Positions 1 through 64,000 of a stretch of DNA of 64,000 bases are shown here, one piece after another. The stretch is from IMG/VR virus record IMGVR_UViG_3300025834_000005, one strand, 5' to 3'. The stretch's first letter is position 1, and every line of letters starts with the position of its first letter. The DNA comes from a virus. The notes under the pieces are model-generated. The model had not been told where the DNA came from, did not search any database, and saw only the letters and a program-made list of their open reading frames with translations. Position numbers and translations under genes: made by a program.

Positions 1-259
1 ATGGAAATGGGATTCGCACCAATTCTCCGTCAGGAATATCCCATTCACTTATATATATAGGATTTCCGTATAAGATCAGAAAATCGTAAAATGGATTACC
101 ATAATATTTTTGAGCCAACTTATCATACCTATGTAGAGAAACATTCCAATATTCATATTTATCAGTCGTATTATTAGGTAATGTCACGAATGGTAACATT
201 TCTGTTACACCATTCACAACATCTAAAAAAGCATATCTATCATAATCTTGTCTACTCAT
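1..259 (-). CDS. LysM-like tail/baseplate protein (P2 gpX-like); 5' part only, gene runs off the window
   Basis: My own reverse-complement translation from the ATG at 257-259 is open to position 1: MSRQDYDRYAFLDV...HRYDKLAQKYYGNPFYDFLILYGNPIYISEWDIPDGELVRIPFP. ATGA start/stop overlap with the 999-aa gene. The D.LA.KYYG...NP...P.G.lvRiP pattern is LysM/gpX-like. Confidence 0.45.
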   Translation of the reverse strand, partial: MSRQDYDRYAFLDVVNGVTEMLPFVTLPNNTTDKYEYWNVSLHRYDKLAQKYYGNPFYDFLILYGNPIYISEWDIPDGELVRIPFP

Positions 260-3255
260 TTTTTTAATTTATTATCGAGAGGCGTATTTATTTTTGATGA
301 CGCAACTAACTGACCATTCTTACTCACCATAGGTTTTATACTATATTGATCATGTTCAACTTGCGACGGTTTTATGTAAATATCCTTATTAGTAAAGGTT
401 GAATTAGCATAATAGTTCATCGACAATGCATTCTGTAGAATGTCAATAGGGCCTTTGAGTGACTGACCACCAATAATCTTTATCTGTAAAGTTACATTAC
501 ACATAAGATACTGCATACCAAACCCTTCAGGATTCATATCCCAAGGCATTTCATTATAATCAATAGTTAAAGTTTCTGGAACTATCTTACTATGAATAAA
601 ATCACCAAGTCTTAGAATCAATATAGGTTGCTTACCAAATATTGAATTCTTTATATCATTACCAGTTGTTGTTTTCTGTGGCATACCCTGTCTCATACAT
701 TGCTGTAAAAACGTTAAGCGTCTATGAAAATCTTCTGGAGTTTGTGAGTGAAAACATGGTTTAAATGCATTCTCGCTTATAGACTTTGTACCGCTAATTA
801 TCTTTCCATCTGTACTATTTGGAGCCACAACTTTACTATCCGAATATAAATTATTATACCTATCAATATTACCGCCCTTATCCCCAAGTAATTTAACATA
901 GTAATCCCTTTCGGTAGTTAATACCTTTAGTCTGGCTTCTTCCTCTGGATTCAGTAATTTTTGTGGTCTTGTCGTTATTAAGCCCTTATTTTTAACAATT
1001 GTGATCTTAACACTTCTTTCAGATTTAGCACTTAAACTATTAATGGTTTCTTTTGACACGTTGTTCATGCTTGCAATACCTTTTGGTTTTAAAATAAAAT
1101 CAACAACCACATCAGAACCAAGCAATGCTTTAAGTCTCGCATTAATAAATGTCTTAGCGGCTTCAGTTCTTCTAACGCTTAAATTATAATTATATTCTTT
1201 ACTGTTTTTACCCAGATATAATGCTGTTGAGCTACCTTCGATCTGTATACTATAATATTGTCTGAATACAGGATTTGTAAACGTTTTAATTAAAAAGTCA
1301 TTAAACGGACAACTACCATTAAAGCTATATTGCGGAACATCTATATTTAAATTTGCTTGAGTACCTGAAGTATAATCAATATAAATATTTGAAGTATCAT
1401 AGATATTACTGTTTAAGCCGTTACTATTATCAAGATCATCAATCGTATATAAACCAGATTTAACCTCATAATTTTTCTTATACATCGTATCGAATACTGT
1501 ATCAATATCGCTGGTATTCGGTGAATCATTCATAAATGAAATTAAAAATTCTCCCGACGCATTTAATGTTGGAGCATATTCAGCTGGTTTCTTAAATTTA
1601 TCAATCTCGATCTGTAACTTATTTATCTTTGCCTGATAATCATCCTGTAGAGACACGTTATTATCAAGACTATTATAGCCGAAAGAAAAGAATTCAGATA
1701 TAGCACGATGTTTATCCTTGCCTCTATAACGATTATCGTTTAATTGAGGTGGATAATCGACAAGCAATGTAAAAGTTAATGTACCGCTTCGTTCTGAACC
1801 AGTATATGAATATATAGGCTCATTTCTACCCAGAATTGTGGTTGAATTAAACTTAGATGATGTGGTTTCCATAAATTGGATGTTGTATGGCGGAAACCAC
1901 ATAAGTCTGCCATGATGTGGTTCAGATAATCCGACCTCAGATAATGGAACTTTTGACCCATCATCACAAAGTCCGCTATCTAAAACATTATATGCGAGAT
2001 TCTCTATTGAGAACATTAAATTTCTGTTATTGGTCTTACCATTATCGTCAATAATAGGATGGAATTTAGGTACAACTGTCTTATATATGGTTGAGTTAGG
2101 ATTACCGCCATATATATTATTACCATTATATCTAATAGCTTTAGCAAATCTATTATATTGATTAAGCATGGTATGTTGTCTCATACCTATTGTTGAACCT
2201 ACCAATGAATCGGATGGAGATTCCCATACACCTGAACCGTTATAATGCATGCCATCGCTATTTTTAAATTTAGCATTGGTAATATCAATAACTTGACCTT
2301 CCTTTTTTACTAAATTTATATCGTTCATTAATTCACGAGTATAATCTAACAATCCTGTTTGAACCCCAAATGTTTTAGTATTACTTGATTTATTATCAAT
2401 ATCAATGTTTGAACCCCAAATAAGTGTTGTATCGTTATTGAAGCCATTATCGTCATTTATATTTGAATTGATATCAGTACTATCATTATTATAATGAACT
2501 GATGTATTTCCGAAATTAGTTGGAGATTTGAAATGATTACTTTCTCTATATCCATATTCAACATGATCAGAACTGCTACCTATAGTTATTAAAGGATTCC
2601 AACTATTCGTAGGAGTTATTGGGTTATCCTTATCTTCATATTTAATGAAAAAATCAGCTTTATATAGATTTTTATTCATTGATCTATAAAGCATATTTAA
2701 TTGACCAGAACCAGTATTGGTCATTACAGCATCTAATGAATCATTCAACGATTTCTCTGTTGTGTGTTCAAGATTATGAAACGGACTATTAGTATATGGA
2801 TAAGCACCTGTTATATTATTAACAAAATCTAAAAAATTAGATGATCCTTCTTTTTTTGTGATACTGTAATTAAATTTCTTGGTAAATAATTTTGTGTTTT
2901 TATCACCATCAAATAAATTCATTATGCTTATTTTTGGAATAACCTTTAAAGCTTCTAACGAAGCATTGGCTATAAAATTATAAGATAATTGCTTCCCAAG
3001 CATCGCTAATCCTATTTCAGTTATTGGTGTTTTATTAGACACTAACCTGCCAATAACCGAATTGGATAAATCAAAGGTTGAATAAGGCATTAAAGTGCTA
3101 ACAACACTATCAACTGAATTGATAATCTTTGTTAATTTAGTATCATTATCTAAAGGGTATGGTTGATCAGGAGAATATAGGCTTCTCGTTAATAACTTTT
3201 GTCTCAATTCCTCTGTTGAAGTCAATAATCTTGATTTTATCAAATCATTTTCCAT
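256..3255 (-). CDS. Large baseplate/tail structural protein (999 aa)
   Basis: Long ORF with the late-type motif 14 nt upstream, coupled to the downstream LysM-like gene. The internal segment GRLMWFPPYNIQFMETTSSKFNSTTILGRNEPIYSYTGSERSGTLTFTL resembles tail-tube/tube-initiator signatures. Function is assigned mainly by context. Confidence 0.6.
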   Translation of the reverse strand: MENDLIKSRLLTSTEELRQKLLTRSLYSPDQPYPLDNDTKLTKIINSVDSVVSTLMPYSTFDLSNSVIGRLVSNKTPITEIGLAMLGKQLSYNFIANASLEALKVIPKISIMNLFDGDKNTKLFTKKFNYSITKKEGSSNFLDFVNNITGAYPYTNSPFHNLEHTTEKSLNDSLDAVMTNTGSGQLNMLYRSMNKNLYKADFFIKYEDKDNPITPTNSWNPLITIGSSSDHVEYGYRESNHFKSPTNFGNTSVHYNNDSTDINSNINDDNGFNNDTTLIWGSNIDIDNKSSNTKTFGVQTGLLDYTRELMNDINLVKKEGQVIDITNAKFKNSDGMHYNGSGVWESPSDSLVGSTIGMRQHTMLNQYNRFAKAIRYNGNNIYGGNPNSTIYKTVVPKFHPIIDDNGKTNNRNLMFSIENLAYNVLDSGLCDDGSKVPLSEVGLSEPHHGRLMWFPPYNIQFMETTSSKFNSTTILGRNEPIYSYTGSERSGTLTFTLLVDYPPQLNDNRYRGKDKHRAISEFFSFGYNSLDNNVSLQDDYQAKINKLQIEIDKFKKPAEYAPTLNASGEFLISFMNDSPNTSDIDTVFDTMYKKNYEVKSGLYTIDDLDNSNGLNSNIYDTSNIYIDYTSGTQANLNIDVPQYSFNGSCPFNDFLIKTFTNPVFRQYYSIQIEGSSTALYLGKNSKEYNYNLSVRRTEAAKTFINARLKALLGSDVVVDFILKPKGIASMNNVSKETINSLSAKSERSVKITIVKNKGLITTRPQKLLNPEEEARLKVLTTERDYYVKLLGDKGGNIDRYNNLYSDSKVVAPNSTDGKIISGTKSISENAFKPCFHSQTPEDFHRRLTFLQQCMRQGMPQKTTTGNDIKNSIFGKQPILILRLGDFIHSKIVPETLTIDYNEMPWDMNPEGFGMQYLMCNVTLQIKIIGGQSLKGPIDILQNALSMNYYANSTFTNKDIYIKPSQVEHDQYSIKPMVSKNGQLVASSKINTPLDNKLKK

Positions 3256-3269
3256 TAATTACATATTTC

Positions 3270-3279
3270 ATATAAATAC
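3270..3279 (-). promoter_or_regulatory. Late-promoter-like motif GTATTTATAT
   Basis: Coding strand reads AAGTATTTATATGA, 14 nt before the ATG of the 999-aa gene. Confidence 0.5.
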
Positions 3280-3576
3280 TTATTGGAAAAATAATTGAGA
3301 ACCAAACTCTGATATTTGATTTGAAGAATCAAATAAACATAAAACCCCTAACATTTAAATGTTTTTTCTTTATTCGAAGATTAAAGGAAACAAAATTTGG
3401 AAGTTTGTTTTACGGTTGCAAATCTAAAAAGAGGATTTTTTTATTCTTTTGTCTTTAAAAACATATATAAAAGAAGACTCGGCAAAGTTACAAAGAATTT
3501 TTGACATTATTACTATGTTTTTTCTAAAATTTAGATAATTATTTTTCATCAACATAAATTAATCTCTTTAAATCTC

Positions 3577-3607
3577 TTGCGAAGATACAAATAATAATCT
3601 ATATTTG
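3577..3607 (+). promoter_or_regulatory. Bacteroidetes sigma-A-type promoter (-33 TTG / -7 TAnnTTTG) for the Bro-N gene
   Basis: cTTGc (3577-3579), 20 nt spacer, TATATTTG (3600-3607), ATG at 3640. Confidence 0.55.
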
Positions 3608-3639
3608 CAACTAATTTTAAAAATAAAACTGTAAATAAT

Positions 3640-4437
3640 ATGAGTGAAAGTGCGTTAATACCAAAAATTATAAATAATAGTGAGTTCGGAATAGACTTTC
3701 GTTATTGGGATAGTAAAAAATTAGGTCAAAGAGTATACTTAGGCACTGAAATAGTTAATTATCTGGGTTATAATAGCGGAACAAAAAATCTCCATAGATA
3801 TGAACTTGAGGAAGGCATTGATATGATTAAGTTAGTAAAAAAGGGTAATGAGGATTTCTTTAAACAACTACACGTATCAAATACGCTTGGTCAAAGAGCA
3901 GGCTCGGTGATACTTATAACTGAGAGTGGTATATTCAAGTTGTTATTAAAATCAAAAAAAGCGTTTGCTAAGAACATGCGTGACTGGATTTGCCGAACTG
4001 TTTTACCTTCAATTAAGGACACTGGTAAATATATTGTAGGCGAGGAAATGATCGCTCCGAATCAATTAACTGAATTAGGGCAATATACCTTCGGCGTAAA
4101 ACAAAAAGAGATTAGTAAAGTAACTAATTATAAAATTAGTATTGGTACTGGCGATTACGCTTCCGAGAATAATAATATACATCTTATAGTTCATGGAAGA
4201 ACTGCTGGACAGTTACGTTCTAAATATCATGAAAATGGTTCTGCTAAGGATATATTAAGAAAACATGAGCCAGCAATTGCATGTACATTGGCATTATTTG
4301 AAAATTTATCTAATAATGATATTGATCGAGATAAAATTATTGATAGCGGAGTTATTAAAATGAGTAAGGAAATATATAATGGTTTTGAAAAATTAGGAAT
4401 ACCTTTATATATTCCAGTCCCAAAAGCATTGAAATAA
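3640..4437 (+). CDS. Bro-N domain protein (BRO/antirepressor family), moron-like insertion
   Basis: N-terminal F..DFRYW....GQRVYLGTEIVNYLGY....LITESGIFKLLLKSKKAFAKNMRDWICRTVLPSIKDTGKY matches the Bro-N pattern. Lone plus-strand gene inside minus-strand tail genes, with its own promoter and terminator. Confidence 0.75.
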   Translation: MSESALIPKIINNSEFGIDFRYWDSKKLGQRVYLGTEIVNYLGYNSGTKNLHRYELEEGIDMIKLVKKGNEDFFKQLHVSNTLGQRAGSVILITESGIFKLLLKSKKAFAKNMRDWICRTVLPSIKDTGKYIVGEEMIAPNQLTELGQYTFGVKQKEISKVTNYKISIGTGDYASENNNIHLIVHGRTAGQLRSKYHENGSAKDILRKHEPAIACTLALFENLSNNDIDRDKIIDSGVIKMSKEIYNGFEKLGIPLYIPVPKALK

Positions 4438-4440
4438 TGA

Positions 4441-4470
4441 AAAAGCCAGTAAAACTAATTACTGGCTTTT
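4441..4470. terminator. Bidirectional intrinsic terminator
   Basis: aaaagccagt-N10-actggctttt between convergent 3640..4437 (+) and 4477..4944 (-). Confidence 0.75.
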
Positions 4471-4476
4471 TCATTA

Positions 4477-4944
4477 TTAGATGGAGTTTATAGATATGTT
4501 TATAGTAGTACCTGAATCAGTTACAGGTATTGATAAATAATTAGTCATACCATATGATGTGACATTAGTGGTGCTATATAGTGCACCATTAATATCTAAG
4601 TCTAATTTTAATGATACGCCTGATGGTAGAGTACCTCCAACGCTATCTAAAATAATACTTAATGTACCTGATGGCGTGCCAGAAGTAATTCCAATAGCAT
4701 TAAAAGCAACTGGATAACTAAATGTTGGTAATCCAGAAACTCCGCTCATAGACGCAAATCTCATACCATATGATGGTAATAGTTCAAAATTACCTAAAGG
4801 TAATGAACATGCTGATTCATCGTATACTGGTGCAACATAGTCAGGATCATCAACAGAATTTAATTTTGTGATTCCTGTTGATGTATTATCATCAGTATAA
4901 TATTCCTCTAACGTACTCCAAGCTTTATATCCTGTGTTTGGCAT
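4477..4944 (-). CDS. Hypothetical protein, last gene of the tail-fibre operon (155 aa)
   Basis: ORF tightly packed after the 553-aa gene and followed by a bidirectional terminator. No recognisable motif. Confidence 0.55.
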   Translation of the reverse strand: MPNTGYKAWSTLEEYYTDDNTSTGITKLNSVDDPDYVAPVYDESACSLPLGNFELLPSYGMRFASMSGVSGLPTFSYPVAFNAIGITSGTPSGTLSIILDSVGGTLPSGVSLKLDLDINGALYSTTNVTSYGMTNYLSIPVTDSGTTINISINSI

Positions 4945-4962
4945 AATTTAAATTTTTATTTA

Positions 4963-6624
4963 TTAAGGTATTGGACAACTCATTGTAAATGACCAAACCG
5001 TACCGCCGATAGGAGCATATACTTTTACAGTTGCTGTTGTTGTAGCCGTTGACTTAACGAATGTAGCACTCCCAAGCCCAACGCCTTGTATTATTTCATT
5101 TGGTAAACCTTTTAATGCTAAAGCATCTGTTAATGATTGTTGATTACCTGAATGTCCTCTATATCCAGTGTCTATAACAGGCACTCCATCAAATTCAACA
5201 ATAAATTTATCAGGCACATTTTTAGCATCATATGATAAAGTAACCGTTCCTGTTCCGCTACCCAAATTAATTGTTTTTAAAGATGGGAATGCCGCACCAC
5301 CATTATAATTCGTAGGTGTTCCGCATGGTATTATATTAGGTGCTACAGTTGTTGTGGTTGTTGTTCCAACTGGACAACCTGTTTGCGATGTAGTTGTAAC
5401 AGCAATGTTATTACCAAATGAGGGTTCTTGTGTTACCATAGTCCCAACAGTATAATAAACATCTGTCGCTCCCATAACTCTCTCATTATTAGTGAGAGCT
5501 TGTGTTAAGTAAGGCCCTGTAAAATATGTTTGACCATCCGAAACACATTTAGATAATCCATACCAGTATTGTGTTTGAACAGATTGAACACAGTACTGAT
5601 TAATAGGTCTCCACGCTGTTGTTCTTGTTGACGGCGGTAACTCTCCACAAGCTAAATGTGTAAACTTATAACATGTAGGAGTACCTAACGGATTTCCTAA
5701 AATATATCCTATATCACATGTATATCCTTGATTCATATTTCCTATTAAAACTGGTTGACCCACCTCATCTTTACTACTAAAAATAAGGTTTGATCCCATA
5801 TCAGCATAGCTTGTACAGTTCATAAGATCGGTCTCTGACATGTCGTAAATATCCATACCAACAGCAGCGGCATTTACTGTATTATGACCAATTAATTCTA
5901 TTATATGACTACCAGCTGATAATAAAACTGGATATATATACCATAATCTGAAAGTGCTTTCACTTGCGTTAGGTATTGACCATCCATTAGTTGTAAACAT
6001 AGAATATAATGACGCTGTATCTTGCATTAATATAGATACACCGTCTAATTTAATCTCAGCAATATTATCACACCCAAGTCCAATATAATATTGTTTTTCA
6101 ACAACTGTTGTAAAATATATTGGAAATCCTATATACTGATTATCTAATGTTAATGATGACCAAACAGCATTAACATTCATTATACCATGAACAGTATCTC
6201 CGTTTCCACCACTTATTACAGGATTTACCCAAAACGATCCGCCATTATAATAGTTGAATACTGATCCTGAACCGTTATAATTCCATCCAGCACCGAAAAC
6301 AACTGTACCCGTAGTTCCATATCTTATATTAGAGTTATGAACCAGATTTCTTGGGTCTGTTGGACTTGTTGGCGTGAGATTTTCAGTCTTTTCACATCCA
6401 CCCACAACATAAGTATAGCCAGATGGACATGTTAAACATTGTTGAACATTAATTATTTTCGAACAGCCTAAATTATCTACAATTAGTAAATTTGTAGCAG
6501 CTGTTACACCTATAAATGAATATTGTCCATATGATGAACGAACCTGATCAGGTAAACCACTTCCTTCAAGTGATACCGTCATAGGTAGATTTCCAGTAAC
6601 CAGTTCGTATCTAATTATTCCCAT
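4963..6624 (-). CDS. Cys-rich putative receptor-binding / fibre-associated protein (553 aa)
   Basis: Long ORF in the fibre operon with many Cys, Gly/Thr-rich stretches and a TTTTTV linker. Function by context only. Confidence 0.55.
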   Translation of the reverse strand: MGIIRYELVTGNLPMTVSLEGSGLPDQVRSSYGQYSFIGVTAATNLLIVDNLGCSKIINVQQCLTCPSGYTYVVGGCEKTENLTPTSPTDPRNLVHNSNIRYGTTGTVVFGAGWNYNGSGSVFNYYNGGSFWVNPVISGGNGDTVHGIMNVNAVWSSLTLDNQYIGFPIYFTTVVEKQYYIGLGCDNIAEIKLDGVSILMQDTASLYSMFTTNGWSIPNASESTFRLWYIYPVLLSAGSHIIELIGHNTVNAAAVGMDIYDMSETDLMNCTSYADMGSNLIFSSKDEVGQPVLIGNMNQGYTCDIGYILGNPLGTPTCYKFTHLACGELPPSTRTTAWRPINQYCVQSVQTQYWYGLSKCVSDGQTYFTGPYLTQALTNNERVMGATDVYYTVGTMVTQEPSFGNNIAVTTTSQTGCPVGTTTTTTVAPNIIPCGTPTNYNGGAAFPSLKTINLGSGTGTVTLSYDAKNVPDKFIVEFDGVPVIDTGYRGHSGNQQSLTDALALKGLPNEIIQGVGLGSATFVKSTATTTATVKVYAPIGGTVWSFTMSCPIP

Positions 6625-6635
6625 TATGCTATATA

Positions 6636-6887
6636 TTAATATGTTATCTCTAATACGTCAACAGTAACGTTACATGTTACTGCTGTTGAAGATAGTGATC
6701 CTTTAGTTACCCATTGGCTTCCAGTATATCCAGCTAAAGGTAATGCATCCACCGAAATATAGTATATACAATTATCCTTTGTCATAAATTGACTTGATGT
6801 CGGTAACGATACTAATTGTGTGAATCCGCTACCCTGAGCATCAGTAAATGATACAAATTGATTACCTAATAAATCTCCCCAAGCCAT
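6636..6887 (-). CDS. Hypothetical protein (83 aa) in the fibre operon
   Basis: Small ORF 2 nt after the fibre gene stop, consistent with operon packing. Confidence 0.5.
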   Translation of the reverse strand: MAWGDLLGNQFVSFTDAQGSGFTQLVSLPTSSQFMTKDNCIYYISVDALPLAGYTGSQWVTKGSLSSTAVTCNVTVDVLEITY

Positions 6888-6889
6888 AT

Positions 6890-9361
6890 TTAATTATTTA
6901 TAATTTCTTCTAATGCTAATACTCTTTTTTTAAGAATATCTAATTCAGCTTTTTCTTCCTGATGTGCTTTAAAACTTATACCTATCATCGTATAATTATT
7001 TATAGCATTATATTCTTCTCCCATTAAGAAATATTCTCTAACATTTGCTGGGACTTCATCAATAATAAAACCTAAAGTTCTATCTGAATTTGGTCTTGAC
7101 TTATAATGAAAGTCTCTTAATTTAAAACCATCAATAACATCCATAGCTGAGCCGTTCCAATCCTCATTAATATTTTTCATTGATCTTAATGAATTAAAAC
7201 CACCACCAGCGAATGTACCAGAGCCTACAGTATATAAATTACCAGTATCTGATAACGTCATTCTTGATTGAACTGAGCCATTGGTAACTAATTTCCATTC
7301 AAATTTAGCTGCCTCAACACCTACTGTTGGATTTGTTAATACTGCGCCAAAATCACCAGCCATAAATGTTTCAGTTGGGTCTACACTGGCTGATGGAAAT
7401 CTCCATCCCATATTAACACCAAACCCAGCTTCAGGGGTAACCACATCACCATGTAGTAATAATCCTAATTTTGATTGATTAGGTACGCCATTCAATGCGG
7501 TTGCTTGTACTGCGATATTGTCTGACATACCTACAATTCCATAACTAAATGATCCATTTGCTGTGCCAATTATTGCTACACCGCCATTTGATGTAACATC
7601 AAAAGCATAACTTCTAAAGCCAGGACTATTAACTGTTACAGGCCCTGATACAGCACCTCCAATTAATGGCAGATATCGGCTTGCATGATCACCCCAACTG
7701 TATGCCGTTTGACCGTTAGCTATGTTTCCATGATTATATGTTGAATTATGTGTTGACATTATTCCAGCGGCTGTGCCAGCTGACTCACCATTCAATCCAG
7801 CTAATGTATAATTAGGAATATTGAATACACCTGTAGCTTGTGTATATGTTCCAGCACCTGAACTACCTGTTGTTGATAGGCTTATAGCTGCTCTTGTGTC
7901 AGAGTTTGTGTATTGTGTTATGGTACAGTTTATAACGCCAGTTGACGCAACATAATTAATACCAGTCCCAGATGACAAAGAATTTCTTACGTCTGTAGTT
8001 GTAAACTGTGTTATGGTGCAAGCTATAACACCTGTTGATGCAACATAATTAATACCAGCTCCTTGTGATAAAGAATTTCTTGCGTCAGCAGTTGTAAATT
8101 GTGTTATGGTACAGTTGATTACACCTGTTGATGCTACATAGTTAATTCCTGTTCCTGAACTTAATGTATTTCTTGCGTCAGAGTTTGTGTATTGTGTTAT
8201 TGTACAAGCTATAACGCCTGTTGATGATGAATAGCTAATACCAGTTCCTTGTGATAAAGCATTTCTTGCGTCAGTAGTTGTAAATTGTGTTATTGTGCAA
8301 TTGATTACTCCAGTTGACGATACATAATTAATTCCAGTTCCAGATGATAATGAGGCTCTTGCAGCTGTATCTGTATACTGCGTTATTGTACAATTGATTA
8401 CTCCAGTTGATGAAACATAATTAATTCCAGTTCCAGAGCTTAATGCATTTCTTGCTCTTGAGTCGAGATAATATTTATTTGTAGCACCTTCTGATATATT
8501 ATCTGATGTTAATGATACAGCACCCATAAATCCGTTTACTGATGATACAGCATCTGTATTATCTACCTTCTGCCAATTAGTACCATCATAAATTATCCAG
8601 TCGCCAACTTTCCATTCCGAAATACCATTAAATGTTGTTGTTCCTGAAACATTAACAACATAATAATGTCCCTTAGTTCCTACGCCGTTTGTAATTGTAG
8701 GACTATTAGTTGATGCATTCCATACAGTTTGAAATGTGACGCCGCCAAGTAACGCTGTTAATTGATTTTGTACTTTGCCGAATGCCACTAAAATTGAGTC
8801 TGTGGTTGAAATTGATCCGCCTCCAATTGTATTTAATCCTGTTAATAGCTTGCCTGTTACAGCTGATTCTAATAATGTAACATTAATAGATGTTGCACCA
8901 GTTCCAGAAGCTTCTCCAGAAAGTGTTATTGCTTGATTACCAGTTAAATATGTATTAGTGTCTACCGAACCATCGGCTTTTAAAAATTGCGTTGATACCC
9001 CACCAGTTTTAACGATTGATCCGCCTGTTATAGCACCTGTCGCATTAACTGACGCACCTCTTATAGCACCTGTAATCCACATTGTTGCTGATTGAGGTGT
9101 TGCACTTTGATTTTGAATATAATTAGCTGACCCAATTATAGGCGCATATAAACCAGCCATAGAAATCCATGCATTTCGTGCCAAGTTTAAAACATATATA
9201 CTTGAATCAACTTCTAAGCAAGACACTATTTGTCCAGCATATCTTAACGGATTTGTTAAATATGCATTTAATTCACTAACTGTATCAAATATATCGTCAG
9301 GATCAAGTGAATCTGAATATTGTCTTTTTATTTGTAAAGGTAAAATTGTAAATGCTGTCAT
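6890..9361 (-). CDS. Tail fibre with tandem 31-aa repeats and a C-terminal intramolecular-chaperone (peptidase S74-like) domain
   Basis: Six ARNALSSGTGINYVSSTGVINCTITQYT-type repeats. GDWIIYDGTNWQKVDN fibre motif. The C-terminus SLRSMKNI...LGFIIDEVPANV...AHQEEKAELDILKKRVLALEE resembles the autoproteolytic chaperone domain of endosialidase-type fibres. Confidence 0.8.
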   Translation of the reverse strand: MTAFTILPLQIKRQYSDSLDPDDIFDTVSELNAYLTNPLRYAGQIVSCLEVDSSIYVLNLARNAWISMAGLYAPIIGSANYIQNQSATPQSATMWITGAIRGASVNATGAITGGSIVKTGGVSTQFLKADGSVDTNTYLTGNQAITLSGEASGTGATSINVTLLESAVTGKLLTGLNTIGGGSISTTDSILVAFGKVQNQLTALLGGVTFQTVWNASTNSPTITNGVGTKGHYYVVNVSGTTTFNGISEWKVGDWIIYDGTNWQKVDNTDAVSSVNGFMGAVSLTSDNISEGATNKYYLDSRARNALSSGTGINYVSSTGVINCTITQYTDTAARASLSSGTGINYVSSTGVINCTITQFTTTDARNALSQGTGISYSSSTGVIACTITQYTNSDARNTLSSGTGINYVASTGVINCTITQFTTADARNSLSQGAGINYVASTGVIACTITQFTTTDVRNSLSSGTGINYVASTGVINCTITQYTNSDTRAAISLSTTGSSGAGTYTQATGVFNIPNYTLAGLNGESAGTAAGIMSTHNSTYNHGNIANGQTAYSWGDHASRYLPLIGGAVSGPVTVNSPGFRSYAFDVTSNGGVAIIGTANGSFSYGIVGMSDNIAVQATALNGVPNQSKLGLLLHGDVVTPEAGFGVNMGWRFPSASVDPTETFMAGDFGAVLTNPTVGVEAAKFEWKLVTNGSVQSRMTLSDTGNLYTVGSGTFAGGGFNSLRSMKNINEDWNGSAMDVIDGFKLRDFHYKSRPNSDRTLGFIIDEVPANVREYFLMGEEYNAINNYTMIGISFKAHQEEKAELDILKKRVLALEEIINN
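7892..8461 (-). repeat. Six in-frame tandem repeats of 93 nt (31 aa) inside the tail-fibre gene
   Basis: Residues about 301-490: ARNALSSGTGINYVSSTGVINCTITQYTDT and five variants, each with one conserved Cys. Confidence 0.85.
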
Positions 9362-9365
9362 ATTT

Positions 9366-10658
9366 TTAAATTATTACGTTATAAGTTGCTGTGGTTGGAA
9401 ATGGCGATACAGGCGTAAACATGTATCGTTTATATAATATGGATGTGTATCCTTCAGCACCTTCAACCAATAAATCAGCTAATTTTGTAAATGCTGTTTG
9501 AACAGGCGTATTTGCAAATTCAACAAATAATACTAAATGTACATCAGATAATGTTGCTGGATAAGCAAAAACCACATTTGTAGCACCTATAGGAATATTT
9601 ATAGTGAATGTTGAAAGATTGAAAGTGCTTGGTAATGATCTTATTGACGCACTTGAGTCTAAAGCATTTGATATTCCATAAAATGCTTTTCTTCTGCCTA
9701 CAATTGATGTTGATAATGATGATGTTCCAGCTGCTAATGGCGCATCTGGCGTACCGTCATGATTAGGGTCTGATGGGTCACCATATGAGTCAAGTGGCTG
9801 AGTACCTATAGCATATTGAAGTGATCCATTGAATGTGTTTGTACCATCAGTTATTAGTCTCGGATTTCTTGTTAATGTTAAGCCAGTCCCCACAGATGTA
9901 CCATCAATTATACATTCAACAATGCTTCCAGCTCTGTAATTTTGAAATGTGGATGGGTTCCAAATACCACCAACAACTAATCCGTTTATACTACCTCTGT
10001 TGAATGAATATGTTAATGCTACATTAGCATTCGTTCCAGCCTCAACATTGCTGCCATTTAAATTAGTTGTAAACCCAAATGATGATGCGCTAAATGTTGG
10101 ATAATATGTTGTTATTAATAATTTCTTAACAAAATCCGTGAAAGATGTTCCAGATAACATTAATCTCTGATCCCAGATACCACCAACCTCAACATTAGCT
10201 CTAACATCTTCATCAAGATAAGGTATTTCATTACCTTCTAATGTATGAGCAACTAATTGATGGTTTTCATATCTTATAACATCTTTTTCAGATGCGCCGC
10301 TTATTATTACTGGCACATCTGCATGATTTTCATCGGTTAATATAAATCCATCAACCTTATTTATGCGTGTATTTCCAGATAGATTTAATTCGCTACCTAA
10401 GCTTTGTTTAAAATTTAGATCGGATAAATTTGGCTTATACTCACGTACTACCTTATTATTTACAATTCTAATAAAATCACCCTCAGTTGTTGATTCAGAT
10501 ATTGATACAACTATATCATTATGATTACTATCTGTTAGTATAAGACCCTCATTTTTATTTATACGAGTATCGCCAGATAGATTTAATTCGCTATCTGGAT
10601 TTTGCTTAAATTGTATGTCGGATAAATCTGGTCTTGATTTAAATTTTGTAATTGTCAT
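9366..10658 (-). CDS. Tail/baseplate protein downstream of the tape measure, with a duplicated N-terminal module
   Basis: ORF with the late-type motif 12 nt upstream. Two roughly 65-aa copies of (R/K)P(D/N)LSD(I/L).FKQ....SELNLSG(D/N)TRINK..G.ILTD.NH. Confidence 0.65.
   Translation of the reverse strand: MTITKFKSRPDLSDIQFKQNPDSELNLSGDTRINKNEGLILTDSNHNDIVVSISESTTEGDFIRIVNNKVVREYKPNLSDLNFKQSLGSELNLSGNTRINKVDGFILTDENHADVPVIISGASEKDVIRYENHQLVAHTLEGNEIPYLDEDVRANVEVGGIWDQRLMLSGTSFTDFVKKLLITTYYPTFSASSFGFTTNLNGSNVEAGTNANVALTYSFNRGSINGLVVGGIWNPSTFQNYRAGSIVECIIDGTSVGTGLTLTRNPRLITDGTNTFNGSLQYAIGTQPLDSYGDPSDPNHDGTPDAPLAAGTSSLSTSIVGRRKAFYGISNALDSSASIRSLPSTFNLSTFTINIPIGATNVVFAYPATLSDVHLVLFVEFANTPVQTAFTKLADLLVEGAEGYTSILYKRYMFTPVSPFPTTATYNVII
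10248..10637 (-). repeat. Two roughly 65-aa in-frame module copies at the N-terminus of the 430-aa protein
   Basis: RPDLSDIQFKQNPDSELNLSGDTRINKNEGLILTDSNHNDIVV versus KPNLSDLNFKQSLGSELNLSGNTRINKVDGFILTDENHADVPV. Confidence 0.75.
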
Positions 10659-10670
10659 GCTATGTTTATT

Positions 10671-10680
10671 ATATAAATAC
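10671..10680 (-). promoter_or_regulatory. Late-promoter-like motif GTATTTATAT
   Basis: AAGTATTTATATAA, 12 nt before the ATG of 9366..10658. Confidence 0.5.
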
Positions 10681-10701
10681 TTTTATTAATATTATTCTTC
10701 A

Positions 10702-13209
10702 TTAAGATTTACCTCTTTCGTAGCTTTTCATTCTGTTAATTAAGATCGGTATATTAATAGCTTTAGCTGTGAATCTTTCTCCGTCAATATCTAACGTAAT
10801 ATTAGCCTTCATTGTAACATCTTTATCGGCAAACTCAACCTTTAATGGCTTGCTTAATAATGTTGCTAATTCAGCGAATGCTGATCCACTTTTTGTATTC
10901 ATTTTTGATATTGATGCGACAACATTAGCTATAGCCTCATAATCAGATGCATTACCTGCAAGTGCTGTGTTAATCTCCTTAAATGCAGTTCCAATTTTTT
11001 CAATTTTTGGAGCATATGCTGAGATAGCACCTAATGTGGCAAGTAACCCAATTCCGCCTATCATACCTATACCAGCACCACCCATTGCAAGACCAATAGC
11101 ACCTATACCACTTGCAACGCCTAATAGAGCACCTTCAGAACCTTTTGCAGAATCTATCATCTTACTAAATCCCTCAGCCATATAACCTATACCAGCAGCA
11201 GCGACGCCTATACCAGCACCGATACCTAAAGCCGCTAATCCAAATGCTGCAACAGGTGCGGTAGCAAAAGCAGCAGCCACACCCATGCCTATCATAGTTA
11301 CACCAATAATTCCTATAGTCCAATTTAACTTTGTTAGTTTTTCGCTATCAACATCCTTAATGGCTGAAGCTAACTGGCTTATACCGAGTGCTGCAACACC
11401 TATACCAGCACCTACGCCAGCAGCAGCAGCACCTACGCCTAACCCACCTCTCATCAGTCCCTTACCAACATTAGCATTGCCAGCACCACCGATTCCGCCA
11501 CCTAATCCGCCAGCACCACTCATAGCACTACCAGCATTTCGTGTAGCTCTCGCACCTCTTCCTAAACTTGTACCACCGAGCATATTTCTACCAGAGGCTA
11601 TATAAACTATTTTTGATAAAGCAGTTACGCCACCATTTAATAGCACAGCAGCACCAGTTATAATACCAGCAGCTTTTAGAAAATCATGATTTATATTTTC
11701 TTTAAACCATTTAGCGACTGCCTGAAATTTAGGTATAAAGAACTGCATAACATCGTTTACGCCTCTTAGCATCGGTAATAATATGGTTTTAAATGAAGCT
11801 AACGTTGCTTGTAATGCTTCTTCAAATGTTAATGAATCTTTAGCTCTTTGTTCTAATGTCGCTTTTTGTTGTATAAATAAATCTGCCTCAGATTTGGTAA
11901 GATCAGAGATATTTTTAGCTGTCGTCCCAATTATCACTTGAAATTGACCCGATTTAGAATTAAATATAGCTGAACCTTCTATAGCGTCTTTATTCTCTTT
12001 AGACATTCCAGAACCAAGCATATTTCTACGCATTTTTGAAATGTCAGCCATTCTTAAAGCTTGCTGGGTAAGTTCACCATTCTGTAAACCTAACGACTTC
12101 TCAACGGAAGCCATTCTATCTCTGTCAGCAGGCGATATAAATTTAGAAAATGAACCATCAGCTTGTCTTTGAAAAGTAACAACACCTTTAGTCATCTCAT
12201 TAATCTTCTCTGTAAACTTAGCTGGGTCATTACGTGATAAGAATAGCATTTCAAATGGGTCTGATTTAGCAAATTCTCCGCCCATTACTTGTAAACTGGC
12301 TGCTAATCCTATAGCACCTTCCAATGTTTTTGCTGTATCAATAGCGTTAAACGCTTGACTAAAATCAACATTCATTTTTGTAGCATACGCCGACATCTTC
12401 ATCATACCAGCAACACCACCTTTAAAATTATATAAGTTTAGTTTCTTGAAATTTTCATTAACATTCTTTAATGCTTTAGCTGTATTTATGCCATATTTTT
12501 CGCTTGAATGAACGAATTTTTCAGTCATTTCAAATGTTGTTTGAGCGTCAACACCCATTAACTCAAACTGAGCAGCCATTTTTGTGGCATTCTCAACACC
12601 CAATCCAGTGCCTCTACCGATCTTTACTATATCGACAATCATTTGCTCTGACATGACTCTGGCTCTGCCAGTTTCATCAGCAAATCCTTGCATAACTTGC
12701 TGTACATCGACCAATGAGCCACCCATTTCAGCAACAGACATAGCCGAATTTTCGAAAGACGTCCTAATCATTTCAGCTTTAACGCCAGACATTCCAAGAT
12801 TTAGAATAGTTTGTCTAATGATCTTATCAGAATCCATTAAGCCTTTTATCCAAACGGCTTCTAATTTAGTTTGACTAATTAAGAGGTCTTTAATCTTCTG
12901 ATGCTGCTCAACTCTCTGTTTATCAACCTTTAAATTTTCTTTTGAATTTATAAGATTATCTTTGGCAATTTTTAAAGCTTCTTTTTGGGTATCTGTAGCA
13001 GTTCCATTATTTTTTACAGCTGCTTTTATTATCTTCTCCTGTTTTTTTAATTCGAGAGTTAATATAGCTTCCTGAACTCTATGAGCCTCATCAAGTGCCT
13101 GTATTTTCTTTTTTTGATCGAAAATAGAACTTAGTGTAGCAGCTTGATCATCATAGTACTGCTTCTCAACCTTTAAAAAGTTTATTTCGTCGTCGTAATT
13201 TCTTGCCAT
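10702..13209 (-). CDS. Tail tape-measure protein
   Basis: 835 aa. Coiled-coil N-terminus and a long Gly/Ala-rich hydrophobic segment (GGLGGGIGGAGNANVGKGLMRGGLGVGAAAAGVGAGIGVAALG...), typical of tape measures. Sits in the tail module. Confidence 0.8.
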   Translation of the reverse strand: MARNYDDEINFLKVEKQYYDDQAATLSSIFDQKKKIQALDEAHRVQEAILTLELKKQEKIIKAAVKNNGTATDTQKEALKIAKDNLINSKENLKVDKQRVEQHQKIKDLLISQTKLEAVWIKGLMDSDKIIRQTILNLGMSGVKAEMIRTSFENSAMSVAEMGGSLVDVQQVMQGFADETGRARVMSEQMIVDIVKIGRGTGLGVENATKMAAQFELMGVDAQTTFEMTEKFVHSSEKYGINTAKALKNVNENFKKLNLYNFKGGVAGMMKMSAYATKMNVDFSQAFNAIDTAKTLEGAIGLAASLQVMGGEFAKSDPFEMLFLSRNDPAKFTEKINEMTKGVVTFQRQADGSFSKFISPADRDRMASVEKSLGLQNGELTQQALRMADISKMRRNMLGSGMSKENKDAIEGSAIFNSKSGQFQVIIGTTAKNISDLTKSEADLFIQQKATLEQRAKDSLTFEEALQATLASFKTILLPMLRGVNDVMQFFIPKFQAVAKWFKENINHDFLKAAGIITGAAVLLNGGVTALSKIVYIASGRNMLGGTSLGRGARATRNAGSAMSGAGGLGGGIGGAGNANVGKGLMRGGLGVGAAAAGVGAGIGVAALGISQLASAIKDVDSEKLTKLNWTIGIIGVTMIGMGVAAAFATAPVAAFGLAALGIGAGIGVAAAGIGYMAEGFSKMIDSAKGSEGALLGVASGIGAIGLAMGGAGIGMIGGIGLLATLGAISAYAPKIEKIGTAFKEINTALAGNASDYEAIANVVASISKMNTKSGSAFAELATLLSKPLKVEFADKDVTMKANITLDIDGERFTAKAINIPILINRMKSYERGKS

Positions 13210-13225
13210 TGTTCTAATCTATATC

Positions 13226-13235
13226 ATATAAATAC
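13226..13235 (-). promoter_or_regulatory. Late-promoter-like motif GTATTTATAT
   Basis: TTGTATTTATATGA, 16 nt before the tape-measure ATG and immediately after a terminator hairpin. Confidence 0.5.
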
Positions 13236-13274
13236 AAAAGGAACTAAATTATAATAACTTAGTTCCTTTTTTTT
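13236..13274 (-). terminator. Intrinsic terminator upstream of the tape-measure promoter motif
   Basis: aaaaggaactaa-N11-ttagttcctttttttt. On the minus strand the hairpin is followed by TTTTGTATTT. Confidence 0.65.
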
Positions 13275-13431
13275 ATTTATTTGATGCTCTTGCTCTTTGA
13301 CTTTCTATTTCATCGTTTTCTTTTTCCATTAAGTGTAGAAAGTATCTTCGTTTCCATACAGGTATGCTTTCCACATATTCGGCTTGAAATTTACCATGCT
13401 TTGTTAGAATATAAATTTCGTCATTTACCAT
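13273..13431 (-). CDS. Small ORF (52 aa, MVNDEIYILTKHGKFQAEYVESIPVWKRRYFLHLMEKENDEIESQRARASNK), or the -1 frameshift extension of the upstream gene
   Basis: My own translation. This frame is open from the T9 tract at the end of 13449..14318 down to the TAA at 13273-13275, immediately before a terminator hairpin. Confidence 0.3.
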   Translation of the reverse strand: MVNDEIYILTKHGKFQAEYVESIPVWKRRYFLHLMEKENDEIESQRARASNK

Positions 13432-13448
13432 TTTCTTATAGTCACCTG

Positions 13449-14318
13449 CTAACTGTTTGGGAAAAAAAAATCTATACCGAGAGTTAATGTTGATGTGAAT
13501 TTGTATCCATCATCAGCTGTAAATGTATATCTAAGATCAACATCTGGTGATACTTCACCAATTTTTTTACGAATTGTAAATGAGTCTAAGGCTGGCATAG
13601 CATCGACAAACTTATCAATATAACCTCTGTCGGTATTACCATCAATTGATATAATACTTGCTTTAAGTCTTAGTGTGCCATATGAGCTGAAAGATTCTTG
13701 AAAGGCTGATTTCATGGCTTCTGCTCTTTTTGATACGATATCATCCTCATTATATGTTAAAATCCTAAATTTTACGGTTTTCTTTCTCATGGGAATATTA
13801 ACTGTAAAATGTCCCTCAGCATCTGGTTCTTCACCTATGGATTTGTATGTTAAATCTAATAGGTTTACAACTGATTTAAATGGTACACCTGTCCTTGGAT
13901 CGGTTACGATAACTGAATAGTCAGCACCGTATGATGACGTCCTTAAAAAGAGTATTAACGCATTTCTATCGCCTTGAAGTAAATCTTGAATGTTTACATT
14001 CGGTGTTTTCACCTTTCTTCTTAATAATAAATCGAGAACAGTACCATTTTCAATTAAAGACGGAGTTGTTAAAAGGTCTTCGTCCTTTGACGTCATGTAT
14101 TCGATGTTAATTTCACTTAAATGATTATCATAATACATTCCCTTTGAAGGTAAACTTACTGTTTCGTAAGGTATAATGAGATCAGGGTCAACTTCTTTAC
14201 CCATTACATTATTAAAACCGCCTGTCATAGGAATAACATCTGCGCTTTTTACATCAGTATTTTGTTTATATCCTTGTATAGCATTTTTGAGTGCTTGTGC
14301 TCCTGTTTCTTTACCCAT
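13449..14318 (-). CDS. Baseplate-hub / tail-assembly protein (T4 gp26-like by memory), directly upstream of the tape measure
   Basis: VSLPSKGMYY...INIEYMTSKDEDLL...LLQGDRNALILFLRTSSYGADY resembles the T4 baseplate-hub (gp26-type) family pattern. Also supported by position. Confidence 0.5.
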   Translation of the reverse strand: MGKETGAQALKNAIQGYKQNTDVKSADVIPMTGGFNNVMGKEVDPDLIIPYETVSLPSKGMYYDNHLSEINIEYMTSKDEDLLTTPSLIENGTVLDLLLRRKVKTPNVNIQDLLQGDRNALILFLRTSSYGADYSVIVTDPRTGVPFKSVVNLLDLTYKSIGEEPDAEGHFTVNIPMRKKTVKFRILTYNEDDIVSKRAEAMKSAFQESFSSYGTLRLKASIISIDGNTDRGYIDKFVDAMPALDSFTIRKKIGEVSPDVDLRYTFTADDGYKFTSTLTLGIDFFFPNS

Positions 14319-14353
14319 ATTATATAATTATTTATAATTTTTTATTAATTTAA

Positions 14354-14363
14354 TAATAAATAG
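14354..14363 (-). promoter_or_regulatory. Late-promoter-like motif, variant CTATTTATTA
   Basis: 35 nt before the ATG of 13449..14318. Confidence 0.35.
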
Positions 14364-14431
14364 TGCTTTTTTCAAAATAAATTCAAGATTCAAAATTCTT
14401 ATGTGTATAATGTAATAAAATTATATGTCAT

Positions 14432-15220
14432 ATGGGAAAAAAGAATACTAAACTCGAAGATACAAAGCAAGAGGAAAGGGATTATCAAAGCATCGTTAAT
14501 GGTGCTGATAAGAGTATTTCAACCTTGAAATTCGAGATAAATAAAATTATTACGAGCGATATTAAAGTAGAGGCAAAAAATGATAGCCAGAAAAAAATCA
14601 TTAAATCGATTAAATCTAATGAGGTTACGATTTGTTCTGGATTTGCTGGAACTGGTAAAACATATGTAGCGTTGGGTATTGCTCTTGATTTGCTTAGAAA
14701 GGCAAATACACCCTATAGAAGAATTTATTTATTGAAATCTGTTACGCCTTTAAAAGGTGAGGAGGTTGGATTTCTAAAGGGTGGTATTGAAGAAAAGATT
14801 GATCCTTTTATGTGGAGTTTTAATTTAAATATTACTAAATTAATTCCAGAGAAAGCATTTAAATCTTTAACAGACGCTAATTTCATTAAAGCTGTTCCGC
14901 TAACATATTTAAGGGGAACAACCTTGGATGATTGTATTATGATTTTAGATGAGACTCAGAATGTCGCAATTAAAAATGTTAGAACAGCGATGACACGTAT
15001 AGGTACTAATTGTAAATTGATTATGCTTGGTGACGTTGATCAGATAGATTTAAAGAATGAAACGGAAAGTGCTTTAAAACCGATTATTGACATGTTTGGC
15101 GATACGCCGAGTATCGGAGTTATCGAAATGGATGTTAATGATAAAAATGTTAGAAATCCATTAATAGCATTAATTGAAGCAAAATTTAAAGAATATTTTA
15201 ATAAAACAAATAAAAAATGA
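14432..15220 (+). CDS. phoH: PhoH-like ATPase
   Basis: Walker A GFAGTGKTY, Walker B IMILDETQN, LGDVDQIDL. Size and order are typical of phage PhoH. Confidence 0.85.
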   Translation: MGKKNTKLEDTKQEERDYQSIVNGADKSISTLKFEINKIITSDIKVEAKNDSQKKIIKSIKSNEVTICSGFAGTGKTYVALGIALDLLRKANTPYRRIYLLKSVTPLKGEEVGFLKGGIEEKIDPFMWSFNLNITKLIPEKAFKSLTDANFIKAVPLTYLRGTTLDDCIMILDETQNVAIKNVRTAMTRIGTNCKLIMLGDVDQIDLKNETESALKPIIDMFGDTPSIGVIEMDVNDKNVRNPLIALIEAKFKEYFNKTNKK

Positions 15221-15948
15221 AAAAAGTAAAAATAGGAATTGATATTAATGAAATTCTAAGAGCAAAATGGTTACAATTTGACCGTTATTACCTCAATGAA
15301 TTTGGCGAAGAGGGTGTGCCAGCGAAAATACCTTATGTATATGATTATTTTAATACATATGCGTGGAATGCAACATCGGAACAGATTAATGTTTTGAAAG
15401 AGAAATTTGATGATAACTTCAATACTCTTGATTATGTTGTGGATGAAGAAACTGGTGAAGCACCAGTAGATACGTTTATTTCTAATAAAGAAATTGTAAG
15501 CGAAACAGCACTTGAGGTTTATAATAAGTTCATGCATCTTGATTTTGTATTTGAAATCTCAGGGTCAGCACCTTTTATGTATAAGGGACTTGATTTAGAC
15601 TTAAAAAACTTTTTGTATAAGTATGGTAAGTTTATTGATGTTACAATATTTTCGGTTGAAAATGTTCACACAATTCCGCCGACTCTATTCTTTTTAAGTA
15701 GAATAATGTCACGTTTTAGTACCTATAAGTTTGTTGAGAACTCAACAGATATTATTGAAGATGTTGACGTTATTATTACAACTGATCCTAAATTGTTGAA
15801 TGTTAAATTACCTGAAGGTAAAACAATCATCAAAGTAAATAGACCTTACAACGTTGATAACGGAACTGATTATTCATCGGTACTTCAATTAGTTGAATTG
15901 GTTGATAACGTTGAGTTTGAAAAATTAATTGGTTACGAAAAAAAATGA
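15217..15948 (+). CDS. Hypothetical protein, possibly HAD/NT5C-like with a degenerate motif I
   Basis: N-terminal KIGIDINEIL sits where HAD enzymes have DxDxV/T (second Asp is Asn here). The distal DVDVIITTDPKLL resembles the NT5C motif. Weak. Confidence 0.3.
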   Translation: MKKVKIGIDINEILRAKWLQFDRYYLNEFGEEGVPAKIPYVYDYFNTYAWNATSEQINVLKEKFDDNFNTLDYVVDEETGEAPVDTFISNKEIVSETALEVYNKFMHLDFVFEISGSAPFMYKGLDLDLKNFLYKYGKFIDVTIFSVENVHTIPPTLFFLSRIMSRFSTYKFVENSTDIIEDVDVIITTDPKLLNVKLPEGKTIIKVNRPYNVDNGTDYSSVLQLVELVDNVEFEKLIGYEKK

Positions 15949-17066
15949 CGAAACAAATAAATAAGAATATGTTAGAAAATAATGAATTAAATAAAGAAAA
16001 CATAGCAGTTTTAAGTAAAGCTGCTACGAGATTAGAGTCGAAAGAGTCTAAGTTTATATTCTGTGTACCAGAATCTATTAGTCCATCTGCCTCAGTATAT
16101 GAGATATATACTCACGCAAATGTTGTAAAAAGTATGGGTTATAATGTTATAATTATGACTGAAAATACAGATCTTAAAGCACCTGAATGGATGGAATCAT
16201 CATTAGGCGACCTTAAGCATGTGTTGATTAGTGATTCGAAAATAAACGTATCACCTGATGATTTCATGGTAATTCCAGAAGTATTCACAAATATTATGGA
16301 GCAGGTTAAAAACCTACCATGTAAAAAAATCTGTTTATTACAATCATTCGATTACATGTTAAATGGCTTAATTCCAGGATCTGACATTGAATTATTCGGT
16401 ATTAATGATATTATTACCACGTCTGAGACATTGAAAAATATGTTAAACACTTTTTACGGCGAAAAGTTTAAAGTTGAGACTTATAATATCGGTATACCTG
16501 ATTACTTCCATGCATCTGACAAGCCTCAGAATCCTGTGATCTCAATCGTAGGCAGAAATAATAACGATATTACTAAGGTGATTAAATTATTTTTCAGTAA
16601 ATATCCACATTTGAAGTGGATTACTTTTGATCCATTACTCACAAATACAAAGCCACCAACACAGTTGGATAGGGTTAGCTTTGCTGAGAGACTGCGTAAT
16701 AACTTTGCGGCTGTATGGATCGATAGAATCGCATCTTTCGGTACTTTCCCTGTTGAGTGTATGAAAAGCGGTGTAATTCCAATTTTCATTGTACCTGATA
16801 TTGAACCTGAATATTTAAAAAATGATCAGGGAGAATATGTTGAGGCTGGCATGTACACGAGCAACATTTACGATTTACCTATAATGATCGGCGATCTTCT
16901 TACTAAGTTTATTGATGATAGTATTCCAGAGGGAATTTACGAAACAATGGCTGAAATTTCAAAAAGATATGATATGAGTAATTCTATCGAGCAGATTACA
17001 AATATTTATGCTAAATATGCTGAGGAAAGAATTAGTTTTTTAAAAAATGCAATAAATTTACAATAA
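15945..17066 (+). CDS. Putative GT-B (GT4-like) glycosyltransferase
   Basis: C-terminal IASFGTFPVECMKSGVIPIF resembles the E.FG...EAM..G.P sugar-nucleotide motif. The match is modest. Confidence 0.4.
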   Translation: MTKQINKNMLENNELNKENIAVLSKAATRLESKESKFIFCVPESISPSASVYEIYTHANVVKSMGYNVIIMTENTDLKAPEWMESSLGDLKHVLISDSKINVSPDDFMVIPEVFTNIMEQVKNLPCKKICLLQSFDYMLNGLIPGSDIELFGINDIITTSETLKNMLNTFYGEKFKVETYNIGIPDYFHASDKPQNPVISIVGRNNNDITKVIKLFFSKYPHLKWITFDPLLTNTKPPTQLDRVSFAERLRNNFAAVWIDRIASFGTFPVECMKSGVIPIFIVPDIEPEYLKNDQGEYVEAGMYTSNIYDLPIMIGDLLTKFIDDSIPEGIYETMAEISKRYDMSNSIEQITNIYAKYAEERISFLKNAINLQ

Positions 17067-17067
17067 A

Positions 17068-17865
17068 ATGACACAATTAAGTATAATAATTCCAGTACAT
17101 GAATTTAATGATACTGTTAAAGAATATCTCATTAAGGCTATAAATTCGATTGAGGCTCAAACTGAGATATCTGAAAAACCTCGAATGGTTTTCGTGTTTC
17201 CACCTTCAATTAGTAGAGACGTTCAAGATACTGTTGCTGCTATTCAGCCTAATAACGTTACTTATATTAATAATACTGGTTTAACTGATTATCAGTCTCA
17301 AGTAAATTTAGCCTTATCTGTAGTTGATTCAGAGTATTTTTCAGTATTCGAATTCGACGACGAACTTGGTACAACATATGCGAAAAATGTTGAAAAATAC
17401 ATTAAAGCATATCCACTTGTTGACTTGTTCATTCCTATGATGCTTGAGGTTGACGCTGATAATAAGCCTTTAAAAATCTCTAATGAGGTTGCATGGTCAC
17501 AGCATTTTGCTGGTGATATCGAAAAACTTGGGTTTCTTAGCATTGATACTGTTAAATCATACTCTGATTTTAAATTATCTGGTGCTGTAATCAGAAAATC
17601 TAATTATCTGAAAAATGGTGGATATAAGACGAATATTAAATTAACTTTTATGTTTGAATATCTCTTAAGGGTGTTAAATAATGATGGTAAGGTATTTATA
17701 ATTCCGAAAATCGTTTACAAGCATTTAGTTGACCGTACCGATAGCATGTTCGAGGTGTACTCGAAAACAATGCCTAAACTCGAACGTAAATTCTGGTTCG
17801 ATGTAGCAATGAAAGAATATTTCTTCAGCAAAGATAGAGAAATTAATCTATTGAGCATTAGTTAA
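17068..17865 (+). CDS. Family 2 (GT-A) glycosyltransferase
   Basis: LSIIIPVHEFNDTVKEYLIKAINSIEAQT at the N-terminus, plus an acidic FEFDDE (DxD-like) motif. Confidence 0.65.
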   Translation: MTQLSIIIPVHEFNDTVKEYLIKAINSIEAQTEISEKPRMVFVFPPSISRDVQDTVAAIQPNNVTYINNTGLTDYQSQVNLALSVVDSEYFSVFEFDDELGTTYAKNVEKYIKAYPLVDLFIPMMLEVDADNKPLKISNEVAWSQHFAGDIEKLGFLSIDTVKSYSDFKLSGAVIRKSNYLKNGGYKTNIKLTFMFEYLLRVLNNDGKVFIIPKIVYKHLVDRTDSMFEVYSKTMPKLERKFWFDVAMKEYFFSKDREINLLSIS

Positions 17866-17882
17866 AAACCCTCTATAATTAA

Positions 17883-18626
17883 ATGAAAAAGAAATATGAA
17901 TTATACTTCGCCGAAAAGGAGGATCAAGCTGTAATAGACTATATAACAACTGATTCCGCTGAGGAAAAGAATAGAATTTACAATGAGATATTGGTTGTAC
18001 CATTTAGTAAAATGATACAATCAATACTTAGAAAGTATCCTATATATATTGGGAACTATGATGTGGCTGAGGTTGAGGAAAACGCTTTAACCCACCTCAT
18101 TGAGCAAATGGTTAAATATAAACCGAATACGATAACAAAGGCAGGGTTTAAAACAAAAGCTTTTAGTTATTGCCAGACGATTGTACGCAACTATTATAAG
18201 GATCATGGTAGAAAAAGCTACATTGATAAAAAAACAAATTTATCGTATGAAGATTATACCGACGATTTTGATAATAGCTCGTCATATGCGTATGAAATTG
18301 ACGGTGATAATAATGTCGATATTCTCGATAACCTTATTCAATCTATAATCACTGAAATCATTGAAAAAATATCACAGCCCAATATTAAGAAAAATGAGTT
18401 AATTGTTGGCGATGCTATTATTAATATTTTACAAAATTGGGAATCTCTATTTAAAGAGGAAACACCTGATGGTAAATATAATAAGAGAGTTAGTAATATT
18501 TTTGCGAAAAATAAAATACTTCTATACCTGAAAGAGATAACAAATTTATCAACTAAAGAGATTAGAGTAGCCATTAAGCCTTTTAAAGAACTGTATTATA
18601 TGAAGAAACAGAGTTTTTTCTTGTAA
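17883..18626 (+). CDS. Sigma-70-family-like (region 2 + region 4) transcription factor, candidate phage late sigma
   Basis: IYNEILVVPFSKMIQSILRKY...DVAEVEENALTHLIEQMVKYKP...KAFSYCQTIVRNYYKDHGRKS follows the sigma region-2 pattern. The C-terminal NLSTKEIRVAIKPFKE is HTH-like. Confidence 0.5.
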   Translation: MKKKYELYFAEKEDQAVIDYITTDSAEEKNRIYNEILVVPFSKMIQSILRKYPIYIGNYDVAEVEENALTHLIEQMVKYKPNTITKAGFKTKAFSYCQTIVRNYYKDHGRKSYIDKKTNLSYEDYTDDFDNSSSYAYEIDGDNNVDILDNLIQSIITEIIEKISQPNIKKNELIVGDAIINILQNWESLFKEETPDGKYNKRVSNIFAKNKILLYLKEITNLSTKEIRVAIKPFKELYYMKKQSFFL

Positions 18627-18639
18627 AATCATTTCTCAA

Positions 18640-18649
18640 GTATTTATAT
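18640..18649 (+). promoter_or_regulatory. Late-promoter-like motif GTATTTATAT
   Basis: CAAGTATTTATATTT, 14 nt before the ATG at 18664 and directly after the sigma-like gene. Confidence 0.5.
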
Positions 18650-18663
18650 TTAAATAAGAAATA

Positions 18664-19026
18664 ATGACAAGACCTGTAAGAAAAAGAATTAAGTTTGATG
18701 AGGATAGCATGAATGATCTTTTACAAGAGATTTATGATGACTCTCATAATATTAGACAGAAAGCCATTAGATTATTTAATAAGTGGGAAATAAAGATTAA
18801 GGAAACTGGCGAGGTTGCCGCTATCGGTGATCAGCTGATAAAACTTATAGCAGCTGAAGCTAAAAATCAGGATCAGAAAATTCTACTTTTAAAATATTTG
18901 AAGGAAGTTGTCTTTGACTCAAAAAGCAAGGAAGTTGTTGGCGATGAGGATAAAGGCGTCGTTAGTAATGAGCGTAAGCAAGCTTTAATTGATATGGTTC
19001 ATGATGAGTTAGATAAAAGGTTATAA
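18664..19026 (+). CDS. Hypothetical protein (120 aa), first gene of a late-motif-driven operon
   Basis: ORF with GTATTTATAT 14 nt upstream. Charged and helical. Confidence 0.55.
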   Translation: MTRPVRKRIKFDEDSMNDLLQEIYDDSHNIRQKAIRLFNKWEIKIKETGEVAAIGDQLIKLIAAEAKNQDQKILLLKYLKEVVFDSKSKEVVGDEDKGVVSNERKQALIDMVHDELDKRL

Positions 19027-19028
19027 TT

Positions 19029-20327
19029 ATGAGTATCGGCGAAAGAAAGCAAAGTATTTTCAATACTATAGGTGCGCTTTCGTCATTACATGATGAAAAT
19101 GAAATTAAAAGGTTAAAAAAGACCTATAGTTCCATAAAAACAAAATCTAATGACGAAATCGCTTTTCTACTTGACATACTAAAACAAGTGGTTGGCGGAG
19201 CATTGCTTAAGCAAATGATAGGCGGATTATTAACAGACTTTTTTACGAAGGTTGAAACTGAGATGAGAACGCCTCTTAAGAAACAGTTTATCCAAGGCAA
19301 TAGCAATAGTCCTATACCCTCTTCTTTCACAGACGGCATAAGAGTCCCATTAAAAAATATTGATCCATATTCTAAGTTTAAAATAAAAACAGGCACAGTA
19401 GCTGACACTTTAAAATTCAACGCTGTGCCTGATTTTGATACAAAGGTTAGGGAAGCTGTATTATCGCAAGTTCCGAACATACCTTACCATAATCTTTTAA
19501 TAACATTCGATCAATCAACACAATCATTAATTTTTAAGCCTGATTTATCGTCTGCAACTATTGGCGAATGGTTTGCTAATTATATTGATACCGTCTCATT
19601 GATTAATAAACAAGAGGTTGTTACAAATGTTCTTGATGCTATTTTTGGTACTATAACAAAGTCGGAGGATAAAAGCATTGATCAGATATTAAATGAGCTG
19701 AAGGCTCAGCAGGCTTTAAATAATTTGATTGATGGTAATAATGATCCATTGGATTTGACACGATTAGCTAATGACGCAAATAATATAAAAAACGGCACAG
19801 CTGAATATGATATGGGTTGCGGCTATATTTATAGTAGCAGTACAACTGAATTTTTTTCAGGTGCAACAGTAAATATTACAACATCGACAGACCCTATATT
19901 CGTTGGCGATACTTTTGAGTCTTTTATAACTCAAGACGCCTCGAATAAATCGATTATAGATGATAATGCATCATCTGTTCGAGATAATTTTTTCACTAAG
20001 ATTATTAATATGATTAAGGGGAAGATTATAAATGCATTGGTGTTATCACCACAAATTATAGCATTAAGATCGATATCATCAACACTTTCATCTGGCGTTA
20101 CATCAACATCTGATAATATTTTAAGTGAGATTGATAATTCGAAGCAATTTATAAAATGTATAGCACCTGTGTTTATTAGTATGATGGTTGATTATATATA
20201 CGTTATCGTGGTGTCCGAATTGTCTAAATTATTAACACCTATAATCACAAAATTAGTGAAAGAGAAAACCAATCAGGTGAAAAGAATTATAAGAAGCCTA
20301 ATTCCAACAAAAATAATTAAGATATGA
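19029..20327 (+). CDS. Hypothetical structural protein (432 aa)
   Basis: Long ORF packed in the operon that ends with the spike gene. Hydrophobic C-terminal helix. Confidence 0.55.
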   Translation: MSIGERKQSIFNTIGALSSLHDENEIKRLKKTYSSIKTKSNDEIAFLLDILKQVVGGALLKQMIGGLLTDFFTKVETEMRTPLKKQFIQGNSNSPIPSSFTDGIRVPLKNIDPYSKFKIKTGTVADTLKFNAVPDFDTKVREAVLSQVPNIPYHNLLITFDQSTQSLIFKPDLSSATIGEWFANYIDTVSLINKQEVVTNVLDAIFGTITKSEDKSIDQILNELKAQQALNNLIDGNNDPLDLTRLANDANNIKNGTAEYDMGCGYIYSSSTTEFFSGATVNITTSTDPIFVGDTFESFITQDASNKSIIDDNASSVRDNFFTKIINMIKGKIINALVLSPQIIALRSISSTLSSGVTSTSDNILSEIDNSKQFIKCIAPVFISMMVDYIYVIVVSELSKLLTPIITKLVKEKTNQVKRIIRSLIPTKIIKI

Positions 20328-20713
20328 GCATAGAATCTATAATCGATAGCATATCCAAATTGCTTAACATAAATATCAGTTCAGCACCGACTGTCCCAAC
20401 ACCTTTAATTTTAACAGGCGTCGGAAACAGATCAGGATTATCGCCGATAAAGATTGCTTCGAGAATTATAGCCAGAAAAGCTGAGGCTGGTTTGCCAGTT
20501 GGTGTGTTATCGACAGGTGAAGCCGCTCCCGATGAAATAATGGAAAGAATTAGAGTTGAGGAGATAATTAGAGCACTTCAGGAAGAGGCTATCATATTGA
20601 TAGCCATACCCCCAGGCATTCCGATTAATGCGACAGGTACATCACCAGCAGGCCCTGTAACCGTACTCGGATCAACCGTAAAAATATCAGGTGGTAAAGG
20701 AATAATACTATAA
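20324..20713 (+). CDS. Hypothetical protein (129 aa)
   Basis: ATGA-type overlap with the upstream gene. No motif recognised. Confidence 0.5.
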   Translation: MSIESIIDSISKLLNINISSAPTVPTPLILTGVGNRSGLSPIKIASRIIARKAEAGLPVGVLSTGEAAPDEIMERIRVEEIIRALQEEAIILIAIPPGIPINATGTSPAGPVTVLGSTVKISGGKGIIL

Positions 20714-20714
20714 T

Positions 20715-20933
20715 ATGGAGACTTTAACAGAATATACACCAACAGAATTGCTTCATGAAATTAATATCGTTAAAGCATCTCATGAGAGATTAAAAAATGA
20801 TGTTATCGAGCTAACTCAAGTTATTGACGAGACAACGATACTTATTAACAATAAATTGGATTTTATAAGAGACCTTGAGAAGAGATATATTGAGCTTATT
20901 GATGAAATGAATGACAGAAATTTAATCGAATAA
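20715..20933 (+). CDS. Hypothetical coiled-coil protein (72 aa)
   Basis: Small ORF tightly packed in the operon. Confidence 0.45.
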   Translation: METLTEYTPTELLHEINIVKASHERLKNDVIELTQVIDETTILINNKLDFIRDLEKRYIELIDEMNDRNLIE

Positions 20934-20935
20934 AA

Positions 20936-21823
20936 ATGTATACCGAAAAAACAATACATACAAATAGGATATTCACAAGCGGTGCTGACCATAGTGATAA
21001 TACGAGATCAATCTATTATGGCGAGGTTATATCCATTGATGACCCTACCGATGGCGGTAGAATAAAGGTAAAAATACTTGAATTAGATAATAAAATCGCT
21101 GAAAAAGAATTACCTTATTGTAGTCCTATTTTACCTAAGTATATTCATTTATATCCTAAAATAGGTGAAGTTGTTAGAGTTTTTATAATGGATGTTAAAT
21201 ATCCTAATAGAAATAGATTATGGCTTGGTAGTGTCATATCACAACCTCAGAAAATAGAATTCGATTCAGTATACACAGCATTATCAACCACTGAAATGGG
21301 TATGATTGAGCCGTTAAAGTCAATTAAGACGAACCCAAATGCTAAGGATGTGTTTCCAGATAGTGAAGATATTGGTATTATAGGTAGAGTTAATACAGAT
21401 GTGATTCTAAAAAAGAATCAGGTTGTGATAAGAGCTGGAAAACATGTCAATGGCGATATAACTACTCTCAATACAACGAACCCAGCTGCGTTGATAATGA
21501 CATTTGAGCCAAAAATTAATAGTACAGATTATTATAGTAGTTCAATTTTAATGTCGGATAAAATTGCTTTATTATCTCACGATGGAAATCCTAATTTTAA
21601 GCCATCGAGACTTACGGCACAGGATAGGATTAATATATTTGAAAATGGTCACCCGATAGGTAGAGGTGATGTTATTCTACAAATTTTTGAAATGTTTAAA
21701 AAGGCATTATTAACACATAGACATGGTTACTCAAATACTCCGCCGTTAGCTGAACCCTTATTAACGGATATTGAGAAATTTGAATTAGAAAAACTTCTAC
21801 AGAAAAATATCGTAACAAATTAA
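20936..21823 (+). CDS. Baseplate central spike/hub protein (gp5 N-terminal OB / gpV-like)
   Basis: YYGEVISIDDPTDGGRIKVKILELD....LPYCSPILPKYIHLYPKIGEVVRVFIMD fits the G.V..v.DP...GRikVki....lP.a.P....P..Ge.V.Vf spike OB-fold signature. Confidence 0.6.
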   Translation: MYTEKTIHTNRIFTSGADHSDNTRSIYYGEVISIDDPTDGGRIKVKILELDNKIAEKELPYCSPILPKYIHLYPKIGEVVRVFIMDVKYPNRNRLWLGSVISQPQKIEFDSVYTALSTTEMGMIEPLKSIKTNPNAKDVFPDSEDIGIIGRVNTDVILKKNQVVIRAGKHVNGDITTLNTTNPAALIMTFEPKINSTDYYSSSILMSDKIALLSHDGNPNFKPSRLTAQDRINIFENGHPIGRGDVILQIFEMFKKALLTHRHGYSNTPPLAEPLLTDIEKFELEKLLQKNIVTN

Positions 21824-21826
21824 AAC

Positions 21827-21861
21827 AAAAAAAAATCGTATAAATAATATACGATTTTTTT
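21827..21861. terminator. Bidirectional intrinsic terminator
   Basis: A-run + atcgtata-N5-tatacgat + T-run, between convergent spike (+) and tube (-) genes. Confidence 0.7.
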
Positions 21862-21875
21862 GTTTGTTTAGTCTG

Positions 21876-22364
21876 TTATACGTTAAGTATGCATCTCCAA
21901 GGTTGAATTTTTACATTCACTGTAGCAAGACCGTCATCATCATAACTGTTTTCTCCGAAGTCAATGGATACGATCTGGCACTGCTCTAACAACCATTTTT
22001 CAACCTCAACACCTGTTGGGTCGAGAGCGAACACTAAAAGGTCTTTTTTATATCCAGCAGCATAACCCATACGTCCAGTTAATGACTCTACATGAAGACG
22101 AGTCCATTCCATAAGTTGCTGTGAAGTCGATGGCCCGATTACATCAAGGAATGTAAGGTCAATCTCTTGCCAAGCATATGCACCTGCGACATAATTTGTC
22201 TCATTCATAAACTTGACCTCTGTTTTATTTATGTTCAATGCTGGTCTTTTTGCTTTCTGAATAGACCATACTTCAATTCCTAATTCGTCTGGAAAACGTA
22301 CATAGAATCTGTTTATGCGTTTTGGTTCATATGCTAAAGGAATCCCCCTAATTAAATCTGCCAT
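21876..22364 (-). CDS. Tail tube protein (gp19-like)
   Basis: 162 aa, immediately downstream of the sheath gene. RFYVRFPDELG...EVKFMNETNYVAGAYAWQEIDLTFLDV...YKKDLLVFALDPTG is tube-like. Confidence 0.8.
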   Translation of the reverse strand: MADLIRGIPLAYEPKRINRFYVRFPDELGIEVWSIQKAKRPALNINKTEVKFMNETNYVAGAYAWQEIDLTFLDVIGPSTSQQLMEWTRLHVESLTGRMGYAAGYKKDLLVFALDPTGVEVEKWLLEQCQIVSIDFGENSYDDDGLATVNVKIQPWRCILNV

Positions 22365-22377
22365 GTTATCAATTTTT

Positions 22378-22387
22378 ATATAAATAC
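22378..22387 (-). promoter_or_regulatory. Late-promoter-like motif GTATTTATAT
   Basis: AAGTATTTATATAA, 13 nt before the tail-tube ATG. Confidence 0.5.
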
Positions 22388-22397
22388 TTATTTTTTT

Positions 22398-22436
22398 AAA
22401 AATTGAGCTTATAAAATATTCATAAGCTCAATTTTT
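22398..22436 (-). terminator. Hairpin terminator/attenuator between sheath and tube genes
   Basis: aaaaattgagcttat-N9-ataagctcaattttt, immediately after the sheath stop. The tube gene has its own late motif just downstream. Confidence 0.6.
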
Positions 22437-22438
22437 GT

Positions 22439-25222
22439 TTAAATCTCTGAAAACGATGCGCCAGATGCTGCAATCGTGAAACCGATTCCGATCTTTTCAA
22501 GTGAACGAGTAGGTTTTAAATAAATCTCACCATATAACTCATTTCTATCTAAAGACTCAGGAGTGTTTAAAGTTTCATCCATTACAACCTTAAATTCTAA
22601 CAAACCTCTTTCTCTTTTTATACCATCCAAAATCGGATTTGTTTTTAATTTGAATTGATCGATAGTGGCTTGATCGTTTTGATCAAATATAAGTCTCATG
22701 GCAATGTTTGAAATTAATACTTTAACCTGAAGTAATAATCTTCTAACGTTTATTCTATCAAGAGCACTTTCTCTAATCTGTAATGTTTTCTGACCAAAAA
22801 TAGCTGTGCCAGTGTTTGTGAAATCTACCATAGGATTGATTCTACCTTTGCCGAGAATATCACGAGCATCTTGACTTAGTTTATATTTCGATCTTCTCGC
22901 ATCGGTAACACCACGTTCTAAACCAGCTGGTGCAAACCAAGGTGCTTTTTTTGTATCAGTATAAGCGATTGCTTTAACAACCTCACCTGTAGGTGGAAGA
23001 TACACATTTACATTATTCTGAGTATCTTTAACCTGAACATATGGGAAATATGTGCATGCGTAGCTACTATCAATACCTGTACTATCCAAAAGATCAACAA
23101 TATCATTCGATGCTACAACATCTGTATTATTATTATCGCCGATTGCCATTGATATATCAATGTTTGGTGCATCGATAATATATAAGCTATCTGTTCTCTG
23201 TTCTTCGATCATTTCAATGGTTTTTGTAACCAATGTTGTATTATCTGACCAGTTGATTGCAGGTGTTGCAAATATGTTTATCGTTACCTTCTCAGGGTTT
23301 GAATATGTATTTATAGCAGTTTCCCATGCCTGATAGTCATTTGACGGTGTAATTCCATCATCTACGCCATCATATAAAGCAGACTTGTTGTAAAGGTCTG
23401 TATTGGTGCGGAAAGTTCTGTTAATATCCCATCCATCAAATCCACCAGAAAGTGCAAATGTAAATTTTCTTGTTTTTATAGAGTAGTATGCATTTGATTG
23501 ACTGAAAACATCAAATACTGTTTTAAAGCTGCTTACGCCAACTTCAAATTCAACAGGTTCAAGGGTATTTGTTAATACACTTGCAGCATCTACGTCCATG
23601 TGGAAACCCTTAGTTTTTGTAAAACCAGTAGGATTGCTTTCGCCACTCTTCCATCCGTTAAAATTAAACATATTCTGATTAATACCCGAACCTGCGGTAC
23701 TTGTTGTACTATAAGCTGTGTTAGATATTCCTAAATAAGTTTTAGCAACCTTATCAGTGTATGTGTAGTTTGATTTGTAGTGAATTTTTGGTGATATGAT
23801 ACCATTATTATAAGTATTGAACATATAACCTTCAAATCCAGCTGGAAATGATTCAGGAGTAATGCTATCAGCTAATTCAATCATAACATAGCTGCTCATA
23901 AGATCGTAATTCTCATCAATAGTCCCGATTCTCTTACCAATATAATTGGTTTTTGTTTGGATCAGTGAACACCTTGAAAATGATTCAAGTACATTTGGAT
24001 TCGCATCTGTGTCATAGAATGATCTAATCAATACATCAAATTCAAGAGATTCTGGGTTAATATTTACAATACTAACTTTAATTTCTTGATTAGCAGAGTC
24101 ACCGTCAGAAATTGAGATAAATCTAAACAATCTATCAACAATATTACCTTTTAATTGAGATACTACCCAAGGTGATTCAGGTGTTTTAAACATTGTTTTA
24201 CGATTCGTAAAGATATCGTTTGTATGTTTTGTAACGATATCAGATACCCCAAAAGCATATGGAGATACGCCAGATAAATTTGTATCTGATGTAAAATCAA
24301 TACCATCAACATCTAAAGTCTTGATAAGGTCTGGATATACAGATTCTACCCAAATATGTGTCTGTTTATCTGTTGGCGTTGTGCCTAATACATTTGAAAT
24401 GAAATTACTGCTATTAGGATTTAAAGACACATTATATGTGGCTGTTCCACCAGTTGGTAGATCAGAATTAATTGCTAATGTAGCTGTTATTGTGAATTCG
24501 CCAAATAAGTCTCCAGATAAATCATTAGTGTTATTAGTTGTTATGTTAATGTCTGTTACAGCAAATATAGTGCTTGATGGTGCATTTACGCCGTCGATTA
24601 CAACCGCCTTACTTCTAAGAACAGCTAATACCATGTTTTGATGATCAGCATAAGGCGCACCTGTCAAAGTTGTTTTTACGAATGAGACAGTGCCTATTTT
24701 TCCTGTAATGGCTGTAACTTCGAAAGTATAATAATCACCTGCAAATGTTCCTAAATTTAAGCCAAAACCATTGAAGGTATTACCTGTCTGACCTATAGAC
24801 GTTAAATTTACGCCATAAAAAGTACCATCAGTGAATCCTGATGTACCACTAACAACTGTCGTACCTGACACTGTTGAAGGGTCAACGCCAGCATTTAGGA
24901 CAACTGTCCAAGCAGCACCAGCATCATATCCTGACAACCCTAATACTCTGGTAACCCATAGTTGATTAGACTCCTGTAAATATGAATTGGCAACATATGG
25001 TAATTGATATCTTAAGTTTCCATTACTATATTTAGAAGTATCTTGTCCTCCAAATTTATTTAAAAATTGAGGTCTATCTTCGATGTAAAATGGCTCGAAT
25101 GCAGGGCCTTTTAACGTTTCGCCCACAAGTCCAAGCGTTGTAACACCAACATTACGAGTAACATAGGTTAGATCACGTTCCTTAAACTTGACCCCAGGCG
25201 AGGTAAAAATAAATTCAGTCAT
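22439..25222 (-). CDS. Contractile tail sheath protein (gp18-like)
   Basis: 927 aa. The conserved C-terminus INPMVDFTNTGTAIFGQKTLQ....LDRINVRRLLLQVK......LIFDQND is typical of sheath proteins. Confidence 0.85.
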   Translation of the reverse strand: MTEFIFTSPGVKFKERDLTYVTRNVGVTTLGLVGETLKGPAFEPFYIEDRPQFLNKFGGQDTSKYSNGNLRYQLPYVANSYLQESNQLWVTRVLGLSGYDAGAAWTVVLNAGVDPSTVSGTTVVSGTSGFTDGTFYGVNLTSIGQTGNTFNGFGLNLGTFAGDYYTFEVTAITGKIGTVSFVKTTLTGAPYADHQNMVLAVLRSKAVVIDGVNAPSSTIFAVTDINITTNNTNDLSGDLFGEFTITATLAINSDLPTGGTATYNVSLNPNSSNFISNVLGTTPTDKQTHIWVESVYPDLIKTLDVDGIDFTSDTNLSGVSPYAFGVSDIVTKHTNDIFTNRKTMFKTPESPWVVSQLKGNIVDRLFRFISISDGDSANQEIKVSIVNINPESLEFDVLIRSFYDTDANPNVLESFSRCSLIQTKTNYIGKRIGTIDENYDLMSSYVMIELADSITPESFPAGFEGYMFNTYNNGIISPKIHYKSNYTYTDKVAKTYLGISNTAYSTTSTAGSGINQNMFNFNGWKSGESNPTGFTKTKGFHMDVDAASVLTNTLEPVEFEVGVSSFKTVFDVFSQSNAYYSIKTRKFTFALSGGFDGWDINRTFRTNTDLYNKSALYDGVDDGITPSNDYQAWETAINTYSNPEKVTINIFATPAINWSDNTTLVTKTIEMIEEQRTDSLYIIDAPNIDISMAIGDNNNTDVVASNDIVDLLDSTGIDSSYACTYFPYVQVKDTQNNVNVYLPPTGEVVKAIAYTDTKKAPWFAPAGLERGVTDARRSKYKLSQDARDILGKGRINPMVDFTNTGTAIFGQKTLQIRESALDRINVRRLLLQVKVLISNIAMRLIFDQNDQATIDQFKLKTNPILDGIKRERGLLEFKVVMDETLNTPESLDRNELYGEIYLKPTRSLEKIGIGFTIAASGASFSEI

Positions 25223-25255
25223 ATCTTATTGTTTAATTTTTATTAATTATTTTAT

Positions 25256-25265
25256 ATATAAATAC
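25256..25265 (-). promoter_or_regulatory. Late-promoter-like motif GTATTTATAT
   Basis: TAGTATTTATATAT, 33 nt before the sheath ATG. Confidence 0.5.
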
Positions 25266-25345
25266 TATTTATTACGCTAAAAGATTGAATTACAAAAAAA
25301 TTTGTTAGCGAATTGATGTCGCTTTTTTATAAAAAACAAAAACGA

Positions 25346-25355
25346 GTATTTATCA
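25346..25355 (+). promoter_or_regulatory. Late-promoter-like motif, variant GTATTTATCA
   Basis: 17 nt before the ATG at 25373. An opposite-orientation copy (ACTATTTATATAT) also lies at about 25360-25372, so the orientation here is ambiguous. Confidence 0.3.
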
Positions 25356-25372
25356 TTGAATATATAAATAGT

Positions 25373-27517
25373 ATGAATAAAACGAGTGTAATAGTTTCAG
25401 GCACAACTAATGATGATAAATATATTAAGCTTAAATTAGAGCAAGACGTTAAATCGTTAGAAGTCCTTAGTTTAAGCATTTCCACGAGTGATGTATATCA
25501 GGATTTTAATTCAAATTATGGCATTTTAGTCGGCAGAGTAAATGGTAACGATAGCGTGGGTATCCCCAATGCAAAAATATCTGTTTTTATTCCTTTAACC
25601 GATGAAGATTCCACAAATAGTGTGATTAAAGGTTTATATCCTTACACTAATCCACGAATGAAAAATATAGATGGGAAACGATATAATTTATTGCCACGTG
25701 TTGGTAAAAGCAATCCAGTTACAGGCATCGTAGCACCTATGCAGCCATTTGGGTCATTTCCAATTAAGGAGGAGGTTATCACAAGTGAATCATTTATGGG
25801 CGTTTATAAGAAGTACTATAAATATACAGCCATTACTAACGATTCAGGTGATTATATGATATTTGGCGTACCTATTGGTCAGCAAACCGTACATTTAAGC
25901 GTAGATATTACCGATATAGGTAAATACTCAATGACGCCAGCTGCAATGGTTATAAACCTTGGTTATTCTCCTAATCTATTCTATAATAATAGAACAAGAA
26001 TCAAGGAAAGTAATGATCTAAATGACTTGCCTAATATTGAAACACAAGAAGTTGGTGTGGACATTGTTCCATTTTGGGGCGATACAGTAAATTATGAGAT
26101 AGGTATTACTCGACAGGATTTTAAAATAAGATCAATACTTGCCAATACATTCACATTATTCGGCTCTATATTTACTGATGGAGAACTATCATCATGGGGT
26201 GCTGACGAGGCTGAGAATAATAGATTAATACGTGAGTTATATAATTTAAGATCTATAAATGGCGACGATGGCTTATTTAATGTGGGTATAGCATCAAAAA
26301 GAAATGCTATCGTTACAGAAAAAATATACTATTATCCTTCGGATATCACTGATGATGATATTACTTCTGGCAGAGCAACATCACGAAATATGGCTGTTTT
26401 AGATAAAAATGAATATTCATCATATTATAAGAACGGTTCATTTGCGTTTATTGTTAATTGTAATCGACGTAAAGTAATAACAGATAAGTTAGGTAATGAA
26501 ACCGTTGTCGATAATAACTTTAATGGTGGTATTTACACCAGATTTAGAGGTTTTGCTACATTTGAAATTAGTGATAGATTTGCTCCGTTAAACCTCGATG
26601 ATGAGATTGGTCATGCGACAAGACTTAGATCGTTCAGATATAAGTTGAAAGTACCTCAATCAGCCGCACAAAATAATTCTTTCAAACAGTTTAATCCTGA
26701 TGGTAGCGAATCAAGTGGAACAACTGCTTGGCGTAAACAGGATTATGTTTTTACAGGTGGTACTTATTACAGCGTTGCTAAATTTCATGGTATGGTGTAT
26801 AATGATCAGGATGATTCACAGGGTAGAGATTTGAATAATGGATACTTAGACCTTGATAAAGTTAATAACGGTACTTTTTACTATAGACATAATGTTGGAA
26901 TCATTCAAACAGATGATTCGATAGTGATTAATCCTGTTACAACAGGTAGCACTTCTGGCGATACACCTTTAGAGAATCATTTATATAATTTTCCATCAAA
27001 TATAACCAATGGCGGACATAAATATTTTGGCGGTAACTGGCTTAATTTTTCGTTACATTTTCCGCAGGTTGGATATTGTTATACTGGTTACAGTAATATA
27101 AGAAGTATGAGATCAACAACGAATTTTACTCCCGATTGTACAGCTCCTTTCTTTTTTGAGGATAATGATCAGGAAATAGCAGCTGGTGAGACAAATACAC
27201 GAGGGTTTGCACGTTCAGATTTACATTTTACATCATTTGTAAATATAGATAAAGCAGATTTACTTAATTTTGTTGAGGTTTATAATACTACAGGTGGAAC
27301 TATAAACGGCTTTACTGATCTTGATGTTTCTGGATTAACATCACTCTCATCTTTTAAAAATGGCTCTGATGATTGTCCTGTTAACATGAGCGGAGTGAAA
27401 ACAGGTGGTAAAATAAATTCAGACCCAGCGCAATCCATTGACCCTCGTACTTATTTCTTCAAGGGACTTGGCGTTTCAGATTGCTTTAGACTTTTAAGAG
27501 AGATTGGCATAATATAA
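25373..27517 (+). CDS. Structural (baseplate?) protein with an N-terminal CarboxypepD_reg-like beta-sandwich
   Basis: VGRVNGNDSVGIPNAKISVFIP and ITNDSGDYMIFGVPIGQQTVHLSV resemble carboxypeptidase-regulatory-like domains. I prefer the ATG at 25373 (MNKTSV...) over the track start at 25313. Confidence 0.55.
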   Translation: MNKTSVIVSGTTNDDKYIKLKLEQDVKSLEVLSLSISTSDVYQDFNSNYGILVGRVNGNDSVGIPNAKISVFIPLTDEDSTNSVIKGLYPYTNPRMKNIDGKRYNLLPRVGKSNPVTGIVAPMQPFGSFPIKEEVITSESFMGVYKKYYKYTAITNDSGDYMIFGVPIGQQTVHLSVDITDIGKYSMTPAAMVINLGYSPNLFYNNRTRIKESNDLNDLPNIETQEVGVDIVPFWGDTVNYEIGITRQDFKIRSILANTFTLFGSIFTDGELSSWGADEAENNRLIRELYNLRSINGDDGLFNVGIASKRNAIVTEKIYYYPSDITDDDITSGRATSRNMAVLDKNEYSSYYKNGSFAFIVNCNRRKVITDKLGNETVVDNNFNGGIYTRFRGFATFEISDRFAPLNLDDEIGHATRLRSFRYKLKVPQSAAQNNSFKQFNPDGSESSGTTAWRKQDYVFTGGTYYSVAKFHGMVYNDQDDSQGRDLNNGYLDLDKVNNGTFYYRHNVGIIQTDDSIVINPVTTGSTSGDTPLENHLYNFPSNITNGGHKYFGGNWLNFSLHFPQVGYCYTGYSNIRSMRSTTNFTPDCTAPFFFEDNDQEIAAGETNTRGFARSDLHFTSFVNIDKADLLNFVEVYNTTGGTINGFTDLDVSGLTSLSSFKNGSDDCPVNMSGVKTGGKINSDPAQSIDPRTYFFKGLGVSDCFRLLREIGII

Positions 27518-27521
27518 AACT

Positions 27522-28802
27522 ATGGACAATAAATATAAAATATTAATAAATAAGGCTAAAAATATTGATTCGGTTAATACCGATACCAATATTAGAATAG
27601 AACTTACCAGAAAATCTGATTCGGTTGAAGAATCTGAGTACGATAAGAACGTTAGCTCCACCGATGTGTTCAATTCTGAGAGAGAGTCTAATAATAATTA
27701 TCGAATATATGGCTCAATCGAATATATGTCAATGTTGAACGGTATAAAAAACAACTTAAGTGCAGCCAGTAGAGATGACTACTTTATAACTGTTACTGGC
27801 GATACAAAAAGCCTTTTAAACTCATTTGAATTTTACCTATTAAAACCAAAAGTGGCTTCCGCTTATTCAGGTGTTACGGCAAGCACATATACCAGATATT
27901 TTGATGTTATAGCTAAGCCAGAAGATTTCGACGTGTATAATGCTGGATTTTCGAAGAATGTTTACGGCGATCAGAAATTCTCATTTGTGATTAATAAAGA
28001 TATCAAGGAAAATGATTTAGAAATTACTATCAATCCAGATACTCTAATGCCTTTCGGTAAATTTTATGAAAGAAATAATTTACCTGTTACAGAACTTTTT
28101 ATTTATGCTAAATATCTTGTAGGTGTCGGCGAAACAATGCAAGGACTATCTTGGGATATAAACGGTAATCCTATAACAGGTTCTACAAGTATGAGCGACT
28201 ATATGTCGATGGATATGTCAACATTTTCGCAATCGGGCGTATCAACACAGATTAATTATATTAATACACCATATATTGAAACAGGATCAACTAAATACTT
28301 CTCATGGTACTATTCTCCAATGATTCCTGTTAGAATAAATATGCTTAGCGATGAATTATTTAAAGTTGGATATCAGAAGGTAATTATATCTGGAAATACT
28401 ATTAACAGCAGTCCAACAAGTCCATTACCTTGGAGTTATGACCCTGTAATACCTATAGAACTTGGCGTATTATCAGGAAACACGTTCGATGTATATTCAG
28501 GAACAACTTCATATGATTTAATTAACTCAATGCCTGAACATGCTTATAATTTAGGTGATGGTAATTTTGTTTGGAGAAATATACTTCCGCAGAATTATAT
28601 TAATCCTGTAACAAGTGTTACGCTTAATAATCCATTCATGAATGGCAATAGATATATATTCAGTAGTATTATTTTGGATGTTAAAGCAAATAAGGGTGTA
28701 TTAAATACGGCAAACCTATTTAGTAATATAGGATTTAATTTTCAGAGTGTAAATAATGTTCCAGTTAGTGATATAAATGATATAGGTAAGCCATGCAAAT
28801 AA
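27522..28802 (+). CDS. Hypothetical structural protein (426 aa)
   Basis: Long ORF 4 nt after the upstream stop. Context only. Confidence 0.55.
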   Translation: MDNKYKILINKAKNIDSVNTDTNIRIELTRKSDSVEESEYDKNVSSTDVFNSERESNNNYRIYGSIEYMSMLNGIKNNLSAASRDDYFITVTGDTKSLLNSFEFYLLKPKVASAYSGVTASTYTRYFDVIAKPEDFDVYNAGFSKNVYGDQKFSFVINKDIKENDLEITINPDTLMPFGKFYERNNLPVTELFIYAKYLVGVGETMQGLSWDINGNPITGSTSMSDYMSMDMSTFSQSGVSTQINYINTPYIETGSTKYFSWYYSPMIPVRINMLSDELFKVGYQKVIISGNTINSSPTSPLPWSYDPVIPIELGVLSGNTFDVYSGTTSYDLINSMPEHAYNLGDGNFVWRNILPQNYINPVTSVTLNNPFMNGNRYIFSSIILDVKANKGVLNTANLFSNIGFNFQSVNNVPVSDINDIGKPCK

Positions 28803-29563
28803 AAAAGGTAGTAAGATATGTGGGTAGCGATGTTGTATTCAAAATACCATTATCTAATAATATGAATACTGTGGGGTCTGACGGCGATATCGATAAGATT
28901 GTTGATAGAGTTGAACCATTGTTTATAAATCCTATCGTTGATAACGAGGTGAAGAGGATTATGTATGAGTCAGGTGTAACCGCAAACATCAACTTCAAAT
29001 ATTATAATTATAGCGGTAGCACGTATACAACATCGCTTATAGATAGTGGAAACTTTACGTTATCCGAGTATGATTCGTATGATCAGAAATTATTAAACAG
29101 TTTCTACATATTTGACGTATTTGATAGCCCTAATGTTTTAAAACAGAGCAGAATATATCGATCATATCTATCAAAAATACATGTTGATAATGCTTTTACG
29201 ATATCAAATAGAACGAATCAGTTGAATTCTATATTTATTCCGTCTTATTTAGTGCAAAGCGACACTACCGAATATTACGGTAGACTTATGTTCTATAATG
29301 CAAAAAGAAATCGAATAATTACATTTTATAATGAATCACATAATGGTGATACCGTTACAATTAATAAAATGTTTTTTAAGCTATCTGTTAACTCAAATAC
29401 GAAAAGATGGTATTTTACAGAACCAGCTAATGCTATAGAAATTGTTGAGACTGGAAATGCTTTTGTTAATAAAGTAAACAGCAGCATGGAAGGTTTTGAG
29501 GTTATAAAACCTGTATATGCCGCTGGTACTAAATTTGATTACACGAATATTGATTACGTTTAA
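28793..29563 (+). CDS. Hypothetical structural protein (256 aa)
   Basis: Overlaps the upstream gene by 10 nt. Context only. Confidence 0.55.
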   Translation: MQIKKVVRYVGSDVVFKIPLSNNMNTVGSDGDIDKIVDRVEPLFINPIVDNEVKRIMYESGVTANINFKYYNYSGSTYTTSLIDSGNFTLSEYDSYDQKLLNSFYIFDVFDSPNVLKQSRIYRSYLSKIHVDNAFTISNRTNQLNSIFIPSYLVQSDTTEYYGRLMFYNAKRNRIITFYNESHNGDTVTINKMFFKLSVNSNTKRWYFTEPANAIEIVETGNAFVNKVNSSMEGFEVIKPVYAAGTKFDYTNIDYV

Positions 29564-30321
29564 GAAAAACTAAAACCAAGTTTTGGTGGTCTTTTTGATT
29601 TGGATATTTCGAAGTCTTTCTCGTCTTGTATAAAACCCATTAAATTTATGGTGTATTTTGTCACGAATAATCTTTCGCCTTCAATATTTTCAATAGGATT
29701 ATTTTCAGCAACGTCTTCGAATACCAAAGGCATTGGGTGATTCTTAACAAAAACAAATGCTTGACTTGACGCAAATGCTTTCAATGTTTGTTCATCGAAT
29801 AAATTAATATCTACACGATATTTAGTGAATAGTGATATTTCAAATTTTAGATCGACATTAATAGGCTCAGGAGTTTTAAATAAAAGATAAATTAATTCAC
29901 CATTATCCATTATAGGAACTTCGTAGAATCTGAATTTTTTTAACTGTGGTATCAAATATTTAATAGCACCTAATCGTGTGCCTTTGCCTTTTTCAGTTCG
30001 TCTCACAGTAATATAAGGTGTTGCTATATTTTTATCACCATCTGAAAATTTCCATGTCTTTGAAAATTCACCCCATCTATCATTATCAAGATAAAAACTT
30101 GGTACAATCTTACCATCAATAACAAGTTTCATTTTTTCACTGTTAACGAAATCGAATATAGCTGTATCTAAATCCTCAAGCTGTATGGTTCTCGGTAAAT
30201 ATTTAGTATTGATCTTTGTATCATTCATTAATTTCTCGATCCTATCCAAGCCATAATGCATGTAATCAGTTCCTATAATAGGCGGATTTGTATCGATAAT
30301 AATTCTTTTTGGTAATGACAT
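29560..30321 (-). CDS. Hypothetical late protein (253 aa)
   Basis: ORF with a perfect GTATTTATAT 9 nt upstream. Its stop overlaps the convergent gene's stop. Confidence 0.6.
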   Translation of the reverse strand: MSLPKRIIIDTNPPIIGTDYMHYGLDRIEKLMNDTKINTKYLPRTIQLEDLDTAIFDFVNSEKMKLVIDGKIVPSFYLDNDRWGEFSKTWKFSDGDKNIATPYITVRRTEKGKGTRLGAIKYLIPQLKKFRFYEVPIMDNGELIYLLFKTPEPINVDLKFEISLFTKYRVDINLFDEQTLKAFASSQAFVFVKNHPMPLVFEDVAENNPIENIEGERLFVTKYTINLMGFIQDEKDFEISKSKRPPKLGFSFS

Positions 30322-30330
30322 ACTTTTTTA

Positions 30331-30340
30331 ATATAAATAC
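30331..30340 (-). promoter_or_regulatory. Late-promoter-like motif GTATTTATAT
   Basis: AAGTATTTATATTA, 9 nt before the ATG of 29560..30321. Abuts the divergent host-type promoter. Confidence 0.5.
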
Positions 30341-30371
30341 TTGCTTTTCATTATAGATATTAATACCTTTG
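30341..30371 (+). promoter_or_regulatory. Bacteroidetes sigma-A-type promoter for the nucleotide-metabolism block
   Basis: cTTGc (30341-30343), 20 nt spacer, TACCTTTG (30364-30371), ATG at 30386. Confidence 0.55.
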
Positions 30372-30385
30372 CAAGAAAAATATTT

Positions 30386-30751
30386 ATGCTGATTAATAGA
30401 AAAGAAAAACTAAATGAGGATGGTACAATAGGATACATCGAATCGGTCTTCAATTCAGGAAATGTTATGAAAACAACATACTTTCCAGCTGATAATAAGC
30501 TATATATAGCGTTTAACAGAGGCGAAACATATAGTTATGCCAACGTATTGAATGAGCTGTATAATACATTTGAAAAGGCTGAATCTCAAGGCGTATTCTT
30601 CTTTAAAACCTTTAACAAGAATTCAAAATATCCGTCACGAAAGGAATTTACACTTTACCCAACTGAGGTGAAAGAGATAAAAGAAGAGATTAAGCAAATA
30701 ATTGAAGACCATAGTGGCGACGAAATGTTAATTACTGAGGGTGATGACTAA
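30386..30751 (+). CDS. KTSC-domain protein
   Basis: IESVFNSGN...LYIAFNRGETYSYANVLNELYNTFEKAESQGVFF fits the KTSC pattern. The ATG at 30386 lies just downstream of the TACCTTTG -7 box. The track start at 30341 is a TTG that is itself the -33 element. Confidence 0.5.
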   Translation: MLINRKEKLNEDGTIGYIESVFNSGNVMKTTYFPADNKLYIAFNRGETYSYANVLNELYNTFEKAESQGVFFFKTFNKNSKYPSRKEFTLYPTEVKEIKEEIKQIIEDHSGDEMLITEGDD

Positions 30752-31085
30752 AACAAATAATATTGATTGGAAATCAAAGGGATTTTTTAAATTCTTACCC
30801 GAAGAAAAGCATAAATATGCTGCAAATGTGCTTAATTTTATGTTTGACCATATGCTTGAAAATTATGGTGAACATGGACATTCATATATTTTCGCATGTG
30901 TGTTGCGAATTATGACTGAATACATCTTGATAAAAAGCGAAGTTCTCGATATTATTGATGAACTCATGTCAGACGAATTTAGACGACAGGCATCAAATCC
31001 TGATTTATTTGGTATCGACGCAGAGGCTACATTCATCCGTGCATATTGCGAAAATAAGGTTAAACAATTAAAAAACATAAAATAA
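30741..31085 (+). CDS. Hypothetical protein (114 aa)
   Basis: ORF in the early block, with overlapping start. Confidence 0.5.
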   Translation: MMTKTNNIDWKSKGFFKFLPEEKHKYAANVLNFMFDHMLENYGEHGHSYIFACVLRIMTEYILIKSEVLDIIDELMSDEFRRQASNPDLFGIDAEATFIRAYCENKVKQLKNIK

Positions 31086-31408
31086 TGAATACTAAATATT
31101 ATACCGATTATCAAAACCCAGAAGGCGAGGATTGTGGAATGCTCATGCATGAAAAGCTGGATAGATTGAAACGAAACATGCAAAATGACCATCCATACAT
31201 ATTTAGCGATGTGATATATACTTTATTATCAGATAAAAGGGTTCATGTATCTGAATCGACTATTTTTGAGGTTGATGATGTAACAGTTACAGCCGATTTT
31301 CTTAATATTTATCAGATTAAATGGATGTTAAAAGAAGATAAGAGCGTGGTAATCTATAGCGTTCATTATGATACAGCACAAGACACATTAAGAGGATTTA
31401 TTTTTTAA
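31085..31408 (+). CDS. Hypothetical protein (107 aa)
   Basis: ATAATG overlap with the upstream stop. Confidence 0.5.
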   Translation: MNTKYYTDYQNPEGEDCGMLMHEKLDRLKRNMQNDHPYIFSDVIYTLLSDKRVHVSESTIFEVDDVTVTADFLNIYQIKWMLKEDKSVVIYSVHYDTAQDTLRGFIF

Positions 31409-31415
31409 ATAATAT

Positions 31416-31895
31416 ATGAAAGCAAAAATTTACATTAAGTATCACAACCAGAATTGTAAACTGGAATCACATGGTAATTGGATTGATTTAAAATCCGCCG
31501 AATCAGTAGTTATGCCAAAAGCTACGCATCGTTTAATTAACTTAGGCTTCGCATGTAAGCTCCCTAAGTATTTTCAGGCAAACATTGCACCAAGGTCTTC
31601 AACTTATAATAAGTTTGGATTAATACAGGCTAATCATTATGGTGTGGTTGACGGGCCTGATGCGACAAGCGATGGATATTCTGGTAATGACGACCACTGG
31701 AAATTTAGTGCATTATCTATGGGTACTGCTAAAGTGAATGAGGGTGATAGAATTTGTCAGTTTGAAATTAGACCAGCTATGTTCGCACCTTGGTATGTTA
31801 AATTGAAATGGATATTTACGAACGGAGTTAAGTTTATCGAAGTCGATGATCTTAAATCAAAAAGCAGAGGCGGATATGGTAGTACAGGAAAATAA
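31416..31895 (+). CDS. dut: dUTP diphosphatase (trimeric dUTPase)
   Basis: Motifs WIDLKSA, APRSSTYNKFGL, GVVDG...Y.G, GDRICQFEI and the C-terminal SRGGYGSTGK. Confidence 0.8.
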   Translation: MKAKIYIKYHNQNCKLESHGNWIDLKSAESVVMPKATHRLINLGFACKLPKYFQANIAPRSSTYNKFGLIQANHYGVVDGPDATSDGYSGNDDHWKFSALSMGTAKVNEGDRICQFEIRPAMFAPWYVKLKWIFTNGVKFIEVDDLKSKSRGGYGSTGK

Positions 31896-32100
31896 ACTTA
31901 GTCCTTTGAAGAGACTTAATCATAGTATTGATGATTTGAATAGCTCATTTAAACTTTATTGTATAAAAAAATATCCAGAAGACGAATTTCTACAGTCTAT
32001 GATTTCTGATATGTTATATTTCGAATCAAAAAGAGCATACTTGAAAGCAAGAAAACTTATAAAAAAAGGTAGGCGAATCATACACTCGAAATTAGGGTAA
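31876..32100 (+). CDS. Hypothetical protein (about 74 aa)
   Basis: ORF overlapping the dUTPase end. The internal ATG at 31876 is preferred to the track start at 31846. Confidence 0.4.
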   Translation: MVVQENKLSPLKRLNHSIDDLNSSFKLYCIKKYPEDEFLQSMISDMLYFESKRAYLKARKLIKKGRRIIHSKLG

Positions 32101-32141
32101 ATATTATATGATAAAATGTATAACAATTAATAATTATAAAA

Positions 32142-32606
32142 ATGAAGAAGAAAGATTGTAATTTTGGATTAGAGTGGGATTATAAAGGTATGCTGAGCAC
32201 ACCTTATCCTAATGGCAAGCAGAGTGATTGGAATCAGATATTGATGACCATCGTTAATCAAGTATCTGTTAACATTAATAAATTGTCATTTAGAGGCGGA
32301 GCAACTCATATTGAAATTAACTCAAAGCTATTACCATTGCTTAAAACTATGGAGTATTATAATGATGACGAAAAAATGCTGTCGAGTTATCATGTTGTGA
32401 TTAATGAGAAAACAGAAAAAGACACCATTATCATGTATAACAAGAGTTTGCTTGAGAATATTGACGCAATCCCAATTGTTAACGGTAATGAGGGCGAGAA
32501 TGGTATGATCACATTTACATTTTATAAACCATCTGATTGTAGTAAAGAAGACGTGATTACGTATATGCGGAATTTGTGCGGTTACATTGACATTAAAAAT
32601 TTTTAA
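32142..32606 (+). CDS. Truncated paralog of the major capsid protein C-terminal region (154 aa)
   Basis: By hand, WDYKGMLSTPYPNGKQSDWNQILMTIVNQVSVNINKLSFRGGATHIEINSKLLPLLKTMEYY aligns to MCP residues about 376-441, WDYNGLRRQTTPYMGTQKDWNQTLLTKINQISAQIHKSTLRGGASWIVVSPEVSAVMDDLEYF. Roughly 27 identities in about 64 columns, and similarity continues (LSSYHVVI / LSSRYLVY). Confidence 0.7.
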   Translation: MKKKDCNFGLEWDYKGMLSTPYPNGKQSDWNQILMTIVNQVSVNINKLSFRGGATHIEINSKLLPLLKTMEYYNDDEKMLSSYHVVINEKTEKDTIIMYNKSLLENIDAIPIVNGNEGENGMITFTFYKPSDCSKEDVITYMRNLCGYIDIKNF

Positions 32607-33794
32607 ATGAAAAGTTATCAAAAAGTATTGAAGAAAATTCTCAAGAAAGGCGTTGAGAAAGAAAGCGGCAGAGCTAACATGCCAAATACGATTGGCTTAT
32701 CGCATGCAGTGATACAAATGGATTTGCAAAAGGGCTTTCCATTGCTAACAACTAAGAAAATGCATTGGAAAGGCATTGTTCATGAATTGCTATGGTTTCT
32801 CAGAGGTGAAACAAATATAAAATATCTTATCGATAATAACTGTAATATTTGGAATGCCGACGCTTATCGCTGGTATTTGAAATATGCTGAACTAAATTCG
32901 CCTTCATCAACTAAAAGAAACATTTTGACTGATGGTGAAGATGGGACTGATCGAATTTTTACTATGGAAGAGTTTGTATTCGTGGTAAAAAATGTCGGCT
33001 CTAAAGGTTTACCTGTGTTTGAATATGAGTATGAAAAATATTATACCCTTGGTGATCTTGGTAAAGTTTATGGTCATCAGTGGAGAAATCAAAATGGTGT
33101 TGATCAGGTTGCTGAGGTATTGGACGGTTTGAAAAATAATCCGTATAGTCGTTATCACATTATCGATGGCTGGAATAAGGCAGATTTTAGAGAAATGGCT
33201 TTACCTCCTTGTCATTTATTGTATCAGTTTATCGTTAGACCTATTAGTACTGCGGAGAGAGTAAAAATGTATGATAATAATGGTGATATGATTCATCGTG
33301 TATTAGGTACAGCCATTTTCCCAGAGAATGTTTTGTATTTAGGCGAAAACAATTTATTCGAGGTTGAATACCCTGACCCTATTGGAATTGAGTATTCACA
33401 GGAAGATATCGATTATCTTGATGCCAAGAATATTCCTAAGTTCTATCTTGACTTGAATATGTATCAAAGATCGGTTGACACGGCACTTGGGTGTCCATAT
33501 AATATAGCATCAATGTCAATACTTCTAATGTTATTTGCAAAGGTGAACAATATGATTCCAAGTATAGCTACTTGGATTGGAGGTGATACACATTTATACG
33601 TGAATCATATAGAGACTGCTAAAGAACAGATAACAAGAGAGCCTTATCCGTTGTCAACGCTTAATATTAATAAGGAACTTAATTCTCTTGAAGATATATT
33701 AAGTTTATCTATTGATGATTTTGAATTGGTCGGTTATCAATCTCATCCAAAGATTAACTATGAGCTATTTGTGGGATTATCAAAAAAAGCATAA
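32607..33794 (+). CDS. thyA: Thymidylate synthase (ThyA) family enzyme, unusually long (395 aa)
   Basis: HELLWFLRGETN, VYGHQWR, ALPPCHLLYQF (catalytic Cys), MYQRSVDTALGCPYNIAS, GGDTHLYVNH. Two large insertions relative to E. coli ThyA as I remember it. Confidence 0.8.
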   Translation: MKSYQKVLKKILKKGVEKESGRANMPNTIGLSHAVIQMDLQKGFPLLTTKKMHWKGIVHELLWFLRGETNIKYLIDNNCNIWNADAYRWYLKYAELNSPSSTKRNILTDGEDGTDRIFTMEEFVFVVKNVGSKGLPVFEYEYEKYYTLGDLGKVYGHQWRNQNGVDQVAEVLDGLKNNPYSRYHIIDGWNKADFREMALPPCHLLYQFIVRPISTAERVKMYDNNGDMIHRVLGTAIFPENVLYLGENNLFEVEYPDPIGIEYSQEDIDYLDAKNIPKFYLDLNMYQRSVDTALGCPYNIASMSILLMLFAKVNNMIPSIATWIGGDTHLYVNHIETAKEQITREPYPLSTLNINKELNSLEDILSLSIDDFELVGYQSHPKINYELFVGLSKKA

Positions 33795-33795
33795 T

Positions 33796-34035
33796 ATGAG
33801 AAAAAGACGAGACGATGTTGAGGTTGCGATAGTTAACATATTATTATCTGAATCTAAAGAAACAGTATTTAACACTGTTTGTGATGACGAGGTTCTTAGC
33901 ATGGCTATCGATTCTCTTCTTGATGATCTTTACTCTAAAAATATCGAAGTCTTTTTTAGGGACAGGAATATAGTTATAACTGAAAACGGATATTATGTTG
34001 CTGTTTATCCAAAAGACCTTATAAAGGTTGAATAA
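33796..34035 (+). CDS. Hypothetical protein (79 aa)
   Basis: The ATG at 33796 is 1 nt after the thyA stop. The track's longer version overlaps thyA by 83 nt and is less likely. Confidence 0.45.
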   Translation: MRKRRDDVEVAIVNILLSESKETVFNTVCDDEVLSMAIDSLLDDLYSKNIEVFFRDRNIVITENGYYVAVYPKDLIKVE

Positions 34036-34037
34036 AT

Positions 34038-34277
34038 ATGATTCTAAGTATAATAATATTAATATTAGCGATAATAATATTATTGCTGATATTATTATTA
34101 TCAAAAACATTAAAATCAGCTTTAATATTATCGAGTAAGGAAAAAGATTTCATTAAGTTCGCTTTTGATATCTTCATTGACTATGGCGACACATTAGGAA
34201 TTCAGTCCGAAGATCAGCGTAAGTTAATAACAGCCGAACTTGAAAAGATAAAAACAAAACTGGACAAACAACAATAG
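34038..34277 (+). CDS. Small membrane protein (N-terminal TM helix)
   Basis: MILSIIILILAIIILLLILLLSK followed by a charged helical tail. Last gene before a strong terminator. Confidence 0.5.
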   Translation: MILSIIILILAIIILLLILLLSKTLKSALILSSKEKDFIKFAFDIFIDYGDTLGIQSEDQRKLITAELEKIKTKLDKQQ

Positions 34278-34292
34278 TTTGTCCAGTTTTTT
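34260..34292. terminator. Bidirectional intrinsic terminator ending the nucleotide-metabolism block
   Basis: ctggacaaac-N7-gtttgtccag followed by tttttt. On the minus strand it is followed by TTTTGTTTTT. Confidence 0.75.
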
Positions 34293-34316
34293 ATATTAAA
34301 TACAATCCATTTTTTA

Positions 34317-34402
34317 CTTCTATAACGGTAAAAGTTACCGCTTTACGGCTACCCACCTATGGTAATCGGGTAATATAGGTGCTATAGCGGTAATTATAGA
34401 AG
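34317..34402. other. G/C-enriched multi-hairpin element with repeated (C)GGTAA(T)/TTACCG units
   Basis: 9-bp closing stem CTTCTATAA (34317-34325) / TTATAGAAG (34394-34402). Hairpin CGGTAAaagTTACCG (34326-34340). Hairpin CACCTAT-N14-ATAGGTG (34354-34381). Alternative pairing of TTACCGCT with AGCGGTAA. Confidence 0.5.
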
Positions 34403-34600
34403 CATACCGTATAATTGAACTGAGTTGTTTCTAATATCGATGACACGACTCTTAACTAAGAATATATCATGTGAGTCGCCGAATAAAATATGATCGCCTA
34501 TAATAGGTACAGGAACTAAATAGGATTCATATGTATGAAACAGGCTGTGATTTACGAAATCATTATTCTCGTCGGTACTAACTATTAATGTTATTTCCAT
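34394..34600 (-). CDS. Hypothetical protein (68 aa)
   Basis: Its ATG lies 1 nt after the upstream stop, in an operon with 34602..36264. Confidence 0.45.
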   Translation of the reverse strand: MEITLIVSTDENNDFVNHSLFHTYESYLVPVPIIGDHILFGDSHDIFLVKSRVIDIRNNSVQLYGMLL

Positions 34601-34601
34601 A

Positions 34602-35135
34602 TTATTCGATATTTATTACATCTGATTTTACAGGTATGCATACGATTGACTTGAAATAAGGCTTGAATCCGCCAATGCTCTTATTAGTTGTGTCAGTTAC
34701 GTTGTTAGCTTTCTCAACCTCATAGAATCGACTCTTTTCGCCACTAAAGTTATACTCAATAATATCACCTCTGTTAATCTCGGCATTCTTTTCCTCTAAC
34801 TCCTTTAAATAGATTCCGAAAGTTAAATTACCTGTGTCATCACGTGTTATACCGCCGTTATCAGCACCGTAAAACACTTGTTCGCCGTCTTCGATTGTTA
34901 GCATCACATTCAACTTTATAACAGGCAGAAATTTCTTATCGGTACTCTTAGCTTGTCCGTATAAACTGTGCGACTTAGTTTCAATGATATTAATACGATG
35001 AAGATTTACATATTGAACGTTATCAGTTTTTAAAAACTGCCTACCATAGAATACATCAAGATCAAATGAGTTGTCACTCATAAATAAACCATATCTTTCG
35101 TCCTCTAAATTTATTCTATTTGCTTTCTTTCTCAT
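34602..35135 (-). CDS. Hypothetical late protein (177 aa), possibly neck/head completion
   Basis: Packed 1 nt after the 375-aa gene in a late-motif-driven operon. Function is a guess. Confidence 0.5.
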   Translation of the reverse strand: MRKKANRINLEDERYGLFMSDNSFDLDVFYGRQFLKTDNVQYVNLHRINIIETKSHSLYGQAKSTDKKFLPVIKLNVMLTIEDGEQVFYGADNGGITRDDTGNLTFGIYLKELEEKNAEINRGDIIEYNFSGEKSRFYEVEKANNVTDTTNKSIGGFKPYFKSIVCIPVKSDVINIE

Positions 35136-35136
35136 A

Positions 35137-36264
35137 TTAAATAGCGATTATTGGGAATTGAATTGGCTGGAATCCTCTTTCCTTATTAATATTCTCTGCG
35201 ATAGTCGCTCTCTCCAACGTTAAATTAGCTTGTGACATTTTCTCTAAAGCATCCATTATGATTTTCTCAGTATCCTCTTTCAGTTTAGTTCCTTCATCAA
35301 GTAAGTGACGGTAATCCATAACAAGTGCTTTTTCAGCTACACCAAGTTCACCTGTGAAGAATCCACGAATACCACCGACAACTATTTTCACTTTAGCTAT
35401 TAATAGATTTCTTATTTGTTGTTTAGCAACGTCATTCAAATTCTCCCATTGAAGAACTTCTGTCGGAGCATCTGATGGTAATCGTACAATATCTTGGTTC
35501 TTCTTCAAGCATTTTTTACGATCTTTATCAGAAGTAAACATGGTGTCGTAATACCAATACCAAACCTTTCTACCAGCATAATGTTTACCCCATCCATAAG
35601 CAATTTCTCGTCTACCGCCTGGAATTGGGTATAAATGAAGCATCTTTTCACCTGATTCTAAGCCAGTTATACGATATGTTAAAATCGACTGTAATACTCT
35701 ACTTTTCATACTACGATCTTGTGCTGACAATAATGCAGAATATGTTGGCTGAACATACATCGACGGACGACCAAGGTATGACCACCCAGCCATGCCAGGC
35801 GTAAACGTGTTAAGTGCCATAGGATCAATCATTCCAGCGTCCACCTCTGGCGGAGTTTCCCATAAAACTTCGTTAACTTCTCGACCTGCTGGTATTATAT
35901 AATGTTGGGTGTTTTCGGCTGTTATAATATAATCCCTTTTTAATTCCCACCCAGCACCAGCTGGCGCATTCGTGCCTAACCCAACCTGTTTTGAGTACGC
36001 ATATGTGAATGATTTCATATAGTTGTTACTCTTGCTTGTGAATGCCGATACAAAGTCACTATTAACCTTATCCAAGCCCTCTAAGTTGATCCACTGCTGA
36101 TGAATCAACCATGCATTTACAAGTGATGAATAGTCTTCTATGACCATTTCAAGATATGACATCAACATATCGTCTTTTATTTCGAAAGGTCTTAAAGGGT
36201 AACCCATTTCATGTTTTACCTGAAGAAATAATTTATTTTTGTTTGTGCTTGCTATTATCGCCAT
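35137..36264 (-). CDS. Hypothetical late protein (375 aa), possibly neck/adaptor
   Basis: ORF with GTATTTATAT 23 nt upstream. No motif recognised. Confidence 0.55.
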   Translation of the reverse strand: MAIIASTNKNKLFLQVKHEMGYPLRPFEIKDDMLMSYLEMVIEDYSSLVNAWLIHQQWINLEGLDKVNSDFVSAFTSKSNNYMKSFTYAYSKQVGLGTNAPAGAGWELKRDYIITAENTQHYIIPAGREVNEVLWETPPEVDAGMIDPMALNTFTPGMAGWSYLGRPSMYVQPTYSALLSAQDRSMKSRVLQSILTYRITGLESGEKMLHLYPIPGGRREIAYGWGKHYAGRKVWYWYYDTMFTSDKDRKKCLKKNQDIVRLPSDAPTEVLQWENLNDVAKQQIRNLLIAKVKIVVGGIRGFFTGELGVAEKALVMDYRHLLDEGTKLKEDTEKIIMDALEKMSQANLTLERATIAENINKERGFQPIQFPIIAI

Positions 36265-36279
36265 AATTAAGTATTTTTG
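36249..36279 (+). promoter_or_regulatory. Bacteroidetes sigma-A-type promoter for the helicase block
   Basis: cTTGc (36249-36251), 20 nt spacer, TATTTTTG (36272-36279), ATG at 36312. Confidence 0.55.
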
Positions 36280-36287
36280 TGCTTTTA

Positions 36288-36297
36288 ATATAAATAC
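36288..36297 (-). promoter_or_regulatory. Late-promoter-like motif GTATTTATAT
   Basis: TAGTATTTATATTA, 23 nt before the ATG of 35137..36264. Confidence 0.5.
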
Positions 36298-36311
36298 TAA
36301 ATAATTGGAAT

Positions 36312-36782
36312 ATGTTTAAAATTGAATACAATGTAAAAATTGATGATGAGACTGGTGATCCGTATATTGATATCCCTGTCGATTATGAACAAAGACAAGA
36401 GGATAAGTTCTTCGCATTCGAAATTACGAGATATGTTTTACAGGACATCTTAAAAAAGGGTACATATAATTCAAACCCAATCCTTCTCAAAGCAATACAG
36501 GATAATTTTGATTTTATTAGCGATATTTCCGATGAATTAGGATCATTAATTGTAGACCAAATGAAAATAGCTGGCGAGATCAGCATGTCGTTTGATGTAA
36601 ATTATAATTTTAAGGTTGATACATATAATGACCTTTTATATAAAAATATGTATCATTATAAGGATAAATTATTCATGAAAGTACAAGGATTAACGGTATA
36701 CGTTAACGATACAAATGACATTTATGTTTATGACTTGGACGAGACCGATACATTAGCATGGATTAAAATAGTCGGAGCATGA
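36312..36782 (+). CDS. Hypothetical early protein (156 aa)
   Basis: First ORF downstream of the CTTGC-N20-TATTTTTG promoter. Confidence 0.5.
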   Translation: MFKIEYNVKIDDETGDPYIDIPVDYEQRQEDKFFAFEITRYVLQDILKKGTYNSNPILLKAIQDNFDFISDISDELGSLIVDQMKIAGEISMSFDVNYNFKVDTYNDLLYKNMYHYKDKLFMKVQGLTVYVNDTNDIYVYDLDETDTLAWIKIVGA

Positions 36783-38278
36783 AAATGATTCCAACTAAAG
36801 AACAGAAGACTATTTTTAATTTTGTTAAGAATAGACCCGAAAGTATTTTGATTGAAGCATTTGCTGGTAGTGGTAAAACAACCACAATTGTCGAAGCTGT
36901 TAAATTATTGCCAGAATCTTTAAAAATAACATTTTTGGCTTTCAATAAGCATATAAAAGAGGAACTTAGCTTAAAATTACCTGAACATGTTAAATGTTAT
37001 ACAACATATGGTCTCGGATATTCGGCGATTATGCGTAAATATAAGGACAAAATCAAATTTGACGAGTTTAAAATTGATAAACTGATTCAGAAGAAGGCTA
37101 AATCATGGGTTTTATCGGACAATATTAAAGACGAGTCCGATAAGTATCTATATTTTAATCAAATTAAGCGATTAGTTGATGCTTGTAGGCTAACTTTAAC
37201 AATGAAGCCCGAATATGTCCCATATATATCGGACAGATATGATATTGGTTTACATAAACCAGAGGATATTAAACGTGCGTTAAAAATATTAGATGCTGCA
37301 TCCACCGATAGAACCACATTCGATTATACCGACATGGTATATCTACCAGCTATCGATAATTCAATATGGATGTTTCCACAGGATGTTGTATTTGTTGATG
37401 AGGTACAGGATGTAAATCGTTGTCAGATAAAGATCATTGAGAAGATATTGAAAAAGGATAAAGTAACTGGTAAAACAATTGGTAGACTTATAGCCGTTGG
37501 CGATTACTACCAAGGTATATACGGATTTAATTATTCTGATGATAAATCCTTCCAATGGTTTAGAGATTATAAAGGAATTGAGACATTAAAACTATCATAT
37601 TCCTTTAGATGTGCTAAAAACGTCATTCTAAAGGCTAATGAGATTGTTCCAGATATTCTTGCATTGGAAACAGCACCAGATGGACTTGTTAGACAGGGTT
37701 CAGTATTAGCAGAAGCAGCAAGTGGAGATTTTGTTTTGTGTCGAACCACAGCACCTTTAATAAGGTTGTTTTTCGAATTACTTATTCAACATAAAAAAGC
37801 TGTTATCAAAGGTACTGATATTGGAATTGGTTTGGTTAACATGATCGGAGAGATAAAAACAGTTGATAAATTAATTTATCATTGGGAGACAAAACTTTTT
37901 AATATGAAAAGGGAGATATCAGCAACAGGTGTCATAAATCCTGAATTACATAGCGGATATGTTGCTTTGGAGGATAAAGTGCTTACATTAACATTTCTCG
38001 GAAGACTATCAAAAGATATTATTGATCTTAAATTAAAAATATCCATGATTTTTAGTGACGAAAATGGCGATGGTATTATTTTATCTACGGTGCATAAAGC
38101 AAAAGGTAGCGAAGCTGATAGGGTTTTTATAGTTAGACCAGATTTAATGCCTCTTCCAAATTCGAGAGGATGGCAAGCAGCCCAAGAACAGAATCTTATG
38201 TATGTTGCGTATACGAGAGCAAAAACAGAATTAATATTTGACATGGAATGGTCAGACGAAAAAATTAACGAAGAATAA
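36779..38278 (+). CDS. UvrD/Rep/PcrA-like superfamily 1 DNA helicase
   Basis: AFAGSGKTTT (Walker A), VFVDEVQDVN (motif II), GDYYQGIYGF (III), STVHKAKGSEADRVFIV (V), YVAYTRAKTEL (VI). Confidence 0.8.
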   Translation: MKMIPTKEQKTIFNFVKNRPESILIEAFAGSGKTTTIVEAVKLLPESLKITFLAFNKHIKEELSLKLPEHVKCYTTYGLGYSAIMRKYKDKIKFDEFKIDKLIQKKAKSWVLSDNIKDESDKYLYFNQIKRLVDACRLTLTMKPEYVPYISDRYDIGLHKPEDIKRALKILDAASTDRTTFDYTDMVYLPAIDNSIWMFPQDVVFVDEVQDVNRCQIKIIEKILKKDKVTGKTIGRLIAVGDYYQGIYGFNYSDDKSFQWFRDYKGIETLKLSYSFRCAKNVILKANEIVPDILALETAPDGLVRQGSVLAEAASGDFVLCRTTAPLIRLFFELLIQHKKAVIKGTDIGIGLVNMIGEIKTVDKLIYHWETKLFNMKREISATGVINPELHSGYVALEDKVLTLTFLGRLSKDIIDLKLKISMIFSDENGDGIILSTVHKAKGSEADRVFIVRPDLMPLPNSRGWQAAQEQNLMYVAYTRAKTELIFDMEWSDEKINEE

Positions 38279-38293
38279 TATTAAATCAGAATT

Positions 38294-38605
38294 ATGAGAA
38301 GATATGTGAAAATTGATAATGTGGATAATTTAAGAATATCCGTTAGTTATGAGCCATTGGATAATGTTCTTATTTTTGAGGGAGAGCAGAAGTCGCCAAC
38401 GCTTATATGGGCAGTGATTACAAGGCAATCAGTTCCATATGTTCCAGAGATACTTGATAGCCTTCCACAGATATTGTATAGTGTACAGTTAAAAATGGAT
38501 GAAGTGCTTACAAATATGTTGCATATTAGCGATGTGCTTGCTCAACATAAGCTAATCGGAAGTATTGAAGAATCTGATGAGGCATTTAATCAGAAAAAAG
38601 CATAA
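38294..38605 (+). CDS. Hypothetical protein (103 aa)
   Basis: ORF followed by a bidirectional terminator. Confidence 0.5.
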   Translation: MRRYVKIDNVDNLRISVSYEPLDNVLIFEGEQKSPTLIWAVITRQSVPYVPEILDSLPQILYSVQLKMDEVLTNMLHISDVLAQHKLIGSIEESDEAFNQKKA

Positions 38606-38607
38606 AA

Positions 38608-38632
38608 AAAGGTGGAATCTAATTCCACCTTT
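38608..38632. terminator. Bidirectional intrinsic terminator
   Basis: aaaggtggaat-cta-attccaccttt between convergent 38294..38605 (+) and the MCP gene (-). Confidence 0.75.
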
Positions 38633-38655
38633 TCTATATTTAAGTCGTTAAACTC

Positions 38656-40302
38656 TTAGTTTAAATCGCCAATTCCGAATGTCTGAAGACCATCGCAGAA
38701 GATTCTACCGAAGTAACGGTTAAGAACCATTTTCTTAGCATAACGAGTGATGATACCACGTATTGGGGTAAAATCGAATGGGTTATACATGACAGGGGTC
38801 AACTGCATAGGAACATAAGGAGCATAGATATAACCAGTTTCAAGGATACTTGTTCCTTTGTGACCGATAAGGATCGTGTTTGCTGGTGCATATGGGTCAC
38901 GATACACAAGGTAACGTGAAGATAATGTACCTACTTTTTCGATACCCATGTTATACTTATCCTGTTCTGGATCAGCGTTTGACACGTGGAAATACTCTAA
39001 GTCATCCATTACGGCACTAACTTCTGGAGAAACAACAATCCAAGATGCACCACCACGAAGGGTTGATTTGTGAATCTGAGCAGAGATTTGGTTGATCTTG
39101 GTTAACAAGGTCTGATTCCAATCTTTCTGTGTTCCCATGTAAGGAGTTGTCTGACGTCTAAGACCGTTATAGTCCCAACGAGCAGTCCATGCTGCACCTC
39201 TACGAAGGTCACGAAGAATTTCTCTATCGATTTCAGCAGCCATTTGTTCTGACAATAAAGCAGTCAATTCAGCTTCGGCATCGATGTTGTGGAATGCGCT
39301 AACGTCCTGTGCAAGTTCTGGAGTCCACTGTGATCTCATTTTACGAGTCTCAACAGAAACAGTTACCTGATCAAGTACGAAAGTAACTTCAGCCATACGA
39401 GAGTCTTCTTCAAGATCGCTGTATGTTTTGTAAGTGTAAGTGAAAGATACACCTGATGTGGCAGCAGACAAAGCTTGGTAACCATCTGCACCTGGGTATG
39501 TTAAGTCAACAATAAGTTCGATACCGCCGTTTTTGTCAACGATAGCCTGACCGTATTTCTGAACCTTAACATTAAAAGGTAGGGTCATACCACTTGCAAT
39601 ACTTTCAGAGCCAAAAGCTACTGGTGCATTGAAGGCAACGTTTGAAGTGATCTTCAAACCTGCAAGGAATGATTCTGTATCCTGAGCAGCACCTTTAGGC
39701 CCGATCAATTTACCTTGCTCTGTAGCAGTGAAACCACTGAAACGAACGCTTACATATTTATCACCAGCGTTATAAGTACCAGCTGCAACGCCAGTTACGT
39801 TAGTGATTGCTCCCTTAGAATTGTCAAACAATGAAGTTCCTTCGTCACCATAAGACTGTGCATAGAATGCATCGTACAATGAGCGATCTTCAAACTGAGT
39901 TCCTGTACCATCGGTTTTGTGCTCAGCAGCATTTGTGTAAGCTCCCATAGGTGCTTTATGAACTGAGGTAGATGTTTTAGGATTGATGTAGTACAATTTA
40001 CCGATAGGTAAATTCAATGCCTGAACACTAACGATGTCGTTAGCAAGCAATTTTGCGAACACCCTACGGATAACAGGGAACGCTACAGTCTCAAACTGAC
40101 CTGATGATGCTGAATCGGTTGATTCGTTGATCATATAAGACAACTGATTCTCAAATAACTGAGCACAGTTTTCTTTTACGTGTCCGTCAAGACCCTTAAG
40201 TAGACCGATTTTTTCCCAACGGTTAGTGGTGATTTCACGTTGTTCTCTTAGCTGTTTCAAGCCAATATTTCCAACTTCATTCGATTCTGTTAAAAATCCC
40301 AT
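38656..40302 (-). CDS. Major capsid protein (T4 gp23-like, HK97 fold)
   Basis: LFENQLSY, FPVIRRVFAKLLANDIVSVQ, ETRKMRSQWTPELAQDVSAFHNIDAEAELTALLSEQMAAEIDREI and GYIYAPYVPM parallel the conserved gp23 blocks. Follows the protease and scaffold genes. Confidence 0.85.
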   Translation of the reverse strand: MGFLTESNEVGNIGLKQLREQREITTNRWEKIGLLKGLDGHVKENCAQLFENQLSYMINESTDSASSGQFETVAFPVIRRVFAKLLANDIVSVQALNLPIGKLYYINPKTSTSVHKAPMGAYTNAAEHKTDGTGTQFEDRSLYDAFYAQSYGDEGTSLFDNSKGAITNVTGVAAGTYNAGDKYVSVRFSGFTATEQGKLIGPKGAAQDTESFLAGLKITSNVAFNAPVAFGSESIASGMTLPFNVKVQKYGQAIVDKNGGIELIVDLTYPGADGYQALSAATSGVSFTYTYKTYSDLEEDSRMAEVTFVLDQVTVSVETRKMRSQWTPELAQDVSAFHNIDAEAELTALLSEQMAAEIDREILRDLRRGAAWTARWDYNGLRRQTTPYMGTQKDWNQTLLTKINQISAQIHKSTLRGGASWIVVSPEVSAVMDDLEYFHVSNADPEQDKYNMGIEKVGTLSSRYLVYRDPYAPANTILIGHKGTSILETGYIYAPYVPMQLTPVMYNPFDFTPIRGIITRYAKKMVLNRYFGRIFCDGLQTFGIGDLN

Positions 40303-40345
40303 AATTTTTTTTATTATTAAATCTTATTTTTTATTTTCGCCTAAA

Positions 40346-41674
40346 TTATTTTCCACCTACATAGCTCATGTTCTTCATCAGTCTTCTCATGTGCTCATCA
40401 TTTACATAGGTTGTTTTTTCTGTCACCTCATCTAATTTTTGTTTTGAGGACGGTTGTATAGAGGCTGATACTTTCGACTCAAGACTTTCGGTAATAGGTT
40501 TCTTTCCTTTTTTCATTTCTGAAATAACGGACTTATACTTATTCTCTGATTCAGTGATGTCACTAATGTTTTTAAACTCATTAATAACGTTAATTTTTTC
40601 TTGCTGTGTTAATGCCAAATCTTCGTTTATAAGAATATTGTTAACGTGTGCAAGGTTAGTGTTGAATACAGCCATCTCTTTCAATTGGGTTCTGTATTTT
40701 CCTAAAGCTGTTTTGTATTTTTCAAGAGTTTCAGCAACTGTCTCATTCAATTTAACGGCGGCAATCAATTTCTTGGTTACTGTTTTGTTTTCATTGATAA
40801 GTCCAGCAATTTTTGCTTTAGATTCTTGCATAAATGCAGGTGACTGATCCAATTCTCCTTTGCTTAGATATTCACTATTAGGTAGATGTCTACCAACAGT
40901 ATTTCTCCTTGCAGTGTATGAAACACCGTGAGATTCTTCAATTTCATCCTCATTTACAACATCATTGTTACTGTTTAAAGCACTGTCAATTTCTTCATCA
41001 GATGGAAGTCTCATTTCATAAACTGAATCAAGATCATTATCGTCAGCAGCTGCATTGTCCGTGAATGATGTTTCTGCTCCAGCCTCTGCATCGTCGTTAC
41101 CAACTTCAGCAGTTTCTTCGCTATCAATACCCATTGCGGCAATAATACTATTTAACTTATCTCTCAATTCTTTAAGTTCATGACCGATATTCTCGTCATC
41201 AGCTTCGGCAGTTTCTTCGCCTGTGGCTTCAATACCTTCGATGCCTTGTGCACCAGCTTCTTCGCCCGTACCTTCTGCGCCTTCAATACCCGATAATTCT
41301 CTTTCAATTTCTTCCATTGTCAAAGTCATATCGCCAGCATTATCGTCAGCATATTCTGTTTGATCAAATTCTTCTTTGATTACATCCTTAACAGGAATGT
41401 CTTTACCTTTAACTTTTTTTACTTCGGTCTCTTTGGTTTTCATAACAGAATCTTTATTTTTTTTATCATCCGATTCTTCGGATTCTTTATTTTTGTCAAC
41501 ATCATCCTTATCGGATTCTTTTGCTGATTTTTTATTCTTCTTAAACTCTTCTTTAATCAATTCGCTTATTTTTGTTGGATACTCCTCAGCCAATTTATTC
41601 TTAGCATTTACACTTGCTGCTTCGAATAATTGATTGTATTCCACTAAAGCGTCTTTTAATAACTTGTTTGCCAT
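40346..41674 (-). CDS. Prohead scaffolding protein (gp22-like)
   Basis: 442 aa, highly acidic and coiled-coil, located between the prohead protease and the MCP. Confidence 0.65.
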   Translation of the reverse strand: MANKLLKDALVEYNQLFEAASVNAKNKLAEEYPTKISELIKEEFKKNKKSAKESDKDDVDKNKESEESDDKKNKDSVMKTKETEVKKVKGKDIPVKDVIKEEFDQTEYADDNAGDMTLTMEEIERELSGIEGAEGTGEEAGAQGIEGIEATGEETAEADDENIGHELKELRDKLNSIIAAMGIDSEETAEVGNDDAEAGAETSFTDNAAADDNDLDSVYEMRLPSDEEIDSALNSNNDVVNEDEIEESHGVSYTARRNTVGRHLPNSEYLSKGELDQSPAFMQESKAKIAGLINENKTVTKKLIAAVKLNETVAETLEKYKTALGKYRTQLKEMAVFNTNLAHVNNILINEDLALTQQEKINVINEFKNISDITESENKYKSVISEMKKGKKPITESLESKVSASIQPSSKQKLDEVTEKTTYVNDEHMRRLMKNMSYVGGK

Positions 41675-41706
41675 ATTAATAATGTCGAATTAATTTAATA
41701 TTTTAC

Positions 41707-41716
41707 TAATAAATAC
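41707..41716 (-). promoter_or_regulatory. Late-promoter-like motif, variant GTATTTATTA
   Basis: 32 nt before the scaffold ATG. No motif lies between scaffold and MCP, so they are probably co-transcribed. Confidence 0.4.
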
Positions 41717-41760
41717 ACTTAGTTTGTAAAAAAGTATATAATTTTAATAAAATAATTTAT

Positions 41761-42441
41761 TTATAGTAAAAATATATCTAATGCATTTTTTAATTTATCC
41801 ACATTCTCGCTGAGTTTTTTTGTGGGTTGTTCTTCCTTTTCACTGTTTTCAGGAAATAAGAAAGCCCCAGGCGTACTCGGCGAACTAACTAAGTCAAAGC
41901 CAATTAGCTCAAAATCGTTCTGTACATAATTGTCTCCTCTAATCTCTTTTAATGTTCCAACGCCTCTTGAAGAAATACCCAGTTTAATCTTATTCATAAT
42001 GTACAATAAGATTTTATCACCTATAACTGATACAACGCCATGTCTTATGAAACCTGGACTTACGATCAATTTAAGCTTTCCGTATAGAGTATTTTCGTTA
42101 TCACCAGTGCCCCACCACATTTTTGTGATCATATGTGATATGTTCTGTAATGATATAACTGAGCTATCTGGATGGTCTGTTTCACCCATAGCCTGATTGT
42201 TGTCGACAAGCTTCTGGTATTCTATAACCTGTGGTAAAAGAACTTCTTTTGAATATATTCTACCGTTCTTATTCTTTACACCCCATTTCTGCAAGATACA
42301 AGTAACCATCACAGGTTCATTTTCTTTAAACTGAAAATTCTCTGAGATTAACTCCCTATTTAGCTCGTGAGATAAGTACCCAGAATCCTGTTCAATTAAT
42401 ATTCCGAATCCACATTCGCCTTTTTTTAATATATTGCTCAT
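41761..42441 (-). CDS. Prohead core protease (T4 gp21-like)
   Basis: NNQAMGETDHPDSSVISLQNISH resembles the G-E-x-(D/G)-H-P active-site block. Synteny with scaffold and MCP. Confidence 0.7.
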   Translation of the reverse strand: MSNILKKGECGFGILIEQDSGYLSHELNRELISENFQFKENEPVMVTCILQKWGVKNKNGRIYSKEVLLPQVIEYQKLVDNNQAMGETDHPDSSVISLQNISHMITKMWWGTGDNENTLYGKLKLIVSPGFIRHGVVSVIGDKILLYIMNKIKLGISSRGVGTLKEIRGDNYVQNDFELIGFDLVSSPSTPGAFLFPENSEKEEQPTKKLSENVDKLKNALDIFLL

Positions 42442-42458
42442 CTAATGCGTTATTTTCT

Positions 42459-42468
42459 ATATAAATAG
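42459..42468 (-). promoter_or_regulatory. Late-promoter-like motif CTATTTATAT
   Basis: 17 nt before the prohead protease ATG. Confidence 0.45.
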
Positions 42469-42505
42469 TATGAATAAAATTTAAAGTAGTATTTTTGTTT
42501 ATTAA

Positions 42506-42515
42506 CTATTTATTT
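42506..42515 (+). promoter_or_regulatory. Late-promoter-like motif, variant CTATTTATTT
   Basis: 12 nt before the ATG of the 1705-aa gene. Confidence 0.35.
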
Positions 42516-42527
42516 TAAATTCATATA

Positions 42528-45500
42528 ATGGCAGTCAATCTAATCGATCCAAACGCAGTAAATAACTCAAACACTATAAACGGAAGTCCTGTATATGAGG
42601 ATATGCATATTTTCGCCAAGCTAACAGCTGTTGGCAGAGATAGGACAATTATAACTATTAATGGTAATTCTGAGAGTATTGTCACTGAACACGGTAAAAC
42701 TGAGGGTGTTAATTTCTTAGGTGCTAATAGTGAATATAATTTTACCACTGATTGGTATGATGGAAGTACTGTTAATAATAATCAGGAGGCATTCGGTATT
42801 ACATCAATAAAAACAGTTATAAACTCATCATTCATTCCGCAAGTAAACATAAAATTTGTCGACGTCAGAGGATTATCATTTTTTAATAATGATGACTCTC
42901 CATATAGAATGATGTTTGATTTTCCGCCACCAATCTTTAATCTAACTATTAAGGGCTATTACGGTAAAGCCTTAACATATCAATTACATTTGGTTAAATA
43001 TACAAGTGAGTTTCAATCCGATTCAGGTAACTTTGTTATTGATGCTGATTTTGTGGCTTTAACGTATGCTCCATTATCGGACGTATTGTTACAATATACA
43101 GCGCATTTTCCTATGATGAATCCTGATGCTGTATTAACTGGCGATGTTAATAAAGAACCTATCAATACATTAGACCTTATAGTTAAGACACGTAGATTAT
43201 ATACTAAGTTGCCTGAGAAGATAAAGAATAGTGTTGAGAATATTAATTTTACAGAGGCTTCAAGAAGAATAGACATTTGTTATGAGGCTAATGAGTTTCT
43301 GTCGAACTATGTTATCGATGATGTTCTTACTGGTGTCGGCAGTCCGAAACTATATACATATAAAGAGTCCAACCCAACCTCAACGATTAAAACATTAGTA
43401 CCTATAAATAAGATCAGTAATTTTAATAGATATAGTACGGTTGATAATCATTTCCTTATCGGCTATGAAACTGGAAGCAGCGGAGGTACGACTAATTTTA
43501 ATATTCCTAATTATCAGGATTTTAAAAACAATACATATGCAATGAAAAACGCATTATTGGTTTATGGTAATAAACTCGCTAATGTTGTTGATTTATCGGG
43601 AGCATCTAAAGATATTAATTTAGTTGGTATGCCAGTTGTATTACAGGCTCAAAGTATTGAATATCCGAACACTCCTAAAGTGGTTGAGTTCGCATGTCTT
43701 GATATCACTAAAGCGTATAAACAGTTGACGAATAATTTTACTGTTAATCGTAATAAAAAGGAACTTGCAAAAACAGCTTTAAATAAATCGATTAATAATA
43801 TCGTATACAGTTTTCTTGGAATGGAACCCACTATATATAACGTATTTAAGATTATTTTAAATGACGTTGACGTGTTCTTCAATGAAATTAGAAAAACAGC
43901 CTATAACGCTCAGGGTATATATTCTGGGGCAGATGCTGTTAGTTTGATGGGTGATAATGCTGGAATAAGCAAAAGAGAGAAAAGCGGCAAGATCATATTT
44001 CCATTTCCTCAGATTATAAAAAATAACGAAAGGGCAACACCTCAAATGTATGAAGGTTCGTCAAGTATAGAATTTCCTGAACTCGATTTAATTGACAGAT
44101 ATATTTCAACCTATTTAAAGGTTACTAAGCAAATGAAAAAAATGGTTAGTAAGGAAAATTTATCAGAAGATGGAAATAATACTTGGATACCCTTCACATC
44201 TGCTGATAGTAGTTTGCCAGCTAATAGTAGTTCCGAAAATCCTTATGCATCATCATCAATAGATGTTCTATTCTCAACGCTATTAAAAAGGTACTATATA
44301 TTGTCACAGAATGTGTTGAAAAACGAAATGCTTAATGATCCTAAATATGTTGATTTATACGCTAAGTCTGAAGCTATAAATGCTTGTGATGCTATCACTG
44401 ATGCTCTTTTCACATCACAAATGCAGACAGCGTCAGATAATTATTCAGTTAATATAAATAATTTCTTTGATAAGATTTCTAAAAACGCTGAGCTTAATAG
44501 CTTGTTTACTTTAACTCAGAACTATGCTGGGTTGGACGATATTGAATTCAATGGTCATCATTTTGTAACATCACGAATGAAAGATACTGTTTATGATGGT
44601 TTTGAGATTATTGAAAGTAATGCGTCGCTTGAACCACGTAAGGAAACTGCTAACGGCGTCGATCCTATAACTCTATTTATAAAAGATGCTGAAACTCATA
44701 TATGGGAAAGAATCTGGAAAAAGAAAAGTAATACCGAATCAGGCAAATATATTTATACTGTTGATAATCTATTATTAGTTAAAGACACTAACGGAGATTC
44801 TGAGGACGAAACTAAATTTATTAAATCATCAAGTTCTGATATTGAATTCCTTACTATTGAGGATGATACCCTTAATATGAATTTGGTTGATGATTTATTA
44901 ATTAATGGAAATATTCTTTATGGCGATTCACAGATTTCGAAAAGCAAAGCCGAGTCGCTGAACATTCATACTGATTTTTATAGAACATGGTCGAATATTC
45001 TATCACTAAAGGGTGATATTATTGTTTCTAATGTTAATATAAGTGATGATGTTAAGGCTTTGATGTATTTGTCTAATTTCGGCAATACTTGTGGGATGTT
45101 TAATAAGTATCGTAATTATCTTAATGATTATGTATTTAGCAGAACCTCAATAATTGAAATGCCTAAATTTGTATCGGCATATATAGGTGCGATACTAACC
45201 ATTTCAAAAAGCCAAACGCTTATAGACGAGCTTAAGTCATTATATGCTGATCAGACAATGGCTGGAAATTTAATATTTGCTGATATACATGACTGTGTCG
45301 CTTATTTAAACACAACGTCAAAGTCTAAGTTTGAAACAAAATACACTAACTTTAAGACAAGTGATTTTGGCAAACTTAACACAGATATTATGCAAATAGT
45401 ATCAAATATTCAAACACAGAATATTGATAACACATATGACTTGAATGATGCTTATTATCGTAAAATGACTTCAGATAAAAATAAGTTTGCGTGTTTAATG

Positions 45501-47645
45501 GATCGTGAGTACTTCTTAAATTTTGATGAAATAACATTTAAAATGACAGACTTTAGCACCGATCAGCCAGCATATAAGTCTATATCATCGTTACAGAGTG
45601 GCACATCAGCACAATTTGTCAATTCATTTTTTAAAACATTTTTTATAAAAATGGCTGATATTCTTGTCTCAAGAAAAAAGGAGATTGTATCAGAGGATGC
45701 ACAATTTAAAAGCATGGCTAATGATTCGGATATTGTTAACCAAATGTATTACTCATTCAAGAATATTAACGATAAATGGATTTCGGGCTTACCAGCTAAG
45801 ATTGACGGCGGATATCCTTTTAATTTTAAAAGCGGTAAGCTTATCGATATGTTTGCATTTGTAGATAGAAATATGAGTCCTATCGGCGACACTATTATAA
45901 ACCCACAGGTTTTAGTAGACTTATTCGATAATGACGAGACTACGATATTTACAGTGTTGAGCACATTGCTATCCGTAAACGGCTTTGAGTTCTTTCCTTT
46001 ACAGAATTTTATGGTTGCAAATGATAAAACGAATTGGGAAGATTGTTTTAAAATTAGTAATACAACCATACAACCATCAAGTCCTACATATATTTGTATG
46101 TATGTAGGTGGATCGTCAAATTATTTAACCAACAATAGAAATTATGCTAATGACGGTATTGACGATATGGAAAAGGATTTCTATCCTTCAAGTAATTTAA
46201 ATTTAAATTCATATCCTAACAGTGATATGATGAATAATAATAAATCTATAAACTGGAATAATGTAAACGGATTTAAAGTTAGATTCGGCGCACAGAACCA
46301 GAGTATGTTTAAAGATATTAAGATTGATAGCAAAGAATTTCCTGAAACAAATGAGTCTTTGCAAATTTTAGCTAAACTTGCTGGGGATAATACAAAGATA
46401 GCACCAGTACCAAAAAGTCAAAGTCTTTATAACCTTTATGAAAATCGTGCCTATAAAGCAACGGTGTCTGGTTTGGGCAATGTTATGATTCAACCTACAC
46501 AGTATTTTCAGCTTGAAAATGTTCCAATGTATAATGGCGTTTATTTAATACTTGGCGTTGAGCATAATATAACTGAAAATAGTATGACAACCGAATTCAA
46601 TGGAACTAAGATATTGAAATACCCGATTCCAAGGGTAACTCAATCATCAACAGCTTTCGGATATGGCGGCGGAGACTCTGAAGAAACAGCCGTAGGTTTG
46701 GGTAAAGATAATGTTGGTGGAAATGGTACGCCTCCAGCGAATAGCAGCGATTTGCTATCAGGTGAAAAAAGTAATTATCAATCATTGTATACATTTAAAA
46801 TCGGCAATGGGTTTGTGCCTTTAATGCCCAAAGGCGAAGCATATATACGAAGCATATGTTCACAGCATGGTAACTCGTCATTTACTGGTAAGGGCAACCC
46901 TTTATATGTTGGTGATCCTCATCCTAATGTGACATGGGTTGCTAACCCCACATATACGAAAAGGACTTATGATGTCAGTGGTAATGTTGAATTATCATCA
47001 TCTGTTATAAATATGACAACTGGTAATATAGCTGACGCATTGATCTCAATGTATAATTATTACGCCAAACAATACAGTCTCGATGCTAATGTTATAGCCG
47101 CTCAACAATTTCGTGAATCGGCATATAAGCTGTGGGTTTATAATACTTATGAGGGTAATTTAAATGCTATGGGTTTACCTCAATTCTTGAGGGGAACTGT
47201 TACAGAGATGATTATTAATAATTCATATAATGTTTATCCTAAATTTACTAATGCAGAGATTGCAAAAATAACAAATGGCTTATCAAATCCTCATAATTTA
47301 TATGCTGTTGATGAGGATAAACGAGTTATTTTACAAAATGTGATGGATAATCCAGAGATCATGATAAAAGCGCAGTGTCGTTACATGAAAGCTATTTCCG
47401 AAAAATGTAATAACGTTACAGCTTCAACAATATTCTCGTATTATTTAGGGCCTGCTGTCTCTGCACCGACATATGCTGATACCACAAGAAAAGCACAATC
47501 AGTAGCTTCTGTTAATAAGGATAATATTCCTAAAGCTATTTCATATGTTGCATCGATATTCAGGGATTTGAATAAAAATTTCTTTGAACCTAATGTCTTA
47601 AAATTGAATGAGATTGCCGACGCACATCAATCCAATCAGGCATAA
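42528..47645 (+). CDS. Giant (1705 aa) virion-associated protein with a C-terminal lytic-transglycosylase-like domain
   Basis: Single uninterrupted ORF. The C-terminal AAQQFRESAYK....NAMGLPQF....FSYYLGP resembles the SLT motifs E-S / G-L-x-Q / A-Y-N-x-G. The N-terminal 1400 aa is unassigned. Confidence 0.6.
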   Translation: MAVNLIDPNAVNNSNTINGSPVYEDMHIFAKLTAVGRDRTIITINGNSESIVTEHGKTEGVNFLGANSEYNFTTDWYDGSTVNNNQEAFGITSIKTVINSSFIPQVNIKFVDVRGLSFFNNDDSPYRMMFDFPPPIFNLTIKGYYGKALTYQLHLVKYTSEFQSDSGNFVIDADFVALTYAPLSDVLLQYTAHFPMMNPDAVLTGDVNKEPINTLDLIVKTRRLYTKLPEKIKNSVENINFTEASRRIDICYEANEFLSNYVIDDVLTGVGSPKLYTYKESNPTSTIKTLVPINKISNFNRYSTVDNHFLIGYETGSSGGTTNFNIPNYQDFKNNTYAMKNALLVYGNKLANVVDLSGASKDINLVGMPVVLQAQSIEYPNTPKVVEFACLDITKAYKQLTNNFTVNRNKKELAKTALNKSINNIVYSFLGMEPTIYNVFKIILNDVDVFFNEIRKTAYNAQGIYSGADAVSLMGDNAGISKREKSGKIIFPFPQIIKNNERATPQMYEGSSSIEFPELDLIDRYISTYLKVTKQMKKMVSKENLSEDGNNTWIPFTSADSSLPANSSSENPYASSSIDVLFSTLLKRYYILSQNVLKNEMLNDPKYVDLYAKSEAINACDAITDALFTSQMQTASDNYSVNINNFFDKISKNAELNSLFTLTQNYAGLDDIEFNGHHFVTSRMKDTVYDGFEIIESNASLEPRKETANGVDPITLFIKDAETHIWERIWKKKSNTESGKYIYTVDNLLLVKDTNGDSEDETKFIKSSSSDIEFLTIEDDTLNMNLVDDLLINGNILYGDSQISKSKAESLNIHTDFYRTWSNILSLKGDIIVSNVNISDDVKALMYLSNFGNTCGMFNKYRNYLNDYVFSRTSIIEMPKFVSAYIGAILTISKSQTLIDELKSLYADQTMAGNLIFADIHDCVAYLNTTSKSKFETKYTNFKTSDFGKLNTDIMQIVSNIQTQNIDNTYDLNDAYYRKMTSDKNKFACLMDREYFLNFDEITFKMTDFSTDQPAYKSISSLQSGTSAQFVNSFFKTFFIKMADILVSRKKEIVSEDAQFKSMANDSDIVNQMYYSFKNINDKWISGLPAKIDGGYPFNFKSGKLIDMFAFVDRNMSPIGDTIINPQVLVDLFDNDETTIFTVLSTLLSVNGFEFFPLQNFMVANDKTNWEDCFKISNTTIQPSSPTYICMYVGGSSNYLTNNRNYANDGIDDMEKDFYPSSNLNLNSYPNSDMMNNNKSINWNNVNGFKVRFGAQNQSMFKDIKIDSKEFPETNESLQILAKLAGDNTKIAPVPKSQSLYNLYENRAYKATVSGLGNVMIQPTQYFQLENVPMYNGVYLILGVEHNITENSMTTEFNGTKILKYPIPRVTQSSTAFGYGGGDSEETAVGLGKDNVGGNGTPPANSSDLLSGEKSNYQSLYTFKIGNGFVPLMPKGEAYIRSICSQHGNSSFTGKGNPLYVGDPHPNVTWVANPTYTKRTYDVSGNVELSSSVINMTTGNIADALISMYNYYAKQYSLDANVIAAQQFRESAYKLWVYNTYEGNLNAMGLPQFLRGTVTEMIINNSYNVYPKFTNAEIAKITNGLSNPHNLYAVDEDKRVILQNVMDNPEIMIKAQCRYMKAISEKCNNVTASTIFSYYLGPAVSAPTYADTTRKAQSVASVNKDNIPKAISYVASIFRDLNKNFFEPNVLKLNEIADAHQSNQA

Positions 47646-47675
47646 AAAAAGCCTCTGAAAATTCAGAGGCTTTTT
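47646..47675. terminator. Bidirectional intrinsic terminator
   Basis: aaaaagcctctgaa-aa-ttcagaggcttttt between the 1705-aa gene (+) and 47678..48436 (-). Confidence 0.8.
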
Positions 47676-47677
47676 CT

Positions 47678-48436
47678 TTATAATATTCCCATTCGGAGTT
47701 CGTATAATTTCAATATATCGTCGTTAAAAGTTTCTTCTTTATATTTCATTTCATTTATTCGATTAATTGTTTTTGCAATCTTATCACTGTTCTCGTTTTC
47801 TCCAATAGATTTTAACAATAATGTGTTTTCAGCTATTAATTCATTGAATAATTCTTTCTTATCGTTACAGTTTATTACTTTTTTTATGAATTCTAATTCA
47901 GATTCGTTTAATTCAGAGTATTTTTCATTAAATTTACTCATTGCAATTTCAATCACTTCGTCACTGTATATTTCCTCTTCAATTTTGCTTTCAGTTATCT
48001 TTTCTTTTTTTATGTGATCAATAACAAAGTCAAGTGATTCATGTATTATGTTCACGTCAACATCGGTACTAATTTTTAAAGACTCTTGTATTAAATTACC
48101 TATAGATTCGAAAAGTTGTAGTCGATACTTATCAACCTTTTTTATTTCATCTTTTTTTATGAATTTTTTTAGTTTTAAATGTTCGTCATTTAATTCTTGT
48201 GTTGTATATGTTTCGAACAATTTTATGTTATTGTCAACATATCTCATTGCTTTAATGTCGTCTGATATTGTTTTATTCTCAATATTATCAAATACATTAA
48301 ATTCAAGTTGGAGCAACTCAGAGTCTTTTAATATATCATAAATCTCCGAGACCATCCCAACGCCCTCATTAAGGTTGTTTTCGATAATCTTATTTGATAT
48401 TACTAAATTAGCAATGCCGATATTAATATTATTCAT
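47678..48436 (-). CDS. Acidic hypothetical protein (252 aa), possibly a prohead core component
   Basis: ORF downstream of the portal gene with its own late-type motif. E/D/K-rich and helical. Confidence 0.5.
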   Translation of the reverse strand: MNNINIGIANLVISNKIIENNLNEGVGMVSEIYDILKDSELLQLEFNVFDNIENKTISDDIKAMRYVDNNIKLFETYTTQELNDEHLKLKKFIKKDEIKKVDKYRLQLFESIGNLIQESLKISTDVDVNIIHESLDFVIDHIKKEKITESKIEEEIYSDEVIEIAMSKFNEKYSELNESELEFIKKVINCNDKKELFNELIAENTLLLKSIGENENSDKIAKTINRINEMKYKEETFNDDILKLYELRMGIL

Positions 48437-48455
48437 ATTTAGATATTTAATTTCT

Positions 48456-48465
48456 TAATAAATAC
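48456..48465 (-). promoter_or_regulatory. Late-promoter-like motif, variant GTATTTATTA
   Basis: AAGTATTTATTAAG, 19 nt before the ATG of 47678..48436. Confidence 0.4.
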
Positions 48466-48516
48466 TTCAATTAAATCATTTGTTAAAATTATTTATCATT
48501 TATTATAACTTTGCTT

Positions 48517-50454
48517 TTATTTCCCTTCTCGCAAGTCTATATCTTTTATAAAATCGTTCACATCTCCAAGGTCACCGCTAATTAACTCATCAATCTCGTT
48601 GATCATATTGGTGGCTGTTTTGTTCGATTTATCCAATTCACTCTCAAAAATTACCTGAGCATCTGATTTTTTTACAATCTCATGTCCATAAACTAATTTT
48701 TCAAGATTTGTGTTAAATTCCGCTTCTGTCATTACTTTTCTCCTGTTAACGGATTCAGCTTCGATTGGTGGCAAGTCTGATGGCGATTGATTTGGTAATC
48801 CAGAACCTCCGAGATCAGCCATATTGATAGGTGGCATATCGCCGCCAACACCTCCACCAGCAGGTGGTGGCATTCCGCCTTCACCTCCACCATCAGGTGG
48901 TGCTGTTGTACCGCTTGCAGCAGCCATAGCTGTTGGGTCGCCATATCTCTTATCAATATCAGCGAATAATCCCGACTTCTTAATTGCGACAGGCGCATCA
49001 GCAAATTCTTGCATAATAACTTTCTCCATTTTCTGTTGTTTCAAGTCCTCAACGATTTCTCTGTCAGTCATATTAAACAACATTCTTTTTGCACCTGTAT
49101 GAGACATTGCAGCGATTCCGCCTTCTGATCTTGTAAGTTCAGTATATGTTTGAGATTTCTCTCTCATTAATTCAGATTTCTGAATATCGAGTTGTGTTGA
49201 TGGATTTGTTAATGTTAAAGTAAAATCATTAAAGTCTTCTGTACTGTAACCTAATAAGTATAAATGAATCATACCCATTTTTGTTAGCTCTTGTACCATA
49301 GCCTGTTGAATTCTATTTACCTTCTTAGCAAATCTAATATCAAATTGCGAGACGTTTTTACCACCACCGCTGGCATCTTGAAATGACAAAAATGGCTTAG
49401 GAATACCCAATCCCATGAATAAATTATCTCTCAAATATTCGATATCATGTATATCATTAAGATTAGTAGCACCTGGCAATGTTTCGATACCTGTCTGAGT
49501 ATTAGCGTTTCTAACAGGTAAAAAGTAATCTTCATCATTACCTAATATGTTAAATCGATAATCAATCTGACCATCATTAGGTGATACTTGCTGAACCTTT
49601 TTAAATTTAGTTGCTACCTTGTACATGTATTCTTCAATATCATCGTCATCGATGTTACCAACGTCTATTTTAAATACCTTTTTCTCGCCAGCACGAATAA
49701 TCCTATATGTTAGCATGGCATCCTCTGCCATTATAAGCTGTCTAAAAACTCTTCTTACTTTGTTTAGTAGCGATGATCCGTATGGAATGTATTTGTCATC
49801 GCCAAGCAATCTAAAGTGAGCTATTTCAAAGGCATTGAATTCATCACCAGTCATTCTTTCTTTGAAAAGAATGCTTGACTTACCGTTTATGATTCTTTCC
49901 GATCTTTCAATCTCAAAATTAACCATTTGCTTAATAGCTGTGATACCCTTTTTTCTTTCACCGAGCATTAATACGAAATTATCGCCGTATTTGCATGTGT
50001 TTCTTGTCCAGAAGGGTAAATTTGTGTTTACATTTAAGATATTATAGTAAAAATCCTCTAAAAGATATTTAATACGATCTTTATTCGAATAAATACTCAA
50101 CATTTTACCGTCTAAGCCTATTGTGGTGGCTTCTTCCATGAATAAGTCCAAAGCACTTGAAATAATTGGGTAGTATTCCATACCCTCATAATCCATGTAA
50201 GCAGGTAGTCTGGCAGATTCGTATTGTAATGCTTTCTGGTAATTCCTATCAGTTGTTTTTGTGAATTTATTTATAAGGCTTCTTTTCTGTTCAAGTTCAA
50301 GTCCTTTTCTATGAACCTCTTCAGGCGAATTACCTTTAATAATTACCTTATTATTTTTTACCTCATTATCAATGCCACCTGTTGTAGTTCCGAAGCCATC
50401 GAAATTAAATATTCCGTTTAGCTTTTGATATACTGTTCCTTTATCTTTATCCAT
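48517..50454 (-). CDS. Portal protein (T4 gp20-like)
   Basis: LPAYMDYEGMEYYPIISSALDLFMEEATT and overall size. Located downstream of terL. Low-complexity G/M/P-rich segment near the C-terminus. Confidence 0.8.
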   Translation of the reverse strand: MDKDKGTVYQKLNGIFNFDGFGTTTGGIDNEVKNNKVIIKGNSPEEVHRKGLELEQKRSLINKFTKTTDRNYQKALQYESARLPAYMDYEGMEYYPIISSALDLFMEEATTIGLDGKMLSIYSNKDRIKYLLEDFYYNILNVNTNLPFWTRNTCKYGDNFVLMLGERKKGITAIKQMVNFEIERSERIINGKSSILFKERMTGDEFNAFEIAHFRLLGDDKYIPYGSSLLNKVRRVFRQLIMAEDAMLTYRIIRAGEKKVFKIDVGNIDDDDIEEYMYKVATKFKKVQQVSPNDGQIDYRFNILGNDEDYFLPVRNANTQTGIETLPGATNLNDIHDIEYLRDNLFMGLGIPKPFLSFQDASGGGKNVSQFDIRFAKKVNRIQQAMVQELTKMGMIHLYLLGYSTEDFNDFTLTLTNPSTQLDIQKSELMREKSQTYTELTRSEGGIAAMSHTGAKRMLFNMTDREIVEDLKQQKMEKVIMQEFADAPVAIKKSGLFADIDKRYGDPTAMAAASGTTAPPDGGGEGGMPPPAGGGVGGDMPPINMADLGGSGLPNQSPSDLPPIEAESVNRRKVMTEAEFNTNLEKLVYGHEIVKKSDAQVIFESELDKSNKTATNMINEIDELISGDLGDVNDFIKDIDLREGK

Positions 50455-50475
50455 TTTATAAAATATTATAATTTT

Positions 50476-50485
50476 CTATAAATAC
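50476..50485 (-). promoter_or_regulatory. Late-promoter-like motif GTATTTATAG
   Basis: 21 nt before the portal ATG. Confidence 0.45.
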
Positions 50486-50510
50486 TATTTTTTTCTGCAA
50501 AAGTTCTATA

Positions 50511-50520
50511 ATATAAATAG
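50511..50520 (-). promoter_or_regulatory. Late-promoter-like motif CTATTTATAT (second copy upstream of portal)
   Basis: 56 nt before the portal ATG and 10 nt after the terL stop. Confidence 0.4.
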
Positions 50521-50529
50521 TATTTCGTT

Positions 50530-51822
50530 TTATTTTTGCCTCATACCACTAAATAACCATGAATTTGCGATATAAGGATTCAATGGTGAAGAGCTATTCG
50601 GCGAAATTTTTGGCACAGGCTTTTCACCCCTTTTCTCACCTATGGCTTTTATATCATTTGCTGATAATATGGATTTAAGCATACTTTCAGTTGTGCTGTT
50701 AGATTGTTTAAATCTTGCCATATCGAAATTAATAACAAATAAGCCAATGGCTAATCCCATAATAGAATCATCATGGAATGACCTCTTATGGTCAGCAACA
50801 CGATTACCAGCAACTGTTACGAATGTCTTCAACTCTGTTAATAATCTCAATGATCTTATAATAATATCTTCTAAATGTATTGATCTCTGTAACTCTAATA
50901 CCACTGATGCTCTGTTGTTTCCAATGAAAAAACCTGGAATTAAGTCAACATAAGATACTGCACCGTCAGACATTGTTTTCTGACCTTTTTTGATATAGCC
51001 AGCTAAACGATCTCTCGATGGTTTATGTGATACTTCAGCATAATGAACATTATCATAACCGATTTCAAGAAGTTTCTCAACAGCTTGTACACCGTATCCA
51101 CCAGTGATATCCACAACAGCATAAGCATTATTATAGGCTTTGCCATATTGATACACAATTTCAGCTAAACCTTGAGGTACAATCTTACCATAATATTCAG
51201 CGACTTGTTCTATTTTGAATTTTTTTAGCTTAACCTCTTTCTCTCTACCGTTCTTTACAATTATCTTTTTTTCTATATACTCCTTGCGTTTGAGGATGTT
51301 AACGGTTGAATTATCTTCTCCGTGACCTGGTGATGCATCGACAGCTATAACATATTGTTCTTCTGGAATAGGGTCTTCGAATATCCACATATTCTTATCC
51401 ACATATTCTTGACGGATAGGCGTTCTGATTTCATTATCTTGGATTCTTTTTAGATATTCTTCATCAATAAAGTTATCTCCTGATCCTAAAAATGAACAGT
51501 TATGATTTGAAAAGCCATTTGCAAAATAATCACAGTCCTTTGAATCTATTATATCAAAGAAATCGCAACCATCGATAATTTCAACAGATTTAACAAAATA
51601 ATCGCCATCTATAGTTGATACGTATGAAATATTTGGAACCAATGATTTAACATACATGTTTTTTCCATTGGCTAAAAATATATGATCGTCGCTCACCGTG
51701 ATCGTCATCTCATTTTCCAACGTGACTTTATACCCTATGTTTTTATGAGACTTACTAATCCCAGCGAAATCAACGAAGTCACCAGATGAGTTTAATATTT
51801 CATATTCTAAATTTATCAGCAT
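50530..51822 (-). CDS. terL: Terminase large subunit, C-terminal half: intein C-fragment (108 aa) + nuclease domain
   Basis: Starts with the Hint block B MTITVSDDHIFL and ends the intein at DYFANGFSNHN|CSFLGSG. The extein then carries VIAVDASPGHGED, VVDITGGYG and HDDS, RNaseH-like terminase nuclease motifs. Confidence 0.8.
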   Translation of the reverse strand: MLINLEYEILNSSGDFVDFAGISKSHKNIGYKVTLENEMTITVSDDHIFLANGKNMYVKSLVPNISYVSTIDGDYFVKSVEIIDGCDFFDIIDSKDCDYFANGFSNHNCSFLGSGDNFIDEEYLKRIQDNEIRTPIRQEYVDKNMWIFEDPIPEEQYVIAVDASPGHGEDNSTVNILKRKEYIEKKIIVKNGREKEVKLKKFKIEQVAEYYGKIVPQGLAEIVYQYGKAYNNAYAVVDITGGYGVQAVEKLLEIGYDNVHYAEVSHKPSRDRLAGYIKKGQKTMSDGAVSYVDLIPGFFIGNNRASVVLELQRSIHLEDIIIRSLRLLTELKTFVTVAGNRVADHKRSFHDDSIMGLAIGLFVINFDMARFKQSNSTTESMLKSILSANDIKAIGEKRGEKPVPKISPNSSSPLNPYIANSWLFSGMRQK

Positions 51823-53105
51823 TTTATAAAGTTAATACATTCGTTGATTATCTCAACTGGTTTTTTATTTCTATTATATTCATCTGACGTTACTATCATT
51901 ATTTCATAGCCCATATCCTTCAATATGTCATATCTAATTTTATCCTTTTTTGAGTTATGCCAATAGTTTCCATTATATTCTATGATCTTGTTTTTGTGCT
52001 TAAAATCCAACATCATAATAATATTCTCATGATTATAAATTTCAGGAATTCTAAGTACGTATTCCTTATTTAAATCGTGAAAATATGTATCGTCTTTATT
52101 GTCCATCAAGTTATAAACGTTAAAAAAAAGTTCTTGAGATATTTTACTAAATCTGTTTGCTTTTAATAGCGACAGGGTTTCCATTTTATTGTTAACATAG
52201 TTTTTATATTTTTCTTCGCCGCTATTTCCATATTTTTTTTCAAACCATTTCAAACTATTAGTGCTATTCTCATGTACATTAGCCTTTCTATTTTTATGAT
52301 ATTGTTCCCAATCAGTACCATAAGTCGATTTAAACCATTCAGTGGATGGGTATTTTGGTTCGCATTTGGCGCAAATTATATTAAACACGCCATTAACGAA
52401 TTTCCAATGCTTTAGGTTTTTATGAATATCGCAATATGTATTAATTTTATTAACTAAAATATATAGCCTATGTGAAAACTTATTTAAGTTTTTATTAAGA
52501 TTATCCATGTGTGACGTGTGATAATAAAGACTTGCAAAGAGTTTAGTATCAGCTGCTATTAATTTTCTGTTTCCAGATTTTCCGAGATACTTGTAATAAT
52601 CATTTTGTAATAATTCAATAGTTTCATCCTTGGTATAGAATTCTTTAATAATATTTATTTTATTTGCTGTTAATTCCCATGATTTTTTTGCTGAGTTTTT
52701 TGCCTTCTCAATAAAATCGCCAGATATTCTATCATATACTAATATTTTACCATCCTTCGTTATTTTATCTATTTCGCCATTATATTTTTTTAGATATAAT
52801 AATTTAGGATATAATGATCTATTCATTGAGCATGTTTGTATTTCCTTTGTATGAATATCGATATCCTTTAGGAGATTCGGGAAATCTTTATTAAACATTC
52901 GGCTTCCACCCTGAATTTTATATTTTTCAATATATATAGTAATTATTTTATTAATTAATTTTTTTCGCATCTGATCATTTAGATATAAATACGTAGACGA
53001 ATTGTTTTGTTCTTTTAATTTATCATATAAATCCTCAATTCTAATTTTTTCGATTATGCCTGTTTGTTTATTTCTTATTGTTAGCAAAGCCTCGCCAAAA
53101 ACGCA
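51499..53105 (-). mobile_element. Intein-type intervening element in terL (Cys1 codon 53103-53105 to the Asn before Cys+1 at 51496-51498), split across two ORFs and carrying an endonuclease-like domain
   Basis: Boundaries are from my translation: TGC at 53103-53105 begins CVFGE. HN is followed by TGT at 51496-51498. The joined exteins read ...KKIAQEIL-CSFLGSGDNFIDEEY. Confidence 0.7.
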
Positions 53106-54200
53106 TAGGATTTCCTGTGCGATTTTTTTCATATCGCCGTTGGCATCACGAACCTGTTCTTCGAACCAAGGTGATGAGGCTTCCCAGCCATCATCCATCA
53201 TTTTTATTCTCTGAGCATCTTCCCAACCCTCATCAACTATCTTAATTTCGGTGTCTTTCCCTTTATTTTTAAGCCATACGAGTCCTTTATTGTATCTTGG
53301 GTCGTTATACCACCACAACTCAATAGCACAGAAGTTATTCTTACCTTCCTTTCGTCTTGCACCTTCGAAATTCTTATAAAAAACAGGGTCTAATCCTGAT
53401 GGGGTGCTAACCATAATAGCTCTACCCCCTGTACTTAATGCAGGCTTTGCAGCTGTCCAAAACTTATCTGATTTTTCAGTCCAAGCAGTTTCATCCCAGA
53501 ATAATAACGTTGGCGTAGTACCACGAAGTCCACTCTTTGCTGAGAATGCACCCAAGGCTGAATTATTATCATAACGTTTTAATTTCTGAGTATCTTTATA
53601 ACTTTTATCAGTCCCAGCACCTTTACCTGTTTTTGGCTTAAGCCAATCAGGACAGCCCTCAATAAATTCTACAACATCATTCATCAACTCATCACGAGCT
53701 GTTTCAAGTTTATCTGCGACAATGGCAGCGGTTCTGTTACTATTAAACATAACATACCATGCGATATACGCACACGTAGCCGTTGAAATACCAGCCTGTC
53801 TATATTTATTAGCAATGTTAAATCTCTCATCGAGATATGATTGTATTAATCTTTTTTGGAATACGAATAATTTAAATGGCACAATTCGTCCAGCCACACC
53901 CTGCGTCTGGTCAAATATTGTTAAATAAGTTTCGATAAAATACATTGGACTTGATACACATCTGATAATCTCACATTCCTGTTCAGACATGTTTAATTCA
54001 CTTGCTTTTTTTATCGATCCATTTGCAGTGATTATAATGGGTTCTACTTTTCCAGAAGATTTACGTAAGTCTTTAGCCAGCTTTCTCTGTTCCTCTTTCT
54101 TTTGTAAGTCGGAAGCACTGAATGCTGCTACTGCTGGTATATGTTCGGGGAATTGATTGTCATCAATTTCTGACGAATCTTCTGATTTTTTTACTGCCAT
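51816..54200 (-). CDS. terL: Terminase large subunit, N-terminal ATPase half (365 aa), fused to an intein N-fragment and a Vsr/PD-(D/E)XK-like endonuclease region
   Basis: KYRQAGISTA (Walker A-like), LLFWDETAW (Walker B), MVSTPSG. Then ...AQEIL|CVFGEALLTIRNKQTGIIEKIRIEDLYDKL (Hint block A). The ORF ends MMLDFKHKNKIIEYNGNYWHNSKKDKIRYDILKDMGYEIMIVTSDEY. Confidence 0.8.
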   Translation of the reverse strand: MAVKKSEDSSEIDDNQFPEHIPAVAAFSASDLQKKEEQRKLAKDLRKSSGKVEPIIITANGSIKKASELNMSEQECEIIRCVSSPMYFIETYLTIFDQTQGVAGRIVPFKLFVFQKRLIQSYLDERFNIANKYRQAGISTATCAYIAWYVMFNSNRTAAIVADKLETARDELMNDVVEFIEGCPDWLKPKTGKGAGTDKSYKDTQKLKRYDNNSALGAFSAKSGLRGTTPTLLFWDETAWTEKSDKFWTAAKPALSTGGRAIMVSTPSGLDPVFYKNFEGARRKEGKNNFCAIELWWYNDPRYNKGLVWLKNKGKDTEIKIVDEGWEDAQRIKMMDDGWEASSPWFEEQVRDANGDMKKIAQEILCVFGEALLTIRNKQTGIIEKIRIEDLYDKLKEQNNSSTYLYLNDQMRKKLINKIITIYIEKYKIQGGSRMFNKDFPNLLKDIDIHTKEIQTCSMNRSLYPKLLYLKKYNGEIDKITKDGKILVYDRISGDFIEKAKNSAKKSWELTANKINIIKEFYTKDETIELLQNDYYKYLGKSGNRKLIAADTKLFASLYYHTSHMDNLNKNLNKFSHRLYILVNKINTYCDIHKNLKHWKFVNGVFNIICAKCEPKYPSTEWFKSTYGTDWEQYHKNRKANVHENSTNSLKWFEKKYGNSGEEKYKNYVNNKMETLSLLKANRFSKISQELFFNVYNLMDNKDDTYFHDLNKEYVLRIPEIYNHENIIMMLDFKHKNKIIEYNGNYWHNSKKDKIRYDILKDMGYEIMIVTSDEYNRNKKPVEIINECINFIKC

Positions 54201-54210
54201 GTTTTAAATA

Positions 54211-54687
54211 TTAAAATCTAATAGATGATACCTCGATAAACTCATCATTTTTTAGTATTATCTTTCGTCTGCTAAATATCTCTTTAACTCTCTCCAATGT
54301 CATTCCATAATGAAATACAAGTAGAGGCTTATCTTCCGAAGCTTCGATAAGTTTTTCGAATTGCTCATAGCCGTTATCGCTTTCTCTCTCAGTTTCATAT
54401 GCTAATGCATGTATAGTGTGAACACCATGCATGTATTCACGTGTCACGTCATCATGCAGACAAAATAAATCAAATGATGATGTTTTTAAACTTATGATAG
54501 CACCGATATATTCCTCTGCTGGTGGTATAGCGTTTCCATATGCTGGAATTAAATCCCAACACCATTCCTTAACCTCTATATTCGTAGGATCGTTTGAAAA
54601 GATAAATTCAAAAAGACCATCGCCCTTTGAATTATAACCTATTTTTAAAACATATATTAACTGCAAACCTTCTTCATCGTATTCCAT
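54211..54687 (-). CDS. Hypothetical protein (158 aa) immediately upstream of terL; small-terminase position
   Basis: 10-nt gap to terL, with a late-type variant motif 13 nt upstream. No TerS motif recognised, so the call rests on position only. Confidence 0.35.
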   Translation of the reverse strand: MEYDEEGLQLIYVLKIGYNSKGDGLFEFIFSNDPTNIEVKEWCWDLIPAYGNAIPPAEEYIGAIISLKTSSFDLFCLHDDVTREYMHGVHTIHALAYETERESDNGYEQFEKLIEASEDKPLLVFHYGMTLERVKEIFSRRKIILKNDEFIEVSSIRF

Positions 54688-54700
54688 AACATTACTTTTA

Positions 54701-54710
54701 TATTAAATAG
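54701..54710 (-). promoter_or_regulatory. Late-promoter-like motif, variant CTATTTAATA
   Basis: 13 nt before the ATG of 54211..54687 (start of the terL operon). Follows a terminator. Confidence 0.35.
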
Positions 54711-54741
54711 TGTCTAATTTGTTTTTTACAATTTTTTATAA

Positions 54742-54776
54742 AAAACAAATGCCTCTATATAAGAGGCATTTGTTTT
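54742..54776 (-). terminator. Intrinsic terminator after the 861-aa gene
   Basis: aaaacaaatgcctct-N5-agaggcatttgtttt. Confidence 0.75.
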
Positions 54777-54793
54777 ATTTTCAATAATATTAA

Positions 54794-57379
54794 TTACTTT
54801 TTGTTCAATTTGATGAATTCAGCATACTGTTTATTAATAACAGCATCCAATCTTTTCATTTGCGGCGATTTAGCACTTTCGCTTAATCTTGCTTTCTTTT
54901 TTCCAGTCACTTCAAGTAAATGGTTTTGAACATATGTTTTGAAAACATCTTCAACTGTTTCATTTACTTTAGCTTTCTTTTTAGCTTTACCTTCGTTCAT
55001 CGTAACGTTTACTGTTTTTGACTGTGCGTCAACATTAACATTAACGCCAGCACCTGTGCTTACAGTTGCTAACGGCGACGGTGAAACTGCTCCGAGTGAT
55101 TGTGTGTCAGTTGCGAACATACTTTCAGGTTCGGTTTCGTTGGTATCGCCAACAGTATCGATATCAGGCTCGGTACTATCTTCCTTTCCAAGATCAATAT
55201 CTTCAATATTTTCAAGATCGTCATCAGCCTCATTAATACCATCTGATGCACCTGCAACAACATATGTTGCATCATTTCCGTATACATGATTAACACCAGC
55301 ATTCATCTTTTTGGCATATGCATCAGCTTCTTCTTTAGTATCGAAACCTTGTTTAAGTGTTCCTTTATCGTCTTTCTTATATTTATCCTTTTTAAAGTTT
55401 ACTTTGAATGGAAGATCATCCTCTTCTTTAATTAAAGTGTTACCACCCTCAAGTTCACCCTCATTTTGAGCATTAAACTTGCTTAGGTTTGTTTCGCCAT
55501 TAGGTACTCTTAATTGATTGCTTAATGTGTGCAATACAGAAGCATAGTTTACAGGTTTTCCACCGTTTTTAACGGTTGCAGCGTTCAATGCATCGATCTT
55601 TGCTTTCAACTCCTGAGCAATTTTAGCTACAGCACCGACAGCTGAATTCTGATTGCTATTTCTATAATCCTTTTCAACACTCTTATAAGCGTCTTTAGCA
55701 CCATTCGCTACAGCGTTAGCTGCATTACCTACGCCAGTTGCCACATTGTTAGCAGCACCAGCAACAGCATTACCCACACCCTTAGCGGCATTACCCACAC
55801 CAGTTGCTACATTGTTAGCAGCACCAGCAACAGCGTTACCCACACCCTTGGCAGCACCAGCAACAGCACCAGCACCTTTTCCAGCTAATTTACCAACACC
55901 TCTACCAACAGCACCAGCAAGATTCCCCCAGTTTAATTCATTAATCTTCAACTGTTTGTCTTCGTCTGTTGATTCGCTTAGTTTCATGATCTCTGGTTTA
56001 AGAACCTCATTAACATAAGTTTCGTGACCATAATCGTTTACTAATGATTCGTTTACGTCGTCATTGGTGTATAATGAAACTGTTTCAGCGTCGCCGTTAT
56101 TTTTTCCGTCTTTATGTGCGTTAGCATAACCAGAAATAAGACTTCCCATTTCATCGTCGCCACATTCCATAATGCTTTCTTTTGTGTAACCTCTTGATTC
56201 TGCGTATTGAACAAATCCACCGCACTCATTACAAGTCTCTGCGTTTTCATTCATTCTCATTACCTGATTCAATGGTATATTATATCCGTTTGGATCAATA
56301 ACTGGTTCTGATTCGCCAGTTTCTTCATTTGGGACATATTCAATTTCAAGCCAGTCAGATGTTTTTGGATCATCTGAACCAAATGCATCACGTACTTTTG
56401 CTGAATCTCCTGAACTATCTATCATAATCTCATATCCGCCACTATTTGATACAGTATACGACCCGTTTGGTGTGAATTCCTCGTCGCCGAATCCAGCTGT
56501 TTCATCAACTTCGTCTGGCATGCTATTTTCAAGGTCTTGTTCGCCACCAGTATTTGTTTTTAATATTTTGTTTGCAATCTCTTTTCTATCTTCAACCTCA
56601 ATTTCAGGTAGTTTGTCTTTAAAAGATGCTACAAGTGAAGCTAAATATGATTTGGTTTGTTCAGGAGTCATTTCAGCTTTTCTGATGGTGTTTGTTAACT
56701 TGCCAATTGATTTCTCAATCGCCTTATTAATGTCATCGCCCTCAGCACCTTCTTCGCCACCCATATCGGCAGGCATTTCTTCACCGCTCATATCAGCAGG
56801 CATCTCATCACCCATTTCTCCACCAGCACCCATATCGCCAGCACCGTCGCTCATATCAGCACCCATACCTGTTTCTGCTCCCATTTCGTCGCCAGCACCC
56901 ATGTTACCGCCATCATTAGCAGTAATTTCTGGTGATGCTTTTTCAGCGGCTGTTGCTGCTTCAAGATTATCTAAAGAATCTTCAGATTTTTCAATTTCAT
57001 CACCAGCAATATCTTCATTTAGAACCATTTTGCTAACATTACCGTTAACTTTGATCCCAGATGCTCTATTCATATCGGTAATCATGAAATTTCTCTGTTT
57101 TTCAGATTCAGCAAGCGTTGAAAATTGGAATGATGTGATATTCTCAAGTCCACCAATGTATGTAAAATCTGATGCGTCTGGATTTAATTTTGTACCACCT
57201 CTTTTTATGTAATAGTTATGGTTTTCCTTAATAATACCAAAGGCGATCCCTTCATTATTTCTCTTAATGTCTACCAAAGTACCGATATTTCTATCGTTGA
57301 TTTTAGCTTTAAAATCCTTTATTTCAGATAATTCTTGAAGTCTGTTGTAGAACGCTTCTTTAGATGTATTTTTTTTCAT
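54794..57379 (-). CDS. Acidic low-complexity protein (861 aa) with tandem GVGNAVAGAANNVAT repeats
   Basis: Long ORF with the late-type motif 41 nt upstream. G/M/D/E/P-rich tract, CNECGG...MECGDD Cys pairs, and a duplicated 22-aa unit. Confidence 0.6.
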   Translation of the reverse strand: MKKNTSKEAFYNRLQELSEIKDFKAKINDRNIGTLVDIKRNNEGIAFGIIKENHNYYIKRGGTKLNPDASDFTYIGGLENITSFQFSTLAESEKQRNFMITDMNRASGIKVNGNVSKMVLNEDIAGDEIEKSEDSLDNLEAATAAEKASPEITANDGGNMGAGDEMGAETGMGADMSDGAGDMGAGGEMGDEMPADMSGEEMPADMGGEEGAEGDDINKAIEKSIGKLTNTIRKAEMTPEQTKSYLASLVASFKDKLPEIEVEDRKEIANKILKTNTGGEQDLENSMPDEVDETAGFGDEEFTPNGSYTVSNSGGYEIMIDSSGDSAKVRDAFGSDDPKTSDWLEIEYVPNEETGESEPVIDPNGYNIPLNQVMRMNENAETCNECGGFVQYAESRGYTKESIMECGDDEMGSLISGYANAHKDGKNNGDAETVSLYTNDDVNESLVNDYGHETYVNEVLKPEIMKLSESTDEDKQLKINELNWGNLAGAVGRGVGKLAGKGAGAVAGAAKGVGNAVAGAANNVATGVGNAAKGVGNAVAGAANNVATGVGNAANAVANGAKDAYKSVEKDYRNSNQNSAVGAVAKIAQELKAKIDALNAATVKNGGKPVNYASVLHTLSNQLRVPNGETNLSKFNAQNEGELEGGNTLIKEEDDLPFKVNFKKDKYKKDDKGTLKQGFDTKEEADAYAKKMNAGVNHVYGNDATYVVAGASDGINEADDDLENIEDIDLGKEDSTEPDIDTVGDTNETEPESMFATDTQSLGAVSPSPLATVSTGAGVNVNVDAQSKTVNVTMNEGKAKKKAKVNETVEDVFKTYVQNHLLEVTGKKKARLSESAKSPQMKRLDAVINKQYAEFIKLNKK
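55718..55850 (-). repeat. Direct 66-nt tandem duplication inside the 861-aa gene
   Basis: ccagttgc(c/t)acattgttagcagcaccagcaacagc(a/g)ttacccacaccctt starts at 55734 and again at 55800. It encodes KGVGNAVAGAANNVATGVGNAA twice. Confidence 0.8.
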
Positions 57380-57420
57380 TGTAAAATTTTTATCTTTTTA
57401 TTTCTTATTTACTAAGTTTT

Positions 57421-57430
57421 ATATAAATAG
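57421..57430 (-). promoter_or_regulatory. Late-promoter-like motif CTATTTATAT
   Basis: 41 nt before the ATG of the 861-aa gene. Confidence 0.45.
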
Positions 57431-57473
57431 TTTATTTTTTAGTAAAATAAACAATATCTTATTTTTTATTACT

Positions 57474-58241
57474 TTACTGATCTAAAGTCAGTTCATCGTC
57501 AAGTCTCTTATTTTTCTCTTCTATCAATTTTCTTAAATAGCCATTATTTCGTAAAATCTTGAAGACCAGATTTTCTACAGAGTACTCACCGTTAGCATCC
57601 AAGCCTGCTTTTCTATATTTTTTTAGTTTATTTAGGAATTTAGTATAAGATTTGTAGAAGTGATTATTATCCTTTATTGTGCCAAGTTCATCGATTGCAT
57701 CCATTATTTCATTTGCCTTTGTCATAATGGCACTCGTATCAATGTTTACAATTTTTTTTATTGGTTTTGCAAGCCACTCGTTTTTAATTAAAGAGTATAT
57801 ACCAGTCGATCTATGAGACTCTTTAGAATCTTGAACATATGTCTCAACATCATACCCTTTTACGGTTATCTCATGCTTATTAGACCATAAGTCCTTTTTT
57901 AATTTAAAGTAGTCATTTACGAACTCTTCGTTGTCAGATACCTGATCATAATCAAGTATGATATGTATGTCAATATCAGATGTTTCATTATAGTTATAAT
58001 TAGCCATGCTACCAGTTAATACAATATCATGATACTTCAAATTCTCAATATCGCAAAACTCTAAAAAACGTTTTACATTTAAAAGTAGTTGTTTTCTAAT
58101 CTCTGGCTTTAGATTATTTGATTCATCCCATATGGCTGGGTTTAGAACATCTTTCATTTTTAAAGCAGTTGCATCAACCTCTTCAGGCTGTAATACTTCT
58201 TTAATTAGCTTTGTGACATTACCTTTATTAATATGATTCAT
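57474..58241 (-). CDS. Pol-beta-superfamily nucleotidyltransferase-fold protein (KNTase-sized)
   Basis: LTGSMANYNYNETSDIDIHIILDYD matches the G-S-x(9-10)-S-D-I-D NTase signature. The C-terminal half is helical. Confidence 0.55.
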   Translation of the reverse strand: MNHINKGNVTKLIKEVLQPEEVDATALKMKDVLNPAIWDESNNLKPEIRKQLLLNVKRFLEFCDIENLKYHDIVLTGSMANYNYNETSDIDIHIILDYDQVSDNEEFVNDYFKLKKDLWSNKHEITVKGYDVETYVQDSKESHRSTGIYSLIKNEWLAKPIKKIVNIDTSAIMTKANEIMDAIDELGTIKDNNHFYKSYTKFLNKLKKYRKAGLDANGEYSVENLVFKILRNNGYLRKLIEEKNKRLDDELTLDQ

Positions 58242-58284
58242 TTCTGATTATTTATTGTTTCGAATATTCAACGTAATTTTTTTA

Positions 58285-58294
58285 TTATAAATAC
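58285..58294 (-). promoter_or_regulatory. Late-promoter-like motif GTATTTATAA
   Basis: 43 nt before the ATG of the NTase-fold gene. Divergent from the next motif. Confidence 0.4.
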
Positions 58295-58316
58295 AGTCCT
58301 ATAATATATTAAATCA

Positions 58317-58326
58317 GTATTTATAT
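58317..58326 (+). promoter_or_regulatory. Late-promoter-like motif GTATTTATAT
   Basis: CAGTATTTATATAT, 22 nt before the ATG at 58349. Confidence 0.5.
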
Positions 58327-58348
58327 ATTAAAAACATTTAAACCATAA

Positions 58349-60046
58349 ATGAGTATAAATAAAGAGTTAATAAACAGTCTGGCGGTTAATATCGATATTA
58401 GCGATAATAAATCGTGGAATCTTGGCAATGAGTACATTGTCAAAAGTATTAATGGAATTAATTCCGTAAAGGTTAATGAATTAACTTTGCCAGATTTTGG
58501 TTTAACTGGTATTGATAATGGTAGAGTGCCTCATATTGGCGATGGCTATTATATTAATCCTTCCGATAATAAATTAATTCTAAAAAGAGTTGGCTATTAT
58601 TCGGTGTCTGGTGACACCATTAATTATGATGGCTATGAGGTGAATCCTGTTACAGGCACAACTGTGGGAAATTATCTTAGTCTTGTCGATGGATATTTTC
58701 AAGGATTCTTCAAATTAAATGGCTATGATTATGAATTATTACCTGCTCGTTATAATAATGGTATAACAATTGAAACTTTAATCGAAATATTGCCTGAAAG
58801 TGCTGGCATATTCTATTCGATGGGTCTTAGATCAGAAGATAAATATTCTCAAGCATATTACGGTGAAACATATATTGTAAGCGGAACAACCATAGCATAT
58901 AACGGAAACTTATCAGGCACAACATATACTTTAACAGGTGTTACAACATCAATGGGTCATTACCTTGCTGGGTATGACAAATTAGATGCAACGTATTCTA
59001 ACTTTAGACAGCCAGAAGATTCAAAGGTTGTTATTGATCTTGACATTTTACAGGTTGAAAACATTAAAAACAATATCATTGCTTTTGAGATCACAAGTGA
59101 TAAAAGAGTTGGCTGTAAATATGTTAATTCGGATGGGAATTTAATTCAGATTTGTTCACCAAATACCATAACCAGAACAGGCTGGACATTAATAGATATT
59201 GTGTTCACTCCTGATAATCTTATTGCTAATTACGATCCTGATAAAGCTCAATGCTATAAGCAGAGAAAAGGCACATTAAGCATTTATCTTAACGGCGGTT
59301 TATTCTGGTCAATAACTAATTTTGATGAATTTTATTTTAGGGGTATAAAAAACGATGATGAAAAACAACTTGGTATACCTTATAATATAAGCTGGGGTGG
59401 CGGAACATTTGGGTTGAAACATTCATTGCATTATACAGACTTCGATAAGACTTCGTTAACTCTTGATCCTTCTAAATATGATCAGTTTATGGAGCATAAC
59501 TTCGATAGTTCATATATTGGTAATATTCAGATTCTTAGAGTGTATGATAAAGCACTTGTGAATGATGAGGTTCGAAAAAATGCATTACTTTTAGCGTTAT
59601 CCAATGAGTTCTACGGAATGCCTATGTTGAGAGGCGGCAGATTAATAAACAGATTAAGTCAGAATATTGCTGTGTATCAAATAAATGCTGGGTCTGATAT
59701 CAGAAAATCTATAAAATATAGAAATACCGACGGTACATATAAAAACTTGTTTGGTATGCTTGACATAAAAGTAGTTATAAAGAGTAGAAGCAATCCATCA
59801 GTCGAAATTGTTAAGTATAAAAAGATGGCAGAAACTGGATGGATTTCATTAATTTATGTTAATGATTATCTGTATGACTTTATTGTTCCTAATGATATAA
59901 CTGCATTATATCCTAATGAGGTGCTATTCGCCGAGATTAAATTCCAATGGACTGATTTATCAGATATCGATGGCGTTTATGATAAGATATTTATAACGAA
60001 TATTATTAATACTGGCTTGGTTGATAATTCAGTAAAAAATTATTAA
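58349..60046 (+). CDS. Fibre/baseplate protein with a LamG/ConA-like lectin domain
   Basis: GTLSIYLNGGLFW....WGGGTFGL....GNIQILRVYDKALVNDEVRKN resembles Laminin-G-type jelly-roll signatures. A perfect late motif lies 22 nt upstream. Confidence 0.55.
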   Translation: MSINKELINSLAVNIDISDNKSWNLGNEYIVKSINGINSVKVNELTLPDFGLTGIDNGRVPHIGDGYYINPSDNKLILKRVGYYSVSGDTINYDGYEVNPVTGTTVGNYLSLVDGYFQGFFKLNGYDYELLPARYNNGITIETLIEILPESAGIFYSMGLRSEDKYSQAYYGETYIVSGTTIAYNGNLSGTTYTLTGVTTSMGHYLAGYDKLDATYSNFRQPEDSKVVIDLDILQVENIKNNIIAFEITSDKRVGCKYVNSDGNLIQICSPNTITRTGWTLIDIVFTPDNLIANYDPDKAQCYKQRKGTLSIYLNGGLFWSITNFDEFYFRGIKNDDEKQLGIPYNISWGGGTFGLKHSLHYTDFDKTSLTLDPSKYDQFMEHNFDSSYIGNIQILRVYDKALVNDEVRKNALLLALSNEFYGMPMLRGGRLINRLSQNIAVYQINAGSDIRKSIKYRNTDGTYKNLFGMLDIKVVIKSRSNPSVEIVKYKKMAETGWISLIYVNDYLYDFIVPNDITALYPNEVLFAEIKFQWTDLSDIDGVYDKIFITNIINTGLVDNSVKNY

Positions 60047-60050
60047 TATA

Positions 60051-62588
60051 ATGGATAAAAACATTCTTGAATTTAGTGAATCAACAAATCAGTCGAATAA
60101 TAAAGTTACAGTTATTGAACTGGTGGATGTCTCAAAACCATCCAATGGTTTATCTGATAATGCTGGCGATATATTAATAATATCTGATAATTTAAATCCA
60201 TCTACAATATTAACTGATCCATCAAAAGCATTATCTATAAACTACACGCCCGTAAATGGTATGGTATCGATAAACGTTCAGGATGCTATTGATGAGTCGC
60301 AATCATATAACTTGCAATTAATTAGTGAATTTACAGAACATGCTGATGATGTCGCTATACATTACCCAATGTCTGGTATTACCATAACAGAATCACAGAT
60401 AACTGGTTTGCTCGATAATTTAGATTCTAAATCAGATACTGGACACACTCATAATTATGACACAATAAATAATGTGCCAAATCTAACGGTTTATCAGTCT
60501 ATTAGCGGCTTTACGGAACATGTTGATGATATTAATATACATTATCATCAGTCAGGCATTACAATCACGGAATCCCAAGTAACTAATTTGATTGATGATT
60601 TAAATTCTAAGTCAGATACAGGACATACGCATAATTATGACATAATAACCAATATTCCTGATTTATCGGTTTATCAATCAGTTAGTGGCTTTACGGAGCA
60701 TGTCGATGATGTTAGTATACATTATCCTCAGTCTGGCATCACAATTACAGAGTCACAGGTGACTGGCTTGCTTAATAAATATAGTTTATCTGGACATACT
60801 CATGATCAATATTTGATATCATCCGATTTAAATGAATATGCGACCATTGTAGAAACTGAAAGTCTTATCAATGGTGCTGTTTCTGGTTTAACATCTTCAT
60901 GGACTGAGATAACTGATAAACCCTCATGGCTTTCAGGTGATACTATGGGTGAATTTCAAACGAGTCATACGCATAATTATGATAATTTAGATAATCTGCC
61001 TAATTTATTTGATGGTAATTATATCTCATTGTCTGGTACGCCAGATTTAGCTGTTTACCAATCCGTTAGTGGATTTACAGAGCATGTTGATGATATGGAT
61101 ATACACTTTACGCAGTCGGGTATTACTATTAATGAAAATCAGATTCTTAATTTAGTCGGCGATTTAGCTAATAAGGAAAACATCGGCATAGCTGCTCAAT
61201 TAATATCCGATCTAAAAAATGGCGTTATTAGTGATGGTGACACGTTGAAAAAATTATATAATTTAATCGTATCATCGTATAGCGAAGTTACCGTTGAAAC
61301 ATTAGCATTGCGTGATGCATATAATGTGACAAAACTACCTACAGCCGTATTTGTTCTTGATGATGGTGACGCTAAATGGGCATTATATAAAGCGATTACA
61401 ACAGGAACTACGGCAACATATGTGAAACTATCAGACCCTGATCTTTTAAACGCTGTGATGACGGCAACACAGATACAAGCAGCTTATGAAAGTAATACCG
61501 ATGTGAATCGATTCTCAGATGTTATAAAAGCCAAATTAGACTCAATAACCGCTATATTTACATCGGCATTGAAAACAGCTTATGATACTGCAAGTGATTG
61601 GATTGTAACCAACGGTGTAAACATATTAAATCATATTAGTATTATAGCTGGTAATCCTCATGGGACAACAAAATCTGATATTGGGTTAGGCAGCGTTGAT
61701 GATACATCCGACATGGGTAAACCCGTTAGCACCGCACAATCAACCGCAATTAACTCAAAACAAGATGCATTGCCAGACCAAACGGAAAATGTTGTTAAAT
61801 ATTTATCGAATAATGGAACGATATTAAGTTGGGAAATTGTAGAAGCTGGTGGTACTCCAACTGCATCGGTTACGCCATTTACATCGCAATTAAGTGTTAC
61901 AGTATCACATAACTTCGAAACATACCCAATGGTTGAGGTAATTGACTCTAATGGTGTTGTTTTAATACCAATGTCAATTATACATAATAATATTTCACCA
62001 TTGTTATGTACTGCCGTAACAATTACCTTTAGTGCTGCTGTAAGCGGATTTATAATATTAACATATGGAGCAATAAAAGGTAGTAAAGGTGATAAAGGAG
62101 ACACTGGTGCTGGGATGACTTTATTTGCTGGTGGTACTACAGGTCAAGCTTTAATTAAGGGAAGTATTGAAGACTATGTTTATGCTTGGGGTAATGCATT
62201 GGCTGGCCCTCTTACTGGTGATGTAACAACAACAGGATCAGGTGTTTCAACAACATTAAGCGATTCGGTTGTTTCTTACTCTAAGCTGTCGCAAAACTTA
62301 GTAAGTAGCTTAAGTAGTAATACTGGAATATATAACTTTTCAGCAAATGGGATCATAAATGCAACGTTGTCGGCTACCACAGCAATTACTTTTAATAATT
62401 TACAATTGAATAAAAGCATAAAAATGAAATTAACTATTTCTAACGGTGCTGTTATAACATTTCCAGCATATTGTATAAAAATGTCTGGAAGTCAGACGTT
62501 AGGCGATGGAATATTTTATTTATATTTTGATTGTTGGAATGTTGCAAACGGTACTGAATTAGTTATTTATAGTATAATGAAACAATAA
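60051..62588 (+). CDS. Long tail fibre with roughly 60-aa repeats carrying HxH (GHTHNYD) motifs
   Basis: Repeats VYQS(I/V)SGFTEHVDD..IHY.QSGITITESQVT.L.D.L.SKSDTGHTHNYD. Short collagen-like GSKGDKGDTGAG. Confidence 0.75.
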   Translation: MDKNILEFSESTNQSNNKVTVIELVDVSKPSNGLSDNAGDILIISDNLNPSTILTDPSKALSINYTPVNGMVSINVQDAIDESQSYNLQLISEFTEHADDVAIHYPMSGITITESQITGLLDNLDSKSDTGHTHNYDTINNVPNLTVYQSISGFTEHVDDINIHYHQSGITITESQVTNLIDDLNSKSDTGHTHNYDIITNIPDLSVYQSVSGFTEHVDDVSIHYPQSGITITESQVTGLLNKYSLSGHTHDQYLISSDLNEYATIVETESLINGAVSGLTSSWTEITDKPSWLSGDTMGEFQTSHTHNYDNLDNLPNLFDGNYISLSGTPDLAVYQSVSGFTEHVDDMDIHFTQSGITINENQILNLVGDLANKENIGIAAQLISDLKNGVISDGDTLKKLYNLIVSSYSEVTVETLALRDAYNVTKLPTAVFVLDDGDAKWALYKAITTGTTATYVKLSDPDLLNAVMTATQIQAAYESNTDVNRFSDVIKAKLDSITAIFTSALKTAYDTASDWIVTNGVNILNHISIIAGNPHGTTKSDIGLGSVDDTSDMGKPVSTAQSTAINSKQDALPDQTENVVKYLSNNGTILSWEIVEAGGTPTASVTPFTSQLSVTVSHNFETYPMVEVIDSNGVVLIPMSIIHNNISPLLCTAVTITFSAAVSGFIILTYGAIKGSKGDKGDTGAGMTLFAGGTTGQALIKGSIEDYVYAWGNALAGPLTGDVTTTGSGVSTTLSDSVVSYSKLSQNLVSSLSSNTGIYNFSANGIINATLSATTAITFNNLQLNKSIKMKLTISNGAVITFPAYCIKMSGSQTLGDGIFYLYFDCWNVANGTELVIYSIMKQ
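60309..60806 (+). repeat. About 2.75 in-frame tandem repeats of 180 nt (60 aa) in the long fibre; a further partial copy at 61053..61175
   Basis: Residues about 87-252, and 335-375 of the 845-aa protein. Confidence 0.8.
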
Positions 62589-62589
62589 T

Positions 62590-63441
62590 ATGATACCAAG
62601 TATAGGAATACCGATGATGTTAGTGGGTGGATCGTTTGAGGCTACTTTTAGTTCGCCAGCATTGGCAACTTATTATAGAAATACTAACGCTCTTCAAGCT
62701 AATGCATATGGTAATACATTAGCTGAATTCACAGCATTCTATGTTGGAACTACTTTAGAATCAATGCTTGCCGCTGGTACTATGAAAATACCTTTAAACG
62801 GTTATCAATGGTTTTTAGTACCTGAAACAGGTAATTATAAAATTGAAGCTCAGGGCGGTATTGGTGGTTATACAAATGTTTCAGGAAGAACTGGTTGTAA
62901 TTTAAAAGCAACATTTTCATTAGCTAAAAATGACATTTTATGGATTGCATGTGGTCGTGCAGGTTCAACTGGCAATGAATTAGCAAATGATAGATGTTCA
63001 GCTGGTGGTGGTGGTGCTACTGTTGTTGCTTATACGCCATCAGATACATCAATATCTAAAGTATCTATAGGTAGCATTACTCGATGCCTTATAATGGCTG
63101 CTGGTGGATTAGGAGCAAAAGAAAATATTCGAAATGGTGGTTTAAGACCAGCAGTATCACGTTCAGCTATTCCTTTAGACGGTACTCAATTTGGCTTTAA
63201 TGCTTTTAAATTGAATACAGTTAATGGTGTAGCTGGAGGTTATGGTGGTTATTATGGTTGTGGTGGTTTTATGGGTGGTAGCGCAACAGACGATAGCGAG
63301 GGCGGTGCTGGTGGTTATAATAATATGTGGGTAATCAACCCAAATAGTTTTGTAGACCCTTCAGGAACTAATATAACGAGAATAGATGAGGGTAATTTAA
63401 TATGGCCAGCTTCTGGATATGTAAAAATAACAAAAATATAA
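62590..63441 (+). CDS. Glycine-rich-domain protein (fibre-associated)
   Basis: GYQWFLVPETGNYKIEAQGGIGGY...GGGGATVVA...AAGGLGAKE...GGYGGYYGCGGFMGG...GGAGGY resembles the bacterial/phage glycine-rich domain family. Confidence 0.55.
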   Translation: MIPSIGIPMMLVGGSFEATFSSPALATYYRNTNALQANAYGNTLAEFTAFYVGTTLESMLAAGTMKIPLNGYQWFLVPETGNYKIEAQGGIGGYTNVSGRTGCNLKATFSLAKNDILWIACGRAGSTGNELANDRCSAGGGGATVVAYTPSDTSISKVSIGSITRCLIMAAGGLGAKENIRNGGLRPAVSRSAIPLDGTQFGFNAFKLNTVNGVAGGYGGYYGCGGFMGGSATDDSEGGAGGYNNMWVINPNSFVDPSGTNITRIDEGNLIWPASGYVKITKI

Positions 63442-63453
63442 AAATAGAAATTA

Positions 63454-63747
63454 ATGAAAATAGACAAACCAACAATTAATGATTTTACTAATGCACCGCA
63501 TACACATTCAGATGCAATAAATGGTGGACTAATTATTGATAATAATGTCGAGATAAATATTGATTTTACTGTTGTAACTCCATTAGTATATAACGTACCG
63601 AAAGCGATGATGCTTACTTCTCAAATAAGCGAGGGTTCAGCTGCTACATTAAGTACGCCATTAAATACAAATATGCCTAAATATAGAAAACTGATAATAA
63701 CACCAACTCAGATCGGATTGGTGACATTAATTGGACATTTAAATTAA
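63454..63747 (+). CDS. Hypothetical protein (97 aa)
   Basis: ORF in the fibre operon. Confidence 0.45.
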   Translation: MKIDKPTINDFTNAPHTHSDAINGGLIIDNNVEINIDFTVVTPLVYNVPKAMMLTSQISEGSAATLSTPLNTNMPKYRKLIITPTQIGLVTLIGHLN

Positions 63748-63754
63748 AAATAGT

Positions 63755-64000
63755 ATGAGAGAATATATACAAGTAAATCCCGTTGGTGGCGGCTCAACAC
63801 CTGTACTTCCTTGGGTTGAGCCTTCAGATTGGATAGATATTTCTGTGGTTGGAAATAATGAAATAAATTTATTAGTTACAAACAGTGCTTTAATTGCTTT
63901 TATTACTAAAGTGAATACAGGTACAGGAACGTTTTCAGTTGATTGGGGTGATGGTATTATCGAAGATAATTTGGTGGGTGATGGTACAACAGTATTTCAA
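63755..64000 (+). CDS. Hypothetical fibre-module protein, 5' part only (runs off the window)
   Basis: My translation from the ATG at 63755 is open to the window end: MREYIQVNPVGGGSTPVLPWVEPSDWIDISVVGNNEINLLVTNSALIAFITKVNTGTGTFSVDWGDGIIEDNLVGDGTTVFQ. Confidence 0.5.
   Translation, partial: MREYIQVNPVGGGSTPVLPWVEPSDWIDISVVGNNEINLLVTNSALIAFITKVNTGTGTFSVDWGDGIIEDNLVGDGTTVFQ

Follow-up and report, generated by a model that had tools for sequence, protein, structure and literature searches.

Why would a phage keep, beside its thymidylate synthase gene, a short open reading frame (ORF) that resembles part of its own major capsid protein (MCP)? HK97-fold capsid proteins are hallmark proteins of the tailed phages and are known almost only as subunits of the shell. 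The ORF discussed here has 154 codons, starts with ATG and adjoins the thymidylate synthase gene of an uncultured phage with a genome of ~328 kb. The window (the whole stretch of 64,000 nucleotides that was analysed) is rich in structural genes, including those for sheath, MCP, scaffold, protease, portal and TerL. The features in the immediate surroundings of the ORF are the following:

31416..31895, plus strand: dUTPase gene, upstream of the ORF in the block of like-oriented genes that contains it (Pfam dUTPase, 2.6e-6; phrog_135, 6e-16)
32142..32606, plus strand: small gene for a predicted axial (A) domain, the ORF under study (ORF listing, homologous clusters, AlphaFold2 model, Foldseek)
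32607..33794, plus strand: thyA, thymidylate synthase of 395 aa with insertions (Pfam Thymidylat_synt, 3e-83)
34256..34290, bidirectional, no strand assigned: terminator-like hairpin with a 14-bp stem (terminator scan)

The position between dut and thyA given in the original prediction was confirmed, the genes of this nucleotide-metabolism block being co-directional and the block separate from the head operon. One small ORF of 74–84 aa is placed between the dUTPase gene and the ORF, and at the other end the TAA stop of the ORF, as read from the sequence, directly abuts the ATG of thyA. The hairpin ends a plus-strand block (30386..34277) that includes the ORF. The ORF is on the strand opposite to the MCP-scaffold-protease genes and ~6 kb away from them, and is not part of the head module. 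The original prediction has the block driven by a promoter of the host type and not of the late type; a sigma-70 scan gave 31 sites against 31.1 expected. The Bacteroidota -7 consensus, TAnnTTTG, is present at 71 sites on one strand and 36 on the other (~47 expected per strand), and since most of its sites in and around the ORF block are intragenic, no promoter was located by motif.

The relationship with the MCP was analysed over these segments:

38656..40302, minus strand: gp23-type MCP gene, 548 aa (Pfam Gp23, 9e-72; phrog_138, 1e-67)
38857..39198, minus strand: MCP codons 369–482, the A-domain segment homologous to the ORF (tblastn, hmmsearch, hhalign)
32154..32444, plus strand: ORF codons 5–101, where MCP homology is detectable by sequence (BLASTP, hhalign, shuffles)
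32445..32603, plus strand: ORF codons 102–154, the family-specific C-terminal half (family consensus, secondary structure of the model)

The collinear match that had been proposed from a hand alignment (~27 identities in 64 columns with two small indels) was reproduced by BLASTP, which pairs ORF residues 12–74 with MCP residues 376–439 (27/65 identities, 44/65 positives, 3 gap positions, E=1e-15), and a tblastn search of the window with the ORF gave an MCP match at 39177..38986. The Smith-Waterman score of the pair (143) is well above those of 1000 shuffles of the ORF (mean 32.8, sd 4.7, maximum 66; z=23, shuffle z range 23–25), none of which reached it. At the profile level, hhalign of the profile of the ORF's family with the MCP alignment equated ORF residues 5–101 with MCP residues 369–482 (probability 99.9%, E=5e-33), and hmmsearch with the same family profile found the window MCP at E=2e-30. 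Most of the shared blocks named in the original prediction (WDY, TPY, DWNQ..RGGA, EY(Y/F), LSS and TI(I/L)) fall within the region aligned by hhalign. The exception is (L/I)LE: residues 76–154 taken alone score no better than shuffles in pairwise comparison with the MCP (z ~0), and thus this block and everything after residue 101 are connected with the MCP through the fold match only. Similarity at the DNA level is limited to one 64-nt stretch (72% identity), which indicates that the relationship is old. No counterpart of MCP residues 1–368 was found within or around the ORF by tblastn and profile search, the flanks contain no MCP-like sequence in any frame, and besides the small ORF there is no second MCP-like ORF in the window.

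AlphaFold2 gave an unusable model from the single ORF sequence (pLDDT 41), and the model described here was obtained instead with a 40-sequence alignment of the family (pLDDT 94, pTM 0.86). It consists of one compact α/β domain. Codons 5–101 comprise, in order, the strand with WDY, the long helix DWNQ..N..S..I, the RGGA segment, a strand, a short helix, the EYY segment and two more strands. They are followed in codons 102–154 by a variable hairpin, a helix and a last strand with the conserved end motif LxGxIxIxN(Y/F), elements that in the model complete the A-domain sheet. The top Foldseek matches are all HK97-fold MCPs, with the T4 gp23 entries 9mkb, 8gmo, 7vrt and 6uzc at E ~1e-4 (probability 1.00, query-normalised TM 0.56–0.59) and further matches to the S6 capsid, HK97 gp5 and gp24 (1yue). 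A search of PDB sequences with the family profile returned no capsid match, and the link to solved capsids is therefore by fold alone. As modeled, the product is a stand-alone A-domain that resembles that of T4 gp23. The original prediction held that the ORF corresponds to the last third of a gp23-type MCP and could not form a capsomer alone, and this agrees with the model, in which the N-arm, the E-loop and the spine helix of the P-domain are missing.

An exhaustive HMMER search placed the ORF in a family of 257 protein clusters at E<=1e-3 (91 at E<=1e-10), mostly of 140–200 aa, the majority of them intact and aligning along the full length of the ORF; 149 domain matches cover the entire family profile. 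In a distance tree of the shared region the MCPs cluster tightly in a single clade, at 0.13–0.38 from the window MCP. The nearest relatives of the ORF are small proteins at a distance of 0.55–0.59, and its own MCP, at 0.68, comes only in rank 98. The proposal that the ORF is a truncated paralog of its own MCP does not hold, since ~100 small proteins are closer to it. The family, with members of ~150–200 aa, is an old one that evolves separately from the MCPs. Residues conserved at a level of at least 0.8 in both MCPs and small proteins are W, D, Y, Q, W, N, Q, T, L, T, N, S, I, Y and Y, and the stretches WDY and Q.DWNQTL.T..N..S..I (first strand and long helix), invariant in MCPs, are nearly unchanged in the family. 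In the numbering of the ORF the family-invariant residues are W12, D13, Y14, Q27, W30, N31, Q32, L34, T36, N39, S42 and I45. The N-arm, the E-loop, the spine helix and the MCP-specific DPYxPA/GHK segment have been lost. Mean column conservation is 0.75 in the MCPs versus 0.47 in the small family, which keeps the MCP-invariant positions and evolves faster than the MCPs elsewhere. In a dN/dS check the contigs carrying any one tested member were identical in DNA, leaving zero substitutions to count.

These data bear directly on the reading of the ORF as a non-functional remnant of an MCP or gp24-like duplication, a piece of a pseudogene whose frame has stayed open by chance. Degeneration of a gp24-like gene had been suggested originally, and it would be consistent with the coverage of only the last third of the MCP and with the fading of the pairwise similarity past residue 75. 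It is effectively refuted by the hundreds of homologues, intact and of the same length, that have conserved N- and C-terminal motifs in common, the confident and compact fold, the position of the window MCP behind closer relatives, the tight coupling to thyA and the lack of MCP-like flanking sequence. The ORF is very probably a functional gene for a free-standing A-domain of a gp23-type HK97-fold capsid protein. An axial domain would thus have been split off as an independent protein, long retained, and spread through many large uncultured phages.

The likeness of the ORF to gp23-type MCPs (PF07068) includes ~100 residues of homology, the invariant residues and a predicted fold that superposes on the T4 gp23 A-domain. 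It differs from them in having the axial domain alone, in its length (a third), in the absence of the long P-domain hairpin and in the lack of any Pfam match to the ORF itself, and its family differs in its position outside the head module, its faster evolution and its separate clade. T4 gp24 is, like the ORF, the product of a second MCP-derived gene in a gp23-type phage. However, gp24 is a full HK97-fold subunit whose gene lies beside gene 23 and which assembles into pentamers, whereas the ORF product has a single domain, is encoded apart from the MCP gene and is unable to make inter-capsomer contacts. A test for a gp24-like vertex protein compared the 154 aa of the ORF with the 548 aa of the MCP and found no full-length penton-forming paralogue in the window.

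None of the Pfam, PHROG and NCBIfam collections contains a model for this family, and no member could be detected in cultured phages. Pfam assigned no family to the ORF at E<=1 (the window MCP scores 243 bits with Gp23), although a few other members have partial precomputed PF07068 matches. In PHROGs, two of 105 family members matched, solely to the MCP family phrog_138, and no NCBIfam model matches the small family. PADLOC gave marginal partial matches only (P0153 to E1-E2 models, E ~4e-4; P0021 to mad8, 0.0065). Against cultured phages neither megablast of the ORF region nor tblastn of the ORF found a match, and a consensus-like member, used as tblastn query against 50,697 phage records, retrieved a single capsid gene and no family member. 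A word-indexed protein search with the ORF alone returned the ORF itself and nothing else. A pattern search for family loci in viral and genome collections gave MCP genes only, because [DN]WNQTLxT is common to MCPs, and added no family neighbourhoods. The minimum gain from the present analysis is a fold and an origin for a few hundred ‘hypothetical proteins’.

Gene neighbourhoods were inspected at nine loci, that of the window included, and none of them is part of a head-gene module. They comprise dut/thyA; nucleoside deoxyribosyltransferase with DnaJ and ClpP; gp32/UvsX/DnaB; SIR2 with PRPP synthetase; DNA methyltransferases; sugar-modification clusters; and a split ThyA. The phage-encoded DnaJ and ClpP genes are found 1–3 kb from family members in two lineages. 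The architectures are also diverse: the domain occurs in tandem repeats (2x and 3x versions, P0002 and P0057) and is fused in some members to a TerL-type ATPase domain (phrog_2, 8e-14); others have added MCP pieces (an N-terminal ‘LKGLxGHV’ motif or a spine helix), and one has a weak Arc-like ribbon-helix-helix at its N-terminus. In P0232 a dCMP deaminase is fused to the first ~50 residues of the domain, a single weak match (E=5e-5) on a 2.3-kb contig. With its variable neighbourhoods and plastic architectures the family, known from metagenomic large phages only and rebuilt there into repeats and fusions, behaves as an accessory gene.

A place in the virion or prohead, as an internal protein, plug or decoration built from the A-domain, would suit the capsid-protein fold, the abundance of structural genes in the window and the motif resembling the MCP N-terminal propeptide in some members. 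It is nevertheless improbable, given that the ORF belongs to an oppositely oriented metabolic block and that its relatives are found in replication and metabolic regions, far from head genes.

The same neighbourhoods could also indicate that the A-domain fold is reused outside capsids, for example as a ring-forming scaffold or adaptor in nucleotide-metabolism, DNA-modification or replication complexes. The enzymes encoded around the family members (dut/thyA, nucleoside deoxyribosyltransferase, gp32/UvsX/DnaB, DNA methyltransferases, split ThyA and sugar-modification clusters), the dCMP deaminase fusion of P0232 and the tandem forms, of a kind often produced by ring-forming modules, point in this direction, and the neighbours and the fusion fit such an unrelated role equally well. 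The association is weak, as no one neighbour recurs and genes of this kind make up most of the non-structural regions of giant phages in any case; the P0232 match, too, is a weak one. This reading leaves unexplained the retention of the MCP-invariant polar residues and the extra MCP pieces, and we regard it as unlikely.

We lean slightly towards a role of the free A-domain as a generic mimic of the capsomer interface, one that would bind either a host sensor or the MCP itself. The product would be a soluble copy of the capsomer-forming face of the unassembled MCP monomer, unable to polymerise into a shell. In the anti-sensor form of this proposal, our best single guess but one that we advance only tentatively, the mimic would competitively occupy host factors that read newly made MCP monomers via the A-domain interface, candidate targets being MCP-sensing immune receptors of the STAND/Avs or Dsr1 type. 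The mimic would not provide the contacts made by P-domain and E-loop, or the geometry, by which the receptor is switched on, and the phage could produce capsids without triggering abortive infection. A concrete rationale for this idea is provided by the finding that Avs7, Avs8 and Avs10 bind the penton/hexon-forming A-domain interface of the MCP, and that MCP monomers are recognised by these three proteins and by Dsr1 (bioRxiv 10.64898/2026.01.04.697583). Avs7, Avs8, Avs10 and Dsr1 bind the part of the MCP preserved by the family, but they are host sensors and not phage proteins, and the MCPs tested were those of coliphages (bioRxiv 10.64898/2026.01.04.697583).

A functional analogy, and only that, is offered by DSAD1, a phage protein that inhibits DSR2 in competition with the tail-tube trigger (PMC11087589); in both cases a phage protein would occupy the sensor of a structural virion protein. 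DSAD1 is not described as a homologue of the trigger, whereas the ORF product, as a candidate inhibitor, would derive from the trigger itself. In a catalogue of 268 anti-defence proteins neither capsid nor HK97 appears anywhere in the text. That the family should be the first case in which a phage has built an anti-defence protein out of the trigger itself, saturating Avs7/8/10-, Dsr1- or CapRel-like receptors without activating them, with the tandem and TerL-fused versions acting as multivalent or dual decoys, is a speculative and rather doubtful extension of the proposal. An isolated A-domain might activate an MCP sensor and not block it, because Avs proteins recognise conserved core folds, and early expression would in that case be harmful. 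The residues conserved in the family may also serve the fold only, and not form a surface.

If the partner of the free A-domain were the MCP of the phage itself, the product could be a holdase or assembly regulator, binding the A-domain face of newly made MCP as a capsomer neighbour does. It would keep the MCP soluble or assembly-incompetent until scaffold, portal and protease are ready, or set the timing or amount of capsomers. The residues retained by the family are exactly those invariant in MCPs. There is also a precedent in T4 gp31, an MCP-specific folding factor, which is similar to the ORF product in its small size, and which serves the MCP specifically although its gene, adjoining cd, lies with early or nucleotide-metabolism genes and not in the head cluster. 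The fold of gp31 is GroES-like, without homology to the MCP, and the protein acts via GroEL. The DnaJ and ClpP genes close to family members are in line with such a function, the ‘LKGLxGHV’ motif or spine helix of some members could dock on assembly partners, and the Arc-like N-terminus of one member, although weak, would be expected of a regulator. On the other hand, a core assembly factor should have stable synteny with head genes and one architecture, and the family varies in both; it evolves much faster than the MCP to which it would have to be matched; and its absence from all cultured gp23-type phages searched means that assembly of gp23-type capsids does not in general depend on it. A holdase or regulator is the main rival of the anti-sensor decoy, a possible though not a likely explanation. 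Assembly regulator and capsid-mimicking decoy were also the two other roles named in the original prediction. The family can be taken as a testable candidate for a trigger-derived decoy or else for a new kind of capsid-assembly control, and either of them, if true, would be a new mechanism in phage-host conflict or in capsid assembly.

Capsid-derived restriction factors are known in vertebrates (Fv1 and enJS56A1), and the free A-domain could by the same logic be a weapon against competing phages, a dominant-negative capsomer poison directed at co-infecting relatives, whose MCP it would cap or mis-assemble. The accessory-like distribution, the rapid divergence and the multivalent tandem forms are compatible with this function, and retention of the most conserved MCP motif would give it a broad reach. 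This motif is, however, also invariant in the MCP of the producing phage, and the phage would need timing or degradation to escape poisoning itself, which makes the explanation improbable.

Three further observations concern the genes and proteins around family members. P0100 shows no similarity to the scaffold protein of the window. The gene downstream of the member at L007 was considered as a split TerL-like partner and rejected, since it encodes a UvsX-like recombinase. The ATPase domain of the TerL-type fusions had been considered as an inactive decoy without the Walker A lysine; the TerL of the window has the same ‘K.RQ.G.S’ motif, which is therefore a deviant Walker A typical of the lineage.

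The open reading frame under study (the ORF) and the gene of the gp23-type major capsid protein (MCP) were found at the positions given in the original prediction:

32142..32606, + strand, the ORF, 154 aa (ORF listing)
38656..40302, - strand, MCP gene, 548 aa (Pfam Gp23 9e-72; phrog_138 1e-67)

The homology proposed there between the ORF and the MCP C-terminal region is borne out by BLASTP, which aligned ORF residues 12–74 with MCP residues 376–439 (27/65 identities, E=1e-15). Local alignment of the two scored 143 against 32.8 ± 4.7 for shuffled controls, and none of 1000 ORF shuffles reached this score. Comparison of the profile of the family, i.e. the free-standing homologues of the ORF, with a profile of 21 MCPs (hhalign) placed ORF residues 5–101 on MCP residues 369–482 (probability 99.9%, E=5e-33), so that the range first suggested by hand, 376–485, was essentially right. 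Residues 76–154 scored at chance level against the MCP in the pairwise shuffle test. At the DNA level the similarity is confined to a single stretch of 64 nt (72% identity) and the relationship is therefore an old one.

A neighbour-joining tree (BLOSUM62 distances, about 100 shared columns) was built from 220 sequences, comprising 25 MCPs, 7 members with the MCP spine helix after the axial (A) domain and 188 other small proteins. The 25 MCPs together formed one clade, whose sole other occupants were two MCP-like fragments. The other MCPs lie at distances of 0.13–0.38 from the window MCP and the small proteins at 0.47 or more. The closest neighbours of the ORF are small proteins (0.55–0.59), its own MCP coming only at rank 98 (0.68), so that the ORF did not arise as a recent copy of this genome's MCP; their split is old. 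Mean column conservation is 0.47 in the small family vs 0.75 in the MCPs, pointing to faster change in the former. The positions conserved in both groups (at least 0.8) are W-D-Y in the first strand, Q..WNQTL.T..N..S..I in the long helix and two tyrosines, and the MCP-invariant FHV, DPYxPA and GHK are not retained in the small family.

The AlphaFold2 model of the ORF, calculated from a 40-member family alignment without full MCP and without templates, reached a pLDDT of 94 and a pTM of 0.86. Its first half is built from strand 8–13, helices 16–19 and 27–49, strand 56–59 and helix 61–68, and the second from strands 83–87 and 95–99, helix 101–105, strands 110–114 and 124–128, helix 135–144 and strand 146–152. 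The top Foldseek matches in the PDB were exclusively HK97-fold shell proteins, headed by T4 gp23 in several capsid entries (E about 1e-4, probability 1.00, query-normalised TM 0.56–0.59) and followed by the jumbo phage S6 capsid, HK97 gp5, gp24 and encapsulins; a BFVD search again returned MCPs. The alignments span 180–199 columns, which in the model fits a collinear match to the MCP C-terminal third of ~180 residues with about 30 residues deleted. The ORF product is thus predicted to be a stand-alone A-domain. Because the N-arm, the E-loop, the spine helix and the long P-domain hairpin, which tie subunits and capsomers together, are all missing from the model, it could not serve as a shell subunit, in agreement with the original prediction.

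A word-indexed protein search with the ORF retrieved only the ORF itself. Searched exhaustively with HMMER, 1.84 billion cluster representatives yielded 257 proteins at E<=1e-3 (91 at E<=1e-10), mostly of 140–200 aa and aligned over ORF residues ~1 to 154, with no typical MCP within the best 150 of the 257; a profile scan of 232 collected proteins gave 149 whole-model domain matches. So many homologues of ORF-like length argue against the degenerate remnant considered originally, and that the ORF is junk is extremely improbable. The family consensus reads WDYxGW, 8–10 residues, TQxDWNQTLITKINQxSAxIHKxSLRGGAxxI...LEYY...LxGRYxVxxD...IxVY, then a variable stretch and LxGxIxIxNY at the C-terminus. 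The ORF has Ile at residue 33, where Thr stands in ~90% of the family and in every MCP (DWNQ-T-L), and departs further at K37I, A43V, Q44N and H46N, being a somewhat divergent member; profile search found one family copy in the window. Family members are unnamed in every source checked: Pfam has no match for the ORF and NCBIfam none for the family, 2 of 105 members match PHROGs (both only the MCP family phrog_138), and PADLOC gave marginal partial matches only (P0153 to E1-E2 models, E about 4e-4; P0021 to mad8, 0.0065). In cultured phages, tblastn with a consensus-like member found a single capsid gene and nothing else, and literature searches, which took in a comparative jumbo-phage survey (PMC7824862), turned up no account of MCP A-domains occurring as separate proteins. 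The ORF family is an exapted, domain-sized derivative of a gp23-type capsid protein.

The window (GC 33%) belongs to a ~328 kb metagenomic contig, with no close relatives among 50,697 phage records, and is mainly structural (sheath, MCP, scaffold, prohead protease, portal and a TerL-type ATPase ORF). The ORF lies in a plus-strand island:

30386..34277, + strand, metabolic island: KTSC-domain gene, two small genes, dUTPase, 74–84-aa ORF, the ORF, thyA, two 79-aa genes (gene listing)
34256..34290, no strand assigned, bidirectional terminator-like hairpin closing the island (perfect 14-bp stem, T-runs on both strands)

The thyA ATG directly follows the TAA stop of the ORF. Sigma-70-like sites were as frequent as in shuffles (31 vs 31.1), and the search for the Bacteroidota-type -7 motif is non-discriminating in this AT-rich DNA. 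The thymidylate synthase (32607..33794, + strand, 395 aa) matches the 266-position Pfam profile in two stretches, with two large insertions and the motifs DLGxVYGxQWR and PPCH retained. A 1705-aa ORF (42528..47645, + strand), neighbour of the prohead protease gene, is without a PHROG match at E<=1e-5.

The eight neighbourhoods of relatives are all something other than head modules, and the genes run in the same direction as those directly beside them:

L002: nucleoside 2-deoxyribosyltransferase, GIY-YIG, DnaJ, ClpP
L004-L006: small genes, DnaJ, ClpP
L007: gp32, family member, UvsX-like recombinase, 5'-3' exonuclease, DnaB
L009: 2OG-Fe oxygenase, SIR2, family member, PRPP synthetase, sigma factor
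L092: two DNA methyltransferases, family member, NlpC/P60, then split ThyA
L093: sugar-modification cluster
L094: glycosyl- and methyltransferase cluster
L105: small genes and one GIY-YIG gene on a 3-kb contig

With these surroundings, a role as virion component is improbable. Reuse of the A-domain fold for an unrelated job, for example as a scaffold of complexes for nucleotide metabolism or DNA modification, is unlikely. Full DnaJ (J domain, zinc finger, C-terminal domain) and ClpP protease are encoded near the member in L002 (12523-14732) and L004 (11480-14038). In L092 (10320-12549) ThyA occupies two ORFs (184 and 245 aa) with two small ORFs between, suggesting a split by an intervening element. 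GIY-YIG or NUMOD3 homing-endonuclease-like genes occur within a few kb of members in L002, L006, L009, L092, L094 and L105, in the last directly downstream; in genomes of this kind the proximity may be mere coincidence, or it may hint at a way in which MCP pieces are relocated.

Several relatives carry more than one A-domain: the closest to the ORF, P0002 (40% identity), is a tandem of two, P0057 of three, and P0220 has two units with a weak Arc-like N-terminus. P0232 is a dCMP-deaminase fusion with a weak and partial match. In some members MCP pieces were added out of order. The N-terminal (propeptide-region) motif 'LKGLxGHV' stands before, between or after A-domain units in P0153, P0151 and P0101, the match to MCP residues 2–58 lying between two units in P0151. 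The spine helix ('DAExELTxMLSE..IDxEI') follows the A-domain instead of preceding it in P0174 (locus L009, 2212-2793), P0080, P0140, P0159, P0202 and P0149; this permuted subgroup is the nearest to the MCPs in the tree, and its members have N-terminal 'ILLRNRK' and C-terminal 'NRRxLLL' motifs in common. The C-terminus of P0100 holds pieces of the spine helix and of 'YDPMNFTP'. Genes that change position, diverge fast and shuffle their domains in this way are typically accessory conflict genes, not core morphogenetic ones.

The free A-domain is conserved and folded and keeps the residues that are invariant in MCPs, and its gene lies outside head modules in all neighbourhoods examined. The ORF product may imitate the face by which an MCP monomer forms capsomers, without polymerising itself. 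Its partners could be host proteins reading this face, in which case the domain-only copy could occupy the sensor without completing activation, or the phage's own MCP. Avs7 and Dsr1, bacterial immune receptors, are reported to be activated by MCPs; Avs7, Avs8 and Avs10 bind the penton/hexon-forming face of the A-domain, with further contacts to the P-domain and E-loop (2026 preprint, 10.64898/2026.01.04.697583). A decoy for host MCP sensors is the favoured, though tentative, possibility. In function it would come nearest to DSAD1, an antagonist of DSR2, the sensor of the tail tube (PMC11087589); the text of a 268-protein anti-defence catalogue makes no mention of capsid or HK97 (10.1101/2025.06.06.658234). 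A holdase or regulator of the phage's own MCP is a slightly less likely reading, and the computed results do not separate it from the host-sensor decoy. There is little likelihood of a poison of competitors' capsids.

In three clusters (P0015, P0021, P0126; locus L011, 369-1733) the A-domain unit is N-terminally fused to an ATPase domain of TerL type (phrog_2 8e-14). This domain is without a nuclease domain and 21% identical to window TerL residues 108–275; these proteins could be the actual terminase of the phages, bearing an A-domain at the N-terminus, or a paralogue of it. The Walker A region of T4 gp17 is 'SRQLGKT'. The fused domain has 'KDRQTGIS' at this position, and its reading as an inactive decoy was dropped, as 'KYRQAGIS' occupies that place in the TerL of the window itself. 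The four aligned TerL-type sequences all share K, R, Q, G and S (4/4); 'K.RQ.G.S' is thus the usual form of Walker A in this lineage, and inactivity is therefore not inferred. In the terminase ORF of the window (51816..54200, - strand, 794 aa) a T4-type ATPase domain is present only at 134–370 (Pfam Terminase_6N 5.6e-10; deviant Walker A 'KYRQAGIST'). The remaining ~420 residues hold no terminase nuclease domain, begin intein-like after '...EILC' and close with 'EYNGNYWH', which resembles an endonuclease motif. The next ORF (50530..51822, - strand, 430 aa), with no Pfam match, overlaps it. A mobile element may have split the terminase gene, or the gene may be unusual in its build.

Follow-up and report, generated by a model that had tools for sequence, protein, structure and literature searches.

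A fractured phage terminase gene with an atypically split intein and a read-through Vsr-like homing endonuclease

The arrangement of two overlapping reading frames in the window (the whole 64,000-nucleotide stretch of viral DNA analyzed here) indicates that the large terminase gene, terL, is a fractured gene, broken at the ATPase/nuclease junction AQEIL|CSFLGSG. The gene carries an intein of the AceL-TerL/Cat type, the N-terminal part of which is continuous in frame with a Vsr-like homing endonuclease (HE); we think it likely that the fusion is a heritable feature that is tolerated. The gene belongs to an uncultured, ~328-kb giant phage with a T4-like module; the first-pass annotation had called the phage identifiable, but a megablast search against deposited phages gave no match.

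The fractured gene and its intein

Every feature described here lies on the minus strand. ORF A (51816..54200; 794 aa, with its TGA stop at 51816-51818) encodes in succession the TerL N-extein, an N-intein fragment, a read-through leader, and the HE; ORF B (50530..51822; 430 aa) encodes a C-intein fragment followed by the TerL C-extein. The N-extein (53106..54200; residues 1-365, ending ...KKIAQEIL) is the terminase ATPase, with matches to Pfam Terminase_6N across ORF A residues 134-370 (E=5.6e-10) and to T4 gp17 structures (E~1e-15), and the C-extein (50533..51498; Cys109-Lys430, starting CSFLGSGDNF) is the nuclease, with a match to that of the RB49 terminase (3C6A). Alignments to intein-less homologues span 75% of ORF B, and the junction in the 114 intein-less sequences reads AQE(I/L)L-CSFLGSGDNF, which is the seamless TerL predicted when the exteins were first joined on paper. 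An identical copy of the ORF A protein is recorded on 8 contigs; the comparison took in 15 contigs carrying the locus, the longest of 328.5 kb.

The intein itself is a class-1 intein of the AceL-TerL/Cat type, atypically split after block A. Its N-intein core (53016..53105; Cys366-Leu395, 30 aa, ending ...EDLYDKL) contains block A/N1, begins with the Cys1 codon at 53105-53103, and aligns to CatN (6DSL_A). The C-intein fragment (51499..51822; Met1-Asn108, 108 aa) contributes blocks B, F, and G (SDDH ... FSNHN), is the counterpart of CatC (6DSL_B), and is followed by the Cys+1 codon at 51498-51496. A family intein profile, made from N- and C-fragment sequences, matched CatC at E=5.1e-19, gp41-1 at 5.8e-15, VidaL at 1.5e-5, and CatN at 3.9e-3; single-sequence matches to Cat are weak (E=0.0068 for the C-intein fragment against CatC, 0.15 for the other half). 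Across the family, Cys1, the His of block B, and the closing His-Asn-Cys never vary. These profile matches and catalytic residues bear out the original assignment to the AceL-TerL class, and the coordinates and motifs first given for both ORFs, Cys1, Cys+1, and the ATGCTGA overlap were all confirmed. The intein appears to be split after block A because a gene for a Vsr-like (EDxHD family) HE lodged at that point.

The AceL-TerL, GOS-TerL, and Cat atypical split inteins were reportedly described by Thiel in 2014, Bachmann and Mootz in 2015, and Stevens in 2017 (PDB 6DSL). The intein in the window resembles them in its TerL host, its class, its Cys1 and Cys+1, its split after block A, and the size of its parts (about 30 aa for the N-intein core, about 104-108 aa for the C-intein). 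Among solved structures, Cat matches both halves best, although sequence identity is low. The N-inteins of this group have been described as 25-37-aa fragments, and in GOS-TerL and AceL-TerL the residues past about 25-27 are dispensable (PMC11766414). In contrast, the N-intein in the window bears about 15 aa of translated leader and a 384-aa endonuclease.

The junction between the two reading frames

The stop of ORF A and the start of ORF B share the 7 nt ATGCTGA (51816..51822). An A4 run in ATAAAATGCTGA lies exactly at this junction, and one added base would fuse the frames, as might be expected if a homopolymer error in sequencing or assembly had broken a single contiguous endonuclease-bearing maxi-intein. 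That reading is effectively refuted. Two assemblies, ENA ERZ27245488 and Logan SRR5829597, come from different samples and are 100% identical at this locus over 5385 nt. In at least 13 protein clusters that have diverged to 59-69% identity, the protein ends at the same residue as ORF A, with junctions like AACATGTTAA that have no A-run. The position of the overlap is kept in more than 20 distinct relatives while its nucleotides differ: ATGTTAA, without an A-run, predominates (12 distinct sequences), and ATGA, ATGCTAA, ATGTTAG, and others also occur. The C-intein/TerL-C protein forms about 60 clusters, all of 422-448 aa, and the fully fused form of ~1220 aa is absent from them; moreover, the ORF B frame of the window has stops 3 codons upstream of the ORF B ATG. 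The split is genuine, and the choice initially left between a real split and a sequencing error is settled by the identical assemblies and the conserved overlap.

The same bases suggest a second way of obtaining a contiguous, cis-splicing precursor, either in addition to the halves or in their place. At A_AAA_TGC a tRNA-Lys could slip back by one base from AAA to AAA, so that a programmed -1 ribosomal frameshift would join ORF A to ORF B. We regard such a frameshift as highly improbable, since the A-run is not conserved (TTAACATGTTAA is found in 12 distinct relatives) and the junctions examined contain no other slippery pattern, as judged by sequence pattern.

We favor instead a model in which the two halves are made separately. 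ORF A would yield the 794-aa TerL-N/N-intein/HE protein, and ribosomes that end ORF A at the overlapping stop would go on to start ORF B, which might also be translated from transcripts that begin at an internal promoter-like motif. The N-intein core (roughly 30 aa) would dock on the 108-aa C-intein fragment, and trans-splicing would then generate a 687-aa TerL, leaving a 429-aa N-intein/HE and the 108-aa C-intein fragment as by-products. The HE, both as N-intein/HE and probably as a free 384-aa protein begun at Met411, could cut HE-less alleles in co-infections, and the HE cassette would be copied into the cut alleles. In this model we infer from sequence that the halves splice, that the HE is active, that transcription starts internally, and that translation can begin at Met411.

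The read-through leader and the homing endonuclease

In distant relatives with three ORFs a stop directly follows ...ELYNxL, the equivalent of ...EDLYDKL in the window. A comparison of fused and three-ORF junctions defines what comes next in ORF A as a read-through tail and linker (52971..53015; Lys396-Gln410, KEQNNSSTYLY-L-NDQ). Leu407 (CTA, 52980-52982) occupies the position of the N-intein stop of relatives, and NDQ is the former 9-nt spacer, which is in frame in the window; the N-intein ORF thus reads through the leader into the HE.

The leader also contains GTATTTATA (52984..52992), a promoter-like gene-start motif that ends 13 nt before the internal ATG. The window has 14 copies of it where 2.7 are expected, and 11 of the 14 precede the ATG of a long ORF on the same strand by 10-44 nt. 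The name promoter-like reflects this position and enrichment, and it has to be weighed against the codon usage of an AT-rich genome that itself favors TAT and TTA. Fused loci, where the stretch is coding, and unfused loci, where it is non-coding, alike keep a TATTTAT core 8-15 nt ahead of the HE ATG, and Met411 aligns with the start (MNK...) of free-standing HEs. With its own promoter-like motif and ATG, the HE could also be produced outside the fusion.

The HE proper (51819..52970; Met411-Cys794, 384 aa) is co-linear with free-standing homologues of ~386 aa, and this C-terminal part of ORF A is predicted to be an active homing endonuclease of the Vsr-like (EDxHD) family. The catalytic domain (51819..52148; ORF A residues 685-794) has invariant Asp732, Glu741, and His748, and Asn743, Asp753, and Arg756 are also conserved. 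The HE family profile matches I-Bth0305I (3R3P) at E=1.3e-5, and an AlphaFold model of the HE (pLDDT 90) finds the same structure as its top Foldseek match (probability 1.00, TM 0.64). Pfam DUF559 is matched by 19 of the 33 HE family members; the nuclease domain of the window by itself matches it weakly (E=0.09), and it is the family profile and the predicted fold that carry the assignment. The profile checks recommended in the first-pass annotation have therefore come out in its favor, with Cat and gp41-1 for the intein and 3R3P and DUF559 for the endonuclease that it saw following in frame.

I-Bth0305I resides in a recA group I intron, is a free protein, and belongs to the EDxHD family (Taylor et al. 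2011, PMC3239194; PDB 3R3P). Both enzymes are phage-borne and tied to self-splicing elements, and in both a long N-terminal region presumed to bind DNA precedes the Vsr-like catalytic domain at the C-terminus, which has conserved Asp/Glu/Asn/His/Asp residues. In the window HE the N-terminal region consists of helical modules, a Cys/His hairpin pair, and WFxxxYG repeats. The Cys/His cluster (YCDIHKNLKHW...ICAKC; 52362..52436, ORF A residues 589-613), whose Cys residues are nearly invariant, appears zinc-ribbon-like in the model, with paired beta-hairpins, and may contribute to DNA binding.

In fused loci the HE is under purifying selection (dN/dS 0.10-0.17). This, and the covalent joining of the domain to TerL-N until splicing, might suggest that the C-terminal 390 aa have become a domesticated DNA-binding or nuclease module serving the terminase precursor and are no longer a mobile endonuclease. 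We consider domestication very unlikely: splicing would take the domain off TerL, most relatives are insert-free (the 114 intein-less sequences), and there are decayed copies, one frameshifted (P0014), one with an internal deletion (P0018), and one with a frameshift plus a stop (L038). Decay and insert-free relatives, together with a cassette younger than its flanks and low in GC (25-29% in the HE versus 34-41% in the exteins), are the marks of a selfish element. The age difference comes from the pair L020/L021, in which dS is 0.28-0.49 and dN 0.03-0.04 for the HE plus tail, against dS of 1.07-1.97 and dN of 0.09-0.22 for the N-intein core, the C-intein fragment, and both exteins; such contrasts come from a small number of pairs and from short stretches, and base composition differs in the HE. 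They indicate a probable recent transfer of the HE cassette, linker included, and the HE looks mobile.

Origin and standing of the fusion

Our survey took in some 95 loci and some 250 proteins. Most relatives have a three-ORF layout, in which the N-intein ORF ends with a stop, a short leader follows, and a free-standing HE gene comes next, its stop overlapping the C-intein/TerL-C start. This classical version occurs in about 35 contigs, with junctions homologous to that of the window, and the fused architecture recurs in the ORF A homologues P0002-P0013 (59-69% identity) and in about 15 IMG/VR contigs. The layout in the window is best read as derived from a three-ORF fractured gene, presumably through loss of the N-intein stop codon.

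Canonical endonuclease-bearing inteins, such as PI-SceI in VMA1, are one polypeptide, with a LAGLIDADG or HNH endonuclease between blocks B and F. The window shares with them an endonuclease that is in frame with intein sequence and would be freed by protein splicing; unlike theirs, it follows block A, is Vsr-like, and is attached to one intein half. The first-pass annotation took the locus for an intermediate between such an intein and a split one, a view we have abandoned, as no contiguous endonuclease-bearing intein occurs among the roughly 95 loci and roughly 250 proteins of the survey. The contiguous mini-inteins of this lineage still bear traces of the endonuclease tail, so they are re-fused descendants and not ancestors.

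Fractured genes were defined by a stop after the N-intein, a 27-51-nt non-coding spacer, and a free-standing endonuclease gene, in three ORFs with an HE/C-intein overlap of 6-69 bp; the authors add that inteins were not known to contain Vsr-like or GIY-YIG endonucleases (Dassa et al. 2009, PMC2677866). The same study in NAR reported a gp17-like terminase from Lake Gatun broken at an unusual point, with a long C-intein that has every N-terminal motif but N1 (PMC2677866). The window has the same break point as that locus, a Vsr-like endonuclease, and the same one-strand order of N-extein/N-intein, endonuclease, and C-intein/C-extein, and its 7-bp overlap of the endonuclease 3′ end with the C-intein start resembles those in fractured genes generally. 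It differs in having no stop, so that N-intein and endonuclease form one ORF. This missing stop was singled out as unusual at the outset; the layout as such is commoner than was thought, occurring in two clades of metagenomic phages in a simple neighbor-joining HE tree without support values, and with analogues in cultured Vibrio phages. It is a recurrent but modest variant of the fractured-gene layout.

Could the fusion be adaptive and not merely tolerated? Run-through ribosomes might couple the TerL halves 1:1, or the HE might be kept tethered or inactive until trans-splicing. The fusion has been kept in two clades over deep divergence with the HE intact, Vibrio phages show it again, there with an unrelated GIY-YIG endonuclease, and the 7-nt stop/start overlap is strictly conserved. 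We nevertheless find an adaptive role doubtful. Three-ORF relatives outnumber fused ones by at least two to one, L094 within a fused clade is unfused through a single-nucleotide difference from the fused L020 that creates TGA, the linker varies among fused loci (LNDQ, EKGF, KSRY, KNTIL), and the HE retains its own start signals. Fused status tracks the lineage of the HE cassette and so can spread by homing without benefit to the phage. Most likely the fusion is a heritable trait of an HE cassette lineage with an open 5′ leader, tolerated by splicing, and not a required mechanism.

The cultured Vibrio phages VP-1 (MH363700), 1.244.A (MG592609), and K469 (OZ195916) have an N-intein/endonuclease in frame, then an overlapping C-intein/TerL-C ORF, at the identical TerL site and with the identical atypical split; their endonuclease is GIY-YIG instead of Vsr-like. 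The layout is thus compatible with a viable phage. Vibrio phage Va1 (MK387337) shares the TerL site, the atypical split, and a homologous Vsr-like endonuclease, but its fusion is the mirror image, with endonuclease, C-intein, and TerL-C in one ORF. The fusions in these Vibrio phages are unannotated; the records say only terminase, coil-containing protein, or hypothetical.

A terminase gene divided between two overlapping reading frames

The large terminase of this phage is encoded on the minus strand by ORF A (54200..51816, 794 aa) and ORF B (51822..50530, 430 aa), which share the 7 nt ATGCTGA, the 3′ end of the endonuclease lying over the start of the C-intein ORF. The codon for Cys1 is at 53105-53103 (-) and that for Cys+1 at 51498-51496 (-); these positions reproduce those of the first-pass annotation, which was made from the sequence alone. 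ORF A begins with a TerL ATPase of T4 type (residues 1-365; Pfam Terminase_6N, 5.6e-10; PHROG 5989, 1e-31), matched by T4 gp17 structures at an E value of about 1e-15, and ORF B ends with 322 aa matching terminase nuclease domains. The retrieved homologues include 114 without any insert, which read AQE(I/L)L-CSFLGSGDNF with no interruption, so the predicted spliced junction is seamless, as had been claimed, and spliced TerL would contain the peptide ...KKIAQEILCSFLGSGDNF.... A megablast comparison of the terL locus with deposited phages returned no match. In three intein-less TerL clusters (P0102, P0107, and P0249) the +1 position is Gly and not Cys (AQEIEGSFLGSG); an intein there could not splice, and such alleles may be immune to productive invasion.

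The division into two frames is real. The relatives' stop/start junction is mostly TTAACATGTTAA, without an A-run, and across 5385 nt the window's sequence recurs without a difference in two assemblies made from different samples, which settles in favor of a true split the question, raised earlier, of a homopolymer error. The same junction sequences lead us to reject a −1 frameshift, and an alternative genetic code is rejected because TAA directly follows the TGA stop of ORF A and the relatives use TAA. The exact 794-aa protein was present on 8 contigs in one search, and 15 contigs were read, the longest of 328.5 kb; 12 further clusters, at 59-69% identity, have the same architecture, ending ...C(I/L)xF(L/I)xC before the stop. 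The position of the overlap is conserved in more than 20 distinct sequences, and the homologues that cover ORF B in full, approximately 60, all have lengths of 422-448 aa. A contiguous maxi-intein would run as one ORF through N-intein, endonuclease, and C-intein; the stop and start are instead conserved, and no fully fused ORF of ~1220 aa was found among these ORF B homologues or among 80 IMG/VR loci.

The inserted element has the features of a class 1 intein, namely Cys1, block B, a terminal His-Asn-Cys+1, similarity to solved inteins, and insertion at a conserved site of the host protein for which intein-less alleles exist. Its first residue, Cys366, is invariant in a 16-sequence alignment, as are the His of block B (SDDH) and the His, Asn, and Cys of ...SNHN-C; the Asp of block F is invariant in the 16-locus alignment of N-intein and C-intein. 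As single sequences, neither ORF matched Pfam Intein_splicing, ORF B had no intein match in Pfam or PHROGs, and the best solved relative of both halves was Cat (PDB 6DSL), the engineered consensus atypical TerL intein, with weak scores (CatC, E=0.0068; CatN, E=0.15). Since single-sequence matches were absent or weak, family profiles were needed. The profile built from N-intein sequences joined to C-intein sequences at 16 loci (alignment A2) matches CatC (5.1e-19), gp41-1 (5.8e-15), VidaL (1.5e-5), and CatN (3.9e-3), as well as DnaX, DnaE, and RadA inteins; several mini-inteins are among its matches. The HINT fold assignment rests on such sequence profiles, and these matches bear out the Hint membership proposed earlier.

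The break falls after block A, placing an N-intein core of 30 aa and a C-intein of 108 aa on separate polypeptides, and about 60 clusters likewise keep ORF B as a frame of its own. A break at this point is also found in AceL-TerL (25/104 aa), GOS-TerL (37/115), and Cat (30/104) (PMC11766414). The first-pass annotation had assigned the intein to the AceL-TerL type, and as regards the break between blocks A and B the assignment stands; it does not hold for the free short N-fragment of an atypical split intein, since 399 further residues follow Leu395 in frame, with no intervening stop, as that annotation had itself remarked. Because TerL is essential and the layout persists, we infer that the intein is active in protein splicing.

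An endonuclease joined in frame to the N-intein

From Met411 on, ORF A aligns co-linearly, at 50-59% identity, with free-standing proteins of ~386 aa that form about 35 clusters; some of these proteins carry the JGI label very-short-patch-repair endonuclease. Asp732, Glu741, and His748 (alignment positions Asp322, Glu331, and His338) are invariant in a 33-member alignment, and Asp343 (Asp753 in ORF A), Arg346, and three Cys are nearly so; Asn743 of the catalytic set is present in the window, the HMM alignment used to map catalytic residues to I-Bth0305I covering them only in part. Among solved structures the family profile best matches the I-Bth0305I catalytic domain (3R3P, E=1.3e-5), I-Bth0305I being the prototype of the EDxHD homing endonuclease family, and 19 of the 33 members match Pfam DUF559. 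For the AlphaFold model (pLDDT 90), the top Foldseek PDB match is 3r3p (probability 1.0, TM 0.64 on the target), and the BFVD structure matches are phage VSR, DUF559, and homing-endonuclease proteins. The Vsr/DUF559-like nuclease suspected from the sequence is in this way confirmed by profile, with the Vsr-fold C-terminal catalytic domain and composite catalytic residues (Glu, Asp, His, Asp) of the EDxHD family. As a single sequence ORF A gave just a weak DUF559/MTES_1575 match in Pfam, PHROGs contained no match for the endonuclease, and its N-terminal 270 aa, where EDxHD enzymes carry NUMOD/HTH DNA-binding repeats, have a confident predicted fold but matched no DNA-binding family in Pfam or the PDB. 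The GC content of the insert is 25-29%, versus 34-41% in the exteins. More distant homologues of the catalytic domain are found on IMG/VR viral contigs (L067-L090) that have no detectable TerL or intein context, and the family evidently targets other genes too.

A fractured gene, as described by Dassa 2009, consists of three ORFs, which encode in turn N-extein/N-intein, endonuclease, and C-intein/C-extein, with a spacer of 27-51 nt and an overlap of 6-69 bp between endonuclease and C-intein, and one terminase in that study was broken at the unusual split point seen in the window (PMC2677866). The window has the same order of parts on one strand and an overlap of 7 nt, but its spacer is in frame; a stop, a non-coding spacer, and a free-standing endonuclease are found in two related loci, L006 and L007, and about 35 others. 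In L006 and L007 the TerL-N/N-intein ORF ends in ...SCEYLY and a stop or ...SCMYL and two stops, the endonuclease (MNK...) begins 10-12 nt later, and C-intein/TerL-C follows after a 7-nt overlap. More distant loci have the stop directly after the 30-aa core (...ELYNxL) and a leader of 40-55 nt, with TATTTAT conserved 8-15 nt before the endonuclease ATG. The window reads ...KEQNNSS-T-Y-L-Y-L-N-D-Q-M... (ACG TAT TTA TAT CTA AAT GAT CAG ATG), where CTA (Leu407) occupies the stop position of the relatives and the 9-nt spacer continues the reading frame; we read Met411 as the surviving ATG of the ancestral endonuclease. At the former stop, Glu, Lys, Ser, Val, Met, or Arg is found in other fused sequences, whose linkers vary. 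One locus, L094, lies within a fused clade yet is unfused, a 1-nt difference from the fused L020 creating TGA. P0121, considered as a free-standing member nested in a fused clade, was dropped since its contig begins inside the gene. A census of loci with TerL context comprised about 15 N-fused contigs, about 35 three-ORF contigs, and a C-fused group in which endonuclease, C-intein, and TerL-C share one frame (L062-L064 and Vibrio phage Va1); none was fully fused.

The endonuclease probably keeps its own expression signals within ORF A. The window has 14 copies of the motif GTATTTATA, where 2.7 would be expected, an approximately 5-fold excess that was reached in 0 of 100 shuffles. Of the 14, 11 precede the ATG of a long same-strand ORF by 10-44 nt, the portal and other large genes being among these ORFs (sites of the motif include 50477-50485(-), 3271-3279(-), 13227-13235(-), and 58317-58325(+)). 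One copy, at 52984-52992, falls within ORF A, and 13 nt separate it from Met411. Its position and enrichment suggest that GTATTTATA is a phage promoter-like element, here translated as T-Y-L-Y by the N-intein ORF, and the motif and start codon together would permit internal initiation. As a candidate promoter of this phage, it resembles the T4 late promoter, TATAAATA, in style. A sigma-70 promoter scan gave 24 sites, with 26.7 expected; terminator-like sites numbered 6 versus 1.6 expected, one of the six on the gene strand.

Mobility, decay, and re-fusion of the cassette

The fused endonuclease is apparently alive and mobile. Across six pairs of fused loci its dN/dS is 0.10-0.17. Between the loci L020 and L021, the tail and endonuclease have dS of 0.28-0.49 and dN of 0.03-0.04, as against 1.07-1.97 and 0.09-0.22 for the N-intein core, C-intein, and both exteins; these comparisons involve few pairs and short segments, and the estimates are indicative. 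The contrast implies that the cassette, including the open linker, has a more recent common ancestor than its surroundings, and between L013 and L005 the whole intein with its endonuclease is younger than the exteins. Since the cassette is younger than its surroundings and the fused forms make up two clades in a neighbor-joining tree of the endonuclease, the open 5′ edge may be a property of particular cassette lineages that travels with them. The L020/L021 mosaic suggests that the endonuclease is targeted at the intein, and the younger cassette and decayed copies may be indirect signs of site-specific cleavage and homing.

A broader proposition, that in-frame fusion of an intein half to an endonuclease is a heritable trait of mobile cassettes that have shed an edge stop codon (at the 5′ edge, or in Va1 the 3′ edge), is one we offer tentatively and consider rather unlikely. 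Were it true, each homing event would make a "half-fractured" gene, the endonuclease would be stoichiometric with the host protein and freed by trans-splicing, and the atypical split site would be a mere landing place of Vsr-like and GIY-YIG cassettes. Taken with the re-fused mini-inteins described below, it would also imply free interconversion of split and contiguous inteins within phage populations.

Endonucleases in decay are found in P0014 (a frameshift), L038 (a frameshift and a stop), and P0018, where an internal deletion has left the terminal ...KIIEDCIKFLTC and its stop in place. Two clusters, P0020 (locus L092) and P0025 (L091), have contiguous mini-inteins at the same TerL site as the window's. 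Their linkers still contain the last 30-60 nt of the endonuclease ORF, and a 1-nt insertion at the former stop/start overlap. The retained tail corresponds to the terminal helix conserved across the endonuclease family, so these contiguous inteins descend from fractured genes; judged by their linkers, they are split inteins re-fused after deletion of the endonuclease. To the first-pass annotation the locus had looked like an intermediate between a contiguous endonuclease-bearing intein and a split one. The direction is reversed: it is the contiguous forms that carry endonuclease remnants, and no fully fused ORF was found among the ORF B homologues or the IMG/VR loci.

Cultured analogues and significance

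Half-fused layouts also occur in phages isolated in culture, whose records leave them unannotated. Vibrio phages VP-1, 1.244.A, and K469 have a single ORF for TerL-N, N-intein, and a GIY-YIG endonuclease, which overlaps the C-intein/TerL-C ORF that comes next, and six K-series sisters and 1.255.O share this N-fused layout. In Va1 a short N-intein ORF precedes a homologous Vsr-like endonuclease fused to C-intein/TerL-C, and EniLVp02 has a plain split without an endonuclease. The split inteins are unannotated in four cultured Vibrio phage genomes, MG592609 (L096), OZ195916 (L097), MK387337 (L001), and PP209424 (L003), whose records label the fusion ORFs terminase large subunit, coil containing protein, or hypothetical protein.

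The feature is real and well supported; its parts are all of known kinds, and their arrangement is new. At the atypical split site, a Vsr-like homing endonuclease is translationally fused to an N-intein fragment; the endonuclease's promoter-like motif and start codon are embedded in coding sequence; and three-ORF, N-fused, C-fused, decayed, and re-fused states are all documented within the family. Beyond the anatomy we infer the mechanism: splicing in trans, an active endonuclease, initiation within ORF A, and translational coupling. According to Dassa 2009 (PMC2677866), no GIY-YIG or Vsr-like endonuclease was known inside an intein, and a 2025 survey of actinophage inteins reported Vsr-like endonucleases only in association with split inteins or anti-sense, not in frame (10.1101/2025.01.02.630785); here, in contrast, such an enzyme is covalently attached to an intein fragment. 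In the literature searched, which did not extend to the original AceL-TerL and Cat papers, we saw no account of an N-intein fused in frame to an endonuclease. The window offers a natural case, in an essential gene, of an N-intein fragment of ~30 aa bearing a 390-aa C-terminal domain, which suggests to protein engineers that Cat-type N-inteins tolerate large C-terminal cargo. The graded series, from empty allele through three-ORF, N-fused, C-fused, and decayed-endonuclease forms to the re-fused contiguous mini-intein, shows the origin and possible reversion of atypical split inteins. For annotation, several deposited phage genomes name such fusion ORFs just terminase or hypothetical.

Further inteins accompany this one in some relatives. 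The TerL of VP-1 (L002, ORF 1322-3538) has, besides its atypical split intein with the GIY-YIG fusion, a second, contiguous mini-intein at the P-loop region (SRQSGK/CVDHDTM...ILSHN/TTVV). An extra intein in the ATPase domain, after ...AIMVS, matches Pfam LAGLIDADG_3 in P0007, P0015, P0019, P0024, P0046, and others, and likewise in L007 (ORF 1387-3990); some TerL relatives combine it with the split intein and endonuclease, and the window's TerL is without it. The portal genes of related phages (L006, 4947-7588, and L094, 4545-5682), of 1540 and 1042+ aa, are far longer than that of the window (48517-50454, 645 aa) and match Intein_splicing; the window's portal appears free of an intein, and its C-terminus is Gly/Pro-rich (PPDGGGEGGMPPPAGGG). 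Upstream of terL, on the same strand, a large ORF of 861 aa (54794-57379, -) contains an acidic region of repeats rich in Gly, Asp, and Met (GAGDMGAGGEMGDEM...), and also AKGVGNAVAGAANNVATGVGNAA repeated in tandem.
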